The notes below the pieces were generated by a model. It saw nothing but the letters and a program-made list of their open reading frames with translations, was not told the DNA's origin and searched no databases. The position numbers were made by a program, and so were the translations under genes. 64,000 nt of DNA, taken from Polyangiales bacterium. Its GTDB lineage: Bacteria; Myxococcota_A; Polyangia; Polyangiales; Ga0077539. The DNA lies in assembly GCA_044229975.1 (NCBI GenBank), contig JBGARZ010000025.1:32001-96000 (forward strand). Direction: 5' to 3'. This document shows positions 1 to 64,000 of the stretch, piece by piece; position 1 is the first letter of the stretch; each line of letters starts with the position of its first letter.

Positions 1-337
1 CGAGCCGGAAGGGCTTGGTGAGGTAGTGGTAGGCCCCGAGCCGGATCGACTCCACGGCGGTGTCGATGGCCCCGTAGGCCGTCATCACGATCACGGGCCG
101 CTGCGGCGCCAGGCGTCGTGACTCTGCGAGCAGAGACAGTCCGTCGATCCCCTCCATGCGCAGGTCGGTCACGAGCGCGTCGATCGGCCCGCGCTCCAGG
201 CGCTCGACCGCGTCGCGCCCGGAACTCATGGCCGTCGCCTGAAAGCCCCGGTCGTTGAGGCCCTCGGCGAGTGTCTCGGCGAGGTCCAGCTCGTCGTCCA
301 CGACGAGCACATGGATGGGTGGATCAGGCGATGGCAT
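1..337 (-). CDS. Response regulator, N-terminal receiver domain (runs off window edge); probably NtrC-family sigma54-dependent
   Basis: Hand translation from ATG at 337: MPSPDPPIHVLVVDDELDLAETL...LVTDLRMEGIDGL...VIVMTAYGAIDTAVESIRLGAYHYLTKPF, with receiver DD, D, T and KP motifs; overlaps the stop of the upstream kinase. Confidence 0.85.
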   Translation of the reverse strand, partial: MPSPDPPIHVLVVDDELDLAETLAEGLNDRGFQATAMSSGRDAVERLERGPIDALVTDLRMEGIDGLSLLAESRRLAPQRPVIVMTAYGAIDTAVESIRLGAYHYLTKPFRL

Positions 338-1757
338 CGACGGCTCCTGGGGCGACGGGCAGGCGGACGGTGGCACGCGTGCCACGCGGATCGCGGGGAG
401 CGAGGACGAGCGTGCCGCGGTGGATCTTGACGATCTCCCTCGCGATCGCGAGCCCGAGGCCGGTGCCCTGTCCGGCGGGCTTGGTGCTGAAAAAGGGCTC
501 GGTCACCCGCGCCATGAGGTCGGGGCTGATGCCGGTCCCGTCGTCATCGACCTCGAAGCAAGCCTCCCCACCGCCTGCTCCGAGAGCGGCCGTGAAGGAC
601 ACCTGGCCACCCGTCTCGCAGGCGTCGCAGGCGTTGAGCAGAAGGTTGATGAGCGCGTGTTCGAGCAGGCGACGGTCGCCCTGCACGGGGCCGAGATCGG
701 ACGGTGCCTTCGTCGTGAGAGCGACCCCGGCCTTGGCAAAGCGGTGCTCCACGAGCGAGGCGGCATCCTGCATCATCGCCGCCGGATCGATTCGTTCGAG
801 GGACGGCCGGTCACCGCGCGCGAAGCGGAGGAACCCGCGGACGACGCCGTCGATGCGCGACGACTGGTCGAGGATGCGTTGCAGGGCGTGGGCGGTGCGC
901 GGGTCGCCGCGGAGCCGGTCGAGGAGCTGCTCAGCGCGACCGTGGATCACGCTGAGGGGCGTCGAGATCTCGTGCGCGACGCCCGCGGCGAGCGTGAGCA
1001 TGGTGACGGCGCGGCCCTCGCGTTCGAGCTGTTCGTCGCGCTGCTGTTCGAGTTCGGTGAGCGTCAGCTCGCGGAGCAGGGAGAGTTCCTTGCGCTCCGA
1101 CCGGAGGGCGAAGCCCCCGAACACGAGCACCAACACGCCGCTCAGGGCCACGCCGAACATCAGCCGCCAACGCGCACGCGCTTCGCGGTCCCGTTCGGAC
1201 GCCGCGCTCGCGACTACCGCGACGTCCCACCGACCCTGTGCGCCCGCGTCGGCCGATGCGAAGCCAGCGACGGCGATGCGCCTGGGCAACCGGAGCGCAG
1301 CGGCCTGCGAGCGCGTCAGCCGGGTCGAGGCGCGGGATCGCGTGACGGACTCCTGGAGAGGTTCGCTCTCGAAGCGTCGCCCGGTCGCAGTCTGAAAGAG
1401 GGCCTCGCCAGGCGGACGCAGCGCCACCAGGACATCGGCGCCGACGGTGAGCCCGTGGAGCAGCACTTCCGCACTTGGGATCAGCCCTGGACGTCCTGGG
1501 CTTTGGGGTGCCTGGAGGCGCGCGGCGATGGTTGCGGCGACCAGGGATGCGAGCGTGACCTGTTGTTGTTCGGCGACGGCTAGCATCGCCTCCGCTTCAC
1601 GGTTCTGATCCCATAGTCCGAGAGCCGCCACCGCGACGACGGAGAGCACCATCAGTCCACCGAGCCACGAACGCCGCGCGATCCTCCGCCGGGTGGCGAA
1701 CGCTGACCTCAACCTCACGGTTTGGTCCGTGGCATCGGATGCATGCTCGGTTCTCAC
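324..1757 (-). CDS. Membrane sensor histidine kinase
   Basis: Two TM segments, H-box AHEISTPL, N-box NLLLNACDA, DDDGTGI, PFFSTK, GTGLGL; start codon uncertain. Confidence 0.92.
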   Translation of the reverse strand: MRTEHASDATDQTVRLRSAFATRRRIARRSWLGGLMVLSVVAVAALGLWDQNREAEAMLAVAEQQQVTLASLVAATIAARLQAPQSPGRPGLIPSAEVLLHGLTVGADVLVALRPPGEALFQTATGRRFESEPLQESVTRSRASTRLTRSQAAALRLPRRIAVAGFASADAGAQGRWDVAVVASAASERDREARARWRLMFGVALSGVLVLVFGGFALRSERKELSLLRELTLTELEQQRDEQLEREGRAVTMLTLAAGVAHEISTPLSVIHGRAEQLLDRLRGDPRTAHALQRILDQSSRIDGVVRGFLRFARGDRPSLERIDPAAMMQDAASLVEHRFAKAGVALTTKAPSDLGPVQGDRRLLEHALINLLLNACDACETGGQVSFTAALGAGGGEACFEVDDDGTGISPDLMARVTEPFFSTKPAGQGTGLGLAIAREIVKIHRGTLVLAPRDPRGTRATVRLPVAPGAVDAIA

Positions 1758-1821
1758 GTCGCAAGGTTCGTACCCCCGAACGGACGCGACGACACCATGG
1801 CCTCACCTACGCCCGCACCCC

Positions 1822-1838
1822 GCGGTATCGCGCTTGCT
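1822..1838 (+). promoter_or_regulatory. Putative sigma54 -24/-12 promoter
   Basis: GCGG-TATCGCGCTT-GCT (GG 1824-25, N10, GC 1836-37) upstream of the receiver gene at 1889. Confidence 0.6.
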
Positions 1839-1888
1839 CTGGCTGACGGCTCCTCTATGTCCATCCCAGTCGTTCCCATCGCGCGCGC

Positions 1889-2275
1889 ATGAACGCCGCG
1901 AGCAAGATCATCCTCGTCGTCGATGACGACGAGAACTTCAACGCCCTCACCTGCCTTCGACTGTCGCGAGACGGCTATCAGCCCGTCGGGGTGCCCGACG
2001 CACCTGCTGCGTTCGCGAGCCTCCGAGAGCAACGCCCGGCGCTCATCCTGCTCGACATCGGGTTGCCAGGAATGGACGGTTGGGAGGTCTGCCGAACCCT
2101 CGCCACCGATGCGACGTGGCGGGACATCCCAATCGTGATCTTTACGGGCAAGGGCGCGCGCGAGGACTTCGATCGGGGCCGGAGCTTCCCCAACGTCTGC
2201 GGGTACTTCGTCAAGCCGTACACCGCCGAGGACGTCATCCAGCACATCGCGCGCGTGCTCAAAGCGCAGAGATGA
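1889..2275 (+). CDS. Single-domain response regulator (CheY-like)
   Basis: ILVVDDD, LILLDIGLPGMDGWEVC, FTG, KPY; 128 aa. Confidence 0.9.
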   Translation: MNAASKIILVVDDDENFNALTCLRLSRDGYQPVGVPDAPAAFASLREQRPALILLDIGLPGMDGWEVCRTLATDATWRDIPIVIFTGKGAREDFDRGRSFPNVCGYFVKPYTAEDVIQHIARVLKAQR

Positions 2276-2288
2276 ACCATTGCGACTC

Positions 2289-2380
2289 GGAGTTTCTCCG
2301 ACGACGCACGGAAAAAGTCCCTGCGGTCGTCGTCCCGCGTCGGCGCAGCGTCTCAGCGCGCTCGCGGTATGGAGCGTGCT
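2289..2380 (+). promoter_or_regulatory. Tandem GGA-N5-TCC boxes plus sigma54 promoter (copy 1)
   Basis: GGAGTTTCTCC 2289-2299, GGAAAAAGTCC 2310-2320; GG-TATGGAGCGT-GC 2366-2379. Confidence 0.65.
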
Positions 2381-2393
2381 GTCCGAGCGAGCG

Positions 2394-2585
2394 ATGTCTG
2401 TCCCGGACTCCACACCCGCCCCATCGGCTCTCGCTCGCCGCCCGCTGCGTGTGCTGGTGCCTGGCCTCGTCTGGTGCGCGATTGCGATCCTGGCGTTTCT
2501 ACTGCTGGTGGTAGCCAGTGGTCCGCCGTCGGGGGAGATTCCGGGACCAGAGCCGTCGCAGCATCGCGTCGCGGGCGAGCGATGA
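2394..2585 (+). CDS. Small single-TM membrane protein, 63 aa
   Basis: MSVPDS...VLVPGLVWCAIAILAFLLLVVASG; ATGA overlap with the ClC start; lies just after a sigma54 motif. Confidence 0.55.
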   Translation: MSVPDSTPAPSALARRPLRVLVPGLVWCAIAILAFLLLVVASGPPSGEIPGPEPSQHRVAGER

Positions 2586-4630
2586 CCGAGCTGCGGGCGC
2601 AGCGACCGCTCGTCGGTACGGTCGGAGCCCCGTGGGGCGAACGGATCGCCTTCGCCATCGCCATCGTCGTCGTGGGTGCGCTCGGGGCGGCCTTCGCGAT
2701 CGGCTTTCGCATCGGCCTGCGCGGGGGATTCATCACGCTGCTCGGGGGCGAGAACGTGCTTGTGGCCTTCGGTCGCCTGCCCCTCGTGATGAGGGTGCTG
2801 CTCCCCGCGCTCGGTGGGTTGGCCGCCGGTCTCGTGAGCGACCTCGCGGCGCGCCGATCGGGCTATGGCGTCGGAGAGGTCCTCGAAGCGGTCACCGTTG
2901 GTCGAGGGCAGCTCTCCCTGTCGGCCTGCCTTTGGAAGAGTGCGGCGTCCTTCCTCGCGATCGTGACGGGAGGCTCGCTCGGGCGCGAGGGCTCCATCAT
3001 CCAGTTTGGCGCGGGGGCTGGATCTCTCGTGGGCCATCGCATGGGACTGACCGCGACCCACGCCCGGGCTCTCATCGCGGTCGGAACAGGCGCGGGCTTC
3101 GCGGCGGCCTACAACACCCCCATCGCGGCAGTGCTGTTCGTGGTCGAAGTGGTCCTCGGCGTGGCCACGCTCGACGTGGTCCTACCGGTGGTTGTCGGTA
3201 CGGTGGTCGCGACGGGTCTCACGCGCGCCGCACTGGGTGGTGGGCCGATCTACGGGGTCCGTGCGTTTGCCCTCCTCTCGTCGTGGGAGCTGCTGGCGTA
3301 CCTGGCGCTCGGCCTCGCCGCGGGAGGACTCGGTCCGGTCTTCCTCGAAGCACTCGCCGGCGGCGAGCGGGTCTTCCGGTCGATGAGCGCCTCACGGGCC
3401 GTTCGTGGAGCGTTGGGTGGCCTCGGCGTGGGTCTGCTCGCGTCGAAGCTCCCCGAGGTGACGGGCAACGGCTTCGAGGCGATTCATCTCATCCTCGACG
3501 CTCGCGTCGCGACGGGCTTCCTCGCGCTCCTCCTCGTGAGCAAAGGACTCGCGACAGTCTCATCGGTCGGTTCTGGGAGCCCTGGCGGAGTGTTCACTCC
3601 GACGCTGTTCCTGGGCGCCGCGCTCGGCAGCCTCGTGGGTCACGGCGCGCACGCGCTCCCAGGTGTGTTTGGCGCAGGCGTGGTGCCCGAGGGCTACGCG
3701 CTCGTCGGGATGGCGGCGCTCGCCGCGGCGACCACCCACGCGCCCGTGATGGCGTGCGTGCTGGTGTTCGAGCTCTCCGGTGACTACGCGATCGTGCTCC
3801 CGCTCCTGCTCGCGACCGCCGTTGCGACCTCGGTCGCGCGCCTGTTGCGCCCTTCCTCGGTCTACACCGACGAACTCCGACGGCGCGGCGTGGCGTGGGA
3901 GGGGAGCATCACCGAGCGCCTCGCGCGGGCGGTGCGCGCCCGTGACGTTCTCGAAATGGACCCGCCGACTGTCCCCGCAGACGCGCCGATCGAACGCGCC
4001 CTGACGCTGCTCCACGCGAGCCGCGGGAGACGGGTGTACGTCCTCGACGGGACGACCATCCGGGCCATCGACCTGCACCTCGCGCACGACCTATGGGTCG
4101 AGGCCGCCACCGGCGGGGGGGCGGTCCTCGACCGGACGGCGGGCTCGCTCGCGGTGCCGGTGACCGTCGCGGGGGCCGACGACACGCTCTTCGAGCTCAA
4201 CGAGAAACTCTGGGGCATGGACTTCGGTGAGATCCCTGTCCGTGATCCATCGAACGCAGCGCGTGTGATGGGCGTGGTGACGCGTCGCGCGCTCCTCGGG
4301 GCCTTCGACCGCGAGCTGCTCCAGCGCGACCTCTTGCTGACGCGGGTGGTGTGGTCCGAGGGTGGGCGCGAGCGGGCGGACTACCTGGAGCTCGCCGAGG
4401 GACAGCGCGTCGAGGTGATCGCCCCGCCTGCGCACATGCTCGGCGTGAAGGCCGACGTGGGAATGCTGCGGTCGCGCTACCGGGTGACCGTCGTGGCGGT
4501 GCGGCAGGCCCTGCACCGAGAGCCCGCGTGGCGCGACCCGGAGGACTCCGAGGCACTCCGCCGCGGCGATCGGCTCCTGGTGATCGGCGATCTTGCCCGG
4601 ATCAATACACTGCGCGGAGAAGACCGATGA
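2582..4630 (+). CDS. ClC-family chloride channel/transporter (ClcB-like) with CBS pair and C-terminal TrkA_C-like domain
   Basis: GGSLGREGS, AAAYNTPIAAVLFVVE, GSPGGVFTP, THAPV, SVYT; CBS-like segment, then VTVVAVRQ...LRRGDRLLVIG; start taken at ATG 2582. Confidence 0.9.
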   Translation: MTELRAQRPLVGTVGAPWGERIAFAIAIVVVGALGAAFAIGFRIGLRGGFITLLGGENVLVAFGRLPLVMRVLLPALGGLAAGLVSDLAARRSGYGVGEVLEAVTVGRGQLSLSACLWKSAASFLAIVTGGSLGREGSIIQFGAGAGSLVGHRMGLTATHARALIAVGTGAGFAAAYNTPIAAVLFVVEVVLGVATLDVVLPVVVGTVVATGLTRAALGGGPIYGVRAFALLSSWELLAYLALGLAAGGLGPVFLEALAGGERVFRSMSASRAVRGALGGLGVGLLASKLPEVTGNGFEAIHLILDARVATGFLALLLVSKGLATVSSVGSGSPGGVFTPTLFLGAALGSLVGHGAHALPGVFGAGVVPEGYALVGMAALAAATTHAPVMACVLVFELSGDYAIVLPLLLATAVATSVARLLRPSSVYTDELRRRGVAWEGSITERLARAVRARDVLEMDPPTVPADAPIERALTLLHASRGRRVYVLDGTTIRAIDLHLAHDLWVEAATGGGAVLDRTAGSLAVPVTVAGADDTLFELNEKLWGMDFGEIPVRDPSNAARVMGVVTRRALLGAFDRELLQRDLLLTRVVWSEGGRERADYLELAEGQRVEVIAPPAHMLGVKADVGMLRSRYRVTVVAVRQALHREPAWRDPEDSEALRRGDRLLVIGDLARINTLRGEDR

Positions 4631-4694
4631 CGAGAGACCAGTCGATGTCGAACGGGGCCGTTGTTTGCGAGCCGCACCCACGACGGAGGCGCCG

Positions 4695-4856
4695 ATGAGT
4701 GACGTCGTGCCCCCCGCGGAGAAGCCTCGCTCCCTGTGGCGGTCGTTGAAGGAGGACGCGACGTTCCGCGCGACCTTTCTCGCAGTCTTCGTCGTCCCTG
4801 CGCTGCTCATGGCGGGGACCATCGGGTGGATCGTGCGCGCCATGGCCTTGCGCTGA
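4695..4856 (+). CDS. Small single-TM membrane protein, 53 aa
   Basis: GGAGG RBS; MSDVVPP...FLAVFVVPALLMAGTIGWIV. Confidence 0.55.
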   Translation: MSDVVPPAEKPRSLWRSLKEDATFRATFLAVFVVPALLMAGTIGWIVRAMALR

Positions 4857-4862
4857 GCGCTG

Positions 4863-6443
4863 TCACCGACGCGCAGGCCCGCGCGCTTCACCAGAGCCGA
4901 GCGTGGCGACGGGGACACAGAGGACGGCCGTTGTTCCGCGAGGTCTTCGGGGCGCCAGGGCGAGCGCCCCCCGGTGAATCTTCACGATCTCGTTTGCGAT
5001 GGTGAGGCCGAGCTCTGCCCCGAGCCTCGGGGCCTTGGTGCTGAGGAAGGGCTCCCTGACGTGCGCCATGAGGTCGGGTCCGACCCCAACGCCGTCGTCC
5101 TCGACCTCGAACTGTACCGAGGTCGCGTCGTGGTGAAGGGCCAGGCGCACGGACCCGCCGCGTTCACAGGCGCCGCAGGCGTTGAGCATGAGGTTGACGA
5201 GCGCGTGTTCAAGGAGTCGCCGGTCTCCGCGGATCGTAGGCCCGCCCGCACGCGCCTCGGTCTCCAGTCCGACGCCCGCCCGGGTGAAGCGATGCTCGAC
5301 GAGCGTGGCGGCGTCCTCCGCAATCTCCGCGGGGTCGAGCCGCTCCAGCGCCGGGCTCGCGCCTCGGGCGAGTCGCAGGAAGCCCCGGATCACGCTGTCG
5401 ATGCGGTCTGTCTGATCGAGGATGCGCTGGGCCGCGTTGGCGCCGCGCGCGTCGTCGGCGAAGCGCCCCAGGAGCTGCTCGGCGCGTCCATGGATGACGC
5501 CGAGCGGCGTAGAGATCTCATGGGCGACGCTCGTGGCGAAGGTCAGCATCGTGGCGGCGCGTCCCTGGTGTTCGAGCTGCTCCTCCCGCTCCTGTTCCTG
5601 CTCGGCGAGGGTGAGCTCTTGCAGCAGTCCGAGCTCCTTGCGCTCCGCTCGCAGCGCGTACCATCCGAAGGCCAGCACGAGGCCGCCCGCGAGCGCGACG
5701 CCGAACAGGATGCGCCACCTCGCCCGGGTCTGCCGATCGCGCTCCGCAGCGAGGCTCATCGCGACCACCACGTCCCACTGACCCAGCGGGCCCGCGTCGA
5801 TGCGTGACGCGCCCGCCACGGCGACGCGGCGAGGCAATCCCAGCGCGGCCGCCTGCTCGCGGGTGAGGCGTCTCGCGCCCGGTCGATCTGCGAGGGGTCC
5901 GAGGAGGTCCGGGTCGAGCTGCCGACCCGACGACACGAGGAACGCATGCTCGTTGGGAGGCCGCAGCGCCACCCACTGTCCTTCCTCGATGCTCAGGTCG
6001 GCGAGGAAGGGGGCGATCGGGACGTTCATGTCCACCCAGCGATGTCCTGACACCGGCACGCTGAGGCCGAGGCGACCCGCTGCCGCCGGAGGGCGAGAAG
6101 CGTTCGCCGAGACGACACGCAGTCCCTCGTACCGCCATCGACCCAGCAGCGGGCGGGCGTCGCTCGTGGGGTCGTCGGCAGCGAGAGCGATGGCATCCGC
6201 ACGAACGACGTCGAGTCTCGCCGTGATCACCGAAGCCACGAGGGTCGCGAACGCAGTCTGCCGCTTCTCAAGCTCTGCGAGTGACGCCTCGGCTTCGCGT
6301 TCCTGATCCCAGAGGCCCACGATGACGACGAGGCCCAGCGAGAGGGCCATCAACCCGGCGAGCCAGGGGTTGCCGGCGGCCCGGCCAGCACCCGTTCTCA
6401 CTGCCTTCAACTCGGCCACGAGGCATCCCGGGCGATCACGCAC
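4863..6443 (-). CDS. Membrane sensor histidine kinase, paralog of 324-1757
   Basis: AHEISTPL, NLMLNACGA, EDDGVG, PFLSTK; shares LWDQxRE and LTRxQAAALxLPRRxAVAG with the first kinase. Confidence 0.88.
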   Translation of the reverse strand: MRDRPGCLVAELKAVRTGAGRAAGNPWLAGLMALSLGLVVIVGLWDQEREAEASLAELEKRQTAFATLVASVITARLDVVRADAIALAADDPTSDARPLLGRWRYEGLRVVSANASRPPAAAGRLGLSVPVSGHRWVDMNVPIAPFLADLSIEEGQWVALRPPNEHAFLVSSGRQLDPDLLGPLADRPGARRLTREQAAALGLPRRVAVAGASRIDAGPLGQWDVVVAMSLAAERDRQTRARWRILFGVALAGGLVLAFGWYALRAERKELGLLQELTLAEQEQEREEQLEHQGRAATMLTFATSVAHEISTPLGVIHGRAEQLLGRFADDARGANAAQRILDQTDRIDSVIRGFLRLARGASPALERLDPAEIAEDAATLVEHRFTRAGVGLETEARAGGPTIRGDRRLLEHALVNLMLNACGACERGGSVRLALHHDATSVQFEVEDDGVGVGPDLMAHVREPFLSTKAPRLGAELGLTIANEIVKIHRGALALAPRRPRGTTAVLCVPVATLGSGEARGPARR

Positions 6444-6504
6444 TGACGCCTTCGAGCAAAGATCTGACCGTCGGTCGGACCTCGTCGAAACGTTGAGGGG
6501 TGAG

Positions 6505-6608
6505 GGAATTTTTCCGTAGCCGGACGGAAGAACTCCGCGGAAGTTCAGCCCACGAACACCCCAACAGTTCGACTGTGCGGCTTCTGTGTCGTTGGACTAC
6601 GACATGCA
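6505..6608 (+). promoter_or_regulatory. Tandem GGA-N5-TCC boxes plus sigma54 promoter (copy 2)
   Basis: GGAATTTTTCC 6505-6515, GGAAGAACTCC 6526-6536; TGG-ACTACGACAT-GCA (GG 6594-95, GC 6606-07). Confidence 0.65.
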
Positions 6609-6623
6609 GACCGCGCATCGAGT

Positions 6624-7406
6624 ATGGAGGCTCTCAACGCGCGCGTCGCAAGGCGGGCAGTCGGTCCGTCCTGGCTTCACTTCATCCCGCCCCGTCCGCG
6701 GACCGTGCTGGTGACGCTGCCCGCGATCTGGCTGCTCTGCTTGCTGATCTCGTTCCTCGGGTCTTCGCGCCGCGCCCAGTACTGGGGACGAGCTGATACC
6801 CCCGAGCGGGATGAGTGGCCGCTCACCCGACTCATCATGGATGCGGCGAACGTCAGGCCCGGAATGCAGGTCGCGGACGTCGGTGCCGGGGGCGGGTACT
6901 TCACGTTCCGCTTCGCACGAGAGGTGGGGCCGCGCGGGCGGGTCGTGGCCACGGACATCGACCCCCACATGATCGGAGAACTCTACCTGGAGCGGATGCG
7001 TCGCTCCGCTTCCAACGTCACCCCGCGCCTTGTGGACTCGGACGACGTGGGGCTCCCCGTCGCGAGCACCGATCTCGTGCTGGTGATGAACACCTACCAG
7101 TTCCGTGACTGCACCGAGTCGCGCAACCGGCGCTACCTTCGCGACCTCGCGCGCGCTCTCCGCCCTCGTGGCCGGGTGATCATCGCCGACGACTTCGTTC
7201 ACTCCGCGGGGTGGGTCTCTCCCGCGGAGGGCCGACCTTCTCGGTGCGGCAACCTCCCTCCCACCGCGCTTGCGAGGTTGGCGTCGCCGCATCTGACCGT
7301 GGAAAGGACCGTGTCGGTCGTGCTCCCGGGGCATCGGTACGCGCCCCGGGAAGCCCCTGGCTATCTGCTGGTCCTCGCGCGCGCCGACGCCACAACGCAG
7401 CGGTAA
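6624..7406 (+). CDS. Class I SAM-dependent methyltransferase with N-terminal hydrophobic anchor
   Basis: VADVGAGGGYFT, VVATDID, ALRPRGRVIIAD. Confidence 0.82.
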   Translation: MEALNARVARRAVGPSWLHFIPPRPRTVLVTLPAIWLLCLLISFLGSSRRAQYWGRADTPERDEWPLTRLIMDAANVRPGMQVADVGAGGGYFTFRFAREVGPRGRVVATDIDPHMIGELYLERMRRSASNVTPRLVDSDDVGLPVASTDLVLVMNTYQFRDCTESRNRRYLRDLARALRPRGRVIIADDFVHSAGWVSPAEGRPSRCGNLPPTALARLASPHLTVERTVSVVLPGHRYAPREAPGYLLVLARADATTQR

Positions 7407-7532
7407 GGAGAACCTCCGTAGGTCCCTCGGAAGAACTCCGTCTCGAAGGCTCCACGTCGATGGGGACGTGAGGACCGCGCTGCGTCGGACAAAGCGCGTC
7501 GTGGAAGCAAGGCAACCGGCATCGAGCTTGCT
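7407..7532 (+). promoter_or_regulatory. Tandem GGA-N5-TCC boxes plus sigma54 promoter (copy 3)
   Basis: GGAGAACCTCC 7407-7417, GGAAGAACTCC 7429-7439; CCGG-CATCGAGCTT-GCT (GG 7518-19, GC 7530-31). Confidence 0.75.
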
Positions 7533-7606
7533 CAACTCGTCATCGGCGATCGCGATGCGCGTTGCCGTCCACCGACAACACGTCCACCCGAAGGATCAGG
7601 AGATCA

Positions 7607-7939
7607 ATGGTGATGCACCCACGACGCAGACTTGAACCAATCCGGCCTTCGACTCGCCGCGCGCTGGCCCTTCGCGGATTGGGGGGCGTGCTCGTCGCCG
7701 CCTCGGCGTTCGTCGTCGGGTGCTCGTCGTCGCAGACGTCCGGCGCGTCGATCCCGGCCGCGGGCCGCTCGATGTGGAACCAGTGCAGCTCACCGATGAC
7801 GGCCTGGTGCCATCGCCAGGGCCAGGGCGATCCGACGCTTGACCGGGAGTGCGAGGCGACCACCGCACGCGAGTACGCGGCTCTGCCGGAGGACGCGGCA
7901 CGCCGCCAGTATCTCACGGCCCACGGCTGCACGTTGTAG
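7607..7939 (+). CDS. Small putative lipoprotein with four further Cys, 110 aa
   Basis: AGGAG RBS; basic N-terminus, hydrophobic stretch, lipobox-like VVGC; mature part has four Cys. Confidence 0.7.
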
Positions 7940-8022
7940 GGTCCAGCGTCACGGCGAGTCGCCGCGCTCCTTCGGGTCACTTCCGCGGGCTCGACCTCGG
8001 CACACGCCCGCGGACCACTTCA

Positions 8023-9390
<1,368 letters not shown>

Positions 9391-9405
9391 CGCTCAGGAC
9401 GACCG

Positions 9406-9534
9406 GGAAATCTTCCGGGGCCGTCGCGGAGAGACTCCCTCGCCGTCCGGCCGCGGCGTCAGGTCTCCTCCGGGACCCTCACGAAATCCGCGCTTCTCCA
9501 TCGCCATCAACAGCGGGGTGGTCTGACCCTTGCG
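9406..9534 (+). promoter_or_regulatory. Tandem GGA-N5-TCC boxes plus sigma54 promoter (copy 4)
   Basis: GGAAATCTTCC 9406-9416, GGAGAGACTCC 9428-9438; TGG-TCTGACCCTT-GC (GG 9520-21, GC 9532-33). Confidence 0.72.
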
Positions 9535-9671
9535 CAGTGGGGGCTCCGCGGCCCGTTCTGGCCCTCGCAGGAATCACTGCGCCGCAGTCCTCGTTGACGT
9601 GGCCCGATCTCCCGCCGCGACTCGCTCCTTCGGAGCGCCCACGGACGGATCAACGACCCGGAAGGTCCTCG

Positions 9672-10463
9672 ATGTCGCCTCTGCCCCTGGTCCAACTCGC
9701 CGCGGTCCTACCCTTCTTCCGCCCTCTCGGGAGCTTCGGCCCCATCAACTCATTCGGTGTGCTCGTCGCGCTCGGGGTGGCGCTCGGGTTCCGCCTCGCT
9801 GCGAGTCGCGCTCGGGTGCTCGGCCTCGATCGCGAGCAATTCGAGAGCCACGTCGTCTGGACGGTCACGACCGGCTTCGTCCTCAGCCACGTCCTCGATA
9901 CGATCTTCTATCACCCAGAGGTGCTGCTCACGCGACCGTGGGAGCTGCTGATGATCCATCAGGGGCTCTCGTCGTTTGGCGGCTTCGTCGGTGGGGTCGT
10001 CGGCTTCCTCCTCTACGCGCGCTGCCACCGGGTGGACGTCTGGCGCAGCGCGGACGCCATCGCGTTCGGTCTGCCCGCGGGGTGGCTCTTCGGTCGGATG
10101 GCGTGCGCCTCGATCCACGATCACCCCGGCGCCCTCTCGACGAGTCCCTTCGCGGTCGCGTGGCCCGGCGGTTCGCGCTTCGACCTCGGGCTGTTGGAGC
10201 TGATGTTCGTTCCGCTGCTCATCGTCGGGGTGCTCCTCGTCGCCCGGCGCACAACCCGTCCCGGCTCGACGATCGCCGCGCTTGCGCTGATGTACCCGCC
10301 GATCCGCTTCCCGCTCGACTTCCTCCGCGCGTCGGCCGCCGAGGGGGGAGACGTCCGCTACTTCGGCCTGACGCCCGGGCAGTACGCGTCCATCGGTCTC
10401 TTCGTCGTCGGCCTCTGGCTCCTGCGTCGGCTGCGCCGATCTCCCACGCAAGACGCCTCCTGA
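9672..10463 (+). CDS. lgt: Prolipoprotein diacylglyceryl transferase family protein (paralog)
   Basis: Multi-TM; GLSSFGGFVGG, GRMAC...HPG, YPPIRFPLDFLR, GLTPGQ. Confidence 0.75.
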   Translation: MSPLPLVQLAAVLPFFRPLGSFGPINSFGVLVALGVALGFRLAASRARVLGLDREQFESHVVWTVTTGFVLSHVLDTIFYHPEVLLTRPWELLMIHQGLSSFGGFVGGVVGFLLYARCHRVDVWRSADAIAFGLPAGWLFGRMACASIHDHPGALSTSPFAVAWPGGSRFDLGLLELMFVPLLIVGVLLVARRTTRPGSTIAALALMYPPIRFPLDFLRASAAEGGDVRYFGLTPGQYASIGLFVVGLWLLRRLRRSPTQDAS

Positions 10464-10482
10464 GCGGTGCTCCGTGGGGCGC

Positions 10483-10953
10483 CTACCCGCTGCGGTGTTG
10501 GCGCTCGGGACGGGTGAGATGCTCCTCCACGCGAGCGGTCACGACGAGCGCGGCGAGCATCGCGACGACGAAGGCCGCGACGGAACCCGAGCCCGTGACG
10601 AGAGCGGCGATCCCTGGCCCCGGGCAGTAGCCGCCGAGCCCCCAGCCGATGCCGAAGAGCGCCGCGCCCACCAGCAGACGGGTGTCGAGGTCGCGACGGG
10701 TCGGCAGCACGAACGCCGCCGCGAGGACAGGCGAGTTGCGCCGCGTGATGAACGCGACGGCGACCGCGTGGACGGCGATGGCACCACCCATGACGAAGGC
10801 CAGCGACGGGTCCCACGCGCGAAAGAAGTCGAGGAAGCCGAGCACCTTCGCCGGCCGCGTCATGCCCGCGAGCGCGAGCCCGAAGGCGAAGAGAGCACCC
10901 GCCGCCAACGCCACGACCCGCTGCCCGAAGCGGTGCCACGAGTGCTGAGTCAC
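10483..10953 (-). CDS. YeeE/YedE-family sulfur transporter (partner subunit)
   Basis: GMTRPAKVLGFLD..WDPSLAFVMGGA, GIGWGLGGYCPGPG; GTGA overlap with the upstream gene. Confidence 0.88.
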   Translation of the reverse strand: MTQHSWHRFGQRVVALAAGALFAFGLALAGMTRPAKVLGFLDFFRAWDPSLAFVMGGAIAVHAVAVAFITRRNSPVLAAAFVLPTRRDLDTRLLVGAALFGIGWGLGGYCPGPGIAALVTGSGSVAAFVVAMLAALVVTARVEEHLTRPERQHRSG

Positions 10954-12140
10954 GCGGCACCTCTGACGACGAGGACGGTCAGCGCCCCGGCCGCGATGAA
11001 AGTGAGGGTGGCCGCGAGCGAGCGCGCCGAGAGCCGCGACAGGCCGCAGACGCCATGGCCCGAGGTGCAGCCGTTGGACAGGCGGGTGCCGACGCCGACG
11101 AGGAGGCCCGCTGCGATCGCAGTGCCGGTGCCGACGCTCGCGCCTGTAAAGGACCCAGGGAGGGCGACGAGGGCCGCGGCGCCGCCCAGGAGCAGCCCGG
11201 CGACGAAGAGGGCGCGCCAGGCGACGTCGCCGACCGTGGGATGCACGACGCCGCCGACGATGCCAGAGACGCCCAGGACGCGACCGTTGAAGGCGAGCAG
11301 CAGCGAGGCGCTGGCGCCGATGAGCGCGCCACCGGCGAGGGCGCGAATCCAATCCGGTTGGAGCAGGGACAAGAGGTCTCTCCCGAGAGGCATGGTGTTG
11401 ATCTGACGGCCGAGGGTGAACAGCGCGACGAGCATCACGAACGCGCCGAAGCCGGTGCGCAGCGCTGCGGGAGACACGCGCCGGGCGAGGCGCGTCCCGA
11501 CGAGGCTCCCGATGACGGATGCGGCGGTGACGGCGGCGAGGAGAGCCCACGGGAGGGCCGCCTCGCTCGCGTGCCCGGCGAAGCCCGCGAAGGATTGCAG
11601 GGCGATGATGAAGAGCGAGGTCGCGACGGCCGACTCCATGGTGAGCCCGCCGAGCAGCGCCAGCGCCGGGACGATGACGAAGCCGCCGCCGGCGCCCACG
11701 AGGCCCGAGACTAGACCCACGACGGCGCCGAGCGCGAGCATGCGACCCGTGCGAGGGGCGGCATTGGAGGGACACGCAAGCACGCTGCGGCGGGGCGTCA
11801 TCATGGCCACCGCGGTGACGACCATCAGCGTCGTGAACCCCAGCAGGAGCATCGTCGCGGGCACCAGCCGCGCGAGTCGTCCGCCGAGGAAGGCGCCGAC
11901 CATCCCCGCACCACCGAAGAGGGCGCCGACGCGCCAGCGCACGAGTCCGGCGCGCGCCCTGGGGACGAGCGCCGCGACGCTGGTTGCGCCGACGACGAAG
12001 AGCGATGAGGCGATGGCGCGGCGGGGTTCGAGGCCCGCGGCGTAGACGAGCACCGGCACCGCGAGGATGGATCCGCCGCCGCCCAGCAGGCCCAGTGAGA
12101 TCCCGATGAGCACCGCGAGCGCGACGGTGAATGCCATCAC
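10950..12140 (-). CDS. TauE/SafE sulfite exporter fused to a YeeE/YedE domain
   Basis: GLLGGGGSILAVP and GLVGAGGGFVIVP (TauE repeats), then NGRVLGVSG and GCTSGHGVCGLSRLS (YeeE) in one frame. Confidence 0.85.
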   Translation of the reverse strand: MMAFTVALAVLIGISLGLLGGGGSILAVPVLVYAAGLEPRRAIASSLFVVGATSVAALVPRARAGLVRWRVGALFGGAGMVGAFLGGRLARLVPATMLLLGFTTLMVVTAVAMMTPRRSVLACPSNAAPRTGRMLALGAVVGLVSGLVGAGGGFVIVPALALLGGLTMESAVATSLFIIALQSFAGFAGHASEAALPWALLAAVTAASVIGSLVGTRLARRVSPAALRTGFGAFVMLVALFTLGRQINTMPLGRDLLSLLQPDWIRALAGGALIGASASLLLAFNGRVLGVSGIVGGVVHPTVGDVAWRALFVAGLLLGGAAALVALPGSFTGASVGTGTAIAAGLLVGVGTRLSNGCTSGHGVCGLSRLSARSLAATLTFIAAGALTVLVVRGAA

Positions 12141-12144
12141 GCCG

Positions 12145-12507
12145 CTACCGCGCCGTCCGTGCGACGGGGAGGCCCGCGGCGTTGTAGGCGATCATCCCGC
12201 CTTCGAGGTTGATCACACGCTGGAATCCCACGCGCACGAGGGCGGAGGCCGCACGCCCCGACCGCGCGCCCGAGCGGCACACCATCACGAGGGTCGCGTC
12301 GCGGTCCCAGCCCGCTGCGGCCGCTTCGACGGTGCCCAACGGCACCAACTCGGCGCCCGGCGCGTGTCCGAGCTCAGCGTTGAACTCGTTCGGCTCGCGC
12401 ACGTCGATCAGGCGCACGCCTCGTGCTGCGGGGCCCACCTCGGACGGGGCGATGGACCGGTAGCCATCCGGGTGGGGCCGGGCGCGGCTGAACATATCAG
12501 GCTCCAT
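12145..12507 (-). CDS. Single-domain rhodanese (sulfurtransferase)
   Basis: LIDVREPNEF, GHAPGA, active site CRSGARS, NLEGGM; AAGGAG RBS. Confidence 0.9.
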   Translation of the reverse strand: MEPDMFSRARPHPDGYRSIAPSEVGPAARGVRLIDVREPNEFNAELGHAPGAELVPLGTVEAAAAGWDRDATLVMVCRSGARSGRAASALVRVGFQRVINLEGGMIAYNAAGLPVARTAR

Positions 12508-12560
12508 GGTGACACTTCTCCTTCGGGGTGAGGTGGCGGGCCGGTAGTCAGTGCAGTGCG

Positions 12561-13274
12561 TCAGCTCGGCACTCCGTGCGCGGGCATCGGGCGCCGGACT
12601 TCGCCGCATGCCTGGTTGGCTGGCACGGCCTCCTGGATCTTCCGCGGTGCGGGCAGCTTGAGCGCTCCCATGATCTGGACGAACTCCTCGCGGCTCTTGC
12701 CAGCGAGGCGCGGGTTGAAGCGCTTCTCCTCGCCGAGGGTCGTCACCGAGTGGCCTCGGTAGTCGTGGCCCGGATACACCAGCGTCTCGTCGGGCAGCGC
12801 GAAGAGCACCTGCGTGAGGGAGTCGTAGAGGGTGCCCGCGTCGCCGTTCTGGAAGTCGGTGCGACCGTTGCCGCGGACGAGCATCGCGTCGCCGGTGAAC
12901 ACCCGGTCGCCCACGAGGTAGCTGACGCTGTCGTCGGTGTGCCCCGGCGTCGCCAGCACCCGTACCTCGATGGCGCCGACGCGCAGCACGTCGCCGTGCG
13001 TGACGTGCCGGTCCGCGCAGGGCGCGCCGACGCCGCCAATGACGGTCTGCACGCCCAAGCGCTCGCGGAGGGTACCCGCTGCGGTGACATGGTCGGCGTG
13101 GACGTGGGTGTCGAGAACGTAGACGAGTCGCAGGCCGAGCTCGCTGACGAGCGTGGAGTCGCGCTCGATCTGCTCGCGGACGGGGTCGATGAGCAGCGCC
13201 TCGCCGCTCACCGGGTCAGCGAGGAGGTACGTGTACGTCGAGCTCTCGGCATCGAACAGTTGGCGGAAGATCAT
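12561..13274 (-). CDS. Persulfide dioxygenase (ETHE1-like MBL-fold)
   Basis: MIFRQLFD, THVHADH, TPGHT, GRTDFQNG, YPGHDY, EKRFNPRL, VPANQACG. Confidence 0.88.
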   Translation of the reverse strand: MIFRQLFDAESSTYTYLLADPVSGEALLIDPVREQIERDSTLVSELGLRLVYVLDTHVHADHVTAAGTLRERLGVQTVIGGVGAPCADRHVTHGDVLRVGAIEVRVLATPGHTDDSVSYLVGDRVFTGDAMLVRGNGRTDFQNGDAGTLYDSLTQVLFALPDETLVYPGHDYRGHSVTTLGEEKRFNPRLAGKSREEFVQIMGALKLPAPRKIQEAVPANQACGEVRRPMPAHGVPS

Positions 13275-13302
13275 CGGCGTTTCACCTCTCGGGGTGGAAC
13301 GT

Positions 13303-13319
13303 TGCGAGGCTCGTGCCGA
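13303..13319 (-). promoter_or_regulatory. Putative sigma54 promoter of the sulfur operon
   Basis: Minus strand TCGG-CACGAGCCTC-GCA. Confidence 0.65.
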
Positions 13320-13550
13320 GGCTAAGAACTAAGGCCGTGTGGCTGGCAAGTCCGCCGCTTTCAGCGTGATGTGTCGATGCGTGCGGCGGAGGACGGAGGC
13401 GCGTTGCCGAGAGCGGTGAAGCATTACGAAACGCTGGATGAAACATCGTTGGGGCGCCGCAACGGCTCGCGGAAGTAGTTGAGCGCCGCACTGCGCCAGG
13501 ACTGTGTGCGGGCGTGCGGTGTCCGCATCGTGTCGGCGGGGGGTGAGGCG

Positions 13551-13567
13551 GTGGCACGCCGGACGCA
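13551..13567 (+). promoter_or_regulatory. Putative sigma54 promoter of the DUF302 operon
   Basis: GTGG-CACGCCGGAC-GCA (GG 13553-54, GC 13565-66). Confidence 0.68.
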
Positions 13568-13620
13568 GTGCTCCTCAGCGTCGGCCGCCACCCGCGGTCG
13601 CACCGAACGGAGACTGCAAC

Positions 13621-14025
13621 ATGATGGACTTGAACGTTCCCTATGGGATCGCGCGTCGCCTCGCGGGTGTGTCGCTGGACGAGGCGCGCACCCGCGTCGT
13701 CGAGGCACTCAAGCGGGAGGGCTTCGGTGTGCTCACCGAGATCGACTTGCAGGCGACGCTCAAGAAGAAGCTCGACCTCGACACCGCGCCCTACGTCATC
13801 CTCGGCGCCTGCAACCCGCAACTCGCGCATCGCGCCCTCGAACTGGAGCCCGCCATCGGGCTGCTGCTCCCGTGCAACGTCGTCGTCGCTCAGGATGGCG
13901 GAGACACCGTCATCGCGGCAGCCTCGCCCGCGGCGCTGTTCTCCGTGGTCGAGCAGAAGGAGGCCCTCTCCGTCATCGCGGGCGACGCCGAGGCTCGCCT
14001 GCGCCGCGCGATCGAGACGGCCTGA
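13621..14025 (+). CDS. DUF302 domain protein
   Basis: GFGVLTEID.QATLKKKL, ILGACNP.LA, IGLLLPCNVVV. Confidence 0.9.
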   Translation: MMDLNVPYGIARRLAGVSLDEARTRVVEALKREGFGVLTEIDLQATLKKKLDLDTAPYVILGACNPQLAHRALELEPAIGLLLPCNVVVAQDGGDTVIAAASPAALFSVVEQKEALSVIAGDAEARLRRAIETA

Positions 14026-14027
14026 AC

Positions 14028-14207
14028 ATGTGCCAGCGAGTGACGTGTCCGAGGTGCAACAAGGCAACGTTCGCGGGGTGTGGGAGGCACGTCGAGCGGG
14101 TGCTCCATGGGGTCCCGAAGGAGCAGCGCTGCGCGTGCAACGAGCAGGCGGCAGCGCCATCGGGTGAGCCCCCACCGAAGCGCAAAGGCTGGTGGCCCTT
14201 CGGGTGA
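14028..14207 (+). CDS. Small Cys/His-rich protein, 59 aa
   Basis: MCQRVTCPRCNKATFAGCGRHVERVL...RCAC; starts 2 nt after the DUF302 stop. Confidence 0.75.
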   Translation: MCQRVTCPRCNKATFAGCGRHVERVLHGVPKEQRCACNEQAAAPSGEPPPKRKGWWPFG

Positions 14208-14259
14208 GGTCGCTCGCTCGGAGTCGCGCGCGACTCCATGCCGACTCACCATCAACGCG

Positions 14260-14847
14260 TCACGACAGTGGTCGGCACCCGCCCTGGGGCGAACCCCTCG
14301 GTTTCGGCACGCAGTCCATCACGCGTCCGCGTGGGTCGAGCGCGATCTCGCAGCAGGCCAGGAACATGTCTCGGAGTCGTTCGCGCCCCCGCTGCACGCG
14401 CGACTTCATCGCCGACGCGGAGGCGCCGACGAGGAGGGCAGCCTCCTTCTGGCTGAGCCCCTCCAACTCGGTGAGGGTGATCGCTTCGCGGTAGGGCGAG
14501 GGGAGGCGAGCGACGAAGGGGGCGATGCACCGGCAGACCTCAGCCTCGGCGTCCCCCTCGTCCGCCGTAGCTGTCTGCTCGTCGACAGGTTCGGGGGCCG
14601 CCGGGCCGCGCGGTAGGGCGTGCCGCGCGGCCACGCGGTGATGGTCGATGATCACGCTGCGCGCCACCTGGTAGACCCACGGCCCGAAGCGCTCAGCGTC
14701 TCGGAGATGGACCAGGTTCGTCTGGACGCGCAGGAAGACCTCCTGGAGGACGTCGTCCACGTCGGCGGGCGCGACGCGACGCGCGACGAAGGGCCGCAGC
14801 CTCGCCGTCAGCTCAGCCCACACGCCGCACGCGCCCGCCTCGATCAC
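14260..14847 (-). CDS. ECF sigma factor, SigZ-like, with Cys-rich C-terminus
   Basis: DDVLQEVFL, WVYQVARSVIID, SAMKSRVQRGR, tail LACCEIALDPRGRVMDC...GC. Confidence 0.88.
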   Translation of the reverse strand: MIEAGACGVWAELTARLRPFVARRVAPADVDDVLQEVFLRVQTNLVHLRDAERFGPWVYQVARSVIIDHHRVAARHALPRGPAAPEPVDEQTATADEGDAEAEVCRCIAPFVARLPSPYREAITLTELEGLSQKEAALLVGASASAMKSRVQRGRERLRDMFLACCEIALDPRGRVMDCVPKPRGSPQGGCRPLS

Positions 14848-15674
14848 GCCGCGTCCTTCCCGCCACCGGCGCAGCAGCCCGGCGCGCAGCAGGCCCCCGC
14901 GCGGGGCCGCACGGCCTCGATCGTCGCGGAGGCGATGAAGTCCTCGGCCCCAGTGCCCGGGAACCAGTTGCGGATGAAGTCCCGACTCTCCGGGCGGACC
15001 TGCACGCGTACCTCGGTGAAGCCGGCCGCGCGCAGCATCGCCGCGACGTCGTCTGCCGCGGCCGCCCCCGCGACGCAGCCTGCGTGGAGCGCGAGGTTCT
15101 CGCGCAGGGCGTCCGGCACCAGCGCGGTCGCCACCACGTCGGCGATCGCAAGCCGACCGCCCGGCTTGAGCACACGCGCGGCCTCGCGGAAGACAGCCGC
15201 CTTGTCCGGCGAGAGGTTGATCACGCAGTTGGAGAGGATCACATCGACCGCGCCGTCGGCCACCGGCAGGCGCTCGATCTCGCCCAGGCGGAACTCCACG
15301 TTCGATGCTCCGACCTTCGCACCGTTGGCCCGCGCCTTCGCGATCATCTCCGAGGTCATGTCTACGCCGATGACCCGCCCGCCGGGGCCCACCTGCTTCG
15401 CCGCGAGGAAGCAGTCAAAGCCGCCGCCGCTCCCGAGGTCGAGCACCGTCTCCCCGGGGCGCAAGGCGGCGATCGCCTGCGGGTTGCCGCAGCCGAGGCC
15501 GAGGTTGGCGCCCTCGGGGGCCGCGGCAAGCTCGTCGGCGCCGTAGCCCAGGGCCAGGGACGCCTCGGGCGAGGGGCCGCACCCGGTCCCGCAGCAGCCC
15601 GCTCCTCCGCACGCCACCTGGGCGTAGTGGTCCCGCACCCCGCCTCGAATCTCGTCAGCCGTTCGCTCGTTCAT
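14844..15674 (-). CDS. arsM: Arsenite S-adenosylmethionine methyltransferase
   Basis: N-terminal CC, LGLGCGNP, VLDLGSGGGFDC, ILSNCVINLSPDK, GCVAGA, C-terminal CCxxxCC; GGAGG RBS. Confidence 0.92.
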   Translation of the reverse strand: MNERTADEIRGGVRDHYAQVACGGAGCCGTGCGPSPEASLALGYGADELAAAPEGANLGLGCGNPQAIAALRPGETVLDLGSGGGFDCFLAAKQVGPGGRVIGVDMTSEMIAKARANGAKVGASNVEFRLGEIERLPVADGAVDVILSNCVINLSPDKAAVFREAARVLKPGGRLAIADVVATALVPDALRENLALHAGCVAGAAAADDVAAMLRAAGFTEVRVQVRPESRDFIRNWFPGTGAEDFIASATIEAVRPRAGACCAPGCCAGGGKDAA

Positions 15675-15731
15675 CGTCGTCCTCCGCCCGTCGCCGGGGT
15701 GACGGTGGCACTGCGCCATCGTCAGCCTCGA

Positions 15732-15758
15732 AGACGACGACCCGCGAAGAAGGACGCA
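15732..15758 (-). promoter_or_regulatory. Putative ECF promoter upstream of arsM-sigZ
   Basis: Minus strand TGCGTC-N16-CGTCT; CGTC is a common ECF -10 element. Confidence 0.45.
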
Positions 15759-15794
15759 GGGAATCGACGGGGCACCGTCGGCCGCGCGTAGCGT

Positions 15795-16442
15795 TCAGCG
15801 CGTTGATCGGATCGCGGACTCCACCTGCACCTGGAAGGCACGCGGTTCGAGCTCGGGCGCGCCTCCAGGCGGGATCTGGTGGAGCTGGTGCATCCAAAAG
15901 CTGGGGGTGGGGATCGTCGCATCCCATCGCGTGCTGCGCTGGTAGACGAGATAGACGTCCCAGGCGATGCCGTGGGTGCGCCCCGGCTCGAAACGGGACG
16001 GAGGGATCGCCAGAACCTGCCCGAGGGTCAGGCCGAACGCGTTCGTTCGATCCCAATAGTGCTGCACATGAGGGTCGTGGAAACGCGACGCCGATGCGCG
16101 GGCGGCAGCCTCGTTGTCCTCGTCGAGCACCGGCAGCCAGACCACGTAGGCGCGCAGGTCCGACGCGCTGACCCGGCCCATCACGTCGTTGAGGACCACG
16201 GTGGCGCCGCGGATACAGTTCCCACAGGTTGGGGAGACCACGAGGAGGAGACGCGGATGTCCGGAATCTCGCGCGAAGTCAGCGCGCAGTGCCTCGTAGT
16301 TTTGGTCGAGCACGGTGACGCGAGTGCCGGTCGGCGTGGCGCCCGTCCGTCGGCACCCCGCTCCGTCGAGCGTGAGGAGGACGACGAAGAGCGTCCCAAC
16401 GAATCGGACGAAGCCAGCCCCCCAACGCGCGTGTCGTCGCAT
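15795..16442 (-). CDS. Exported thioredoxin-like CxxC protein (possible lipoprotein)
   Basis: Signal-like N-terminus ending GAGC; RLLLVVSPTCGNC, VVWLP, IAWDVY, WMHQL. Confidence 0.65.
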   Translation of the reverse strand: MRRHARWGAGFVRFVGTLFVVLLTLDGAGCRRTGATPTGTRVTVLDQNYEALRADFARDSGHPRLLLVVSPTCGNCIRGATVVLNDVMGRVSASDLRAYVVWLPVLDEDNEAAARASASRFHDPHVQHYWDRTNAFGLTLGQVLAIPPSRFEPGRTHGIAWDVYLVYQRSTRWDATIPTPSFWMHQLHQIPPGGAPELEPRAFQVQVESAIRSTR

Positions 16443-16510
16443 CCGACCGTCCTGCACGAGCCGTCCATATCCGCCCCTCCTCACTGTGGGCAAGTCGCCG
16501 TCGAGCGTTC

Positions 16511-16545
16511 TTGACGCCTGCCATTGATTGCAACATACAAGCATT
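16511..16545 (+). promoter_or_regulatory. Sigma70-type promoter overlapped by an AT-rich imperfect palindrome (probable MarR operator)
   Basis: TTGACG 16511-16, 17-nt spacer, CATACA 16534-39; ATTGATTGCAACATACAAGCAT. Confidence 0.55.
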
Positions 16546-17016
16546 GTGACAGCCGCCCGCTTCGCTGCCCTCGCGAGCCGAGTCGCCCGCGGCATCTCTC
16601 GCTTGGAGCGCGACGAGATCTGCTGCGGCGACCTGACCCTCCAGCAGTTCGAGACGCTCCGGGCGCTGCGCGCCACGGGCCCGCTCACGCTCGGCGCCGC
16701 AGCGAAGGCGCTCGGTATCGACCTCTCAACCGCGAGCCGGAACCTCGCCCTGCTGGTGAAGGGCGCCTACCTCACGCGTCGGCGCGGCAAGGAGGACGCC
16801 CGCCAGGTGACCTTCGCGCTCTCGAAGAAAGGCACCGCGCGACTGGACTCGCTCTGCTGCGACGAGCGGCTCGTGTTCGCGGCCGTCCTCGCGCGCCTGC
16901 CGACTGGCCAGCGCACCGCCGTCGAAGAGGCGCTTGAACTGCTCGCCGCCGCGCTCGCCGAGGAGAGTCCCCGTGAAACGTCCACCTGCTGCGCCCCGGG
17001 CACGAGCTGCGAGTGA
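16546..17016 (+). CDS. MarR-family regulator with three vicinal Cys pairs, leading the ars operon
   Basis: EICCGDLTLQQF, wHTH GIDLSTASRNL, EDARQV, LCCDE, TCCAP; start GTG 16546 or TTG 16528. Confidence 0.82.
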   Translation: MTAARFAALASRVARGISRLERDEICCGDLTLQQFETLRALRATGPLTLGAAAKALGIDLSTASRNLALLVKGAYLTRRRGKEDARQVTFALSKKGTARLDSLCCDERLVFAAVLARLPTGQRTAVEEALELLAAALAEESPRETSTCCAPGTSCE

Positions 17017-17765
17017 GCGACACGCCCAAACCCGGACTGCCCACACCCGCCCGACGGTTCGTTGCCGAGGCGCTCGGCACCGCGATGCTCCTGGCTACTG
17101 TGGTCGGCTCGGGCATCATGGCCGAGCGGCTCGCGGGCGGTAATGTCGCCATCGCCCTCCTCGCCAACACGGTTGCGACGGGCGCTGGCCTCGTCGCCCT
17201 GATCCTCACCTTCGGGTCCGTCTCGGGCGCGCACTTCAACCCTGCCGTCACGCTCGCAGATGCCTCGCAGGGTGGCCTCCCGTGGCGTCTCGTTCCTGGC
17301 TACGTCGCTGCGCAGGTAATGGGCGCCTTCGTCGGCGTGGCGGCCGCGCACGGCATGTTCGACCTCCCGGTCTTTGCAGCCTCGACCCACGTCCGCGCGG
17401 GGGGCTCCCAGATCTGGAGCGAGTTCGTCGCGACGTTCGGGTTGCTCGCCGTGATCTGGGGTTGCGCGCGCCAGCGTCCGTCGGCTGTTCCCTTCGCCGT
17501 CGCGGCCTACGTGACAGCCGCGTACTGGTTCACTGCTTCTACCTCGTTCGCCAACCCCGCGGTGACGCTGGCGCGCGCCGCGACGGACACCTTCGCAGGC
17601 ATTCGACCCGCCGACGCGCCGGGCTTTGTCGTGGCGCAGCTCCTCGGCGCCGGAGCCGCCACCGCGCTCTTTCGCTGGCTCGTTCCGGCGCTCCCCGAGG
17701 TCGCACCGCGCATCGTCGTCGAGCACGGCGAACCGTCGGCGACCCGCCACAAGGACTCTCCATGA
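17013..17765 (+). CDS. MIP/aquaporin family channel (AqpS-like, arsenic context)
   Basis: SGAHFNPAVT and TSFANPAVT NPA motifs. Confidence 0.9.
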   Translation: MSDTPKPGLPTPARRFVAEALGTAMLLATVVGSGIMAERLAGGNVAIALLANTVATGAGLVALILTFGSVSGAHFNPAVTLADASQGGLPWRLVPGYVAAQVMGAFVGVAAAHGMFDLPVFAASTHVRAGGSQIWSEFVATFGLLAVIWGCARQRPSAVPFAVAAYVTAAYWFTASTSFANPAVTLARAATDTFAGIRPADAPGFVVAQLLGAGAATALFRWLVPALPEVAPRIVVEHGEPSATRHKDSP

Positions 17766-18202
17766 AGACCGTCATCTTTGCCTGCGTCCACAACGCCGGC
17801 CGCTCGCAAATGGCCGCCGCGTTCTTCAACGCGCTCGCCGACGCCTCGAAGGCGCGCGCCCTCTCGGCAGGCACTACGCCTGGCGAGCGGGTCCACCCAG
17901 AGGTCCTCGATGCCATGCGCGAGGTGGGGATCGACCTCGCCGGGGCCCGGCCCCAGCGCCTGACCGACGAGCTCGCCCGGGACGCTCAGATGCTCATCAC
18001 GATGGGCTGCGGCGACGCCTGCCCCGTTGTCCCCGGGCTCCGGCGCGACGACTGGCCACTGGAGGACCCGAAGGGCAAGCCAGTGGAGCGCGTGCGCGAG
18101 ATCCGCGACGAGGTGAAGTCGCGCGTGGAGACGCTGCTGCGCGCCGAAGGCTGGCAGCAAGAAGGGGTTGAGGTCGGGTCGGGCGGAGGGATCTCGGAAT
18201 GA
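17762..18202 (+). CDS. arsC: Arsenate reductase, LMW-PTP fold
   Basis: [28 protein letters not shown]. Confidence 0.92.
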
Positions 18203-18954
18203 GTGACTTGCCCAACCTGTCCGAGGCTCACTTCGACCTGCCCGACCTCGCCCGCCTAGAGCCGGCCGAGCGAGCGACCCACCCGCCGCGTATCTTGTTG
18301 CTCTACGGCTCGTGTCGCGAACGCTCGTACAGCCGCTTGCTCACGCAGGAGGCCGCGCGGCTACTCGACCGCCTGGGTGCTGAGACGCGCATCTATGACC
18401 CGCGCGGGCTACCGCTCCCCGATAGCGTGCCTGCCACCCACGAGAAGGTCGTCGAGCTGCGCGAGCTGTCGCTGTGGTCGGAGGGGCAGGTGTGGTGCAG
18501 CCCCGAGCGCCATGGCGCGATGACCGGCGTATTCAAGTCCCAGATCGACTGGCTGCCGTTGGAGATGGGGAGTCTGCGTCCGACGCAGGGCCGCACGCTC
18601 GCGGTGATGCAGGTGTCGGGCGGGTCGCAATCCTTCAACGCGGTCAACGCGCTGCGGGTGCTGGGGCGCTGGATGCGGATGGTGACGATCCCCAACCAGT
18701 CGTCGGTGGCCAAGGCGTTCCAGGAGTTCGACGAGTCGGGCCGGATGAAGCCGTCGGCGTACTACGACCGTGTCGTCGATGTGATGGAGGAGCTGTTCAA
18801 GTTCACGCTGCTGGTGCGCGACCGCGCGGACTACCTCGTGAGCCGTTACAGCGAGCGCAAGGAGGCCACTGCGAAGAGCGAGGCCGCGCGCCTGGCAGCG
18901 GTCGCGATGGCGCACGAGGCACCCGCGGGAGGCGCAACCGGTCGATCGACCTGA
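18199..18954 (+). CDS. arsH: Arsenical resistance flavoprotein ArsH
   Basis: [49 protein letters not shown]. Confidence 0.95.
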
Positions 18955-18973
18955 TGGTGGTCTCGCTGGGTCG

Positions 18974-19309
18974 TCAGGGCGCCCTACGAGGGCCGAGGAC
19001 GATGATCGCCATCCCGCCGACCGTCACGACGAGCCCGAGCAAGTCCCAGCGCGTCGGGCGTTGGCCCTCGACCAGCCAGAGCCAGAGCACCGCCACGGCG
19101 ACGTAGACGCCCCCGTACGCCGCGTACGTGCGGGCGGCGCCCGTCGGGTGGAGCGTCAGGAGCCAGGAGAACACCGCGAGGCTCAGCGCCGCGGGGACCA
19201 GCCACCACGCGGATCGGCCCTGCCGCAGCCAGAGGTACGGGAGGTAGCAGCCGAGGATCTCGGCCACCGCCGTGACGGCGAACAGCCCGGTCGTTCGCAG
19301 GAGGTTCAA
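18974..19309 (-). CDS. YnfA/UPF0060 small multidrug-type membrane protein
   Basis: [29 protein letters not shown] start overlaps the MerR stop. Confidence 0.85.
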
Positions 19310-19704
19310 GTGCGACCTGCACGCAGGCGTCGCGGCGCCGCGGAGAGCACCTGGCATGCGCCTGCGTCGCAGCGTTCCAGGGTCTGGGTCAGTCGGCGAC
19401 GCACCGCGCGCAGCTCGCGGAGCTGGGCGTCCACCCGCGCGAGCGTCTCCTCGAAGCGGCCCCGCTCGCTGGCGCAGCTCGCGTCGCCCGCGTCCGCCGC
19501 GTGCAGGAGTGCGACGACATCGTCGAGGGTGAGGCCGAGCGCCTGGAGGCTCTTCACGAACGCGATCCGCGCGACGTCCGCCGCGCCGAACGTGCGGTAC
19601 CCCGACGACGTCCGCGGCGCGTGCCCGAGGACGCCGCGCCGCTCGTAGAAGCGCACGGTGTCCACGCTGACGTTCGCTTCCTGCGCGAGTTGTCCGATCT
19701 TCAT
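19306..19704 (-). CDS. MerR-family regulator
   Basis: [29 protein letters not shown]; Cys in SCAS and CxxxxC. Confidence 0.92.
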
Positions 19705-19733
19705 CGCTGTCTCCGAGGGGTGGGGACCAGAGT

Positions 19734-19765
19734 TTGACCCTGGAGTGGGCTCCAGGGTCCAGCCT
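19734..19765 (+). promoter_or_regulatory. MerR-type long-spacer promoter with operator palindrome
   Basis: TTGACC -35; perfect GACCCTGGAG-TGGG-CTCCAGGGTC (19736-19759); CAGCCT -10 at 20-nt spacing. Confidence 0.8.
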
Positions 19766-19775
19766 CGTAGGCGAG

Positions 19776-20192
19776 ATGGTTTCCACCCTGTTCAGTTCGT
19801 CCGCTCGCTGGGTGCCGTGGATCGCCGCGCTCGCCCTGAGCTGCTCCCGAGGAGGTTCCGCGATGCAATCTGATTCGATTCCTGTCGCCTGCGTTCCACG
19901 AGCCCTCAGCCGCGAGGAGCGCGACCGTTCGCGAGACCTCCGTCGCGAGCTGGCAGCGGCGACGGTGGAGACGCTGAGCCTGTCGGGCGGCTACTCGTAT
20001 CGCTACCGCGCGGACGCTGACGTGTTTCGTAAGGCCGCCGAGTGGGTGACGTTGGAGCGGCGCTGCTGCCCGTTTCTGACGTTCACCTTGCGCTGGGGAG
20101 CGGGCGACGCGGCGCCGTGGCTCGACCTGACCGGCCCCGCAGGGACGCGAGAGTTCCTCCGCGCGGAGATGCCTGAACTGCCCAGGGAGTGA
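19776..20192 (+). CDS. Putative lipoprotein with vicinal Cys ([10 protein letters not shown]), MerR target
   Basis: LALSC lipobox-like; VAC and CC motifs; directly downstream of the MerR promoter. Confidence 0.7.
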
Positions 20193-20206
20193 CCGCGCAG
20201 TGGCGA

Positions 20207-20743
20207 TCACGCCGCGGGCTTCGTACCGAGCGTGGCGGCACATCCCAGAAGCAGACCGACGCCCGCGGCGATCACCCCGAGTGTGCCGAGCCCGATGCAC
20301 CCGAGGCTGCTGGCGAGGAACGCCACCCCGACCGCCGCGGCTCCGCGCGGTAGGCGGTCCTGTGCGCGCAGGCCGCGCACGCCGATCCAGGCGCCCGCGG
20401 CGAGACCGGCAGCGAGGCAGATCGCCGTGCAGGCCGAGAGCAGCTGGCCGTTTGCGCAGTGGGGTGCGGCCCGGGCCGCGATGAGGCCCGCCAGCAGGGG
20501 GAGGGTGCCGGTGACGAGGCCGTCCGTGACGCTCTCGACGCCGCGACGGCTGCGCCACCGGAGGAGCACGCTCACGACCACGAGTACGACGCCCAGGCAT
20601 CCGCACGCCTCCCGTTGTCCGGTCGCAAGCGCGCAGACGAGACTCATTGGGACGAGGTACAGCGACGCGCGCGCGGCGACGCGCAGTCGCCCGAGCTCGT
20701 AGGCGCGCAGCCCGCTGGCCATGAGCTGTTCACGGTTCACCAT
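20207..20743 (-). CDS. Cys-rich multi-TM protein, probable anti-sigma factor
   Basis: Overlaps the ECF stop; RAYELGR N-terminus; several TM segments with Cys. Confidence 0.65.
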   Translation of the reverse strand: MVNREQLMASGLRAYELGRLRVAARASLYLVPMSLVCALATGQREACGCLGVVLVVVSVLLRWRSRRGVESVTDGLVTGTLPLLAGLIAARAAPHCANGQLLSACTAICLAAGLAAGAWIGVRGLRAQDRLPRGAAAVGVAFLASSLGCIGLGTLGVIAAGVGLLLGCAATLGTKPAA

Positions 20744-21263
20744 GGATGCTCCTCCAGAGTCCGCGCAGTCGATCGAGCGCGCGCTGCTTTCGTTTGCGAA
20801 GGGTGGGGCCAACGCCATCGACGGGACCCGACAGGCCCAGGGCGCGCCGATCCTCCTCGGAGAGTTCGCCCAGCGCGAGCTCCAACGCGGTGGCGAGCGC
20901 GCGTTGATGAAGCTGTTCCTCCTGCGAGTCGGCGGGGTCGGGCACGCCCGAAAGCGACTCGTCGCTGGGCACCTCCCGGCGGCGTTGGACCCGGCGACGG
21001 TGCGTCATGATCTCGTACCCCGCGATCCCGAACGCCCACGAGAGCGCGTCGCGGGATCGGTCGAAGTCCCCCGTGCGTGAACAGATTCGGAGGAAGACGT
21101 TCTGGGCGACGTCTTCGGCGTCGGCCTCGTTTCCCACACCACGTTGAGCGAAGGCGAGAATCACCGGCCAGAGCTCATCGAGCAGGACGGGAAAGGCGGC
21201 CCGGTCCCCATCGGAGAGCCGCACCATCGCGTCGTGGATGGCTCTTCGACGGGCTGCGTCCAT
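20730..21263 (-). CDS. ECF sigma factor
   Basis: MVRLSDGDRAAF, DAEDVAQNVFL, WAFGIA, LRKRKQRA. Confidence 0.85.
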   Translation of the reverse strand: MDAARRRAIHDAMVRLSDGDRAAFPVLLDELWPVILAFAQRGVGNEADAEDVAQNVFLRICSRTGDFDRSRDALSWAFGIAGYEIMTHRRRVQRRREVPSDESLSGVPDPADSQEEQLHQRALATALELALGELSEEDRRALGLSGPVDGVGPTLRKRKQRALDRLRGLWRSIHGEP

Positions 21264-21441
21264 GGGCGCTTCATCCTATCGGGGACGCCGCCGGGTCGGC
21301 GCGGAACCCGATGTCTCCGCTACGGTAGGCGGCTGCCCGGGAGGCGTGACCCGGATTTCGCGCACCCGTTGGGTCACGATGGCGTCGGGCTCCGCCTAGT
21401 GGTCGCGAACGACCCGCATCGGGTCTGTCACGGAGCTGCGC

Positions 21442-21765
21442 ATGCACACGACTGAAAACAAACCGAAGCCCGAACCGATCTTGTCGAAGCGTCGCCTCGG
21501 GTGGGCTGGAATCGCGGCATTCATCGGTTGCGCGGCCTGCTGCGCGCTTCCCCTGCTCGTGCTCGCCTTCGCCGGTACCGGGGCATCCGCGATGGTTGCC
21601 AGGGTCGTGAGACCGGGCACCGAGTTGGTCGTCGGCGTCGTGGTCTTTGCCGTCACGCTCGGGGCGCTGGTGATTCGAGGACGCACTACGGTGACGCGAG
21701 GATGCGGACCGACCTGCAAGACCGACGGCAGTTGCTGCGGCGGAGTGAGCAGCGCCGGAGCGTGA
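21442..21765 (+). CDS. Small two-TM metal-binding protein (MerT/MerF-like)
   Basis: GCAACCALP in TM1; C-terminal CGPTC...SCC. Confidence 0.65.
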   Translation: MHTTENKPKPEPILSKRRLGWAGIAAFIGCAACCALPLLVLAFAGTGASAMVARVVRPGTELVVGVVVFAVTLGALVIRGRTTVTRGCGPTCKTDGSCCGGVSSAGA

Positions 21766-21813
21766 GACGCTCGACCCCGAGGACGGGTTGACGAGCCTGG
21801 CCTAGCGACTCTT

Positions 21814-22182
21814 TCAGTCGGACGTGGCGCTCGCCTTACGGATGCGCGCGTCGAGGTCGGGCGGGACGGGCATGCGCGCGAACGGGCTCACGTTGGAGCC
21901 GCCCGTGTTGCCGCGCGGAACCCAGCCGAAGGCCGTCTTCGTCGCGGCACCGACGATGCGCAGCACCTGCCCGGCGCACTCCCGCGCGTCCCGGTGCCGC
22001 AGCCCCCAGAGGAACATGCGCCAGTGGACGCGGACGTGCTCGACCGTTGAGGGCTGGCCCAGCACATGGGCCCGCTCCAGGCAGGCAAACGCCTCGGCGC
22101 CGCGCCCCTGCGCCTCAGCCTCGGCGGCGGCGAGGAGTTCGGCCTCGACGTACGGGCGGATGGCGCGGCGAAAGGACCTCAC
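21814..22182 (-). CDS. DUF3703 domain protein
   Basis: LERAHVLGQ, HVRVHWRM, VPRGNTGGSNVS. Confidence 0.85.
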   Translation of the reverse strand: MRSFRRAIRPYVEAELLAAAEAEAQGRGAEAFACLERAHVLGQPSTVEHVRVHWRMFLWGLRHRDARECAGQVLRIVGAATKTAFGWVPRGNTGGSNVSPFARMPVPPDLDARIRKASATSD

Positions 22183-22213
22183 GGACCGATCCTCCGAGGC
22201 TCTCGGTTCGTGG

Positions 22214-24409
22214 TCAAGGCGTCGGCCGCTCGGTTTGCACAGCCATCAGCCGTAGCCCGTTGGCGACCACGAGGAGCGTCGTGCCCATGTCGGCGAGCAC
22301 GGCCATCCACATCGTCGCCACGCCCGCGAGGGCCAGCACGAAGAACACCGCCTTGCTGCCGATGGCGAGCGCGAGGTTCTGCTTCAACACCGCGGCGGTC
22401 CGTCGGCTGAGGCGGATGAACTCCGGCAGCGAGCGCAGGTCGTCGCGCATCAGGGCCACGTCGGCGGTCTCGATCGCGGTGTCCGTGCCCGCGGCGCCCA
22501 TCGCGAAGCCCACGGTGGCGGCCGCCAGCGCGGGCGCGTCGTTGATCCCGTCGCCCACCATGCCGACGCTCCCGTGCGCCGCGCGCAGCGCCTCGATCGC
22601 GGCGCGTTTCTGCTCGGGGAGCAGTGCGCCGCGTGCATCGTCGATGCCCACTGCGCGCGCGATCGCCTCCGCCGTGACCTGGTTGTCGCCGCTCAGGAGG
22701 ACCGTTCGTACGCCCAGCGCGTGCAACTCGCGCAGCGCCAGCACGCTGGTCTCGCGGGGCGCGTCGGCGACGGCGAGCACGGCCAGCGCCGAGGTGCCTC
22801 GCACGAGCACGGCGGTCGTTCGGCCTTGAGCCTCCTGCGCCCTCAACGCGGCTTCGACGTCAGGACCACACGCTCCCAATTCCTCGGAGAACCGTTGATT
22901 GCCGAGGGCATATGCCTCGCCGCCGATGCGCCCCCGCACGCCTCGCCCCGGCACGGCGGCGAAGTCTTCCACTGGGTCGAGGTTGTCCGACCAGGCCGCG
23001 GTGATGGCGCGCGCGACGGGGTGGTCCGAGCCCGCGTCGAGGCTTGCGGCGAGGCGCAAGGCCTGGTCGCGAGTGCCGACCAGGACGGCGACCTCCACCA
23101 GCCGTGGCCTGCCCTCTGTGATCGTTCCGGTCTTGTCGAACGCCACGACCGCGAGCCCGCGGCCCTGCTCCAGGTGGACGCCGCCCTTCACCAGGATCCC
23201 GCGTCGCGCCGCGACCGCGAGCCCGCTCACGATGGTGACGGGGGTGGAGATCACGAGCGCGCAGGGGCAGGCGATCACCAGAAGCACCAGCGCCTTGCCC
23301 AGCCAGACCGACAGGGGCTGGTGGAAGAGCAACGGCGGGAGGACGGCGACCAGCGCCGCCAACCCGAAGACGGCGGGCGTGTAGCGCTGCGCGAAGCGGT
23401 CCACGAAGCGCTGCGTGGGCGCGCGCTGCGCCTGGGCCTCCTGCACGCTGCGGACGATGCGGGCGAGGGTGGTGTCGTCGCGGCCGCCCGTGGTGCGGAA
23501 CTCCAGGAGCCCCTCGCCGTTGATCGATCCGGCGAAGACCGCGTCACCCACGCCCTTGGCGACCGCGGTGCTCTCACCAGTGATCGGTGCCTGATCGACC
23601 GACGAGTTCCCCGCCGTGACCACGCCGTCCAGGGGCAGACGCTCGCCCGGCCGTACCCGTACAACGGTGCCCGCGGTCACGCGCGCGGCATCCGTCTCGC
23701 GCCACGCGCCGTCCTCGCCCTTCACGCTCGCCGTGTCAGGGCTCAGGGTCATCAGCGAGCGGACGGCGCGGCGCGCCCGATCAAGCGAGTACGCCTCGAC
23801 GAGCTCCGCGACCGCGAACAGAAACACCACGACGGCGGCCTCGGGCCACTGGCCTAGCGCAGCCGCGCCGAGCACGGCGGTGCTCATCAGGAGGTGGATG
23901 TTGAGCGTGACGGTGCGCAGGGCCGTCAGTCCCTTGCGCAGCGTTGGCAGTCCGCCGAGCGCGATGGAGGTCAGAGCCGCGGCGATGACCGGCGCGGAGG
24001 CCTCGCGTGCGCCCGTCCAGACGGCGGCCTCGGCGCCGAGCGCGAGCGCGCCCGCGGCGGCCAGCCGAGCCCACGTCTCGCGCGTCGCGACGACCCGCGC
24101 TGCGGCGGTTCGAGCCGGGGGTAGCGAGGCACGCGCGGGGGGCGCGCATCCCCCGCAGGCGTCGCCCGCGCAGCCCCCTGACCGAGCTGGTGCGTCCCCC
24201 TCGGGCGTCGGGGCCGGGGCCATGCCGACGTCGGCGAGGGCCGCAACGATTGGCGCGTCGGAGGCGAGGGCGTGGTCCACCGTCAGCCGCTGGTTGAACA
24301 GGTCGAACGCCAGGGAGGTGACCCCGGGGAGGGCGCCCAGGCGGCGGCGGATCACGGCCTCTTCCGCCGGGCAGTCCATCGCAGGGATCGTGTAGGACTG
24401 GCGGATCAT
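22214..24409 (-). CDS. cadA: Heavy-metal P1B-type ATPase (CadA/ZntA type)
   Basis: HMA domain MDCPAEE, TGES, CPCALVISTP, DKTGT, HP, GDGINDAPALA. Confidence 0.93.
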   Translation of the reverse strand: MIRQSYTIPAMDCPAEEAVIRRRLGALPGVTSLAFDLFNQRLTVDHALASDAPIVAALADVGMAPAPTPEGDAPARSGGCAGDACGGCAPPARASLPPARTAAARVVATRETWARLAAAGALALGAEAAVWTGAREASAPVIAAALTSIALGGLPTLRKGLTALRTVTLNIHLLMSTAVLGAAALGQWPEAAVVVFLFAVAELVEAYSLDRARRAVRSLMTLSPDTASVKGEDGAWRETDAARVTAGTVVRVRPGERLPLDGVVTAGNSSVDQAPITGESTAVAKGVGDAVFAGSINGEGLLEFRTTGGRDDTTLARIVRSVQEAQAQRAPTQRFVDRFAQRYTPAVFGLAALVAVLPPLLFHQPLSVWLGKALVLLVIACPCALVISTPVTIVSGLAVAARRGILVKGGVHLEQGRGLAVVAFDKTGTITEGRPRLVEVAVLVGTRDQALRLAASLDAGSDHPVARAITAAWSDNLDPVEDFAAVPGRGVRGRIGGEAYALGNQRFSEELGACGPDVEAALRAQEAQGRTTAVLVRGTSALAVLAVADAPRETSVLALRELHALGVRTVLLSGDNQVTAEAIARAVGIDDARGALLPEQKRAAIEALRAAHGSVGMVGDGINDAPALAAATVGFAMGAAGTDTAIETADVALMRDDLRSLPEFIRLSRRTAAVLKQNLALAIGSKAVFFVLALAGVATMWMAVLADMGTTLLVVANGLRLMAVQTERPTP

Positions 24410-24432
24410 GGGACCTCGCTGGGGGCAGGACG

Positions 24433-24516
24433 CATGAACGACGATTGATGTGTCGTCGCGCTTGCGAAAAAGACGGGGCTAGGTACGCTCGCGACTCATG
24501 ATCAGTTCTTCATATG
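24433..24516. promoter_or_regulatory. Two SmtB/CadC-type operator boxes in the divergent promoter region
   Basis: CATGAACGACGATTGATGTG 24433-52 and CATGATCAGTTCTTCATATG 24497-516, both resembling ATGAA...TTCAT. Confidence 0.65.
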
Positions 24517-24944
24517 ATGATTCCGTCACTTGTGCTCCGCAAGGCACGACCGCCCGCTGCCAGAACGCCTGCGGTCAGGTGTGCGACGTCGAGGTCATCC
24601 ACGCCGACGCGGTGCGCACCGCCCGGGCGGCCCTGCCCACGGCCTCCGAGCAGGCCGCGCTGGCGAAGCTGTTCTCGCTGTTCTCCAACCCGACCCGTAT
24701 GAACCTGCTGGTGGCGCTCCGCTCCGTCGTCGGTGCCGAGAAGCCCGAGCTCTGCGTGTGCGACCTCGTCGCGATCACCGGCGCGTCGCAGTCGATGGTG
24801 AGCCACCAGCTCGGCCTGCTCCGCGAGGCGAAGCTCGCCCTCAGCCGCCGTGCCGGGCGGTTGGTCTATTACCGACTCGCGGAGGGTCCGCTCGCTGCCC
24901 TGCTCGACGACGCCCTCCGGGCCGTCCGCAAGGAGGCCGCATGA
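24498..24944 (+). CDS. ArsR/SmtB-family metal sensor (CadC-like)
   Basis: CDVEVIH, SNPTR, ELCVCDL, SQSMVSHQL, VYYRL; the true start is probably further downstream. Confidence 0.88.
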   Translation: MISSSYDDSVTCAPQGTTARCQNACGQVCDVEVIHADAVRTARAALPTASEQAALAKLFSLFSNPTRMNLLVALRSVVGAEKPELCVCDLVAITGASQSMVSHQLGLLREAKLALSRRAGRLVYYRLAEGPLAALLDDALRAVRKEAA

Positions 24945-26389
24945 GCTCTCCAGCGCACCGCGCTCTGCGTCTTCTTGCATTGCTGCTCTTCGCGACCCTC
25001 GTCGGGGCGTGTTCGCGCCGTGAGTCCCCAGCACCTGCTGCTCGGGCCGCGGCGCCGACGGCGTCGGCACAGACGTTCCACGGCGGTCCGGCGGCCCACC
25101 CCAACGATTGGTGCGGCGGTCACGGCGTGCCGGAGTCCGAATGCACGCGCTGCAACCCGGAGCTGATCCCGCAGTTCCAGGCGCGCCACGACTGGTGCGG
25201 CGAGCACAACGTCCCCGAGTCGCAGTGCGCCGCGTGCCACCCTGAGCTGCTGCGCCAGGGCGTCGCGGCACCGCGGCCACGCGGCGCGCCTGCGCAACCC
25301 GGTGAGCACGGCGATCGCACCCCCACCGGTGACGCCAGCGTGGGGCTCGCTCCCGGGACGACGGTGCGCCTCGCCTCGCCGGAGGTCGCCGCGCGGGTCG
25401 GTGTCGAGACGGTGACGGCCGCGAACCGGCCGCTCGCCGATGAGGTCTCGGTGCCCGCGCGTCTCGCCTTCGACCCGACGCGCCTCGCGCGGGTTTCCGC
25501 GCGCGTTCCGGGCGTCGTGCGCGCGATGGCTGTGGGCGTCGGCGACGTCGTGCGCCCGGGCGACCTCTTGCTCTCGCTCGACAGCGCGACGGCCGCCGCG
25601 ACGCGCGCCGAGGTCGGGGCCGCCCAGACCCGCGCGCGCACCGCCGAAGCCGCGCTCCAACGCTCGCGTGCCCTCCAGGGCGAGGGGGTCGGGAGCCGCG
25701 CGGACGTGGAGCGCGCGGAGACCGAGCTCGCCGCCGCGCGGGCGTCGCTCACCAGCTTCGTGGCTGCGGGGACGGCTGTCAGCGGGACCGGTCGGGCCGT
25801 GCGGGTGCTCTCACCGCGCGCGGGGGTCGTCGTCGCGCGCAGCGCGTCCGTGGGCCAGCAGGTGACCGCTGAGGAGGTCCTCGTCGAGGTCGCCGACCTC
25901 TCGCGGATGTGGGCCCTCCTCGACGTGCCCGACGCCCAGGCGCCGCGGCTCGGCGTCGGCCAGGCCGTGACCATCGAGCTCGACGGCTTCGCCGCGCCGC
26001 TCGTCGGGACGATCGCATTCCTCGCTCCGATGGTCGATCCGCACACGCGCACCGTCGAGGCCCGCGTCGAGCTCCCCAATCCCGACGGCCGCCTGCGCGC
26101 CAACGCCTTCGGGCGCGCGCGGGTCACGGTCGCAGTTGCCACGAACGGCGTGGTGCTGCCACGCGACGCACTCCAGCGGGTCGAGGCAGAGGACGTCGTG
26201 TTCGTGGAGCGCTCGCCCGCCGTCTACGAGGCTCGCGTGGTGGCCGTCGCTCGCCGCACCGCCGACGAGGTGTTGCTGCGAGAGGGCGTCGCGCCCGGCG
26301 ATCGGGTGGTCACCACCGGTGGCTTTCAGTTGAAGACCGAGATCCTGCGCGGGAGCATCGGCGCGGGCTGCTGCGACGACGAAGGCTGA
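24941..26389 (+). CDS. czcB: RND periplasmic adaptor (CzcB-like) with N-terminal Cys/His repeats
   Basis: Lipobox VGAC; two WCxxHxVPESxCxxC repeats; VDPHTRT, LRANAF; C-terminal GCC. Confidence 0.88.
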   Translation: MSSPAHRALRLLALLLFATLVGACSRRESPAPAARAAAPTASAQTFHGGPAAHPNDWCGGHGVPESECTRCNPELIPQFQARHDWCGEHNVPESQCAACHPELLRQGVAAPRPRGAPAQPGEHGDRTPTGDASVGLAPGTTVRLASPEVAARVGVETVTAANRPLADEVSVPARLAFDPTRLARVSARVPGVVRAMAVGVGDVVRPGDLLLSLDSATAAATRAEVGAAQTRARTAEAALQRSRALQGEGVGSRADVERAETELAAARASLTSFVAAGTAVSGTGRAVRVLSPRAGVVVARSASVGQQVTAEEVLVEVADLSRMWALLDVPDAQAPRLGVGQAVTIELDGFAAPLVGTIAFLAPMVDPHTRTVEARVELPNPDGRLRANAFGRARVTVAVATNGVVLPRDALQRVEAEDVVFVERSPAVYEARVVAVARRTADEVLLREGVAPGDRVVTTGGFQLKTEILRGSIGAGCCDDEG

Positions 26390-26396
26390 GGCCGCG

Positions 26397-29300
26397 GTGC
26401 TCGGCTCGCTGATCGCGCTCTCGCTGCGGCACCGGTTCGCGGTGCTGGCCCTCACGGCGGCGATGGCTGCCCTGGGCGTGTGGTCGCTGCGCGACCTGCC
26501 CATCGACGCGTTCCCAGACACGACGCCGGTGCAGGTGCAGGTCAACACCGTGGCGCCCGCCCTCGGCCCCGAAGAGATCGAGCGCCTGGTGACCTTCCCT
26601 GTCGAGCAGTCGCTCTCGGGGCTGCCAGGGCTGGTCGAGGTCCGCTCGCTGTCGCGCTTCGGTCTTTCGCAGGTGACGGCCCTCTTCGAAGACGGCACCG
26701 ACCTCTACCGCGCGCGCCAGGTCGTGGGCGAACGCATGGCCACCGCGCGGCTACCCGAGCGCCTCGGGCCACCCGCGCTCGGTCCCGCGGCGACGGGCCT
26801 TGGCGAGGTCTTTCACTACCTCGTGACGGGGCGGGGGAAGTCGCTCGCGGAGCTGCGCACCGTCCACGACTGGATCCTCCGACCGCAACTGCGCTCGGTG
26901 CGCGGGGTCGCCGAGGTGAACACCTGGGGCGGCGAGGAACGGCGCGTGGAGGTCCGCGTCGATCCGGTCGAGCTTCGGCGTCGCGGCCTCGCGCTGCACG
27001 ACGTGGCCGAGGCGCTGCGGCGCAGCCACGGCAGCGAGGGCGGCGGCCGACTCCACCAGTCGGGCGAGGCGACGCTCGTGCAGGGCGTGGCGCTGCTGAC
27101 CACGCTCGCAGACGTCGAGGGCGTCGTGATCGGCGCGGAGGCCGGCGTGCCCATCCGCGTGCGGGACGTTGCGCGCGTCGTCGAGGGCGCCGAGGTGCGA
27201 CGTGGCGCCGTGACGTCGCAGGGGCAGGGCGAGGCCGTGCTGGGCCTGGGGTTCATGCTGCTCGGCGAGAACAGCCGCGAGGTGAGCGCTGCCCTGCGCG
27301 CGCGGCTGGAGGCGGCCCGCGCGTCGCTGCCACCGGGCATCGACGTCGAGGTGGTCTACGACCGGCGCACGCTCGTGGACGAGGTGCTCACCACGGTGCG
27401 CACCAACCTGCTGGAGGGCGCTTTGCTGGTCGTCCTCGTGCTCTTCGCCTTCCTGGGCAACGTGCGCGGCGGGCTCGTGGTCGCCTCGGTGATCCCGCTG
27501 GCGATGCTCTTCGCGTTCACGGCGATGCGCGTGACGGGCGTGTCGGGGAGCCTGATGAGCCTCGGCGCGATCGACTTCGGCCTCGTCGTGGATAGCGCCA
27601 TCATCGCCGTCGAGAACGCCGCTCGGCGCCTCCACGAAGACCGTGGACGCCGCCCGGTCGTGGACGTCGTGCGCGAGGCGTCGCTGGAGGTGCGCGGCCC
27701 GACGCTCTTCGGCGAGCTCGTCATCGCCATCGTGTACCTGCCGGTGCTCGCGATGGCGGGCCTGGAGGGCAAGCTGTTCCGCCCGATGGCGCTCACGGTG
27801 CTCTTCGCGCTCGCCGCCTCGATGGTGCTCTCGCTCACCTACGTGCCGGTGATGACGAGCCTCGTGTTCCGGCGCGGCCTTCGCGACGAGGAGCCACGGC
27901 TCGTCGCGTGGCTCCATCGCATCTATCGGCCTGTTGTCGAGATGGCGCTGCGCCGCCGCGGATGGGTGGTCGTGCTGGCGGTGCTGCTCGTGGCCAACGG
28001 AGCGCTGCTCGCGACGCGGCTCGGCGCCGAGTTCGTACCGCGGCTTTCGGAGGGCACGGTCGTGGTCAACACCGTGCGCCTCGCCAGCGTCGATCTCGAC
28101 GAGTCCGTTCGCTACGGCACGCAGATCGAGCGGGCGTTGCTCGCGGCCTTCCCTGACGAGATCCAACGGATCTGGACCCGCACCGGAACCGCGGAGGTCG
28201 CCACCGATCCGATGGGCGTGGAGCTCTCGGACGTCTTCGTCACGCTCCGCCCGCGTGCCCGGTGGCGTCGTGCCCGCTCGCAGGACGAACTCGTGCGGGC
28301 GATGCAATCCGCGCTGCGCGACATGCCCGGCATGCGGACGATCTTCACGCAGCCGATCGAGATGCGCGTCAACGAGATGGTCGCGGGCATCCGCGCCGAC
28401 CTCGGCATCAAGATCTTCGGCGATGACCTCGATGAGCTCCGCGCGGCCGCGCGCCGTGTGGACGCGATCGTGCGAACCATCCCAGGCAGCGCCGACGTCT
28501 CGGTCGAACAGGTGACCGGACTGCCGGTGCTGAGGGTTGAGCTCGACCAGGCGGCCGCGTCGCGCTTCGGCATCCCCGCCGAGACGGTGCTCGCCACGGT
28601 CGCCGCGCTCGCCGGGGTGGAGGTCGCCGAACTGCGCGAAGGCCAGCGACGCTTCCCGGTGTCGCTGCGCATCGAGCCCGCGCGCGCGGTGGACGCCGAG
28701 GCCATCGGCGCCCTGCTGGTGGCTGCCCCAAATGGCACGCAGGTTCCGCTGTCGCAGCTCGCGAGGCTCCGCACCGAGGCCGGCCCTTCGACCATCCAGC
28801 GGGAGTGGGCGCGTCGTCGCATCACGGTGCAGACCAACGTGCGCGACCGCGACATCGCTTCGTTCGTCGTCGAGGCCCAGCGCCGCATCGCTGCCGAGGC
28901 CCGGCTCGCGCCCGGCTACTCAGTGACCTACGGCGGTCAGTTCGAGCACTTGGAGCGCGCGCGCCACCGGCTGCTGTTCGTGGTGCCGCTCGCGTTGATG
29001 TTGGTGTTCTCGCTGCTGTACCTGACCTACGGGCGTGTGCTCGACGCGATGCGGGTGTTCACCGGCGTGCCCTTCGCGGCGCTCGGTGGCGTCGTGGCGC
29101 TGTGGCTGCGGGAGCTGCCGTTCTCGATCTCGGCGGCGGTGGGCTTCATCGCCGTGAGTGGCGTCGCCGTGCTGGGCGACATGGTGTTGGCCTCGACGAT
29201 CCGTCGCGCGCTCGATGCGGGTGTCGAGGTGCGGGAGGCCATTCGCGCGTCGGCGATGGAACGCCTGCGGCCGGTGCTGATGACGGCGCTCGTCGCGGGC

Positions 29301-29495
29301 CTGGGGTTCCTGCCGATGGCGCTCAGCCGAGGCATTGGCGCTGAGGTGCAACGACCGCTGGCGACGGTGGTGCTTGGAGGACTCGTGTCCTCGACGCTTC
29401 TCACCCTCGTCGTGCTGCCGGCGCTCTACTCCTTCCTCACCCGACCCACCGGAGGCGCGACGGACGGTGCCCAAGAGGCGACCCATGATGGCTGA
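26397..29495 (+). CDS. czcA: CusA/CzcA heavy-metal RND permease
   Basis: LPIDAFPD, GAIDFGLVVD..VEN, RLRPVLMTA, QRPLATVV. Confidence 0.95.
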   Translation: MLGSLIALSLRHRFAVLALTAAMAALGVWSLRDLPIDAFPDTTPVQVQVNTVAPALGPEEIERLVTFPVEQSLSGLPGLVEVRSLSRFGLSQVTALFEDGTDLYRARQVVGERMATARLPERLGPPALGPAATGLGEVFHYLVTGRGKSLAELRTVHDWILRPQLRSVRGVAEVNTWGGEERRVEVRVDPVELRRRGLALHDVAEALRRSHGSEGGGRLHQSGEATLVQGVALLTTLADVEGVVIGAEAGVPIRVRDVARVVEGAEVRRGAVTSQGQGEAVLGLGFMLLGENSREVSAALRARLEAARASLPPGIDVEVVYDRRTLVDEVLTTVRTNLLEGALLVVLVLFAFLGNVRGGLVVASVIPLAMLFAFTAMRVTGVSGSLMSLGAIDFGLVVDSAIIAVENAARRLHEDRGRRPVVDVVREASLEVRGPTLFGELVIAIVYLPVLAMAGLEGKLFRPMALTVLFALAASMVLSLTYVPVMTSLVFRRGLRDEEPRLVAWLHRIYRPVVEMALRRRGWVVVLAVLLVANGALLATRLGAEFVPRLSEGTVVVNTVRLASVDLDESVRYGTQIERALLAAFPDEIQRIWTRTGTAEVATDPMGVELSDVFVTLRPRARWRRARSQDELVRAMQSALRDMPGMRTIFTQPIEMRVNEMVAGIRADLGIKIFGDDLDELRAAARRVDAIVRTIPGSADVSVEQVTGLPVLRVELDQAAASRFGIPAETVLATVAALAGVEVAELREGQRRFPVSLRIEPARAVDAEAIGALLVAAPNGTQVPLSQLARLRTEAGPSTIQREWARRRITVQTNVRDRDIASFVVEAQRRIAAEARLAPGYSVTYGGQFEHLERARHRLLFVVPLALMLVFSLLYLTYGRVLDAMRVFTGVPFAALGGVVALWLRELPFSISAAVGFIAVSGVAVLGDMVLASTIRRALDAGVEVREAIRASAMERLRPVLMTALVAGLGFLPMALSRGIGAEVQRPLATVVLGGLVSSTLLTLVVLPALYSFLTRPTGGATDGAQEATHDG

Positions 29496-30744
29496 CCGTT
29501 GCAGGCGCCAAGAGGGCTGCCATGGCGCCTTCCTGGGCCTCCTCCTCGCGGTCCTCTTGATCCTCGCGCCTCGCCTCGCGACCGCGCAGGAGACGGTAAC
29601 CCTCGATCGAGCGGGGGTTGTCGCCCTGGCGCGGTTGCGGGCGCCGGGCGTCACGACCGCGACGGTCCGAGTCGGTGAGGCGCGCGCTCTCCATGTTGGT
29701 GCGCGCTCTCTCGCCTCCGAGAACCCGTCCATCACCCTCCGTGCGGGGCCGCGCTTCATCCGGGGCGATGACCCACTGCTCGACGTGAACCTCTCGATCC
29801 TCTGGCCCTTCGACGTCTCGGGGAGCCGCGGTGCGCGCTCGTCCCTGGCGGACGCCGCGACGGAAGCCGCTGAGGCCGAGGTCACGGACGCGCAGCGTCT
29901 CGCCGTGGCACGAGCCCTCGACCTGTGGGTGCGCACCGCGGGCGCGTTGGAGCGGGTGCGCCTAGCCGAGGCGCGAGCTGCGCTCGACGGGGCGCTCGTC
30001 CAGAGCGCGCGCTCGCGGCGCGACGCGGGCTCTGGCAACGACCTCGATGTGGCGCTCACCGTCGTCGAGCAGGCCGACAGCGCCGCACGGGTGCAGGCCG
30101 CGCGGGCGGAGCACGAGGCCCTCCTCGCGACGCTGAGAGGAGAGCTGGGCCTCGCCGCCGAGACAGAGGTCGCGCTCGCGGGCAGCCTGGAGGCGGCCGA
30201 CCCACCTCCTTTGCTGGAGCTCCTCGCACGTTTGCCGCGCCGATCCGACATCGCGGGCGCGGCCCTCGCTGTGCGTGCCGCGCAGGCAGACGCGCGCCTC
30301 CAGAGCCGCCTCGGGGTGCCAGTGCCGCGCCTCTCCCTCCAGGGCGGACGTGAGAACGAGTTCTTCGCCCAGGGGGGCGTGGAGGTGCCGCTGCCGATCT
30401 ACCAACGCAACCAGACGGCCACCGCCGTTGCGGGGGCTCGGGTCGCCACGCGGCAGGCGGAACGGGTCGCCACGCTCGCCCGGGCCGAGGCCGAACTGCG
30501 CGCCGCCTACGCGACCTACCAGGGCTTCCGTGTGGCGCTCGCGACGCTGCGCGCCGCCGACGAGGCTGTAGACCTCGCAGAGCATCTCGCGACCCGCGCG
30601 TACGAGTTGGGGCAGCGCGATCTGGCGAGTGCGCTCGTGGCCCGTCGCACGGCGGCCGAGGCCCGGCTGCGGCGTCTGGAGGTGAGCATCGACCTCGCCC
30701 GCGCTCAGGTCGCCGTCGATCAGGCCGCGGGTCGATCGCCTTGA
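29485..30744 (+). CDS. czcC: TolC-family outer membrane factor (CzcC-like)
   Basis: Signal peptide, helical Ala-rich body, VPLPIYQRNQ, AYELG. Confidence 0.85.
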   Translation: MMADRCRRQEGCHGAFLGLLLAVLLILAPRLATAQETVTLDRAGVVALARLRAPGVTTATVRVGEARALHVGARSLASENPSITLRAGPRFIRGDDPLLDVNLSILWPFDVSGSRGARSSLADAATEAAEAEVTDAQRLAVARALDLWVRTAGALERVRLAEARAALDGALVQSARSRRDAGSGNDLDVALTVVEQADSAARVQAARAEHEALLATLRGELGLAAETEVALAGSLEAADPPPLLELLARLPRRSDIAGAALAVRAAQADARLQSRLGVPVPRLSLQGGRENEFFAQGGVEVPLPIYQRNQTATAVAGARVATRQAERVATLARAEAELRAAYATYQGFRVALATLRAADEAVDLAEHLATRAYELGQRDLASALVARRTAAEARLRRLEVSIDLARAQVAVDQAAGRSP

Positions 30745-31922
30745 CCGCCGGCCAACCGGTCGGCTCTCGCCCGACGCTTCGCCGAGCGTTGGCGCGCGCG
30801 TCGCTCGTGACGCTCTTGTGCGCCTGCGAGGGAACTCCTCCCTCTCACGACGACCCCCGCGTCTCGTTCCGGGCGGCGATCATGGGCGCGCCTGGCGGCT
30901 CATTTCTCAGCGTCTGGGGGGACCCGCGCGAGCGTCGCGCGTTCCTGGCAGGCGGTTTCGTCGGGGTCGATCCCGCGCTCGTGCGTGGTGGCGCGGCGGG
31001 TCGCCTCGTCGAGTATCGCTGGCCAGGTCGGTTCATCACCCGCTGCACGACCGACCGCGCGCTCTGGTGGGTGTCGGGTGTCGAGGACGCGACGGGCGCG
31101 CTCATCCTGTGGGCGGTCGGCGACGGCGGGCGCGTGCTGCGGATGCAAGACGACCGGTGCGAGCTCTTGGCGACGGGGCTCCCCGTGGCCGATGTGGAGC
31201 CGACGTACTGGGGCGTCCTCGCGCGGGCGCCGGATGACGTGTGGATCGTGGGAGGCTCCGTCCGACCGGACGGTCCCCACGGCATCCTGCTGCACGGCGA
31301 TGGATCCTCCTGGCGACAGGAGCGGCTCCCCGAAGCAGCTCGCGCGCAGAACCTCTACAAGATCGCGGCGGACGGGGACACGCTCTACGCCGTGGGCTCC
31401 GGCGGGTTGGTCCTTCGACGCAACGTCGGCACTGGCGAGTGGGAGCGGCTCGACGTCGTGCTCCCCACCAGCGACGACCGCCTCTTTACGGTCTCGTGTG
31501 CGGGCGGGGCATGTTTCGCGGTCGGTGGCAGCAACGCGGGCCTCGTACTGACCGGCGGCGACAGGGGCTGGAGCGCCCTCGCGTCGGTGGGCGACGCGTC
31601 GCTCGACGTCCTGCCTGGGCTGAGCGGCGTGTGGGCACGCGGGGCGGACGACGTGCTCCTGGTGGGCGCCAACGGCGCCACGTTGCACTTCGGTGGCGGA
31701 GGCATCCGTGGGCCCGCCCGCTCGCTCACGGCGGCGACCCTCCACGGGGTGGGCGGGTTCGGTGAGGTGGCGCTCGCCGTAGGTGGTGAGCTCTCCAACG
31801 CGACGGTGTCGCAGCGCGGGGTGATCCTGGTGCTGGGCGACCCCGAGCCCGACATCACGCTCGACGGCAGGCTCTACACGACGGGCGCGGTGCAGGGATC
31901 GCGACCAGGCGGTGGGCAGTAG
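30741..31922 (+). CDS. Putative lipoprotein with WG/AVG repeats (beta-propeller-like)
   Basis: LCAC lipobox; repeated SVWG, WAVGDGG, WIVGG, YAVGSGG, GVWA; TTGA overlap with czcC. Confidence 0.7.
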   Translation: MTAGQPVGSRPTLRRALARASLVTLLCACEGTPPSHDDPRVSFRAAIMGAPGGSFLSVWGDPRERRAFLAGGFVGVDPALVRGGAAGRLVEYRWPGRFITRCTTDRALWWVSGVEDATGALILWAVGDGGRVLRMQDDRCELLATGLPVADVEPTYWGVLARAPDDVWIVGGSVRPDGPHGILLHGDGSSWRQERLPEAARAQNLYKIAADGDTLYAVGSGGLVLRRNVGTGEWERLDVVLPTSDDRLFTVSCAGGACFAVGGSNAGLVLTGGDRGWSALASVGDASLDVLPGLSGVWARGADDVLLVGANGATLHFGGGGIRGPARSLTAATLHGVGGFGEVALAVGGELSNATVSQRGVILVLGDPEPDITLDGRLYTTGAVQGSRPGGGQ

Positions 31923-32037
31923 GGCGTCTGCGGGACGCTTCTGTGAGGGGCCTGCGTCGTCGCGCGCCTATGACCGGGCCGCTGCATTGCGCAGATCCGA
32001 TCGACATCATCCCCGCGTAGCATCCCGGTGCTTCCCC

Positions 32038-32640
32038 ATGACCCACCCCATTGAGGCGATCAGCACTGCGGCCGCGGTGTTCACGTCGAGCAACCTGGAC
32101 GACATCTTTCTTCTCGTGGCGCTCTTCTCCGACCCGAAGCTGCGCCCGCGACAGGTCGTGCTCGGTCAGTACCTCGGGATCGCCCTGCTCTTCGTCGGAT
32201 CCACTGTCTGCGCGCTCGCGGCGCTGGCGGTGCCAGAGGCGTGGCTCGGCCTGCTGGGGATCGGTCCGCTGTGGCTCGGCGTGTCGCGGCTGCGAGCGCT
32301 CTGGCGCAACGAGAACGAAGAGACGGCCTCCGCAGAACCGAGCTCGCGCTGGGCACAGCTCCCGGCACTGGCGGTCGCGACGCTCACGGTGGCCAACGGC
32401 GGCGACAACCTGGGCATCTACATCCCGGTGTTCGCGACACGTCCGCGACAGCTCCCGATCTTCGCCGTCGTTTTCGCCGCCCTCGTTGGTGTCTGGTGCG
32501 CGCTGGCGTACGGGCTCACGCGCCACCCCCGCATTGGCAAGCACATCCAGCGGTACGGTCGCGCGGCGCTCCCGTTCGTGCTCATCGCCCTCGGACTGTG
32601 GATTCTGTCGCGCTCCTTGCCGCTGCTGCGCGGTCACTGA
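32038..32640 (+). CDS. cadD: Cadmium resistance transporter CadD family
   Basis: FTSSNLDDIFLL, GQYLG, VANGGDNLGIYIP. Confidence 0.9.
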   Translation: MTHPIEAISTAAAVFTSSNLDDIFLLVALFSDPKLRPRQVVLGQYLGIALLFVGSTVCALAALAVPEAWLGLLGIGPLWLGVSRLRALWRNENEETASAEPSSRWAQLPALAVATLTVANGGDNLGIYIPVFATRPRQLPIFAVVFAALVGVWCALAYGLTRHPRIGKHIQRYGRAALPFVLIALGLWILSRSLPLLRGH

Positions 32641-32762
32641 ACGCATTCCTCAAGGCGGCGCTCGCAGTCGCTCGACGCGCGGCCTGGGGGTGTCTTCACC
32701 GGCGAAGTGAGAGCCCCCAGCCGAGGTTGTTCGTGCGACTGGCCGCGTGATACGTCAGCCAC

Positions 32763-32948
32763 ATGACCCAATGGCTTGGATATCTCGGCGCCGTCGCACT
32801 GGTCTGTGCGGGCGTCGGCTTCAACGCTCCGACGGCCCCGGCCGAACCGGTGGTCGTTCCTGTCGTCGCCGTCGCTGTGCCGGAGCCTGTGGCCCCGCCC
32901 GCGGCGCCGCCCGCAGCGAATCCGCAGGCTCCGCCCAGCGGCGGTTGA
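32763..32948 (+). CDS. Small secreted Pro/Ala-rich hypothetical protein
   Basis: Hydrophobic N-terminus followed by low-complexity PA/V sequence. Confidence 0.35.
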   Translation: MTQWLGYLGAVALVCAGVGFNAPTAPAEPVVVPVVAVAVPEPVAPPAAPPAANPQAPPSGG

Positions 32949-33275
32949 GGTCACTGACGGGCTCCGGTCGGAGCCCACCAACCTAGCGAAGGCCGATGGC
33001 GGACAGCATGGTCCGCGCGGACTCGCTCCCCGTGTCGAGCGGCAGCGCTCGGCGGACGGTGTCGTCCGCCTTGTGGATGTCCTTCCCGCGGAGCGCCGTC
33101 TACGACGTTGCGACGCGCGAGGTCGGCGTCTGATCGACCCGGCGGGAGGAGCAGAACAAGAAGTCCTGCTGGGTGTGGAAGGGAGTCGTGTGCGTCTCCG
33201 AGACGCAGCGCACCCGCATGAACCCGCGATGCCGTTCCGACGGGCAACGCAGTTCCGTGTTCGGGTCGTTGGCCT

Positions 33276-34418
33276 CTATCGCGAAGAGGCAAGCCGCCAC
33301 GACCGCGCGAGGGCGTCTGCCGCGCGGGCGACGTCGTCGCCGGTCGTGCGACGCCCCAAGGTGAGGCGCACCGAGCCGAGCGCTTCGGCGGGTGACACCC
33401 CCATCGCGAGGATCACCGCGGACGCGAGGGCACCGCCCTCGTGGCAGGCGGAGCCCGTGGACGCGGCCACTTCGGGCGCCCCGGCGAGCACGGCGTCTCC
33501 CTGAGCCTTCGGGAAGCGGACGTTGAGGGTGTTGGGCAGACGCTGCTCGCGGTGGCCGTTGAGCGCGACGCCGGGGACGGCGGCCACGAGATGGCTCCAG
33601 AGCTCGTCGCGGAGCGCGCGGACGCGACGTGCCTCGCGGTCGAGGTCCTCCGCGACGTGCGCGCACGCGGCGCCGAGGCCGACGATCGAGGCGACGTTCT
33701 CGGTGCCGGGACGAAGGCCGCGCTCGTGTCCTGCGCCGAGCCCGAACGGCGCCAGCGGCGTGCCGCGCCTCACGTAGAGCGCACCGACTCCCTTCGGCGC
33801 GTAGAGCTTGTGGCCCGCGAGGGAGAGGAGATCGACGCCCAGCTCGCGCACCTTCACCGGAACCTTCCCGATCGACTGCGCCGCGTCGGTGTGGGTGACG
33901 GCGCCCGCCGCGCGGGCCAGCTCCACCAGCTCGGCGACGGGCTGCAAGACGCCGGTCTCGTTGTTCGAGTGCATGACGGTGACGAGGGCGGTGCGGTCAT
34001 TGATCGCCGCGCGGGTCTCGTCCACGCGGGCCCGACCGCCGTCGTCTACGCCGACGCGAGTGACGGCCCAGCCGTGACGCGCGAGCCAGGCGCAGGGACG
34101 CTCGGTCGCCGGGTGCTCGATCGCCGTCGTGACGATGTGGCGGCGTTCTTCCCGGGCCTCCGCGACGCCGCGGATGGCGAGGTTGTTCGCCTCCGTGCCG
34201 CCCGAGGTGAACACGACCTCGTCGTCGTCGCATCCCAGGAGGTCCGCCACCTGATGCCGGGCTCGATCGACCCCGTCGCGCGCGCGCACGCCGTAGGGGT
34301 GGGCGCTCGACGGGTTGCCGAAGTGCTCGCGCAGGTACGGCAGCATCGCTTCGACGACCTCCAGCAGGATCGGCGTTGTGGCGTTGTAATCGAGGTAGAT
34401 GGGGCAGTCGTTGTTCAT
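33276..34418 (-). CDS. Cysteine desulfurase (NifS/IscS-like)
   Basis: YLDYNATTP, FGNPSS, TSGGTEANN, HTDAAQ, GHK, STGSACH. Confidence 0.92.
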   Translation of the reverse strand: MNNDCPIYLDYNATTPILLEVVEAMLPYLREHFGNPSSAHPYGVRARDGVDRARHQVADLLGCDDDEVVFTSGGTEANNLAIRGVAEAREERRHIVTTAIEHPATERPCAWLARHGWAVTRVGVDDGGRARVDETRAAINDRTALVTVMHSNNETGVLQPVAELVELARAAGAVTHTDAAQSIGKVPVKVRELGVDLLSLAGHKLYAPKGVGALYVRRGTPLAPFGLGAGHERGLRPGTENVASIVGLGAACAHVAEDLDREARRVRALRDELWSHLVAAVPGVALNGHREQRLPNTLNVRFPKAQGDAVLAGAPEVAASTGSACHEGGALASAVILAMGVSPAEALGSVRLTLGRRTTGDDVARAADALARSWRLASSR

Positions 34419-34741
34419 GTTCGCTCCGCGCGGGACAAGCACCGCGCGTGATGCCAGCCCGTAGCGCGCGCCGCCGCCACGAGCGCGAGACCGACGCCCG
34501 TGTTCCCCGCGGTCGCTTCGATCAGGGTCATGCCGGCTCGGAGCACCCCGCGCGCCTCCGCGTCCTCGACGACGGACAGGGCGATGCGGTCCTTGATGGA
34601 GCCGCCAGGGTTCAGGTGCTCGCACTTCACCAGCACCGGGACTGGGAGGCCGCGCGCGATTCGCGCCAGGGGCACGAAGGGGGTGCGGCCGATGTGCTGC
34701 AACACGTCCGTTCGCTCCTTCGTCACGGCCTCCTCTGTCAC
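34415..34741 (-). pseudogene. Truncated cysteine synthase/cystathionine beta-synthase (N-terminal third)
   Basis: IGRTP, KCEHLNPGGSIKDR, IEATAGNTG; similarity ends after LVAAAR and only 108 aa remain. Confidence 0.8.
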
Positions 34742-34769
34742 TCTGCCGATGATCTATGCGGCGCGACGA

Positions 34770-36053
34770 TCATCCCGGCGCGGGTCCGTCGGCACCGGCC
34801 ACCGACAGGGCGCCCGGCGCGCCGCTGGGCCGCAACGTCTCGCGCATCCTCACGACTACGACGACACCGGAGGCGAAGGTGAGCGCCGCGACGAGCCACA
34901 TCGCCGCGGGCAGGCCGAACGCGTCCGCCGTCACGCCCGCGAGCAGTGCACCGATCGCGTAGCCGAGGTCGCGCCAGAGCCGATACACGCCGACCGACGA
35001 CGCGCGCCACGAGGGGTGGGCCACGTCGCCGATCGCGGCCAGCAGCGTCGGGTAGACCATCGCGGTCCCGACGCCGAGCAGCGCGGCGCCCGCCACGAAG
35101 CCCCCGAAGCTGCGCGCGAGCACCACCGCGCCGATCCCGACGGCCTGCACCCACATGCCCGCGGCGATGAGCCACTTCCGGCCGACGCGGTCAGACCACG
35201 CGCCCGTGAAGAGCTGGGCGACGCCCCAGGTCGCCGGGTAGACCGCGGCGAGGGTGCCGACCTGGCGGAGGTCCATCCGGGCAGCGGTGAAGAACAGCGG
35301 GAAGAGGCCCCACGCCATGCCGTCGTTGAGGTTGTTGACGAGGCCCGCCTGGCTGACGCTGGAGAGGTCCCGGTCGGTGAGGGTCGTGCGCCAGAAGACC
35401 TCGCGCGGGGTGAGAGCCCCGCCGGGGTCGAGCGCGCCGTGGAGCTTCGTCTCCGCCGCGACGTGGTGCCTCGTCTCCCGAACGACGAAGGCCGAGAGCA
35501 ACAGCCCGACCGCGACGAAGACGACCCCCAGGTAGAAGGGCTCGGGGCGCAGGCCGTAGCGCGCGGCGAGGAGGCCCGTGGCGAGGGCGCTGGCCGCCAC
35601 CGCGAAGTAGCCCGCGAACTCGTTGAACCCCATCGCGAGGCCGCGCTTCTGCGGGCCGGCGAGGTCGATCTTCATGATGACGGTGGTGGACCACGTCAGG
35701 CCCTGGCTCACGCCGAGGAGGGCGTTGGCGAAGAGCACCCACGACCAGCTCGGTGCCCACATCAGCAGGAAGGGCACCGGGGCTGCGACGAGCCAGCCCC
35801 CCACCAGGACGTGCTTGCGCCCGACGCGGTCGGACAGGCGCCCGGCGAGGTAGTTGGTGAGCGCCTTGGTCACGCCGAACACGACGATGAACGACAGCAC
35901 CGCCGAGCGCGCCGCGAGGTGGAACTCCCGCTCCGCGATCGGCGGCAGGATCGTGCGCTCCATGCCGACCATCGCGCCCACGAAGGCGTTGACCACCACC
36001 AGGAGCGAGAACTGGCCGAGGTTCTCCCGCAGGCCGAGACGCGGCTCGATCAC
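34770..36053 (-). CDS. MFS transporter
   Basis: GRLSDRVGRK and GAWSDRVGRK motif A; about 12 TM. Confidence 0.92.
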   Translation of the reverse strand: MIEPRLGLRENLGQFSLLVVVNAFVGAMVGMERTILPPIAEREFHLAARSAVLSFIVVFGVTKALTNYLAGRLSDRVGRKHVLVGGWLVAAPVPFLLMWAPSWSWVLFANALLGVSQGLTWSTTVIMKIDLAGPQKRGLAMGFNEFAGYFAVAASALATGLLAARYGLRPEPFYLGVVFVAVGLLLSAFVVRETRHHVAAETKLHGALDPGGALTPREVFWRTTLTDRDLSSVSQAGLVNNLNDGMAWGLFPLFFTAARMDLRQVGTLAAVYPATWGVAQLFTGAWSDRVGRKWLIAAGMWVQAVGIGAVVLARSFGGFVAGAALLGVGTAMVYPTLLAAIGDVAHPSWRASSVGVYRLWRDLGYAIGALLAGVTADAFGLPAAMWLVAALTFASGVVVVVRMRETLRPSGAPGALSVAGADGPAPG

Positions 36054-36790
36054 GGGCCCGCCGCTGCGCGGCCGCGGTTCACGAGGAGCATCGCCTCCAT
36101 GTCGGCGGGCTTCGGGGGGACGTCGGCGAGCGCGGCGACGAAGTCTTCCTTCGAGCGGGTGAGCAGTGGGTTCCAGCGGCGCTCGAAGGCGAGTGTGCTG
36201 GACGGCTTGCCGCTCATCCCGGCCCCGCAGGGCGATCCCGCGAAGTGACCCGGATAGACCTCCAGATCGGGCGGGAGGGTGAGGATCTTGGCGTGGAGGC
36301 TGTCATACAACTCGCTGGCGCTCTCTCTCGCGCGTCCGGGAAGGTCGGGGCGGCCCACGGCGCCGACGAAGAGCGTGTCGCCCGTGAGGACGAACCACGG
36401 GTCGGGTCCCCGTCGCAGGTCGCTCACGACAAGACAGACGCTCTCGGGGGTGTGCCCTGGGGTGTGGAGCACCGTCAGCCGCACGTTGCCGAGCGCGACC
36501 TCCTGACCGTCGTGGAGCGGTTCGAAGGGCAGCGCGACGTCGGCAGACTCGTGCAGGCAGTAGAGCGCGCCGACCGCGCGGGCGAGCGCGGGGCCACCCG
36601 AGCGGTGGTCGGCGTGGACGTGGGTGTCGATGACGTGGGTGATGCGCATCCCCTTGGACGCGGCGAACGCCACGTAAGAGTCCACCTCGGGCTCGCGCGC
36701 ATCGACGACGGCGCACAACCCGAGGCCTCCGCAGCCGAGGAGGTACGCCGCGCAGCCGGTCTCGAAGGCGTAGAACGGCTTGAAGATCAC
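36050..36790 (-). CDS. MBL-fold hydrolase/persulfide dioxygenase-like protein
   Basis: THVHADH, TPGHT, TGDTLFVGAVGRPDL, YPGH..GSPCG. Confidence 0.88.
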   Translation of the reverse strand: MIFKPFYAFETGCAAYLLGCGGLGLCAVVDAREPEVDSYVAFAASKGMRITHVIDTHVHADHRSGGPALARAVGALYCLHESADVALPFEPLHDGQEVALGNVRLTVLHTPGHTPESVCLVVSDLRRGPDPWFVLTGDTLFVGAVGRPDLPGRARESASELYDSLHAKILTLPPDLEVYPGHFAGSPCGAGMSGKPSSTLAFERRWNPLLTRSKEDFVAALADVPPKPADMEAMLLVNRGRAAAGP

Positions 36791-37473
36791 GCGCGCTTCC
36801 CTTCACGGACGACCGCGACGCGCCAGCCCCGCGCGCGCCAGTCGGGGACGCCGAGTTCCATGCGTTGGGCGTTGAAGCCCTTCTTGCGGAGCAGCTCGAC
36901 CGCCTCGACGGCCATCACGCAGTACGGGCCGCGGCAGTAGGCGACGACCTCCCGATCGCCTGGCAGCTCCTTGAGGCGGGCCTTGAGTTCGTCGACGGGG
37001 ATCGAGACCGCGCCCGGGATGTGGCCGGCCCGGAACTCCTCGGCGGGCCGAACGTCGAGGATCGTGACCTCGCCACGACGGACGCGGCGGAGGAGCTCGT
37101 CGCCCCCGACCGCCTCAGCAGCCCCCCTCCCCGCGAAGTAGTCGCGGGTCGCCTTCTGCACCTCGGCGAGCCGCGACTCGGCGAGGCCGCGCAGCGAGAC
37201 GACGAAGTTGCCCACCGCGTCGTCGGCGAGGCGGTACTCGACGTAGTGGCCCTTCTTGCGGGTCTCGACGAGCCGGGCCGCCCGCAGCACCTGGAGGTGC
37301 TGAGAGGCGTTGGCCACCGAGAGCGCCGCCTGCTCGGCGAGCGCTTCGACGGTGCGCGGGCCCTGGCCGAGGAGGTCGAGCAGCTCGACCCGCTTGGGCG
37401 CCGCGACAGCCTTCCCGATCCGGGCGAACTGCTCGTAGAGGCCGTCCTTGAAGAGCCGGTGCGGGGTCGTCAT
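36787..37473 (-). CDS. ArsR-rhodanese fusion regulator
   Basis: wHTH (ANASQHLQVL) plus rhodanese (DVRPAEEF, GHIPGA, YCRGPYC). Confidence 0.92.
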   Translation of the reverse strand: MTTPHRLFKDGLYEQFARIGKAVAAPKRVELLDLLGQGPRTVEALAEQAALSVANASQHLQVLRAARLVETRKKGHYVEYRLADDAVGNFVVSLRGLAESRLAEVQKATRDYFAGRGAAEAVGGDELLRRVRRGEVTILDVRPAEEFRAGHIPGAVSIPVDELKARLKELPGDREVVAYCRGPYCVMAVEAVELLRKKGFNAQRMELGVPDWRARGWRVAVVREGKRA

Positions 37474-37482
37474 CGGTCGTCA

Positions 37483-37504
37483 TATTCAAGTGTTCGCTTG
37501 AATA
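37483..37504. promoter_or_regulatory. Perfect palindromic operator for the ArsR-rhodanese regulator
   Basis: TATTCAAG-N6-CTTGAATA about 10 nt upstream of the start. Confidence 0.78.
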
Positions 37505-37625
37505 GTCAAACGTTGGGAGTGGACCATCGCGGCGCTCACAGCTCGTGGGACAGTGCCAGCGGTCGCTCAACGGCCTCACTGGTGTCTCCAGCGACGGTGA
37601 GTCTGGGGGAGCTCGAAGCGGACTG

Positions 37626-37676
37626 TTGACCAGCGCCTTTGGTTAGTGTGTGCTTACGGTTAGTCATGGCTAACGG
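37626..37676 (+). promoter_or_regulatory. Promoter/operator of the ArsR-SRPBCC operon
   Basis: TTGACC -35, then tandem GTTAG...CTTAC and GTTAG...CTAAC palindromes overlapping the start. Confidence 0.5.
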
Positions 37677-37983
37677 AGAGCAGGTCCTCGATGCGCTCGG
37701 CAATGGAACCCGGCGGGCCGTGCTCAGACGGTTGCAGCACGGGGCCCGCTCGGTGGGGGAGATCGCCGAGGGTCTGAACGTGACGCGCCCAGCGGTCTCG
37801 CAGCACCTCCGTGTGCTCAAGGCGGCGGGCCTCGTGACGGACCGGGCGGAGGGGACGCGGCGCCTCTACTCGGTCGATCGGCAGGGGCTCGAAGCCGTGC
37901 GCAAGTGGATCGACGGGCTGTGGGACGAGGCGTTGGTGGCGTTCGCAGAGGCCGCCGAGCGCGAGGCAGACAAGGAGAACTGA
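37666..37983 (+). CDS. ArsR-family regulator
   Basis: ALGNGTRR, SVGEIA, AVSQHLRVL, GTRRLY. Confidence 0.88.
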   Translation: MANGEQVLDALGNGTRRAVLRRLQHGARSVGEIAEGLNVTRPAVSQHLRVLKAAGLVTDRAEGTRRLYSVDRQGLEAVRKWIDGLWDEALVAFAEAAEREADKEN

Positions 37984-37988
37984 GGACG

Positions 37989-38492
37989 ATGACCGGACAA
38001 GCGAAGACGTTGGAGTCGGACCCGAACAGCGTGCGGAAGGTGATCCAGGTCCGGGCGCCGCTCTCGGTCGCCTGGCGGGTCTTCACCGAGCGCCTCGGGA
38101 CGTGGTGGCCGCTGGCGCACTACAAGATCGGCAAGACGCGGGCGATCGACGCGGTGCTCGAACCGCGCGTCGGGGGCCGCTGGTACGAGCGCGGCGAGGA
38201 CGGGAGCACCTGCGAGTGGGGCACGGTGCTCGCGTGGGAGCCGCCCGCGCGCCTCGTGCTCTCCTGGGACATCACCGCGGACTGGCAGTACGACCCGGAG
38301 CTCAAGACCGAGATCGAGGTGCGCTTCGTCGCCGAGGGCGATCGGAGCACCCGCGTCGAACTGGAGCACCGGCGCCTCGACCGCTTCGGCGCGCGCCGCG
38401 AGGAGATGCGGCGCGTCTTCGACAAGGAAGGCGATTGGGGACGTCTCCTGGAGGGCTTCGCGGCCGCGGCCGAGGGCGGAGGCGACGCGTGA
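37989..38492 (+). CDS. SRPBCC/AHSA1-like ligand-binding protein
   Basis: AWRVFTE, GGRWYE, WEPPARLVLSW, TRVELEH, GW. Confidence 0.88.
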   Translation: MTGQAKTLESDPNSVRKVIQVRAPLSVAWRVFTERLGTWWPLAHYKIGKTRAIDAVLEPRVGGRWYERGEDGSTCEWGTVLAWEPPARLVLSWDITADWQYDPELKTEIEVRFVAEGDRSTRVELEHRRLDRFGARREEMRRVFDKEGDWGRLLEGFAAAAEGGGDA

Positions 38493-38794
38493 GCGACATC
38501 CGAAACGCCCTCAAGACGCTGATCGCTCGCGTCGTGGAAGGCGACGGCCGCGCCTCGCACGCCCAGCGGCGTGGCGCGTTCGATCGCACGCTCGCCGCCG
38601 AACCGTTGCGAACGCTCGTCGGCAAGGTGGCCGAGCACGCCGACCGGGTGACCGACGAGGACATCGCGGCAGCGAAGGCGGCCGGACACACGGAGGACCA
38701 GATCTTCGAGGTCGTCGTGTGCGCGGCCATCGGGCAGGCGTCCCGCGAGCACGAAGCCGCGCTCAAGGCGCTCGCGGCCGCTGGAGGATCGTGA
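38489..38794 (+). CDS. Small AhpD/CMD-like helical protein
   Basis: VTDEDIAAAKAAGHTEDQIFEVVVCAA; GTGA overlap with the upstream gene. Confidence 0.65.
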   Translation: MSDIRNALKTLIARVVEGDGRASHAQRRGAFDRTLAAEPLRTLVGKVAEHADRVTDEDIAAAKAAGHTEDQIFEVVVCAAIGQASREHEAALKALAAAGGS

Positions 38795-38796
38795 CG

Positions 38797-39378
38797 ATGC
38801 GACTCTCGATCCTCGACGCGGGGCACGGCTCCGGCACGAAGGCCCTCTTCGCGATGATCCGCACGTTCTCTCGCCAGCCCGTGCTCGACGTCATCAAGCT
38901 GGTGAAGTACCGGGCCGAATTCTACGGCGATCCCGCGAGCGCCGTGACCCACGAAGCGATGCGCGGACCCTCCGCGTGGACGGTCGGCGACCGCGAGCTC
39001 ATGGCGGCGGTGGTCGCTCAGGCGAACGAGTGCGAGTGGTGTACGAAGGCCCACTCCGCCGTCGCGGAGGGCGCCTATCGCGACCGCACGAAGGTCACCG
39101 CGGTGCTCTCTGACCTCGACTCGGCCCCCGTCGGAGAGCCGCTCCGGGCGACGCTGCGCATGCTGCGCAAGCTGACGAAGGAGCACTCGGTCGATGCGGA
39201 CGACATGCGTGCGGTCCTGGCTGCGGGCGCAACTCGCGAACAGATCGAGGAAGCGCTCGCGGTCTCCTTCGCGTTCGGCACCACCACCCGCCTGGCCAAC
39301 GCATTCAGGTTCGACGTGCCCGGTCCCGACGCCTTCGCGGCCGGGGCGAAGTACCTGCTGGCACGCGGCTATCGCTGA
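38797..39378 (+). CDS. Carboxymuconolactone decarboxylase/AhpD-like protein
   Basis: RELMAAVVAQANECEWCTKAH (ExxxxCxxCxxH-type core). Confidence 0.85.
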   Translation: MRLSILDAGHGSGTKALFAMIRTFSRQPVLDVIKLVKYRAEFYGDPASAVTHEAMRGPSAWTVGDRELMAAVVAQANECEWCTKAHSAVAEGAYRDRTKVTAVLSDLDSAPVGEPLRATLRMLRKLTKEHSVDADDMRAVLAAGATREQIEEALAVSFAFGTTTRLANAFRFDVPGPDAFAAGAKYLLARGYR

Positions 39379-39444
39379 GGCGCGGCCAGGTTGGTGGGCT
39401 ACAATTCTCGCGCCGGTGCTCGGCGTTGCTGGCAAGGTGAAGGC

Positions 39445-39735
39445 ATGCCGCGACGTGGCAGTTTCATCCGGCTTATCGGCTGCGCGGCGTTGCTAGGGGC
39501 CTGTGCCCAGACGACCACAGGAGAGCCGTCGAGGTCGGCCGACGCGGCTTCGACGATCGACGGGGGCACACCGCCGGACGCCACGGTCTACTGTTGGATC
39601 TCGGGCCCTCATTCCGTGCCCGCGGACGCCGGCGGCTGGTGGATCTGTGCGCCGTCCGATCGCTGTTGTCGGCACAACCAGGGCGGCTGGAATTGCCGTC
39701 CGCCGAGCTCGCCGGACTGCCTCTACGGGAGGTGA
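39445..39735 (+). CDS. Small Cys-rich putative lipoprotein
   Basis: LGAC lipobox, Ser/Thr/Ala linker, six-Cys C-terminal domain. Confidence 0.6.
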   Translation: MPRRGSFIRLIGCAALLGACAQTTTGEPSRSADAASTIDGGTPPDATVYCWISGPHSVPADAGGWWICAPSDRCCRHNQGGWNCRPPSSPDCLYGR

Positions 39736-39826
39736 TCCACAGAGGATCACGCTCACGGCGACGGCCGCGCGCGTCAGACCACGAGAGCGTGCCCATGTGA
39801 GCAGGCTCCGTGGGCTCGCCGACGGG

Positions 39827-40969
39827 TCACCTCACGACATGGACGGTCCATCCCAGAGCCGCACCACCGAGCACCAGCCACGTCGAGTTGACCTTCCATC
39901 GCACGAGCAGCACCGCGCTTGTGACCGCCAGGAGTACGGTCGGTACGTCCACGAGCGCCGCCCGACCGAGCTGCGCCGTCACGACGGCCATGAGTGCGAG
40001 CGACGCGACGTTGACGCCATCGAGGAAGGCAGCGGCGTTTGCAGAGTTGCGCAGCCGCGGAATCAACGGGCCGCTGAGTGCCACGAAGACGAAGGCTGGC
40101 AGGAAGATGCCCGCGGTCGCGACGAGCGCACCACCCGGCCCCGCGAGCAGGTAGCCGATGAAGGTCGCCGTCGTGAACACCGGCCCGGGCGTGACCTGGC
40201 CGACGGCGATGGCGTCGAGGAGCTGCGCCTCGGTCAACCAGTGCAGGCGCTCGACGAGGTCGGCCCGTAGAAACGCCAGGAGCACGTAGCCGCTCCCGAA
40301 GAGGACGGATCCGGTCTTGAGGAACACCCAGAAGATCGACGGGAGGCTCACCGCGCTCGCCGCGCCGCTCACTGCGACAGGGAGCGTGGGGAGGAGGGGA
40401 TACATCGCGGATCCGGTCACGCCCTCGGTGGGGCGCGTTCGAGCGGCCAGCAGGCTCACCGCCCCCGCGCCGAACAGGATCGCCAGCTCGTGCCCGCCAA
40501 ACGCGGCGAGGACTACCGCAACGACGCCAAGCACCCGCAGCTTGAGCGTGCGCGCAGCCTTCGGGGCGAGGCCCCACAGGGCCTGCACCACCACGGCGAG
40601 GATCACCGGCTTGACCCCGTAGAGCAGCCAGCGCGCGGAGGGCACCGTGCCGTAGCGGGCGTAGACCCAACCGAGCGCGGCCGTGATGAGCGTCGCCGGG
40701 AGGATGAACGCGGCCCCGGCGATCGCGAGCCCCGCCCAGCGACGGCGCTCCCACCCGATGTGGATGGCCATCTCCGTGGAGTTCGGCCCCGGAATGAGGT
40801 TGGTCGCGCCGAGGAGGTCGAGGAAGCGCTCCTCGGAGAGCCACCCGCGTCGGCGCACGACCTCGTCCTGCATCATCGCGACGTGGGCGGCGGGACCGCC
40901 GAAGGCCGTCGCCCCGAGTCGCAGGAACAACAGCCCGAGCTCGCGCAGGGAGGTGCGCTCGTCGCTCAT
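39827..40969 (-). CDS. chrA: Chromate efflux transporter, long-chain
   Basis: AFGGPAAH, IPGPNSTE, LFGSGYVL, GQVTPGP. Confidence 0.93.
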   Translation of the reverse strand: MSDERTSLRELGLLFLRLGATAFGGPAAHVAMMQDEVVRRRGWLSEERFLDLLGATNLIPGPNSTEMAIHIGWERRRWAGLAIAGAAFILPATLITAALGWVYARYGTVPSARWLLYGVKPVILAVVVQALWGLAPKAARTLKLRVLGVVAVVLAAFGGHELAILFGAGAVSLLAARTRPTEGVTGSAMYPLLPTLPVAVSGAASAVSLPSIFWVFLKTGSVLFGSGYVLLAFLRADLVERLHWLTEAQLLDAIAVGQVTPGPVFTTATFIGYLLAGPGGALVATAGIFLPAFVFVALSGPLIPRLRNSANAAAFLDGVNVASLALMAVVTAQLGRAALVDVPTVLLAVTSAVLLVRWKVNSTWLVLGGAALGWTVHVVR

Positions 40970-41283
40970 CGCGGAGGTCGGCGGCCGTCACTCCGCCGCC
41001 TGAGTGCCGCGTCGAGCGACCACGGCCCGCCGCCGACGAGGAACAGCGCGCTCAGGAGCATCGCGAGGTCCGTGCGCCCTTCGTGCAACAGACCCCAGAC
41101 GCCGTGCCTGCCGGGCGCGGGGATGCCAACGAGTGCGAAGCGGCCAGCCCCCAGCGCCCCGGGGAAGAGGAACTTCTGGACTCCCTCCGAGAGGAAGACG
41201 ACCCCCACCGCAGCGCGGATCAGGACCACCGCGCGCGGTGCGCTCACGTCGAAGAGGCGGGCGGCGAGCGGGGACATGGTCAC
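40966..41283 (-). pseudogene. DoxX-family membrane protein with apparent internal in-frame deletion
   Basis: IRAAVGVVFLSEGVQKF...GIPAP joined directly to the C-terminal HEGRTD...GPWSLD; the central TM segments are missing. Confidence 0.6.
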
Positions 41284-42008
41284 GGCACCGTGAACCGGGC
41301 GAGGTCGTCGATGCCGAGCGCCGCCTCCAGACGCGCGACCTCGGCCAACACTCGCTCGAAGCCGTGCTCGCCGAAGCGGGCGTGCTCCTCCGCCTCGAAG
41401 CGCTCGCCGAGCTCGTGGTAGGCGCCGCGACCCACGACCTCGCGAAAGGCGGGGAAGAGCACCGTGTCCTCGCGCGCGGCGTGGGGGCGGTACATGCGCT
41501 CGAAGGCGCGCAGTAGCGGCGCGAGCTCGGCGGCGCCGCTCGCCGGTCCGCTGGCCAGGCGGACGATCACGTCGGTCACCTCGCGGCCGCGCTGGTGTTG
41601 GCGGCGCAGCGTCGCGACCAACTCGACCTCTCGCCGCGCGGCGTCCAGCCGCGGGAACACGACCTGCTCCTCGGTGCGCTCGTGGTAGTCCTCCACAAAG
41701 CGTCGGAAGACGTCCGCTGCGCCCCGCACGACGGCGGCATCGAAGGCCTCCCGAAGCTCGATGCGGCGCGCGGTCTCGCCGTAGATGAGGAGGATGCGCT
41801 CCACGACGCCGTGCTCCTGCATCAGGTCCTCACCCGGGGTCACCTCGGCCTCTGTGGAGTCCCCGCCGTGCGTCGGCGGATCCGATCGTGCGGCGCGCGT
41901 CCCGGGCGTGGTCGCGCACCCTGTCAGCACGAGACCTGTCGCGGCGGCGAGCGTGCCCAGGGCGCGCCGACGCGGCGCGACGGAGTCGTCAGCAGGGTCT
42001 CGGTTCAT
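41280..42008 (-). CDS. Hemerythrin (HHE) domain protein with twin-arginine/lipoprotein-like signal
   Basis: RRRALG...LTGC; LMQEH, YHERTEEQVVFP, QH, HAAREDTVLFP. Confidence 0.85.
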   Translation of the reverse strand: MNRDPADDSVAPRRRALGTLAAATGLVLTGCATTPGTRAARSDPPTHGGDSTEAEVTPGEDLMQEHGVVERILLIYGETARRIELREAFDAAVVRGAADVFRRFVEDYHERTEEQVVFPRLDAARREVELVATLRRQHQRGREVTDVIVRLASGPASGAAELAPLLRAFERMYRPHAAREDTVLFPAFREVVGRGAYHELGERFEAEEHARFGEHGFERVLAEVARLEAALGIDDLARFTVP

Positions 42009-42154
42009 GGCTCGTCTCCCGTCTCCACATGGGGCGAGGTGCCCTCGCGCCCTTCCTGGTCCTCAGACGGTTCGTTGTAACGCCCCGACGGCGAGCGGAT
42101 GACGCGAGTCTCTACCGCGGTCATCGAGTCGTCTCCGGTGGAATGCCGCGCGCC

Positions 42155-43204
42155 TCAGTGGCGGTGCCGGTGGTGGGCGTCGGGGGTGTGGGGGTGGTCG
42201 TGCGCGAGCGGCGCGTGGTGGTGGGCGTGGGCGTGGGGTTCTCCCGGTGGGTCGGCGGGGCCGTGCGTGTGCTCGTGGTGCTCGTCGTGGACGTGCGCGT
42301 GCGCGTGGTCGAGCGCCTCGTGGGTGTGGCCGTGGCCGTGCCGCTCGTGCAGGAGCAGCGCCACGCCGGCCGCCATCACCGCCATCGCGAGCCCGTCGGA
42401 CCACCCGAGGTGCTCGCCCGTGAGGGCGGTCGCGGCAAGCGCGCCGAGGAACGGCGCCGTGGCGAAGTACGCCGCTTCGCGCGCGGCGCCCACGAGCCGC
42501 AGCGCGTAGGCGTCGAGGACCACGCTCGCGCCGTAGCTCACGCTCCCCAAGGCGAGCGCGGCCGCGGTGATGCGGGCGGAGGGGAGCCGCCCCGAGACGG
42601 CCAGGCCGAGGACCAGATTGAAGGAGCCGGCGGCCAGCGTCTTCACTCGCACGAGCGCGAACGGGTCGCGCAGCGACAGACGCTGGGTAAGGTTGTTGTC
42701 GAGCGCCCACGCCGCGCAGGCGCCCGCGAGCAGCAGCACCCCCGGCGTGTCCGCGCCGTGCGCTCCCGGCTGGAGCCGCAGGATCACAGCGCCCGCGAGG
42801 ATGAGCGCCATGGCCCCCGCCGCGTAGCGCCCCAGGTGCTCGCGAAACACCAGGACGGCGAGCGCGATGGTGAAGAGCGCTTCCAGGTTGAGCAACAGCG
42901 AGCCCGTGACGGCGCTCGTGCGCTGTAGCCCGAAGAGCATGAGCAACGGCCCCGCGACCCCGCCCGCCGCGACGAGGACCGCGAGCTTCGGCACGTCGGC
43001 CCGTGCGAGCGGCGCCTCCGTCGTCGCGGGGCGCACGAGCCGGTAGAGCGAGAGCGCGAGGCCCGCGCCCAGGTAGAGGAGCCCGGCGAGCACCTGCGGG
43101 CTCACGTCCCCGAGCAGCCGCTTCGAGAGCGGCGCCGAGACGCCGAAGAGCGCCGCGGCCAGGAGCCCCAGCGCGGCCCCCCTGGGTGCCTCCGGGCGGC
43201 TCAC
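42155..43204 (-). CDS. EamA/DMT transporter with His-rich C-terminal tail
   Basis: Ten TM segments, LLLNLE, DNNLT; tail HGHGHTH...HHRHRH. Confidence 0.9.
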   Translation of the reverse strand: MSRPEAPRGAALGLLAAALFGVSAPLSKRLLGDVSPQVLAGLLYLGAGLALSLYRLVRPATTEAPLARADVPKLAVLVAAGGVAGPLLMLFGLQRTSAVTGSLLLNLEALFTIALAVLVFREHLGRYAAGAMALILAGAVILRLQPGAHGADTPGVLLLAGACAAWALDNNLTQRLSLRDPFALVRVKTLAAGSFNLVLGLAVSGRLPSARITAAALALGSVSYGASVVLDAYALRLVGAAREAAYFATAPFLGALAATALTGEHLGWSDGLAMAVMAAGVALLLHERHGHGHTHEALDHAHAHVHDEHHEHTHGPADPPGEPHAHAHHHAPLAHDHPHTPDAHHRHRH

Positions 43205-46200
43205 GTTCTCACCTCGCCGACGAGTGGCCGCGTCGCAAGCGCGCCAAAGCGTCGGTAGAGCGCGGGGACCACAAACATGTTGAGCACCGTCGAGGAGAGC
43301 AGACCGCAGAGGATCACGACCGCCATCGGAGACTGGATCTCGCTCCCGGGCCGTCCTCCAGCCAGGGCGAGGGGCACGAGCCCGAGGCCCGCCGCGAGCG
43401 CCGTCATGAGGATCGGGACCAGACGTTCGAGGGCGCCGCGGCGCACCGCTTCGTGCGGGTCCGTCACGCCCTCCTCGTGCGCGAGGTGGCGGACGTGTGA
43501 GACGAGCATGATGCCGTTGCGGGTCGCGATGCCGAAGAGGGTGATGAAGCCCACGAGCGAAGCGACCGAGAGCACGCCACCTTCCAGGTAGACGCCGAGG
43601 ACGCCTCCCACGAGGGCGAGTGGGAGGTTGAGCATGACCAGGAGCGCATCGCGCCCCGAGCGGAACGCCAGCGCGAGGAGCGCGAAGACGCCAAGGATCG
43701 CCGCGGCGCCCGCGAGAGCGATGGTCCGCGTCGCCCCTTCGGCGCTCTCAAACTGGCCCCCATAGGCGATGCGGTAGCCCGGGGGGAGCGTGACGCCGCG
43801 CGCGATGGCGGTCCGCACGTCGGTCACGACGCTGCCCACGTCGCGGCCGGCGACGTTGCAGCTCACCACGAGCTTGCGCTCGACGCCCTCGCGGCCGATC
43901 TCGTGGGGGGCCCGGTCGCGCCGCACGTCCGCCAGCGCCCGCAGCGGCAAGCGTGCGCCGCGCGGGGTCAGGACGAGGGTGTCGCCGAGCGCGTCGATCG
44001 ACGGCGTGCGCGCGGGGTCCATGCGTGCGACGAGCTCGAAGACCGCGGCGCCCTCGGTCACCTCCGAGACGACGCGGGTGCCCGTCGTGACCTCTAGCGT
44101 GCGGGCGACGTCGGCCACCCGGAGCCCGTGGCGGCCGATCGCCGCGCGGTCGAAGCGCACTCGCACGAAGGGGATGTCCGCCTGTTGCTCGCGGGCGAGG
44201 TCCACGACGCCGGGGACGCCGCGCATGGCGGTCTCCACGGCAACCCCGAGGCGGCGCAGCTCCGAGAGGTCGGGGCCGAAGAGCTTCACCGCGACGCTGG
44301 CGCGCGTGCCCGAGAGCATGTGGTCGATGCGGTGGCCGATGGGCTGGCCGACCGTCACGTTCATCCCCGGCAGCCGCGAGAAGTCCCGCCGCAGCGCGGC
44401 GAGGAAGTCCTCCCGCGAGCGCGTGGTCTCGCGCAGGCTGACGTCGAGCTCGGAGGCGTGGACGCCCTGGGCGTGTTCGTCCATCTCCGCGCGGCCTGTA
44501 CGGCGGGCGACGGACACCACTTCGCGGTGGCCGAGGAGGATCCGCTCGACCCGTCGCCCCATGGCGTCCGACTCCGCGAGCGAGGTGCCGGGGAGGGTCA
44601 CCGTCGCGATCGTGAGCGTGCCCTCGCGAAACTCCGGCAGGAACGATCGACCTGCGAGGGAGAGCGCAACGCTGGCCCCGACGAGGAGCACCAGGGAGAC
44701 GGCGGCGAGGCCCCGCCAGCCGCGCAGAGCCCGTTCGAGGAGCGGGGCGTAGCGAGCTTTCAACCACCGGGCGAGGCGGGGCTCCTCGGCCGCGGTCACC
44801 GCGCGCGCGCCCGGTAGGAGAAGCGAGCAGAGCACCGGCGTCACGGTCACGGCGACGAGCAGCGACGCCCCGAGCGACACCACGTACGCGAGTCCGAGGG
44901 GCTGGAGGAGTCGGCCCTCGACCCCGGAGAGGAAGAAGAGCGGCGAGAACACCGCCACCACGATGAGGGTCGCGAAGACGATCGAGCTGCGGATCTCACG
45001 GCTCGCGGCGAGGACGACGGCGAGCGCAGGCTCGCGCAGCGCGGGCTCCAGGCGGGCGTTGTCGCGGAGGCGGCGAACGACGTTTTCGACGTCGATCACC
45101 GCGTCGTCCACCAGCTCGCCGACCGCGATGGCCATGCCGCCGAGCGTCATGGTGTTGAGCGTGGCGCCGAAGGCCGACAGCGCGAAGACCGCCATCATCA
45201 GGCTCAAGGGGATGGCCACGATCGTGATGACGCTCGCCCGCCCGCTCGCGAGGAAGAGGAGCACGACGAGCAACACGAGCCCGACGCCGTCGCGCAGGGC
45301 GGTCGTCACGTTGTGGATGGCCACTTCGATGAAGTCGGCCTGGCGGAAGATGTTGCGGTGGATGGTCATGCCCGCGGGCAAGGCGCGTCCGATCTCGTCG
45401 AGCTCACGATCGAGGCGTGAAGTGAGCTCCAGGGTGTTGGCGCCGGGTTGCCGCTGGATGCCCAGGACGACCGCCGACTCTGCGCGGTACGAACCTTCGC
45501 CGCGCTTGAGGGCCGCGCCGACGCGAACCTCTCCCAGGTGGCGTACGAGCACGGGCTCCTCGCCGCGCATCGCGACGAGCGTCTCGGCGACGTCCTCAAC
45601 CGAGCGCACACGGCCGGTGCCGTGGACGAGGTACTCCTGCGCCCCCTCGGCGAGGAAGCCCGCCGACACGTTGAGGTTGGTGTCGGCGAGCGCGCGGAGC
45701 ACCTCGTCCACCGTGAGGTGGTAGGCGACGAGGCGGTCGGGGTTGAGCACCACCTGGAACTGCCGCCGCTCGCCGCCGGTCACGACCACCTGCGACACGC
45801 CGGGGACTGCGAGGAGGCGCCGCCGAACCGTGAAGTCGGCTGCGGTGCGCACCTCCATCGGCGTGTGCTGCGCGCTCGTCATCGCGACGAAGAGGATCTC
45901 CCCCATGATGGACGACACCGGCGCGAGCACCGGCGTCTCGACCTCCGCAGGGAGCGTGTCGCGCACCAGTTGGAGCTTTTCGCTCACGATCTGCCGCGCG
46001 CGGAATACGTCCGCGCCCCACTCGAACTCGACGTAGACGATGGAGATGCCCACTGCCGTCGAGGAGCGCACGCGCCGCACGCCGGGCGCGCCGTTGACGG
46101 CCGTCTCGATGGGCCAGGTGACGCGCGTCTCCAGCTCCTCGGGCGCCATGCCGTGCCCCTCGGTGAGGATCGTGACCGTCGGGGCCGTGAGGTCGGGGAA

Positions 46201-46314
46201 GACATCCACGGGCATGCGGGAGGCCGTCCAGGCGCCCCACACGAGGAGGACAGCCGCGAGCCCGAGAACGACGGCCCGGTGGGCGAGGGACCAGCGCAGG
46301 ATGGCGTCGATCAT
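43201..46314 (-). CDS. CusA/CzcA heavy-metal RND permease (second)
   Basis: MPVDVFPD, AVGELVDDAVIDVEN, RLVPILMTA, GSEIQSPMA. Confidence 0.95.
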   Translation of the reverse strand: MIDAILRWSLAHRAVVLGLAAVLLVWGAWTASRMPVDVFPDLTAPTVTILTEGHGMAPEELETRVTWPIETAVNGAPGVRRVRSSTAVGISIVYVEFEWGADVFRARQIVSEKLQLVRDTLPAEVETPVLAPVSSIMGEILFVAMTSAQHTPMEVRTAADFTVRRRLLAVPGVSQVVVTGGERRQFQVVLNPDRLVAYHLTVDEVLRALADTNLNVSAGFLAEGAQEYLVHGTGRVRSVEDVAETLVAMRGEEPVLVRHLGEVRVGAALKRGEGSYRAESAVVLGIQRQPGANTLELTSRLDRELDEIGRALPAGMTIHRNIFRQADFIEVAIHNVTTALRDGVGLVLLVVLLFLASGRASVITIVAIPLSLMMAVFALSAFGATLNTMTLGGMAIAVGELVDDAVIDVENVVRRLRDNARLEPALREPALAVVLAASREIRSSIVFATLIVVAVFSPLFFLSGVEGRLLQPLGLAYVVSLGASLLVAVTVTPVLCSLLLPGARAVTAAEEPRLARWLKARYAPLLERALRGWRGLAAVSLVLLVGASVALSLAGRSFLPEFREGTLTIATVTLPGTSLAESDAMGRRVERILLGHREVVSVARRTGRAEMDEHAQGVHASELDVSLRETTRSREDFLAALRRDFSRLPGMNVTVGQPIGHRIDHMLSGTRASVAVKLFGPDLSELRRLGVAVETAMRGVPGVVDLAREQQADIPFVRVRFDRAAIGRHGLRVADVARTLEVTTGTRVVSEVTEGAAVFELVARMDPARTPSIDALGDTLVLTPRGARLPLRALADVRRDRAPHEIGREGVERKLVVSCNVAGRDVGSVVTDVRTAIARGVTLPPGYRIAYGGQFESAEGATRTIALAGAAAILGVFALLALAFRSGRDALLVMLNLPLALVGGVLGVYLEGGVLSVASLVGFITLFGIATRNGIMLVSHVRHLAHEEGVTDPHEAVRRGALERLVPILMTALAAGLGLVPLALAGGRPGSEIQSPMAVVILCGLLSSTVLNMFVVPALYRRFGALATRPLVGEVRT

Positions 46315-46321
46315 GCGGGCC

Positions 46322-47872
46322 TCAATGGGAGTGTCCGTGCGCGGGAACGGCGCCGCCCGAGGCCGCGAGCTTCACCGACCACGCGCCCTGCGTGACGACG
46401 CGCTCGCCCACGCGCACCCCTTGGGTCACGGCGACGTAGCCACGATCGAAAGGGCCGAGCCGCACCGCGCGGCGCTCGAACGCCTCGCCCTCGACCTGCA
46501 CGAAGACCACGCGCTGGCTGCCGTCGTCCACGATGGCGGCGGCGGGGACGGCGACGGCCTGCGTCGGCTCATCGACCAGGATGTGGGCGGTGACGAGGGC
46601 ACCCAGCGGCAGGTGCGCGTTGGAGTTCTCGACGGCGAAGAGGGCGGTCATCGTGCGCGAGATGGGGTCGATGCGGTGGTCGCTCCCGAGGAAGGCGTCG
46701 GCCCCGAGCTCGACGGGTCGATCGGTCCCAGGTGGCTCGAACCACGCGCCGCGGAGGTTCGCGACCCGGTCCGCGTCCGCTTCGGGCACTCGTGCGTCGA
46801 GCCAGAGCCTCGTCAGATCCGCGACGTGAAAGAGCGGAGCACCTGCTTCGACGAAAGCGCCCGGCGCGACCTCGACCTCGACGAGCGTGCCGGTGAGCGG
46901 GGCGCGCACCTGGATGTTCCCCGTACCGCCGCGGTTGCGCGTCTGCTCGACGCTCTGGAACTGTGCCCGCCGACGCTCAGCCGCGGCTAGCGCAGCGCGC
47001 GCTTCCTCCTCGACGTGCGTCGCCTCGACCACCCGGTGTTCGGGGACGGCGCCCTCGGCCCGCAGGGCGTCGAGGCGGCCGCGTTCGTGGATGGCGCGCG
47101 CGAGGTCGAGACGTGCGCTGGTGGAGGCAAGGTCGATCGACGCCCGGTCCGAAGCCTCCAGCCGGGGGACGAGGAGCGCGAGCGGAGTCTCGACTGCGAC
47201 CGCTTCGCCAATGCGAGGGAACGTCGCGCCGACCCGCACCACCCGGCCCGCGGCGGGGGCCGTGACGATGACGTCGCCGTCACCCCGAGCGCGCAGCGTG
47301 CCGGTGACCGCGAGGGAAGGCCGGAAGGGACGCTCGGTCGCAGTCTCGGTTGCGAACTCCGTCTGCCACTGCTGCTCCTTGAGGAAGGAGATTCGTCCGG
47401 CGGGCTCGGGCTCGTGGGGAATGGCCCGCCGCGCTGCCTCGACGGACTCGAACACCTGCACGTCGCCGAGGTCGTGCGTGACCGTACCATCGGCCAACTG
47501 GACCTCCACGAGGAGGCGTCGCGCGCCCGCCGCGGTGGGGATCGCGACGGGGCGGAAGATGCCGGGCACCTCGGGGTGTTCGGCGAGGAAGCGCTCATCA
47601 GACGGGCCGCCACGCAGGATGACCGTCACCCGCCCGGCGCCCAGGGCGGAGAAGTCCGCGAGGCGCGTGACGTGCGCCGCGAGGGTCGAGGGGCGCCCAC
47701 GGACGAGGGCACGCAACTCGACGAAGAGCTCGGTGCGGTCGGTCCAACTCGTGAACGAGAGGGGCGGCGGTGTTGTGGCGGGCGGTTCGGCGCGCATGCC
47801 CGGCCGGTCGGAGCGAGCGCCGCAGGCAGCGAGCGCGAGACTGAGGACGAGGAGAAGGCTTCGGTCGTTCAT
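46322..47872 (-). CDS. RND periplasmic adaptor (second), with extra N-terminal domain
   Basis: LAAC lipobox, ISFLKEQQW, IDPISRT, C-terminal HGHSH. Confidence 0.88.
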   Translation of the reverse strand: MNDRSLLLVLSLALAACGARSDRPGMRAEPPATTPPPLSFTSWTDRTELFVELRALVRGRPSTLAAHVTRLADFSALGAGRVTVILRGGPSDERFLAEHPEVPGIFRPVAIPTAAGARRLLVEVQLADGTVTHDLGDVQVFESVEAARRAIPHEPEPAGRISFLKEQQWQTEFATETATERPFRPSLAVTGTLRARGDGDVIVTAPAAGRVVRVGATFPRIGEAVAVETPLALLVPRLEASDRASIDLASTSARLDLARAIHERGRLDALRAEGAVPEHRVVEATHVEEEARAALAAAERRRAQFQSVEQTRNRGGTGNIQVRAPLTGTLVEVEVAPGAFVEAGAPLFHVADLTRLWLDARVPEADADRVANLRGAWFEPPGTDRPVELGADAFLGSDHRIDPISRTMTALFAVENSNAHLPLGALVTAHILVDEPTQAVAVPAAAIVDDGSQRVVFVQVEGEAFERRAVRLGPFDRGYVAVTQGVRVGERVVTQGAWSVKLAASGGAVPAHGHSH

Positions 47873-48115
47873 GGCGCGTCCGCGGCGGTCGCGCGATCGA
47901 GCTCGACCCGCGCCCGCCGGGCGGCCTGATCGAGGTCGAGTGCGGTGAGCTCGTCGTCCCCGGCGCCGCGGTAGGCGTCGAGGAGTTCGAGCAGGGTCAT
48001 CTCGCCGCCCTGGTAGCCCGCGGTCGCGATGCGGACGAGGTCCGCCGACGCCGCCCGCGCGTCCTCGCGGAAGCGCCGGGCCGCGCGCACGAGACGAGTC
48101 GCCTCGGCGTGTAGC
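47869..48115 (-). pseudogene. 3' fragment of the TolC-family gene split by the insertion element
   Basis: LHAEATRLVRAARRF...GYQGGEMTLLELLDAYR; rejoins in frame with 51763-52838 (1317 nt, 438 aa). Confidence 0.88.
48110..48115. repeat. Target-site duplication, left copy (TGTAGC)
   Basis: Identical to 51763-51768. Confidence 0.88.
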
Positions 48116-48287
48116 TGCGCTTGTCAAACACCTACCAACAAGAAATGGCGGACGTCCGTTGGCGCGGCCTGGCGAGCGCCTTGGCGTGACCGGCTGACGC
48201 TCGGGCGCTCGTTGGTTTTGGCGTCGCAGCGATCGCCGTCGAGCCCGTCGCCGTCGGGGTCGCCCACGGTGTGCGGGCGCCTCGCCG

Positions 48288-50183
48288 TCAGTGCAGCGCC
48301 ACGACCCGATCGACGATGAATCGCACGGCGTCCGCCCGCTCGCGGGGCGTGATGCGAAACGTGGCGTGAATCCTCCGCGAGAGGTTCTCGGTCAGGCTGG
48401 CGTGTTGCGCCCGCGGCTGGGCGCGCACGGTGTCGATGAGGACGAGCAGCCAGAAGCGCCGGTCGAGCACCGCGTCGATCTCGCAGGCGCGGTCGGCGAA
48501 GGCCTTCAGGCGGTCCCCGACGACCGGGAGGATCTGCTCGATGCGCACACGCTCGGTCTGCAGCGACGCGAGCATGCGGTCGCGCTGGGCCATCCGCTCG
48601 CGGAGCAGCGCCTCGCAGATTCGTTGTCCCTCGTTCTGGGCGGCGAGGTTCCTGACGATGCCGAGCAGGTAGCGCGCGTCGGTGTCGGCAGCGATCGTTC
48701 CGGTGGCGCGCTTGCCCTCGAAGATCGCGACGCCATCGACGATCGCGTCGAGCGGATAGCGCGCGAGGGCGATGCGGAGGCTGCGCTCCGGGTCGAGCAG
48801 CGCGAGCCGCTCGAAGGACCGATCGAGGTACGCGCGCACCTCGGGATCCTGCCGCGCCTCGAGCGTCTGTCGCGCGAGCTCCTGGCGGCGGCACCGCTCC
48901 GCGAGCGCCTTGCGCGCCTCGGCGATCTGCTCCGGCGTCGGCGTCTCCCCGTGGATCGTGACGCGCGAGCGACCGTCGCGATCCTTGCGCGGACGATGAT
49001 TGATCGTGCGGAAAAAGGTCGTGAGGACCAGCCGGAGGATCGATCGTGCGAGCGAGCGCGCGTCCTCTCCCTCGACGAGCAGCGGCGGCGCGGTCTGCTG
49101 GAAGAGCCCGAATCCACCTTCGATGTGCGCCTTGTTCTGCGGCCTCTCGGGGGTCGCGCGAATGCGCTCGGCACCATCGAGCGCACGATCCACCTCAGGC
49201 GCGTGGTTGCTCGGCTTGTTGTCCAGGAGCACCGCGAGCGGCAGCGGCGGCGCGGCGCTCGTCGTCGCCCTCGCGTCCGCCATCGCGAGGGCGACGGCTT
49301 CGCTGTCCTCCTGGTCGCCGAGCGACGCGCCGACGAAGGCGCCGCTGTACGGATCGACCAGCAACTCGAGGTTGAAGACGTGGCGCGCGCCGGAGAGTTC
49401 GAGCGCAACCTGCGAGCCGTCGCCGACCCACTGCGCGTCCGGGAAGAAGACCTCGAAGGCACCGCGCAGCGCACGCTCGTCGGGCGATCGTCCCTCGCGC
49501 CGAGCCGGCGTGCGAATCCCGCGCGCGGCGAGGATGGAGCTCACCAGCGTGGGGCCGTACGGGACGCGGCAGTCGGCTTTCAAGTACGCGCAGAAGTCCG
49601 AGAAGCCGCCGCGCCAGGTCTTCCACTCCGCGAGCACGGTCTCGAGATGCGTGAGCCGCGTGGCGCTCGTGTCGTTCTCCACGTCGCGCACCGGCTCGTC
49701 GGGTGGCGCGGTGATCGCTCCGGCACGCAGCCAGTCTTCGACGGTCTCCAGCGGCACCTCCACGGCCTCCGCGAAGCGTGCGAGAGGAAGATCCTCATGC
49801 GCGGCGTGCAGCTCCAGCACGCGGTGCCGGAAGGCATCGGTGTAGTGCCGCCGCCGGTCACCCCCGACGCACCCAGGATGCTCGAAGGTGAAGCGCAGCA
49901 TCGCCCGCGAGATGGAGAGCAGCTCCTCGCACGGGCCGCCGCATGGTGCCGTCTCCGCGACCGCTGGGCGCCCCGCAGGGCGTTGCAACGACGGCAGCGA
50001 GGCCACGAGCGCGTCGCGCAACTCATACGCCCGCGAGCGCGTGGCGCCGGTGGCCGCGAGGATCTCACCGACGGACGGGTGCGCGAGCGAGACCCGCCGA
50101 GCGTGCTCGGCGGACGCAAGAAGCAGGGCGGAGATCAGGAGCGGCGAGACGGACTCGCCGGACTCTGGTAGGTCGGAGCGCAC
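48288..50183 (-). CDS. Second DDE integrase-core protein, 631 aa
   Basis: AAGGAG RBS plus GTG; HTH-like segments; QWVGDGS, LVDPYSGA, VLLDNKP, NKAHIEGGF; long helical C-terminus. Confidence 0.78.
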   Translation of the reverse strand: MRSDLPESGESVSPLLISALLLASAEHARRVSLAHPSVGEILAATGATRSRAYELRDALVASLPSLQRPAGRPAVAETAPCGGPCEELLSISRAMLRFTFEHPGCVGGDRRRHYTDAFRHRVLELHAAHEDLPLARFAEAVEVPLETVEDWLRAGAITAPPDEPVRDVENDTSATRLTHLETVLAEWKTWRGGFSDFCAYLKADCRVPYGPTLVSSILAARGIRTPARREGRSPDERALRGAFEVFFPDAQWVGDGSQVALELSGARHVFNLELLVDPYSGAFVGASLGDQEDSEAVALAMADARATTSAAPPLPLAVLLDNKPSNHAPEVDRALDGAERIRATPERPQNKAHIEGGFGLFQQTAPPLLVEGEDARSLARSILRLVLTTFFRTINHRPRKDRDGRSRVTIHGETPTPEQIAEARKALAERCRRQELARQTLEARQDPEVRAYLDRSFERLALLDPERSLRIALARYPLDAIVDGVAIFEGKRATGTIAADTDARYLLGIVRNLAAQNEGQRICEALLRERMAQRDRMLASLQTERVRIEQILPVVGDRLKAFADRACEIDAVLDRRFWLLVLIDTVRAQPRAQHASLTENLSRRIHATFRITPRERADAVRFIVDRVVALH

Positions 50184-50261
50184 GGTCTCCTTGTCTGGGT
50201 GGTGCGTTGCGGTGTCTGGAAACTTCGCAATACACGACCAGGGCGGGAGACCGCTTTCCTT

Positions 50262-51680
50262 TCAGGGGCGCAGCTCGATCAGCTTTCGGCCCATGAGCCA
50301 CACCTCGGGCACGCCGTCGCGGCTGGTGACCTTGAAGAGATCCAGCGATCGGGCGCGCAGGTCGATGCCGTCGCCGACGTCGCGCCCCGCGCCGGCTTCG
50401 ATGCGCGCGAGCACCTCGTCCACGCGGCCGTAGTAGCGGTCCGCGGGCACCAGCAGGCCGCCCAGCGCGTGGTGCGTGCGGCCGTGATTGTACCAGTGCA
50501 TGTGCGTGTCGAGCCGCCGCCGCATCTCGCCCACATCGGCGAAGCGCTGCACGTCGAACAGCTCCTTCGCGAGGTTGGCGTTGAAGACCTCGACCTTGCC
50601 GTTGTGCTCCTTGTCCACGGCGACGAGCTGGTCGATGCCGAGCTCCGTGAGCAGCGCCGTGAAGCGCGAGATGCCGTTCCACGCCCAGAACGCCGCGCCG
50701 CGGTCGTGCATCACCATCTCGGGCTTGCCGTACCGCGCGACGGCGCGCTCGAAGGTCCCGATCACCATGTCCGCGCGCTCCGCGTCGTCCACCCCGTGGC
50801 CCACGACGAAGCGCGAGTGGTCGTCGATCAGGATCAACGTGAACGTGTTCGCGCGGTGGATGTTGCGATGCACGAAATCGAGGTGCCAGAGGTGGTTCGG
50901 GCGCACGGCCTCGAAGCGTTGGATGTGCGGATGCCGCGCGACCTTCGGCGGCCGATAGCCCGCCTCCTCCATCACCCGCCGCGCCGTGTGGACGGAGACC
51001 TTCACGCTCTTGCGACGGAGCTGGTTGCGGATCTGGCTCGGCCCGAGGCCGGGGTGCCGGCTCCACTCGTCGAGGATCTCCTTGTCGCGCCGCGCCTCGA
51101 TCTCCTTGACGCCCGCACCGCTCGTCGGCGACGGGCCCTCGCCCTTCGCCGCGGCGCTGACCTTGCGCTGCCACTCGTAGATCGAGAACCGGCTCACTTT
51201 GAACTTCGTCGCCGACTCGGTGACGCTCTTCTCGGCGGCGTACTCGAGGATCTCCGCGCGCTCCGACGGCGTGTACGAACGCGCGACGGTCTTCGGCTTC
51301 GCCGCGGGCGTTGCGACGGCTTTGGCGGGGAGGCCCGTGGTGTCAGGCGACTTGTTGCCCGCCGACGACGGCGGCGCCGCCTTCGCCGACGCGGTGGACT
51401 TGCGCCGCGCGGGTGCCGCCTTCGCCTTCGCGATCACCACTGGCGGCGGCGGCGCGGCGGGCGCCGCGGGCGCCGTGGGCGTCTCGTCGCTGCTCGACGC
51501 CTTCGTGACCCCGGCAGCCTTCGCCCAGCGGAAGACGTTGGGGGCCGGAACGCCATGCTTCGCCGCCGCGGGCTTGCAGCCCAACGCCGGCACATCGGCG
51601 AGCACCACCGCGCGCTCCTCGGCTGTGTATCGCCGCCCTACGCTGCGTGGCAGCCGTTGCTCATCTCGCTTCTCGTCCAT
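50262..51680 (-). CDS. DDE transposase/integrase (rve core, IS481-like), 472 aa
   Basis: GGAGGAG RBS; two RxYTxxER HTH modules; LWHLDF, IDDHSRF, MHDRG, NGKVEVFN, YNHGRTHHAL. Confidence 0.9.
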   Translation of the reverse strand: MDEKRDEQRLPRSVGRRYTAEERAVVLADVPALGCKPAAAKHGVPAPNVFRWAKAAGVTKASSSDETPTAPAAPAAPPPPVVIAKAKAAPARRKSTASAKAAPPSSAGNKSPDTTGLPAKAVATPAAKPKTVARSYTPSERAEILEYAAEKSVTESATKFKVSRFSIYEWQRKVSAAAKGEGPSPTSGAGVKEIEARRDKEILDEWSRHPGLGPSQIRNQLRRKSVKVSVHTARRVMEEAGYRPPKVARHPHIQRFEAVRPNHLWHLDFVHRNIHRANTFTLILIDDHSRFVVGHGVDDAERADMVIGTFERAVARYGKPEMVMHDRGAAFWAWNGISRFTALLTELGIDQLVAVDKEHNGKVEVFNANLAKELFDVQRFADVGEMRRRLDTHMHWYNHGRTHHALGGLLVPADRYYGRVDEVLARIEAGAGRDVGDGIDLRARSLDLFKVTSRDGVPEVWLMGRKLIELRP

Positions 51681-51762
51681 CGTCTCCTCCAGCGATTTGA
51701 GGAGGTCTCCGAAGTCCGGAGTTTCAGGTCCTCAAACCGATGGAAGTTGTGCGGCAAGAGCA

Positions 51763-51768
51763 TGTAGC
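51763..51768. repeat. Target-site duplication, right copy (TGTAGC)
   Basis: Identical to 48110-48115. Confidence 0.88.
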
Positions 51769-52838
51769 CCCGCCACGTCGCCCGAGAGTTCGGACTCCAG
51801 CAACGCTCGTCGGCCTTCGAGCGCCCGTGCTTCGCCGCGGGCGGTGAGCGCCAGGCCCCCCGAGGTGTCCCAGAGCGGGAGGGTCAACGTGGCGCCCAGG
51901 AGGAAGCCGTCGGTGCGCCCCTGCGCTCCTGCATCGACGCCCTTCCAGCCGGCCTCCAGGCGCAGGTCGGGGAGCCACCACCGCGCCGCCGATGTGAGTT
52001 CCAGATCGGCGGCGCGGAGACGCTCTCCGACAGCGCGGAGGCGTGGACCGCGTCGCGCAACGTCTCGGAGGGTCGGGAGCGCGGTGGGCTCGTTGTCGGG
52101 CAGCAGCGACCCTTCCAGAGTGAGCCCCGTCAACTCGCCGTCGGTCAGTCCAACCAGGGCCGCGAGGCGAGCTCGGGCGCGATCGAGGGCAGCCTCCTCG
52201 ACCTGCACGCGCCCCTCCGCCACGATTCGTTCGCGCTCCAGACGGCGCCGGTCGTAGAGCGCCGTGTCCCCGCGCGCGGTGCGGCGCGCCACGATCGTCA
52301 GGGCGGCCTCGATGCGTGCGCTCCAGGCGCGCACCGCCGCCGCCCGCTCGTGGTGGTAGAGGGCCTCGTAGAAGCGCAGCCGGGTGTCGGCGGCCACCTC
52401 GACGCGCACCGCGGCGCCGTCGTGCGTCGCGGCGTTCGCTCGGCGCTCGCCGGCCGCGCCGCGGAGACCGCGACGGTTGCCGAGGTCGATGACCTGCGAG
52501 ACGGAGAGGTAGTCCTCGCCGGTCCCGAGGGCCCCGAAGGTCTGCTCGCGCAGGTAGGTGATCTGCGGGTTTGGAGAGGCTCCGAGGGTGCGAGCGCTCC
52601 CCCGCTCGGCGTCGATCGCCCCGCGGACGGTGTCCGCGAGGGGAGCCCGCGCGAGCGCTCGTCGCACCGCCTCATCGGCAGTGAGCACCGTGGCCGTTGC
52701 AGCGCGGTCCGTCCCGGGCGCCTCGGTCTGCTGCGCCCGTGCAATGGACGGCAGGAGCAGGAGGGCGGCGGTCACAAGGAACCGGCCGACGGTCGGTTTT
52801 TCGGACACGGCGAGCAGCACGACGTTTCCTCGACGCAT
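51763..52838 (-). pseudogene. 5' fragment of the TolC-family gene split by the insertion element
   Basis: Signal peptide, PNPQ, LTLPLWD; the frame reads a few codons into the element and stops at 51732. Confidence 0.88.
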
Positions 52839-52847
52839 GGTCCCGCG

Positions 52848-53828
52848 TCAGTGGGTGAGCGCCCCGAGGATCGACTCGGTGGCGTGATGGAGCGGGTCGC
52901 TCGCGGCGAGCAGGCCGAGTGCGACGAGGGCAACAAACGCGATCGGACGCGCGAGCGTGCCCGGCGTTCGCGGCGGTTCGAGCAGTGCCTCGACGCGGGC
53001 GGGCACGTCGCCGCCAAACGAAGCCGCGACGTTAGCGAGGCCGGAGGGCGTCTGGAGGAGGCGCTCGACCCGGAGGATCACCTCCGCGACCCGCAGCCGA
53101 TCGCCGACCGCATGGCCCGCGGCCTCGTCGCAGCTCTGCTCGGCGGCGAGCGTCAGCGCACGCAGGAGACGCGTACGTGCCGGACTCCAGACGAGCACCG
53201 TGGCGGCGCGTGCGAGGAGCCGCAGGCCGGTGTCGCGTCGCAGCGCATGCGCGCGTTCGTGATGAAGCATGACGTCGAGGTCGGCCGGCGGGACCCGCGA
53301 GAGGAGTCCCTCCGAGACGACGACTGCGGGGCGGACGACGCCCACGAGGAGGCAGAGCGGCGTCGCCGTGGGCAGCACCTGCGCGCCGAGCTGCGGGCTG
53401 TCGTAGCGGTGAATGAGTAGGCGTCTCGCGACGCGCGCAGCGCGGACGAGTCCGACCGTCGAGCGCAGCGCGCGGGACGCGAGCCACCCGGCCGCGAGGG
53501 CGAGAAGGAGCCAGGAGGCGGGGTTCGCGGCGTGCGTCGGCGGGTGCAGGAAGCACAAGTGCACGTGCCCATGGTGGGCGAGGCAGTGGTCATGCGCGGG
53601 CCACCGCAGTGCGACGACCGAAGGCAGCAGCACCGCGAGAAGGCCGACGAGCCCGAGCACCAACGGCGCGACCGAGAGCAGCACGAGCGTGCGGTGGCGA
53701 CGCTCAGGAGCCCACGACGTGATGTGGGCGAGCACCGCGGGAATGAGCGCGGAGACGGCAAGTCCGGTGAGGGACGCGAAGCCGAGGCCCGCCAGGAGCA
53801 CGAGCTGGAGCACGCCGAGGGCGTTCAC
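52848..53828 (-). CDS. M56 (BlaR1-type) membrane metallopeptidase with His/Cys-rich loop
   Basis: HHERAH..RRD (HExxH), EQSCD; loop HDHCLAHHGHVHLCFLH; C-terminal LHHATE. Confidence 0.85.
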   Translation of the reverse strand: MNALGVLQLVLLAGLGFASLTGLAVSALIPAVLAHITSWAPERRHRTLVLLSVAPLVLGLVGLLAVLLPSVVALRWPAHDHCLAHHGHVHLCFLHPPTHAANPASWLLLALAAGWLASRALRSTVGLVRAARVARRLLIHRYDSPQLGAQVLPTATPLCLLVGVVRPAVVVSEGLLSRVPPADLDVMLHHERAHALRRDTGLRLLARAATVLVWSPARTRLLRALTLAAEQSCDEAAGHAVGDRLRVAEVILRVERLLQTPSGLANVAASFGGDVPARVEALLEPPRTPGTLARPIAFVALVALGLLAASDPLHHATESILGALTH

Positions 53829-54232
53829 GGGCGACCTTTGGCGCGGGCACGCCGCTCTGCGACCAGGGCTTCGAGGCGTGCGAGGTGCTCTGGTCCGGCT
53901 CGCTCGGTGAGCTCGACGAAGGCCGAGACCATCGCGTTGGCCTCGCCGCGCATCAGCTCCCCGACGAGCTCGCCCAGAGCGCTGTGTTGGAACTCCTCGC
54001 GGGTGATGCGCGGCCGGTAGACGTGCGCGTGACTGACCTTGTCGCGCTCCAGGAGGTTCTTCTCGAAGAGCCGTTTCAGGGTCGATTGGATGGTGTTGAG
54101 GGTGATGCCGCGCTTCGCCCCGAGCGCGCCGTGGATGGCCTTCACCTCACCCTCTCCGCCCCTCCAGAGGTGCTCCATCACGGCGGCTTCGAGGGTGCCG
54201 AGAAGCGGTGGTCGGACGGGTCCCAGCGCCAT
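53825..54232 (-). CDS. BlaI/MecI/CopY-family repressor
   Basis: LGTLEAAVMEHLW, TLNTIQSTLKRLFEK, HAHVY. Confidence 0.9.
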   Translation of the reverse strand: MALGPVRPPLLGTLEAAVMEHLWRGGEGEVKAIHGALGAKRGITLNTIQSTLKRLFEKNLLERDKVSHAHVYRPRITREEFQHSALGELVGELMRGEANAMVSAFVELTERAGPEHLARLEALVAERRARAKGRP

Positions 54233-54382
54233 CCCCAGACGGTATCCGAAGAAAACCGGGCGTCAATCGGTTTTCGCCCAGACGTCTACGACGCGGCGCT
54301 GAGCGGGTATCCGCTCTTTCAAGCGACGGGACGCCGTGCCTACGAGGCCCTCGTCGAACTCATCGACGGACGGCCCTCGTCG

Positions 54383-55363
54383 TCAGCACGCCGGTCCGCC
54401 CGGTGCGGGAGTCAGAGAACACGGCTCCGGCGCCTCGGCGGGGTCGATCTGCACGGTCGTGTGACCGATCGCGAAACGCTCCTTCATGGCCGCAGCGAGC
54501 TCACGGTGGAACGTTGTGGAGCACGCGTTCCAGGGCATCGTCAGGTGCGCCGTCAGGGCGACCTCGGTGGTGCTCAGCGCCCAGACGTGGACGTCGTGGA
54601 TCTCCCGCACGCCCGGCAGCGATCGGAGAAACGCACGGACCTCGTCCACGTTGACGTGGTCGGGCGCTGCGTCGAGCGCGAGGTCGAGGGACTCGCGCAG
54701 GAGCTTCCAGGTGCTGCCCACGATGACCAGGGACACCGCGATGCTGATCGCAGGGTCGAGCCACCACCAGCGGGTCTTCAACATCACCGCGCCCGCGACC
54801 ACCACCCCGAGCGAGACCGCGGCGTCTGCGGCGAGGTGCAGGAACGCGCCCCGCACGTTGGCGTCGTGCTCCTTCCCCTGCCGAAACATCAGCGCCGATG
54901 CGCCGTTGATCGCCACGCCCACCGCGGCCACGACGATGACCGTCGCACCCACGACAGGTTGAGGCGAACGGAGGCGCGCCAGGGCCTCCCACACGACGAT
55001 CCCCACGGCCACGAGCAGGAGGATCGCGTTGGCGAGCGCGGCCAGGATCGTCGAGCGCCGGAAACCGTAGGTGCGCTGGGCGGAGGCCTTCCGGCGCGCC
55101 AATACCGTGGCGCCCCAGGCGAGCGCCAGGCCCATCACGTCGCCGAGGTTGTGCGCAGCGTCCGCGACGAGCGCCATCGAATGAGCGATCAGTCCGTAGA
55201 CCGCCTCGATGACCACGAAGGCCACGTTGAGCGCGATGCCGACGGCGAACGCCCGTCCCATCGGTGCTCCACCGAAGACCTTTCCGTGGGCGTGGCCTTC
55301 CTCTCCGTGATCCCGCTCTCCGTGGGCGGGATGTTCGTGCGTGTGGTCGTGCTCGTCGGGCAT
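54383..55363 (-). CDS. czcD: Cation diffusion facilitator (CzcD/ZitB-like)
   Basis: His-rich N-terminus, ADAAHNLGD, TYGF, NVRGAFLHLAADA, HDVHVW, HTTVQ. Confidence 0.92.
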   Translation of the reverse strand: MPDEHDHTHEHPAHGERDHGEEGHAHGKVFGGAPMGRAFAVGIALNVAFVVIEAVYGLIAHSMALVADAAHNLGDVMGLALAWGATVLARRKASAQRTYGFRRSTILAALANAILLLVAVGIVVWEALARLRSPQPVVGATVIVVAAVGVAINGASALMFRQGKEHDANVRGAFLHLAADAAVSLGVVVAGAVMLKTRWWWLDPAISIAVSLVIVGSTWKLLRESLDLALDAAPDHVNVDEVRAFLRSLPGVREIHDVHVWALSTTEVALTAHLTMPWNACSTTFHRELAAAMKERFAIGHTTVQIDPAEAPEPCSLTPAPGGPAC

Positions 55364-55555
55364 CAGCGCGCCTTTCTGTGGTGCGGGAGTGACGTCACGG
55401 GCCGCAGTCTCGCCGAGACGTCGCAGACCGGGAGATCGAAGAGGAACGCCCGCATCCAGCTCGATCGTCGGCGGTGTTTCTACGAGCGCTCAGCACGAGT
55501 GTCGCGAGGAGCGCTACCCCCGCCCGGCGTGCCGACATTCGATCGAGGGAGCGGG

Positions 55556-58500
55556 TCATGGCGACGGCCTCGTTGAGTACGGGACCACGGTCTCGGTGTC
55601 GGCCTCGTCTGGCGGGGTGACCACGTCGTCGCGGAACAGGTACGCATAGACCGTCGGCAGCACGAAGAGGGTGAGGAAGGTCGCGCTGATGAGCCCTCCT
55701 ATGACCACCGTCGCCAGCGGGCGCTGCACCTCGCCGCCCGCGCTCGACGACAGCGCCATGGGGATGAACCCGAGCGCCGCGACGGTTGCGGTCATCACCA
55801 CGGCCCGCAGCCGACTTTCGGCGCCCTTGCGCGCGGCCTCCAGGGCGGGACGTCCCTCGGCGCGCAGCTTCTTCACCGTCGTCAGGAGCACCACTCCGTT
55901 GAGCACCGCGATCCCGAAGAGGGCGATGAAGCCGATGCCCGCGCTGATGGAGAAGGGCATCCCCCGCGCGCGCATCAGCAGCACTCCGCCGACCGCCGCG
56001 AAGGGGACGTTGAGATAGATCAGCAGCGCGGTCTTCATCTCCCCGAAGGCCATGTAGAGCAGCACGAAGATGAGCCCCAGCGCGAGCGGCACCGCGAAGG
56101 CCAGACGCTCCGAGGCCGCCGCCAGGTTCTCGAACTGACCGCCCCAACGCAGCACGTACCCCGGCGGAAGGTGGACCCGCTCGCGCACCCGCTCCTGGGC
56201 CTCGCGCACGAAGCCGGCGAGGTCGCGCCCGCGGACGTTGACCTCCACGTTGGTTCGGCGCCGCACCGCCTCGCGGCTCACGCTCGCCGGCGAGTCCACC
56301 ACCTGGATGCTCGCGATCTGCCCGAGCGGAACGAGGGTGTTGCTCGGTCCGCTGACCGGAAGCATCCGCACCTGATCCATGTCGTCGCGCAGCGCCTGCG
56401 GCAGGCGCACTTGCAGCCGGATGCGCCGCTCGCCCTCGTAGACCTCTCCCACCCCGCGGCCGCCGATCACCTCGATGGCATCGAGCGCGTCGCGCACCGA
56501 CACGCCGTAACGTGACGCCGCGGCCCGATCGACGGTGACCTCCAGCGTCGGCAGACCCGCGAGCTGTTCACCTCGAACGTCGGTCGCTCCGGGCACCCCG
56601 CGGGCCACCGCCTGGATCTGTCCGCTCAGTCGTTCGAGGGTGCCGAGGTCGTCGCCGTAGAGCGTGATGGCGACGTCTGAACGTGTGCCGCTGATGAGCT
56701 CGGCCATCCGCAGTTCGATGGGCTGTGAGAAGGAGAAGCCCATGCCGGGCAGGGCCTCGGTGAGGCGCGCGGAGATGCGGGCGATGAGCGCCTCGCGGGT
56801 GTGAGCGGTGCGCCACTCGTCGGGTGGCCGCAGGGCCACGAGAACGTCCGACAGCTCGACGCCCATCGGGTCGGTGGCGATCTCCGCGCGCCCGGTCTTG
56901 GTGACGACGGTCAAGACCTCGGGGAACTCCCGCAGCACCTGCTCGAAGCGCGTCGCGCCGCGCACACTCTCCTCCAGCGACACGCTTGGCAGGCGCATCA
57001 CCTGGATCGCCAACGCGCCCTCGTCGAGCCTCGGGACGAACTCCGCGCCCATGCTCGACCCGACCGCGCCGGTCACGGCGAGCAGCGCGAGGCACAGGGC
57101 GATCACCAGACGCGGCGCGCCCATCACCGCCGCTAGCAGGCGCGGGTACACGCGGTGAAGAAGACGGACGACGAGGGGCTCGTGCTCTTCGGGCTTCTGT
57201 CGCATCAGCGACGCGACGAGCACCGGCACGAAGGTGAGCGACGCGATGAAGGCTCCCCCCAGCGCGAACAACACCGTGATCGCCATCGGCTTGAACATCT
57301 TCCCCTCGACGCCCGCGAGGGTAAGGATGGGTACGTACACCAGGACGATGATGGCCTCGCCGAAGAGCGCAGCCCGGCGCACGTCGAGCGTAGATCCCAG
57401 CACCACGTTGGCTGCCTCGCGGTAGGTGAGCGGCCGCTTCAACCCCTTCGCCGCCGCGGCGAGGTGGACCACCGCGCTCTCGACCACGATGATGGAGCCG
57501 TCCACCACGATGCCGAAGTCGATGGCGCCGAGGCTCATCAGATTGCCGCTCAAGCCGAGCGCTTTCATGCCGGTGAAGGCCACCAGCATGGCGAAAGGGA
57601 TGGCCGCCGCGACGATGAGCCCGCCGCGCAGGCTGCCCAGCAGCAGGAAGAGAACCGCGACGACGAAGAGGGCGCCCTCGGCGAGGTTCTTGGCGACGGT
57701 GTGGATCGTGCGGCGGACGAGCTCGCCGCGATCGTAGAACACGTCGATGCGCACGCCCGGTGGGAGAGACGGGGCGATCTCGTGGATGCGCGCCTTCACG
57801 CTCTCGACCACCTCGCGGCCGTTGGCGCCGACCAGCATCATCACGATGCCTGTGACCACCTCGCCTCGGCCGTCGCGGGTCACCGCGCCCTGGCGGAGCA
57901 TCGGCGCGAGGTGGACGCGCGCGACGTCCCGCACTCGCACCGGGACGCCGTCCGCGCGGGTCTCGATGAGCACGTCGCCGATCTCGTCGAGGGACTGGAT
58001 GCGTCCCTCACCGCGCACGAGAAGCTGCTCGCCCGCGCGCAGCAGGTAGCCGCCGCCGGCAGTGGCGTTATTGCGTTCGATCGCCTGGAAGAGGTCGTTG
58101 AGCGACACGCCGAGCGCGCGTAGCCGGTCAGGCAGCACGGCGACCTCGTAGGTCTTCAACTCGCCGCCGAAGGCGTTGACCTCGACCACGCCGGGTACCG
58201 ACCGGAGCTGAAACGCAATGAACCAATCGAGCGTCGAGCGCAGCTCCATCGGCGTGTGGCAGGCGTCGGTGTCGGGCTGCCCAGCGGCACACGGCCGATC
58301 GCTGCGCACCTCGAATTGGAAGATCTCTCCGAGACCCGTGCTGAGCGGCCCGAGCTCGGGCGACACGCCATCCGGGAGTCGCTCGCGAGCTTGAACGAGG
58401 CGCTCGGAGATGAGCTGCCGCGCGCGCAAGAGGTCGGTGCCTTCCTCGAAGACGACGGTCACGGCGGAGAGGCCGAAGCGCGACACGCTGCGCACCTCCG

Positions 58501-58735
58501 TCAGCCCCGGGAGACCGCTCATGGCCGACTCCACCGGGAATGTGATCCGCCGCTCGACGTCCACCGGGCCCAGTGATGGCGCCTGCGTCAACACCTGCAC
58601 CTGCACGTTGGTGATGTCAGGCACGGCGTCGATCGGGAGTCGCAGCACGCTCTGCACGCCGACCGCGACGACCAGCGTGACGAACGCGAGCACCAGCACG
58701 CGCCACTGGAGGCAGAGTTCGAGGAGCTTCTTCAC
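55556..58735 (-). CDS. czcA: CusA/CzcA heavy-metal RND permease (third)
   Basis: GTG start; LPIDAVPD, GAIDFGIVVD, RLRAVVMTA, QRPLATVV. Confidence 0.95.
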   Translation of the reverse strand: MKKLLELCLQWRVLVLAFVTLVVAVGVQSVLRLPIDAVPDITNVQVQVLTQAPSLGPVDVERRITFPVESAMSGLPGLTEVRSVSRFGLSAVTVVFEEGTDLLRARQLISERLVQARERLPDGVSPELGPLSTGLGEIFQFEVRSDRPCAAGQPDTDACHTPMELRSTLDWFIAFQLRSVPGVVEVNAFGGELKTYEVAVLPDRLRALGVSLNDLFQAIERNNATAGGGYLLRAGEQLLVRGEGRIQSLDEIGDVLIETRADGVPVRVRDVARVHLAPMLRQGAVTRDGRGEVVTGIVMMLVGANGREVVESVKARIHEIAPSLPPGVRIDVFYDRGELVRRTIHTVAKNLAEGALFVVAVLFLLLGSLRGGLIVAAAIPFAMLVAFTGMKALGLSGNLMSLGAIDFGIVVDGSIIVVESAVVHLAAAAKGLKRPLTYREAANVVLGSTLDVRRAALFGEAIIVLVYVPILTLAGVEGKMFKPMAITVLFALGGAFIASLTFVPVLVASLMRQKPEEHEPLVVRLLHRVYPRLLAAVMGAPRLVIALCLALLAVTGAVGSSMGAEFVPRLDEGALAIQVMRLPSVSLEESVRGATRFEQVLREFPEVLTVVTKTGRAEIATDPMGVELSDVLVALRPPDEWRTAHTREALIARISARLTEALPGMGFSFSQPIELRMAELISGTRSDVAITLYGDDLGTLERLSGQIQAVARGVPGATDVRGEQLAGLPTLEVTVDRAAASRYGVSVRDALDAIEVIGGRGVGEVYEGERRIRLQVRLPQALRDDMDQVRMLPVSGPSNTLVPLGQIASIQVVDSPASVSREAVRRRTNVEVNVRGRDLAGFVREAQERVRERVHLPPGYVLRWGGQFENLAAASERLAFAVPLALGLIFVLLYMAFGEMKTALLIYLNVPFAAVGGVLLMRARGMPFSISAGIGFIALFGIAVLNGVVLLTTVKKLRAEGRPALEAARKGAESRLRAVVMTATVAALGFIPMALSSSAGGEVQRPLATVVIGGLISATFLTLFVLPTVYAYLFRDDVVTPPDEADTETVVPYSTRPSP

Positions 58736-58736
58736 G

Positions 58737-59879
58737 TCAGTCGGCCTCGCCGAGCTCACCGCTCTGGAGCGCGCTCTTGAGCGTGAAGGCCCCGCTGACG
58801 GCGAGGGGAGCGCCCTCCGCCAGACCCGAGCGCACCTCGTGGAGGCCACCGGCCCGGCGCCCCAGCTCGATCGCCTGCGGTCGAAATGTGCCAGGTCCGC
58901 TCCCGGGCACGAAGACCGTCGGTTGCCCCTCGACGATCGCCACCGCGTCGATCGGGACCACCAGCACTCGCTCGTCGGAGACGCCCCCCACGAGCTCGAC
59001 GCTCCCGAAGAGGCCGCTTCGCAGGCGTGGGTCCGGGTTCGCGAGCGCGACGCGGATGGGGAGAGACCTCGTGCGTTCGTCCAACGCCGGCGCGACGTAG
59101 ACGATCGTGCCGGGCAGCGCGTGGTCCGGGAAGGCATGCAGCCGAACGATCGCTGCGTTGCCGATCGAGACCCGCCCGAGCTCCAGCTCCGGCACGTCTC
59201 CGCGCACCCAGACGCGGGTTGGGTCGGTGACGACGAAGACTGCGCGGTCGGGGCTCGCGGTCTCACCGAGCGCCGCCTGCACGGCCACCACGACGCCGTC
59301 GATCGGTGACCGCAGTTGCAGCTCCCCCGCGGTCCCCGACCCGAAGAGCGCGAGCTGGCGCTGGGTCCCCTCGACTTCGGCGCGCAGCTCGCCGACCTGC
59401 GCCTCGGCGTCGATGACCGCGCGTTGGGCGCCGATGCCCTCGGTGGACAGCGCACGTTGGCGACGGAGCGTGGCCTCGGCTGCCGCGAGTCGGGCTCGCG
59501 CTTGCCCCAGCCGCGCGCGAGCGGCGGAGACATCGTTCGATGCGACGACCCCGAGTAGCTCGTTGCGCGTCACCCGCTGCCCGAGCACGACGGCCACGCG
59601 GGTGATCCGCCCGGGGACGAGCGGCCCGACCTGCGCGGTGCTGCTGGGCTCGAACTGCACCTCCGCAGGGATGGCCACGCCGCCGCCGAGCGCGCGCCGT
59701 TCGATCTGTCCGGTGCGGATGCCCGCGAGTCGCATGGCTTCCGGCGTGAGGCGCACCTCGTGCGGCGTCCCTGCTTCCACGGCGGGTTCGGAGCGCGGTG
59801 ATGCTGGTGGGGCGTCGTCGCGGCAGGCGGCGAAGGTGAACGAGAGCGCGATGAGCGCCGCGGACACGAGTCGGGTCAC
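58737..59879 (-). CDS. czcB: RND periplasmic adaptor (third)
   Basis: FAAC lipobox, LRSPIDG, LDERTR, LRSGLF. Confidence 0.9.
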   Translation of the reverse strand: MTRLVSAALIALSFTFAACRDDAPPASPRSEPAVEAGTPHEVRLTPEAMRLAGIRTGQIERRALGGGVAIPAEVQFEPSSTAQVGPLVPGRITRVAVVLGQRVTRNELLGVVASNDVSAARARLGQARARLAAAEATLRRQRALSTEGIGAQRAVIDAEAQVGELRAEVEGTQRQLALFGSGTAGELQLRSPIDGVVVAVQAALGETASPDRAVFVVTDPTRVWVRGDVPELELGRVSIGNAAIVRLHAFPDHALPGTIVYVAPALDERTRSLPIRVALANPDPRLRSGLFGSVELVGGVSDERVLVVPIDAVAIVEGQPTVFVPGSGPGTFRPQAIELGRRAGGLHEVRSGLAEGAPLAVSGAFTLKSALQSGELGEAD

Positions 59880-61321
59880 GGGGAGTTCTCCGGGCTGTGG
59901 TCGTCGGGCCAGAGATCGACGCCAACCGCGCGCTCCAGGTTGGCGAGGGCGACGAAGTAGTCGACCTGTGCGTCGAGTGCGTCGCTCTGGATGCGCAAGA
60001 AGCGCTCGCGCCCGATGGACAGGGCGAGCACGTCGATCTCTCCGAGTTCAAACGATCGACGCAGGAGCGCGAGGTTCTCCTCGAAGCGGGGCAGCACCTC
60101 GGTGCCGTAGCTCCGCAGCCGCTGCGCCGCGGAGGCCACTTCGCTGCGTGCGAGGGCCACCTGCCCGCCGAGGAGCGACAAGGCGGCGGACGCCTCCGCC
60201 TCGGCGATTCCTACGTCTGCGCGAGTTCGCGCTCGCTCACCCTGGTTGCGCTGGAAGCTGGGGATGGGGACCGAGATGGTTCCCATGAAGATGTCGTAGG
60301 CGCCCTCGGAGGTCGGGTTGCCCTCGCGCTGGTACTGCACCCCGATGGTCGGCTGGGGCCAGGACTGGCGGTCGGCGACGGCGACCCGCGACTGCGCCTC
60401 GCGCACGGCGGCATCCCGCGTGCGGAGCGACGGGAGCCGTTGGCGCGCCGTGGCGAGGAGTGCGTCGAGATCCGGGGGATCGCGTGGCGCGTCCACGTCT
60501 CCGAGCGGCACGGGCGGTCTCGCGACGGGCCAGCCGGAGAGCTGCGCGAGCTGGATGCGCGCGCTGAGGTAGGCCTGAGTAGCGGCGACCGTGAGCTGCC
60601 GCGCCTGCGCGACCTCGGCCTGCGTGAGGCGCAGCGTCAGACCAGCGGTCTCTCCGGCGCGGATCTGACGCTCGACGATGCGCAGGAGCTCTTCTTGGAA
60701 GGCGAGGATGCGCGATGCGAGGAGGGCGCGATCACGCTGCACCAGGGCCCGGTGGAAAGCCGCGTGGACGTCGCAATGGACAGCCCACCGGAGCTGGTCG
60801 ATCTCGGCGTCGGTGAGGTCGCGTTGTCGGTCGGCGGCCGTGAGTCGAAGGCCGCGCTCGCCCGCGATGGAGAACTGCTGGGTGACGCTGGCCTGCACGT
60901 CCACGCCGGTGCCCGTCAGGCCGAAGCGCGGACCGACGCTGATGCTGACCTCGGGGTTGGACGGCAGCAGCGGTGAGGCTGCGGTGCGCGCGGCCGCGGC
61001 CCGCGAACGGGTGCTGCGTGCAACGACGAGCACAGGCGCACGAGCGTCGGCGTAGGCGAGGAAGGACGAGAGCTCGACCTCCTCGCGCCCGGTCGGATCG
61101 GCAGGGCTCACCGCTCGGGCGGGCGTCCGTGCCTCGACACCACCGACGGATGTCGGTGGGAAGCGGAGGTGAGGCGCGACGGACTCCGCCCGCTCGATCG
61201 GGGCGGCGCCCGCGCAGGCTCCTACGACGACTGCTGCACAGAGGCCAAGGCACCGCGCGAGGTAACTACTACGACCGATCGTAGGTTGAGGCGCGCGGGA
61301 CGATCGAAGGTTCTTCTTCAT
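59876..61321 (-). CDS. czcC: TolC-family outer membrane factor (third)
   Basis: VGAC lipobox, PSNPE, VPIPSFQRNQG, SFELGEI; start at ATG 61321 is uncertain. Confidence 0.85.
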   Translation of the reverse strand: MKKNLRSSRAPQPTIGRSSYLARCLGLCAAVVVGACAGAAPIERAESVAPHLRFPPTSVGGVEARTPARAVSPADPTGREEVELSSFLAYADARAPVLVVARSTRSRAAAARTAASPLLPSNPEVSISVGPRFGLTGTGVDVQASVTQQFSIAGERGLRLTAADRQRDLTDAEIDQLRWAVHCDVHAAFHRALVQRDRALLASRILAFQEELLRIVERQIRAGETAGLTLRLTQAEVAQARQLTVAATQAYLSARIQLAQLSGWPVARPPVPLGDVDAPRDPPDLDALLATARQRLPSLRTRDAAVREAQSRVAVADRQSWPQPTIGVQYQREGNPTSEGAYDIFMGTISVPIPSFQRNQGERARTRADVGIAEAEASAALSLLGGQVALARSEVASAAQRLRSYGTEVLPRFEENLALLRRSFELGEIDVLALSIGRERFLRIQSDALDAQVDYFVALANLERAVGVDLWPDDHSPENSP

Positions 61322-61326
61322 GGCGT

Positions 61327-62358
61327 TCAGGGGCCGACGAGGAGCGCGGCGGCGCGTTCTGAGGCGCGATGAAGGGTGTCGAGCGGGAGGGTGCCCGCGT
61401 GATGTGGGAGGACCAGCACGACCGCGAGGAGCGCGAACGCAGGGCGGAGTGATGGTGGCGGCGTTGCAGGTCGCGGACGCCGATCGGCATAGGAGAGCAG
61501 AAGCCCCACACGCAACTTGATCGCCTCCGCGTGGGCTGCGCCGAGCGCTGGCTGGGGCGAGGGCGAAGGAGGGCGTGCGGCCGAGATGAGGGCTTGCGCG
61601 AGGGCAGGTGCCGAAGCGCCGGAGACCACCGCCGCGCGGTCGCAGTGGAGCTCGCGGGCCAGCACCCAGCGGGCGAGTTCGTCCCCGAGCATTGCGCGCC
61701 CGAGGGGGTTCACGGCCAGCGCCCATCGTGCCGCGAAGTAGCGGAGCGGGTCCTGGTCGCGGAGGTGTTCGAGCTCGTGGTGCAGGGCCGCGCAGAGCGC
61801 TTCGTCGTCGAGAGCGCGCGCGAAGTCCGTCCGCAGCACCACGCGAGGGACGACGACGCCCAGGGTCGCGATCGGGTCTGCACAGGCGTCCTCCACCATC
61901 ACGAGATCGCGGAGTGGGTGGAGCGCTGGGTGGCGGACGATCAGGGCCTCAACGCGGAGGCGCTGGAGCGCGGAGCCCTCGCTCGGTGTCGGCGACCGCC
62001 ATGATCTCCGCTCTCGGAGGATGCTTGGCACCGCGAGGGCAGTAGTCAGCGCCGACAGAACGAGCGCGAAGCTGATGGCCTCCAGGTTGAACCCGCCGGG
62101 AGCGGCATGTGCGGCGCAGATGAACAAGCGCTCGCCCGGCTCGGCCTGGTGGAGGCTCGCAGAGAGGAACCAGGCCAGCGGAGCCACGCTCGACGCCACG
62201 ATGATCGCGTATCGCAGGGACGATTGCCGAGGGAGACCCGCGGCGGGTTCAAGTCGGTCGAGCACGGCAAGCAGCGTCTTGGCGGTCAGCGCGGAGGCCG
62301 GGAGCGCGAACAGCACGACCAGCACTGGTCCCAGCAACGGGAAGATCGCCTCGTTCAC
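61327..62358 (-). CDS. M56 (BlaR1-type) membrane metallopeptidase (second)
   Basis: HHELEH..QD, ELHCD, C-terminal LH..SE; about 4 TM. Confidence 0.82.
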   Translation of the reverse strand: MNEAIFPLLGPVLVVLFALPASALTAKTLLAVLDRLEPAAGLPRQSSLRYAIIVASSVAPLAWFLSASLHQAEPGERLFICAAHAAPGGFNLEAISFALVLSALTTALAVPSILRERRSWRSPTPSEGSALQRLRVEALIVRHPALHPLRDLVMVEDACADPIATLGVVVPRVVLRTDFARALDDEALCAALHHELEHLRDQDPLRYFAARWALAVNPLGRAMLGDELARWVLARELHCDRAAVVSGASAPALAQALISAARPPSPSPQPALGAAHAEAIKLRVGLLLSYADRRPRPATPPPSLRPAFALLAVVLVLPHHAGTLPLDTLHRASERAAALLVGP

Positions 62359-62777
62359 GAACCGAGTTCCTTGCGGCGCAACTGGATCAGTCGTTCAAGC
62401 TCGTCCAACGCCGCGGAGTCCGCCGAGGAGACAGTCTCGACAAGGAGCGCCAGCGACTCTCGGCCCGCCGGCGCGCCGAGGCTCTCGAAGACCTCGCGCG
62501 CCGTGGATTGGAGGAACTCCTCCCGATCACCGCAGGTCGAGTAGAGGTAGCGCTTGCCGTCGCGCTCGCGGGTGAGGAGGCCCTTCTCGTGCAGCCGCAC
62601 AAGCGTCGTCATCACGGTCGTGTAGGCAACCTCGCGGCGCGTTTCGAGCACGACGAGGACGTCGCTGACCGCGAAGCGCCGCAGCTTGCGCGACCACACG
62701 ATGTCCATGATCTCCGCCTCGAAGTCGTGGAGACGGATCGCGACACCGGTCTGCCCTGGCCGTAGGCGAAAGGTCAT
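62355..62777 (-). CDS. BlaI/MecI/CopY-family repressor (second)
   Basis: EAEIMDIVW, AYTTVMTTLVRLHEKG, KRYLY. Confidence 0.9.
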   Translation of the reverse strand: MTFRLRPGQTGVAIRLHDFEAEIMDIVWSRKLRRFAVSDVLVVLETRREVAYTTVMTTLVRLHEKGLLTRERDGKRYLYSTCGDREEFLQSTAREVFESLGAPAGRESLALLVETVSSADSAALDELERLIQLRRKELGS

Positions 62778-62789
62778 GCTCGGAACGGA

Positions 62790-62810
62790 TCTACTATGGT
62801 GAGTAGTAGA
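62790..62810. promoter_or_regulatory. Putative BlaI-type operator
   Basis: TCTACTATGGTGAGTAGTAGA (CTAC-N8-GTAG) just upstream of the repressor start. Confidence 0.65.
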
Positions 62811-62853
62811 CTGCAACGTCGGCTGCGCGACGCGAGGTGTCCGCTCACTCCGA

Positions 62854-63435
62854 TCACGTAGCGACGCGTGCCCGCGTCCAGACCCACGCCCCTGCGCTCA
62901 CCACCATGGCGCCGCCAAGGAGCCCGGCGAACATACCCAGGGCCTCGCCCAGGAACAGCCCGCTGCACCGCACCGACCCGATCGACACCACGCCAAGCAG
63001 CATCCCGACCCCGGCGCGCGCTCGCTGCCCTGCGTCGCCGCGACGCGGGAGGAGCGCCGCGAGCACCACGCCGAGCGCGACGCCGGCGAGGGCGCAGGTG
63101 CCGGGTCGGGCGCAGCAGTTCTCGCAGACCATCATCCCCGGCGCGCAGCATGGGCGGAGCAGGGACATCGGGAGCAGGAGCGTCGCGAGGCCGCCGAGCA
63201 GGCCCACCTGCGCGCCCCGCAACCACCACCCCCGCCGCCACCCCAGGAAGGTCCAGGCGAGGACGAGGGGTATCAACGTCAGGGGTTGCAGTGCGACGCC
63301 CGTCACGCGCGCCGCGAGAGCCGCGAGCACGAGTACGACGAGCGCGCGCACGAGGCCGTCCCGCGCGAGGCCCCACTCGTAAGCCCGGCGGGCGCGGGCT
63401 TCGAGGGACGACGGGGCGGTCGGATCAGGGGTCAT
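62854..63435 (-). CDS. Cys-rich multi-TM protein, probable anti-sigma (paralog of 20207-20743)
   Basis: RAYEWGL N-terminus; loop CCAPGMMVCENCCARPGTC; GGAGG RBS. Confidence 0.7.
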   Translation of the reverse strand: MTPDPTAPSSLEARARRAYEWGLARDGLVRALVVLVLAALAARVTGVALQPLTLIPLVLAWTFLGWRRGWWLRGAQVGLLGGLATLLLPMSLLRPCCAPGMMVCENCCARPGTCALAGVALGVVLAALLPRRGDAGQRARAGVGMLLGVVSIGSVRCSGLFLGEALGMFAGLLGGAMVVSAGAWVWTRARVAT

Positions 63436-63961
63436 GGTCACCTCCCAGGAGGGCGCGGATTCGTGCGTAGGCGCGAGACAGTCGCTTGCGGTACGTGGCG
63501 GGAGCGATCGGCGGAGGAGCCGCCTCCCCGAGGAGGACGGCGACGGCCTCGGCCGATGTCGGGTCGAGCGCGTCCACGCATTGCTGGAGCGCCCGGCGCA
63601 GTTCGTGGTCGGCGAGCGCGTCGTCCGCCTGGGCTTCCGCGTTCGGGTGGTGCTCCGGCACGGCGCTCTCGACGGTGCGGGTGCGGCGGAGCTCAGCACG
63701 GACCTCGTTGGCCACCACGGCGTAGAACCAGGGCAACACCGGGCGGCCGGGGGTGAAGGCGGTGGCGCGGGTGAAGAGCTTGAGCATGGCGGCCTGTGCG
63801 ACCTCATCAGCGCGTGCGGGCTCCAAGCGTCGACCGGCCGCCCGGAGAGCGCGCGGGTGGAGCGCGCGGAACAGGGGCGTGAACGCTCCGCGCTCGCCCT
63901 CGCAAAGGCGGACCATCAGGTCGTCGAGCTCGGCCTCCGAGGCTTCGCGGGGCGGAGGCAC
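63425..63961 (-). CDS. ECF sigma factor (paralog of 20730-21263)
   Basis: MVRLCEGERGAF, ADEVAQ, WFYAVV, YRKRLSRA. Confidence 0.82.
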   Translation of the reverse strand: MPPPREASEAELDDLMVRLCEGERGAFTPLFRALHPRALRAAGRRLEPARADEVAQAAMLKLFTRATAFTPGRPVLPWFYAVVANEVRAELRRTRTVESAVPEHHPNAEAQADDALADHELRRALQQCVDALDPTSAEAVAVLLGEAAPPPIAPATYRKRLSRAYARIRALLGGDHDP

Positions 63962-64000
63962 GCGGGCGTCGGGTCAGCCTGCGCGGTGGCGGCCCTGGCA

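Follow-up and report, generated by a model that had tools for sequence, protein, structure and literature searches.

To our knowledge, every cut and join made by the known DDE insertion sequences is carried out by one catalytic protein, any assistance coming from ATPases, truncated DNA-binding proteins or unrelated nucleases. IS481 elements target NCTAGN sites, and in Tn7 a heteromeric transposase is formed by TnsB and TnsA, the latter being a nuclease with a restriction-enzyme fold. In the published descriptions, IS481 has a single transposase gene (PMC11708052) and tips that follow a TGT rule (10.1101/2022.12.17.520857), with 6 bp as its commonest duplication length and 3–5 bp as that of IS3 (PMC10045372); IS2, which has unequal ends, follows a two-step pathway that needs two different synaptic complexes (PMC3299598); and IS1202 elements are 1,320–1,990 bp long with one transposase of 400–500 residues, circles having been reported for one member (10.1101/2022.12.17.520857).

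We analysed a window of 64,000 nucleotides from a Polyangiales bacterium (assembly GCA_044229975.1, contig JBGARZ010000025.1, positions 32,001–96,000), within which positions 48116–51762 are a multi-copy mobile element of 3,647 bp and 70% GC with two genes, ORF1 and ORF2, on the minus strand. The element resembles IS481 in its rve-type DDE core, HTH N-terminus, TG...CA ends and 6-bp duplication, and its TA-centred target is similar to the NCTAGN site. It differs from IS481 in having two DDE genes rather than one, with no intact single-gene copy found, in its size (3.4–3.9 kb across the family versus about 1–1.3 kb), in its TGC rather than TGT tips and in its profile matches: ORF1 scores 156 bits against the NCBIfam IS481 model NF033577, below the cut-off of 224, and ORF2 is not matched by this model. 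A reading from the sequence alone had called the element IS481-related; kinship stands, but the two transposase genes, the TGC tips and the ORF1 score argue against membership.

With IS3 (IS911 and IS2; OrfA plus OrfAB) the element shares a related core, two proteins per element and an OrfA-type HTH in both proteins, and its unequal ends, with the proposed two-step pathway, would parallel those described for IS2; however, IS3 obtains one catalytic domain by frameshifting whereas this element has two separate catalytic genes and no fusion, and its duplication is 6 bp rather than 3–5 bp. IS21 (IstA plus IstB) likewise has two genes in the same orientation between a single pair of ends, but its second gene encodes an AAA+ ATPase and that of the element a DDE protein with a predicted integrase fold. 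Elements of the family are longer than those of IS1202 and have two genes. Tn7 (TnsA plus TnsB) also derives two nucleases from one element; the element lacks a TnsC ATPase, a target selector and TnsA, and contains only two genes, both of integrase type. No insertion sequence with a two-DDE layout was found in the literature searched, which did not include ISfinder, and the possibility that a described subgroup already has this layout gained nothing from that search. One report of an element that 'encodes two transposases' (PMC7885321) concerns an ordinary 1.5-kb IS3 element.

Copies and target site

Three full copies, 100% identical, are present in the genome (contigs C11, C31 and C38), and five more ends at contig breaks lie on C29 (both), C1 and C24, four of which are distinct (C29 left, C29 right, C1 left and C24 right). 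A 3,646-bp unitig from an independent aquatic metagenome (run X7) spans exactly 48116–51762, and homologues range from 3,372 to 3,946 bp (47 loci). The element is bounded by TGTAGC, read on the plus strand, at 48110–48115 beside the right end and at 51763–51768 beside the left end, as reported earlier, and all four resolvable insertions in the genome have a perfect 6-bp TA-centred duplication; the target consensus of the family is S-S-T-A-S-S. Removal of the element and one duplication makes a 438-residue frame whole again, in agreement with the sequence-only reading. The 5' part of this frame (51769–52838, minus strand) matches Pfam OEP (TolC family), and the frame resumes past the element in the 3' part (47869–48115, minus strand). 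The element moves as a single unit. A gene for a CusB/HlyD-type fusion protein lies directly downstream of the 3' part. In this genome identical copies have broken a CRISPR array and two further frames as well as the efflux gene, a sign of recent activity in the family.

At homologous loci a perfect duplication was found in six of 45 cases with both flanks (2% by chance), in two of 14 with at least 300 bp on each side, in none of five with at least 600 bp and in none of seven further genome regions with both ends, some of which repeat earlier loci. The unmatched flanks could be accounted for by chimeric short-read joins across repeats, but also by frequent deletions next to the element or by a different pathway. 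Donor-site damage could also produce them, which would suit a Tn7-like cut-and-paste arrangement in which cutting and joining of the 3' ends fall to one DDE protein and second-strand cleavage in the flank to the other. The two intact nuclease cores and the precedent of Tn7 for a two-nuclease transposase point in the same direction, but we know of no precedent for second-strand cutting by a separate DDE subunit, the nearest kin of the element use circles and at least five identical copies have accumulated in one genome; we regard this arrangement as quite improbable.

Asymmetric ends

The left end (IRL; 51713–51762, minus strand) and the right end (IRR; 48116–48155, plus strand) were delineated from the consensus of 53 and 91 homologous ends, respectively. 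The tips are TGC...GCA, with TGC in 44 of the 53 left ends and 90 of the 91 right ends, and 17 of the first 24 positions match between the two ends. The 24-bp imperfect repeats noticed at the outset are real ends, but a match of 17 in 24 is weak alone, and the ends extend to ∼40–50 bp and are asymmetric; the case for an element is made by the identical copies and the duplications rather than by this inverted repeat. An inner CGGAC motif starts at position 45–46 of IRL (44–46 in 49/53 left ends) and at position 34 from the tip of IRR (33–35 in 76/91 right ends), and is thus 11–12 bp, or about one helical turn, nearer to the tip in IRR. IRR is also far more conserved than IRL and carries extra GTCAG/CTGAC motifs 40–90 bp in.

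This offset, the unequal conservation and the extra motifs could reflect end specialisation within a single transpososome, the two ends being processed by different enzymes (ORF1 and ORF2) that are both active at every step, and the strict co-occurrence and co-divergence of the two proteins described below would agree with it. However, the tips and the inner CGGAC are common to both ends, as if read by one protein; the single-enzyme IS2 also has unequal ends (PMC3299598); and the predicted hairpin described below, which would limit ORF2 alone, fits a 1:1 stoichiometry poorly. Such division of the ends between the two proteins is unlikely.

IRR contains an outward-facing TTGACA, a −35-like hexamer (48122–48127, minus strand), in 88 of the 91 right ends. 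In an end-to-end circle this hexamer would face IRL and ORF1, where it may serve in a promoter. A promoter scan found no full promoter around it, and a −10 hexamer in IRL would be correctly spaced from it only with a junction spacer of 0–2 bp, not 6 bp. The asymmetric ends, the conserved outward TTGACA and the hairpin predicted over the ORF2 ribosome-binding site are new in this analysis.

The two DDE proteins

ORF1 (472 residues; 50262–51680, minus strand) contains two HTH_Tnp_1-type domains separated by a Pro/Ala linker and followed by an IS481-like rve core (Pfam rve, E = 6.6e-13; HTH_Tnp_1 in two stretches). Its triad (D268/D326/E364) is invariant in all 108 aligned homologues, and the nearest named proteins, ISRm20 and ISEc19, are about 29–30% identical. 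The dN/dS values of the 25 closest of 79 pairs are 0.04–0.30 for ORF1 and 0.14–0.37 for ORF2, indicating purifying selection on both. No ORF1 was found in viral contigs.

ORF2 (631 residues; 48288–50183, minus strand) consists of an N-terminal helical/HTH region, an OrfA-like HTH (residues 109–172; match to 2jn6, E = 6e-5), an integrase core (residues 242–416) and a C-terminal helical extension (residues 411–631), which had been recognized earlier but is ∼220 rather than ∼200 residues long. The triad (D255/D321/E355) is invariant in all 107 close homologues among the top 120 listed and is kept in 129 of 135 distant homologues covering the core (25–66% identity), the six exceptions being short, cut-off proteins; the complete D-D-E sets claimed for both frames are thus upheld. 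In alignments, the PQxK..E loop of the IS481 core and its later N are both conserved in ORF2, and it is ORF2 rather than ORF1 that has the more canonical active-site loop. The AlphaFold model (pLDDT 82) adopts a predicted retroviral-integrase fold (VIA Z score of 14.3 to STLV integrase, rmsd 3.2 over 139), with IstA also among the matches, and so gives no support to the concern that ORF2 might lack an RNase H fold.

The C-terminal extension, in which Y505 is invariant, matched only generic helical bundles in the full model (Z up to 8.7) and no usable match in structure-atlas searches, and a single-sequence fold of this domain was poor (pLDDT 52). The RYLLGIxRN motif was considered for its likeness to the DnaD C-terminal motif and set aside: PF07261 had no match in the genome at E = 10 and was not among the 25 most frequent of the 66 families found for 72 ORF2 homologues. 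A search for longer forms returned one protein, in which ORF2 is joined to a peptidase S8 domain.

Ciliates are known to have inactive DDE partners. By that precedent ORF1 might be the sole working transposase, with an indispensable but non-cutting ORF2 that uses its acidic triad to bind metal or DNA and acts in structure, targeting or regulation. The long branch of ORF2, its scores below Pfam thresholds in the query, its faster evolution (median identity of 50% versus 74% for ORF1), an extension with no assigned role and a low-confidence model loop ahead of E355 are consistent with such a partner. Repurposed partners normally lose triad residues, however, and here only 12 columns are invariant across 72 diverse full-length ORF2 proteins, three of them D, D and E; moreover, a short TA-centred hexamer as target needs no selector. 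A non-catalytic ORF2 is therefore quite unlikely. The earlier inference had offered both a two-enzyme transposase and a repurposed second protein; the invariant ORF2 triad lends support to the former and weakens the latter.

An obligate gene pair

ORF2 has 1,253 homologues, and the family comprises 383 clusters at 50% identity with a fixed layout, an IS481-like ORF1 followed by ORF2. Of 118 loci, 94 have ORF1 immediately ahead of ORF2; 19 have no room for it (L018 among them is mislabelled and has ORF1) and the remaining five are broken or interrupted copies. Conversely, 16 non-self ORF1 loci are complete at the 3' end and leave space downstream, and all 16 have ORF2; no intact solo ORF1 or ORF2 was found among the loci examined. 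Protein distances of ORF1 and ORF2 correlate (Mantel r of 0.78; best of 999 permutations 0.26) over 67 loci, in which kin are not independent. Of the checks proposed at the outset, co-occurrence is seen, and the co-divergence is in line with congruent phylogenies.

BLAST detects no similarity between ORF1 and ORF2 (E = 1.7), and the two fall in separate clades, as would be expected of a nested or composite pair of independent elements, or of ORF2 as a passenger. Against this, end-profile scores inside the element do not exceed 1.4, compared with 14.5–53 for true ends, and no ends were found near the intergenic region of 67 homologous loci (score at most 6.9), so that the reported lack of internal terminal repeats holds throughout; ORF2 alone with its own left end was not found among the 118 loci; and gene order and spacing are fixed, the proteins co-diverge and no intact solo gene exists among these loci. 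This highly improbable reading is largely refuted. As also claimed initially, there is no Walker A ATPase, the motif occurring in none of 118 ORF2 frames and one of 94 ORF1 frames.

Neither protein has an NCBIfam name above cut-off, and ORF2 homologues are mostly labelled 'hypothetical protein', which makes the family invisible to standard annotation. ORF2 had no match in 72,556 plasmid records and occurred in one of 201 genomes of another phylum, namely the seed genome itself.

A predicted intergenic hairpin

Each frame has its own ribosome-binding site, as first described: GGAGGAG for ORF1 (51684–51690, minus strand) and GGAG for ORF2. The latter lies within a predicted hairpin (50183–50253, minus strand), the 3' arm of which (50183–50190) abuts the GTG start of ORF2. 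The predicted fold has a z score of −3.63, none of 200 shuffles being equally stable. A stem of at least 7 bp occurs in 38 of 67 homologues versus 13% of shuffles, and z is under −2 in 35 of 67 versus four of 67 control stretches; about half of the homologous loci have only a weak hairpin or none. RNAalifold gave no consensus for 45 hand-picked loci of the 67 because the alignment was out of register, and Rfam gave no match. The genes are 40–504 bp apart in 67 loci, with the three frame relations at 20, 22 and 25, and a slippery motif occurs in four of the 67, with no conserved slippery site. A weak search among longer proteins found no ORF1–ORF2 fusion; one candidate (L104) proved to be degenerate, carrying frameshifts and an internal deletion.

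Kinship and a second two-DDE family

In the tree, ORF1 and ORF2 both group with IS481 rather than with IS3 (support 99/97 for that split), without a finer placing. AU tests on 32 of 55 rows reject neither an ORF1 plus ORF2 clade (p = 0.26) nor one of ORF1 with the first protein of a second family (p = 0.43), so that the pair may have arisen either by duplication or by capture. This second two-DDE family (L149–L153, L158, L161 and L167) likewise encloses within one pair of ends an IS481-like first gene and a second DDE gene whose triad is intact. In profile comparisons nothing matched ORF1 better than the product of this first gene (HHalign 100%, 34% identity). The family differs in having a shorter second enzyme made as an OrfA/OrfB-like frameshift pair and ends with ∼55-bp TGT repeats, with no duplication seen in L149. 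Profile comparison detects no relationship between its second DDE protein and ORF2 (12%), and the two group weakly in the tree (83/52). In five of five loci the gene for this second protein follows an A-rich run ending a small HTH frame, and the protein is therefore likely to be made at a low level.

Proposed division of labour

Our best explanation, put forward tentatively, is that ORF2 starts copy-out and ORF1 pastes in. The first cut and join, copying the element out as a circle, would be the work of ORF2, and the hairpin would keep this enzyme scarce and hence rate-limiting; end joining would set the TTGACA of IRR before ORF1, giving a burst of integrating enzyme; and ORF1 would paste the circle into a TA-centred site with a 6-bp duplication. 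That both enzymes are active and needed is quite probable, and by analogy with the related IS3 and IS1202 families the pathway is fairly likely to be copy-out-paste-in. The division of labour is favoured by the unequal ends, the near-universal TTGACA of IRR, an IS481-like ORF1 with the IS481-typical 6-bp duplication, the conservation of both triads under purifying selection, the co-occurrence and co-divergence of the proteins, the two synaptic complexes of IS2, the circles of an IS1202 member and the low level at which the second enzyme of the second family is likely to be made. Against it stand the six duplications in 45 loci, the weak hairpin in about half of the loci and its lack of an alignment consensus, the faster evolution of ORF2 and the need for a 0–2 bp spacer, and the more canonical active-site loop of ORF2 could argue for the reverse assignment. 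No end-to-end junction was found in the contigs of runs X1, X2, X4 and X7, contigs being prone to drop rare forms. A candidate circle junction (L013) proved to be two copies with 136 bp between their ends. The RNA runs contained only 11–16% of the sequence words.

On balance, we think it likely that these elements represent an unnamed, widespread class of insertion sequences, of at least two families, in which two different active DDE enzymes serve separate steps or ends and the second is throttled at translation. A standing question for IS3-type elements is how one enzyme switches from an asymmetric circle-forming complex to a symmetric integration complex, and a two-enzyme element makes this switch directly testable with two point mutants. 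If the explanation is true, this would be the first natural transposase of two catalytically active DDE paralogues, and excision and integration could be studied and used separately; the integrating enzyme would then serve as a tool for one-way DNA integration at short TA-centred sites.

Element, copies and insertion sites

The element (48116-51762, 3,647 bp) carries both genes on the minus strand, ORF1 (50262-51680, 472 aa) and ORF2 (48288-50183, 631 aa). The paired 24-bp imperfect repeats and 6-bp duplication claimed in the sequence-only reading are both present, with 17 matching positions in the first 24 bases and TGTAGC on either flank. Its claim of movement as one unit is borne out by in silico removal, which regains a 438-aa frame of the TolC/OEP family, and by identical full copies elsewhere in the genome (10.0 Mb, 39 contigs, ∼71% GC). 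There are three full copies, mutually 100% identical, with duplications AGTAGG, GCTACA and GGTAGG; further ends lie at contig breaks. Contig C29 (152 kb) has the element at its start and at its end with a common hexamer, CGTAGC, and joining them regains a 433-aa frame, giving a fourth clean insertion. No tRNA gene was found on C29; the contig is likely to represent either a circular replicon or the stretch lying between two copies in direct orientation. The hexamers of the remaining ends, on contigs C1 and C24, differ, and the genome therefore holds at least five insertions, perhaps six. In an unrelated aquatic metagenome the element forms a single 3,646-bp unitig with exactly the same limits.

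The interrupted TolC/OEP gene heads a heavy-metal-efflux-type operon with HlyD/CusB and AcrB-family genes downstream, and the insertion may be polar on its pump. The surrounding metal-resistance-type cluster (39827-61726), one outer-membrane gene of which is cut by the insertion, also encodes a chromate transporter, a hemerythrin, EamA, two RND/MFP/outer-membrane sets, a BlaI/BlaR-like regulator pair and a cation diffusion facilitator. The copy at C11:434891-438537 lies inside a CRISPR array (59 repeats), exactly on a spacer/repeat boundary; this is one of four sites, and the other three show no sign of CRISPR-repeat targeting. The copy at C38:1030248-1033894 disrupts a frame at its 3′ end; the frame has an SDH motif, presumably endonuclease/exonuclease/phosphatase-like. 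The same genome contains a distant, separate single-gene IS481/ISNCY-like transposase (C36:223826-225436).

Ends and target

Profiles were built from 53 left and 91 right homologous ends, corresponding here to 51713-51762 (minus strand) and 48116-48155 (plus strand). The tips are TGC; the right end is highly conserved and the left end looser, and an inner CGGAC motif lies 11-12 bp deeper in the left end than in the right. An outward TTGACA is present in 88 of 91 right ends. The flanking hexamer has a central TA in 49/51 left and 80/88 right flanks. Perfect duplications occur at only six of 45 homologous loci (chance, 2%), at none of five long-flank homologous loci and in none of seven further genome regions, which counts against a simple reading. 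Most loci with unmatched flanks come from short-read assemblies of a multi-copy repeat, in which the flanks of separate copies can become fused; true adjacent deletions or recombination between copies may also produce them.

In many homologues (L019, L035 and L062 among them), facing GTCAG...CTGAC motifs that echo part of the terminal sequence lie 40-90 bp within the right end; they are weak in the window copy. They may serve as additional binding sites or form a terminator hairpin. At another homologous locus (L013:1734-1861) one copy's right end and another copy's left end are just 136 bp apart, each at a TA-centred hexamer, separated by a piece that we take from its motif to resemble an ISAzo13-type transposase fragment.

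Two DDE proteins

ORF1 consists of two OrfA-type HTH stretches followed by an rve core, with a triad (Asp268, Asp326 and Glu364) that shows no variation across 108 aligned homologues. ORF2 on its own has nearly no domain-library match, and 56 of 72 diverse homologues match rve (E up to 1). Its predicted model (pLDDT 82) matches TnsB, IstA, MuA and retroviral integrases; residues 242-416 align with STLV integrase with a Z score of 14.3 and an r.m.s.d. of 3.2 for 139 residues. When the core is aligned with IS481 and IS3 references, Asp255, Asp321 and Glu355 of ORF2 fall on the canonical triad positions, and the PQxK..E loop is shortened in ORF1 and kept in ORF2. All 107 close homologues share the ORF2 triad, which is also found in 129 of the 135 distant homologues (from 149 rows) that cover the core and supplies three of the 12 columns that are invariant among 72 full-length proteins chosen for length. 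The proposal of two DDE integrase-core proteins thus agrees with both the triad positions and the integrase-type fold of the predicted model. The conserved triads are most simply read as both enzymes being active, which we consider probable; that ORF2 is a non-catalytic partner seems improbable. The two proteins are unlike by BLAST with a weak profile likeness (75-87%), and are therefore not the product of a recent duplication.

The C-terminal extension of ORF2 contains an RYLLGI motif (residues 504-509, window 48669-48674 region), in which Tyr505, invariant in 72/72 diverse proteins, is the sole invariant residue of the extension.

Pairing of the two genes

Among the candidates scored there were 1,253 ORF2 homologues, and there are 383 clusters at 50% identity (E up to 1e-30); relatives are encoded on 375 metagenome stretches. 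In a sample of 400 other genomes of the phylum, 18 have ORF2. The co-occurrence of the genes was checked at 118 loci retrieved with ORF2 (six from this genome, a few duplicates). ORF1 is immediately upstream at 94; 19 have no room and five were scored as lacking it. Among the latter, L005 and L008 are fragments with stops, L002 has a 5′-truncated ORF2 behind a different transposase gene, and L112 and L106/L156 retain part of ORF1. The converse search covered 30 ORF1 loci, and ORF2 follows in all 16 with a complete 3′ end and room; the rest comprise two from this genome, eight (nearly) off the contig, three of a second family and one decayed ORF1 without ORF2. Pairwise identities of the two proteins are correlated (r = 0.78, 67 loci) and both genes are under purifying selection. 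Between the genes of homologous loci there is no internal end, as the sequence-only reading had held, nor a conserved frame relation or slippery site, and a search for a fused form found none. These results show an obligate DDE protein pair travelling with one pair of ends. At L014, L015, L032 and L069, ORF2 is intact and ORF1 is cut down to its final 60-100 codons, which either another insertion or a deletion may have caused.

Predicted intergenic hairpin

The 78-bp gap between the genes contains a long predicted hairpin (z = −3.63), the outer stem of which pairs the GGAG site immediately before the ORF2 start. A stem of at least 7 bp occurs at the same place in 38/67 homologues (13% of shuffles), with paired sequences that differ between subgroups, and the fold z is below −2 in 35/67 homologues compared with 4/67 control stretches. 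The distance from hairpin to ORF2 start is constant even in long gaps, which suggests that the predicted hairpin is likely to limit ORF2 translation rather than couple ORF2 to ORF1. The dominant variant in metagenome runs X1, X2 and X4 gives high-depth matches to both genes and none to window 50067-50286, a stretch that only a low-depth contig fits; divergence or recombination is therefore faster in the gap than in the genes.

Second family, mechanism and classification

The best distant matches of ORF1 (L149-L153) are IS481-type genes. Downstream of these, too, lies a second DDE gene whose triad is intact; it is preceded by a small HTH frame that ends in an A-rich run. This layout, with a frameshift-like second gene, recurs at L158, L161 and L167. 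The ends are TGT repeats of about 55 bp with inward GGTTGACA, and the second gene occurs in about seven of 400 genomes of the phylum. The four protein groups (both genes, both families) are each monophyletic (100/100), and the tree supports no particular branching order among them.

Transposition of relatives is reported to proceed in two steps, which require distinct complexes (PMC3299598), the IS911 complex among them (PMC2909936), and IS1202 is reported to form circles (10.1101/2022.12.17.520857). We favour a division of labour by steps over one by ends or strands because of this two-step route in relatives, because the second enzyme appears throttled in each of the two families and because the conserved right-end TTGACA would point at ORF1 once a circle junction had formed. 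Tentatively, ORF2 would be the copy-out enzyme and ORF1 the paste-in enzyme. An arrangement in which each enzyme serves one end is unlikely on these grounds, and one in which they split the strands somewhat more so. No end-to-end circle junction was found in the assembled contigs of four runs (X1, X2, X4 and X7).

The element works like a member of the IS481/IS3 clan, but on the features tested it falls outside IS481, IS3, IS21, IS1202 and Tn7. The earlier label 'IS481-related' therefore stands as kinship (ORF1 shares about 30% identity with ISRm20 and ISEc19) and not as membership, since ORF1 reaches 156 bits with the IS481 model, below the cut-off of 224. Searches of the open full-text literature yielded no insertion sequence that carries a pair of catalytic DDE genes; the family may already have an ISfinder entry. 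The family is real and active and apparently unnamed. On balance, we think that it belongs to an unnamed class of insertion sequences, of at least two families, in which two different active DDE enzymes would serve separate steps or ends, with the second throttled.
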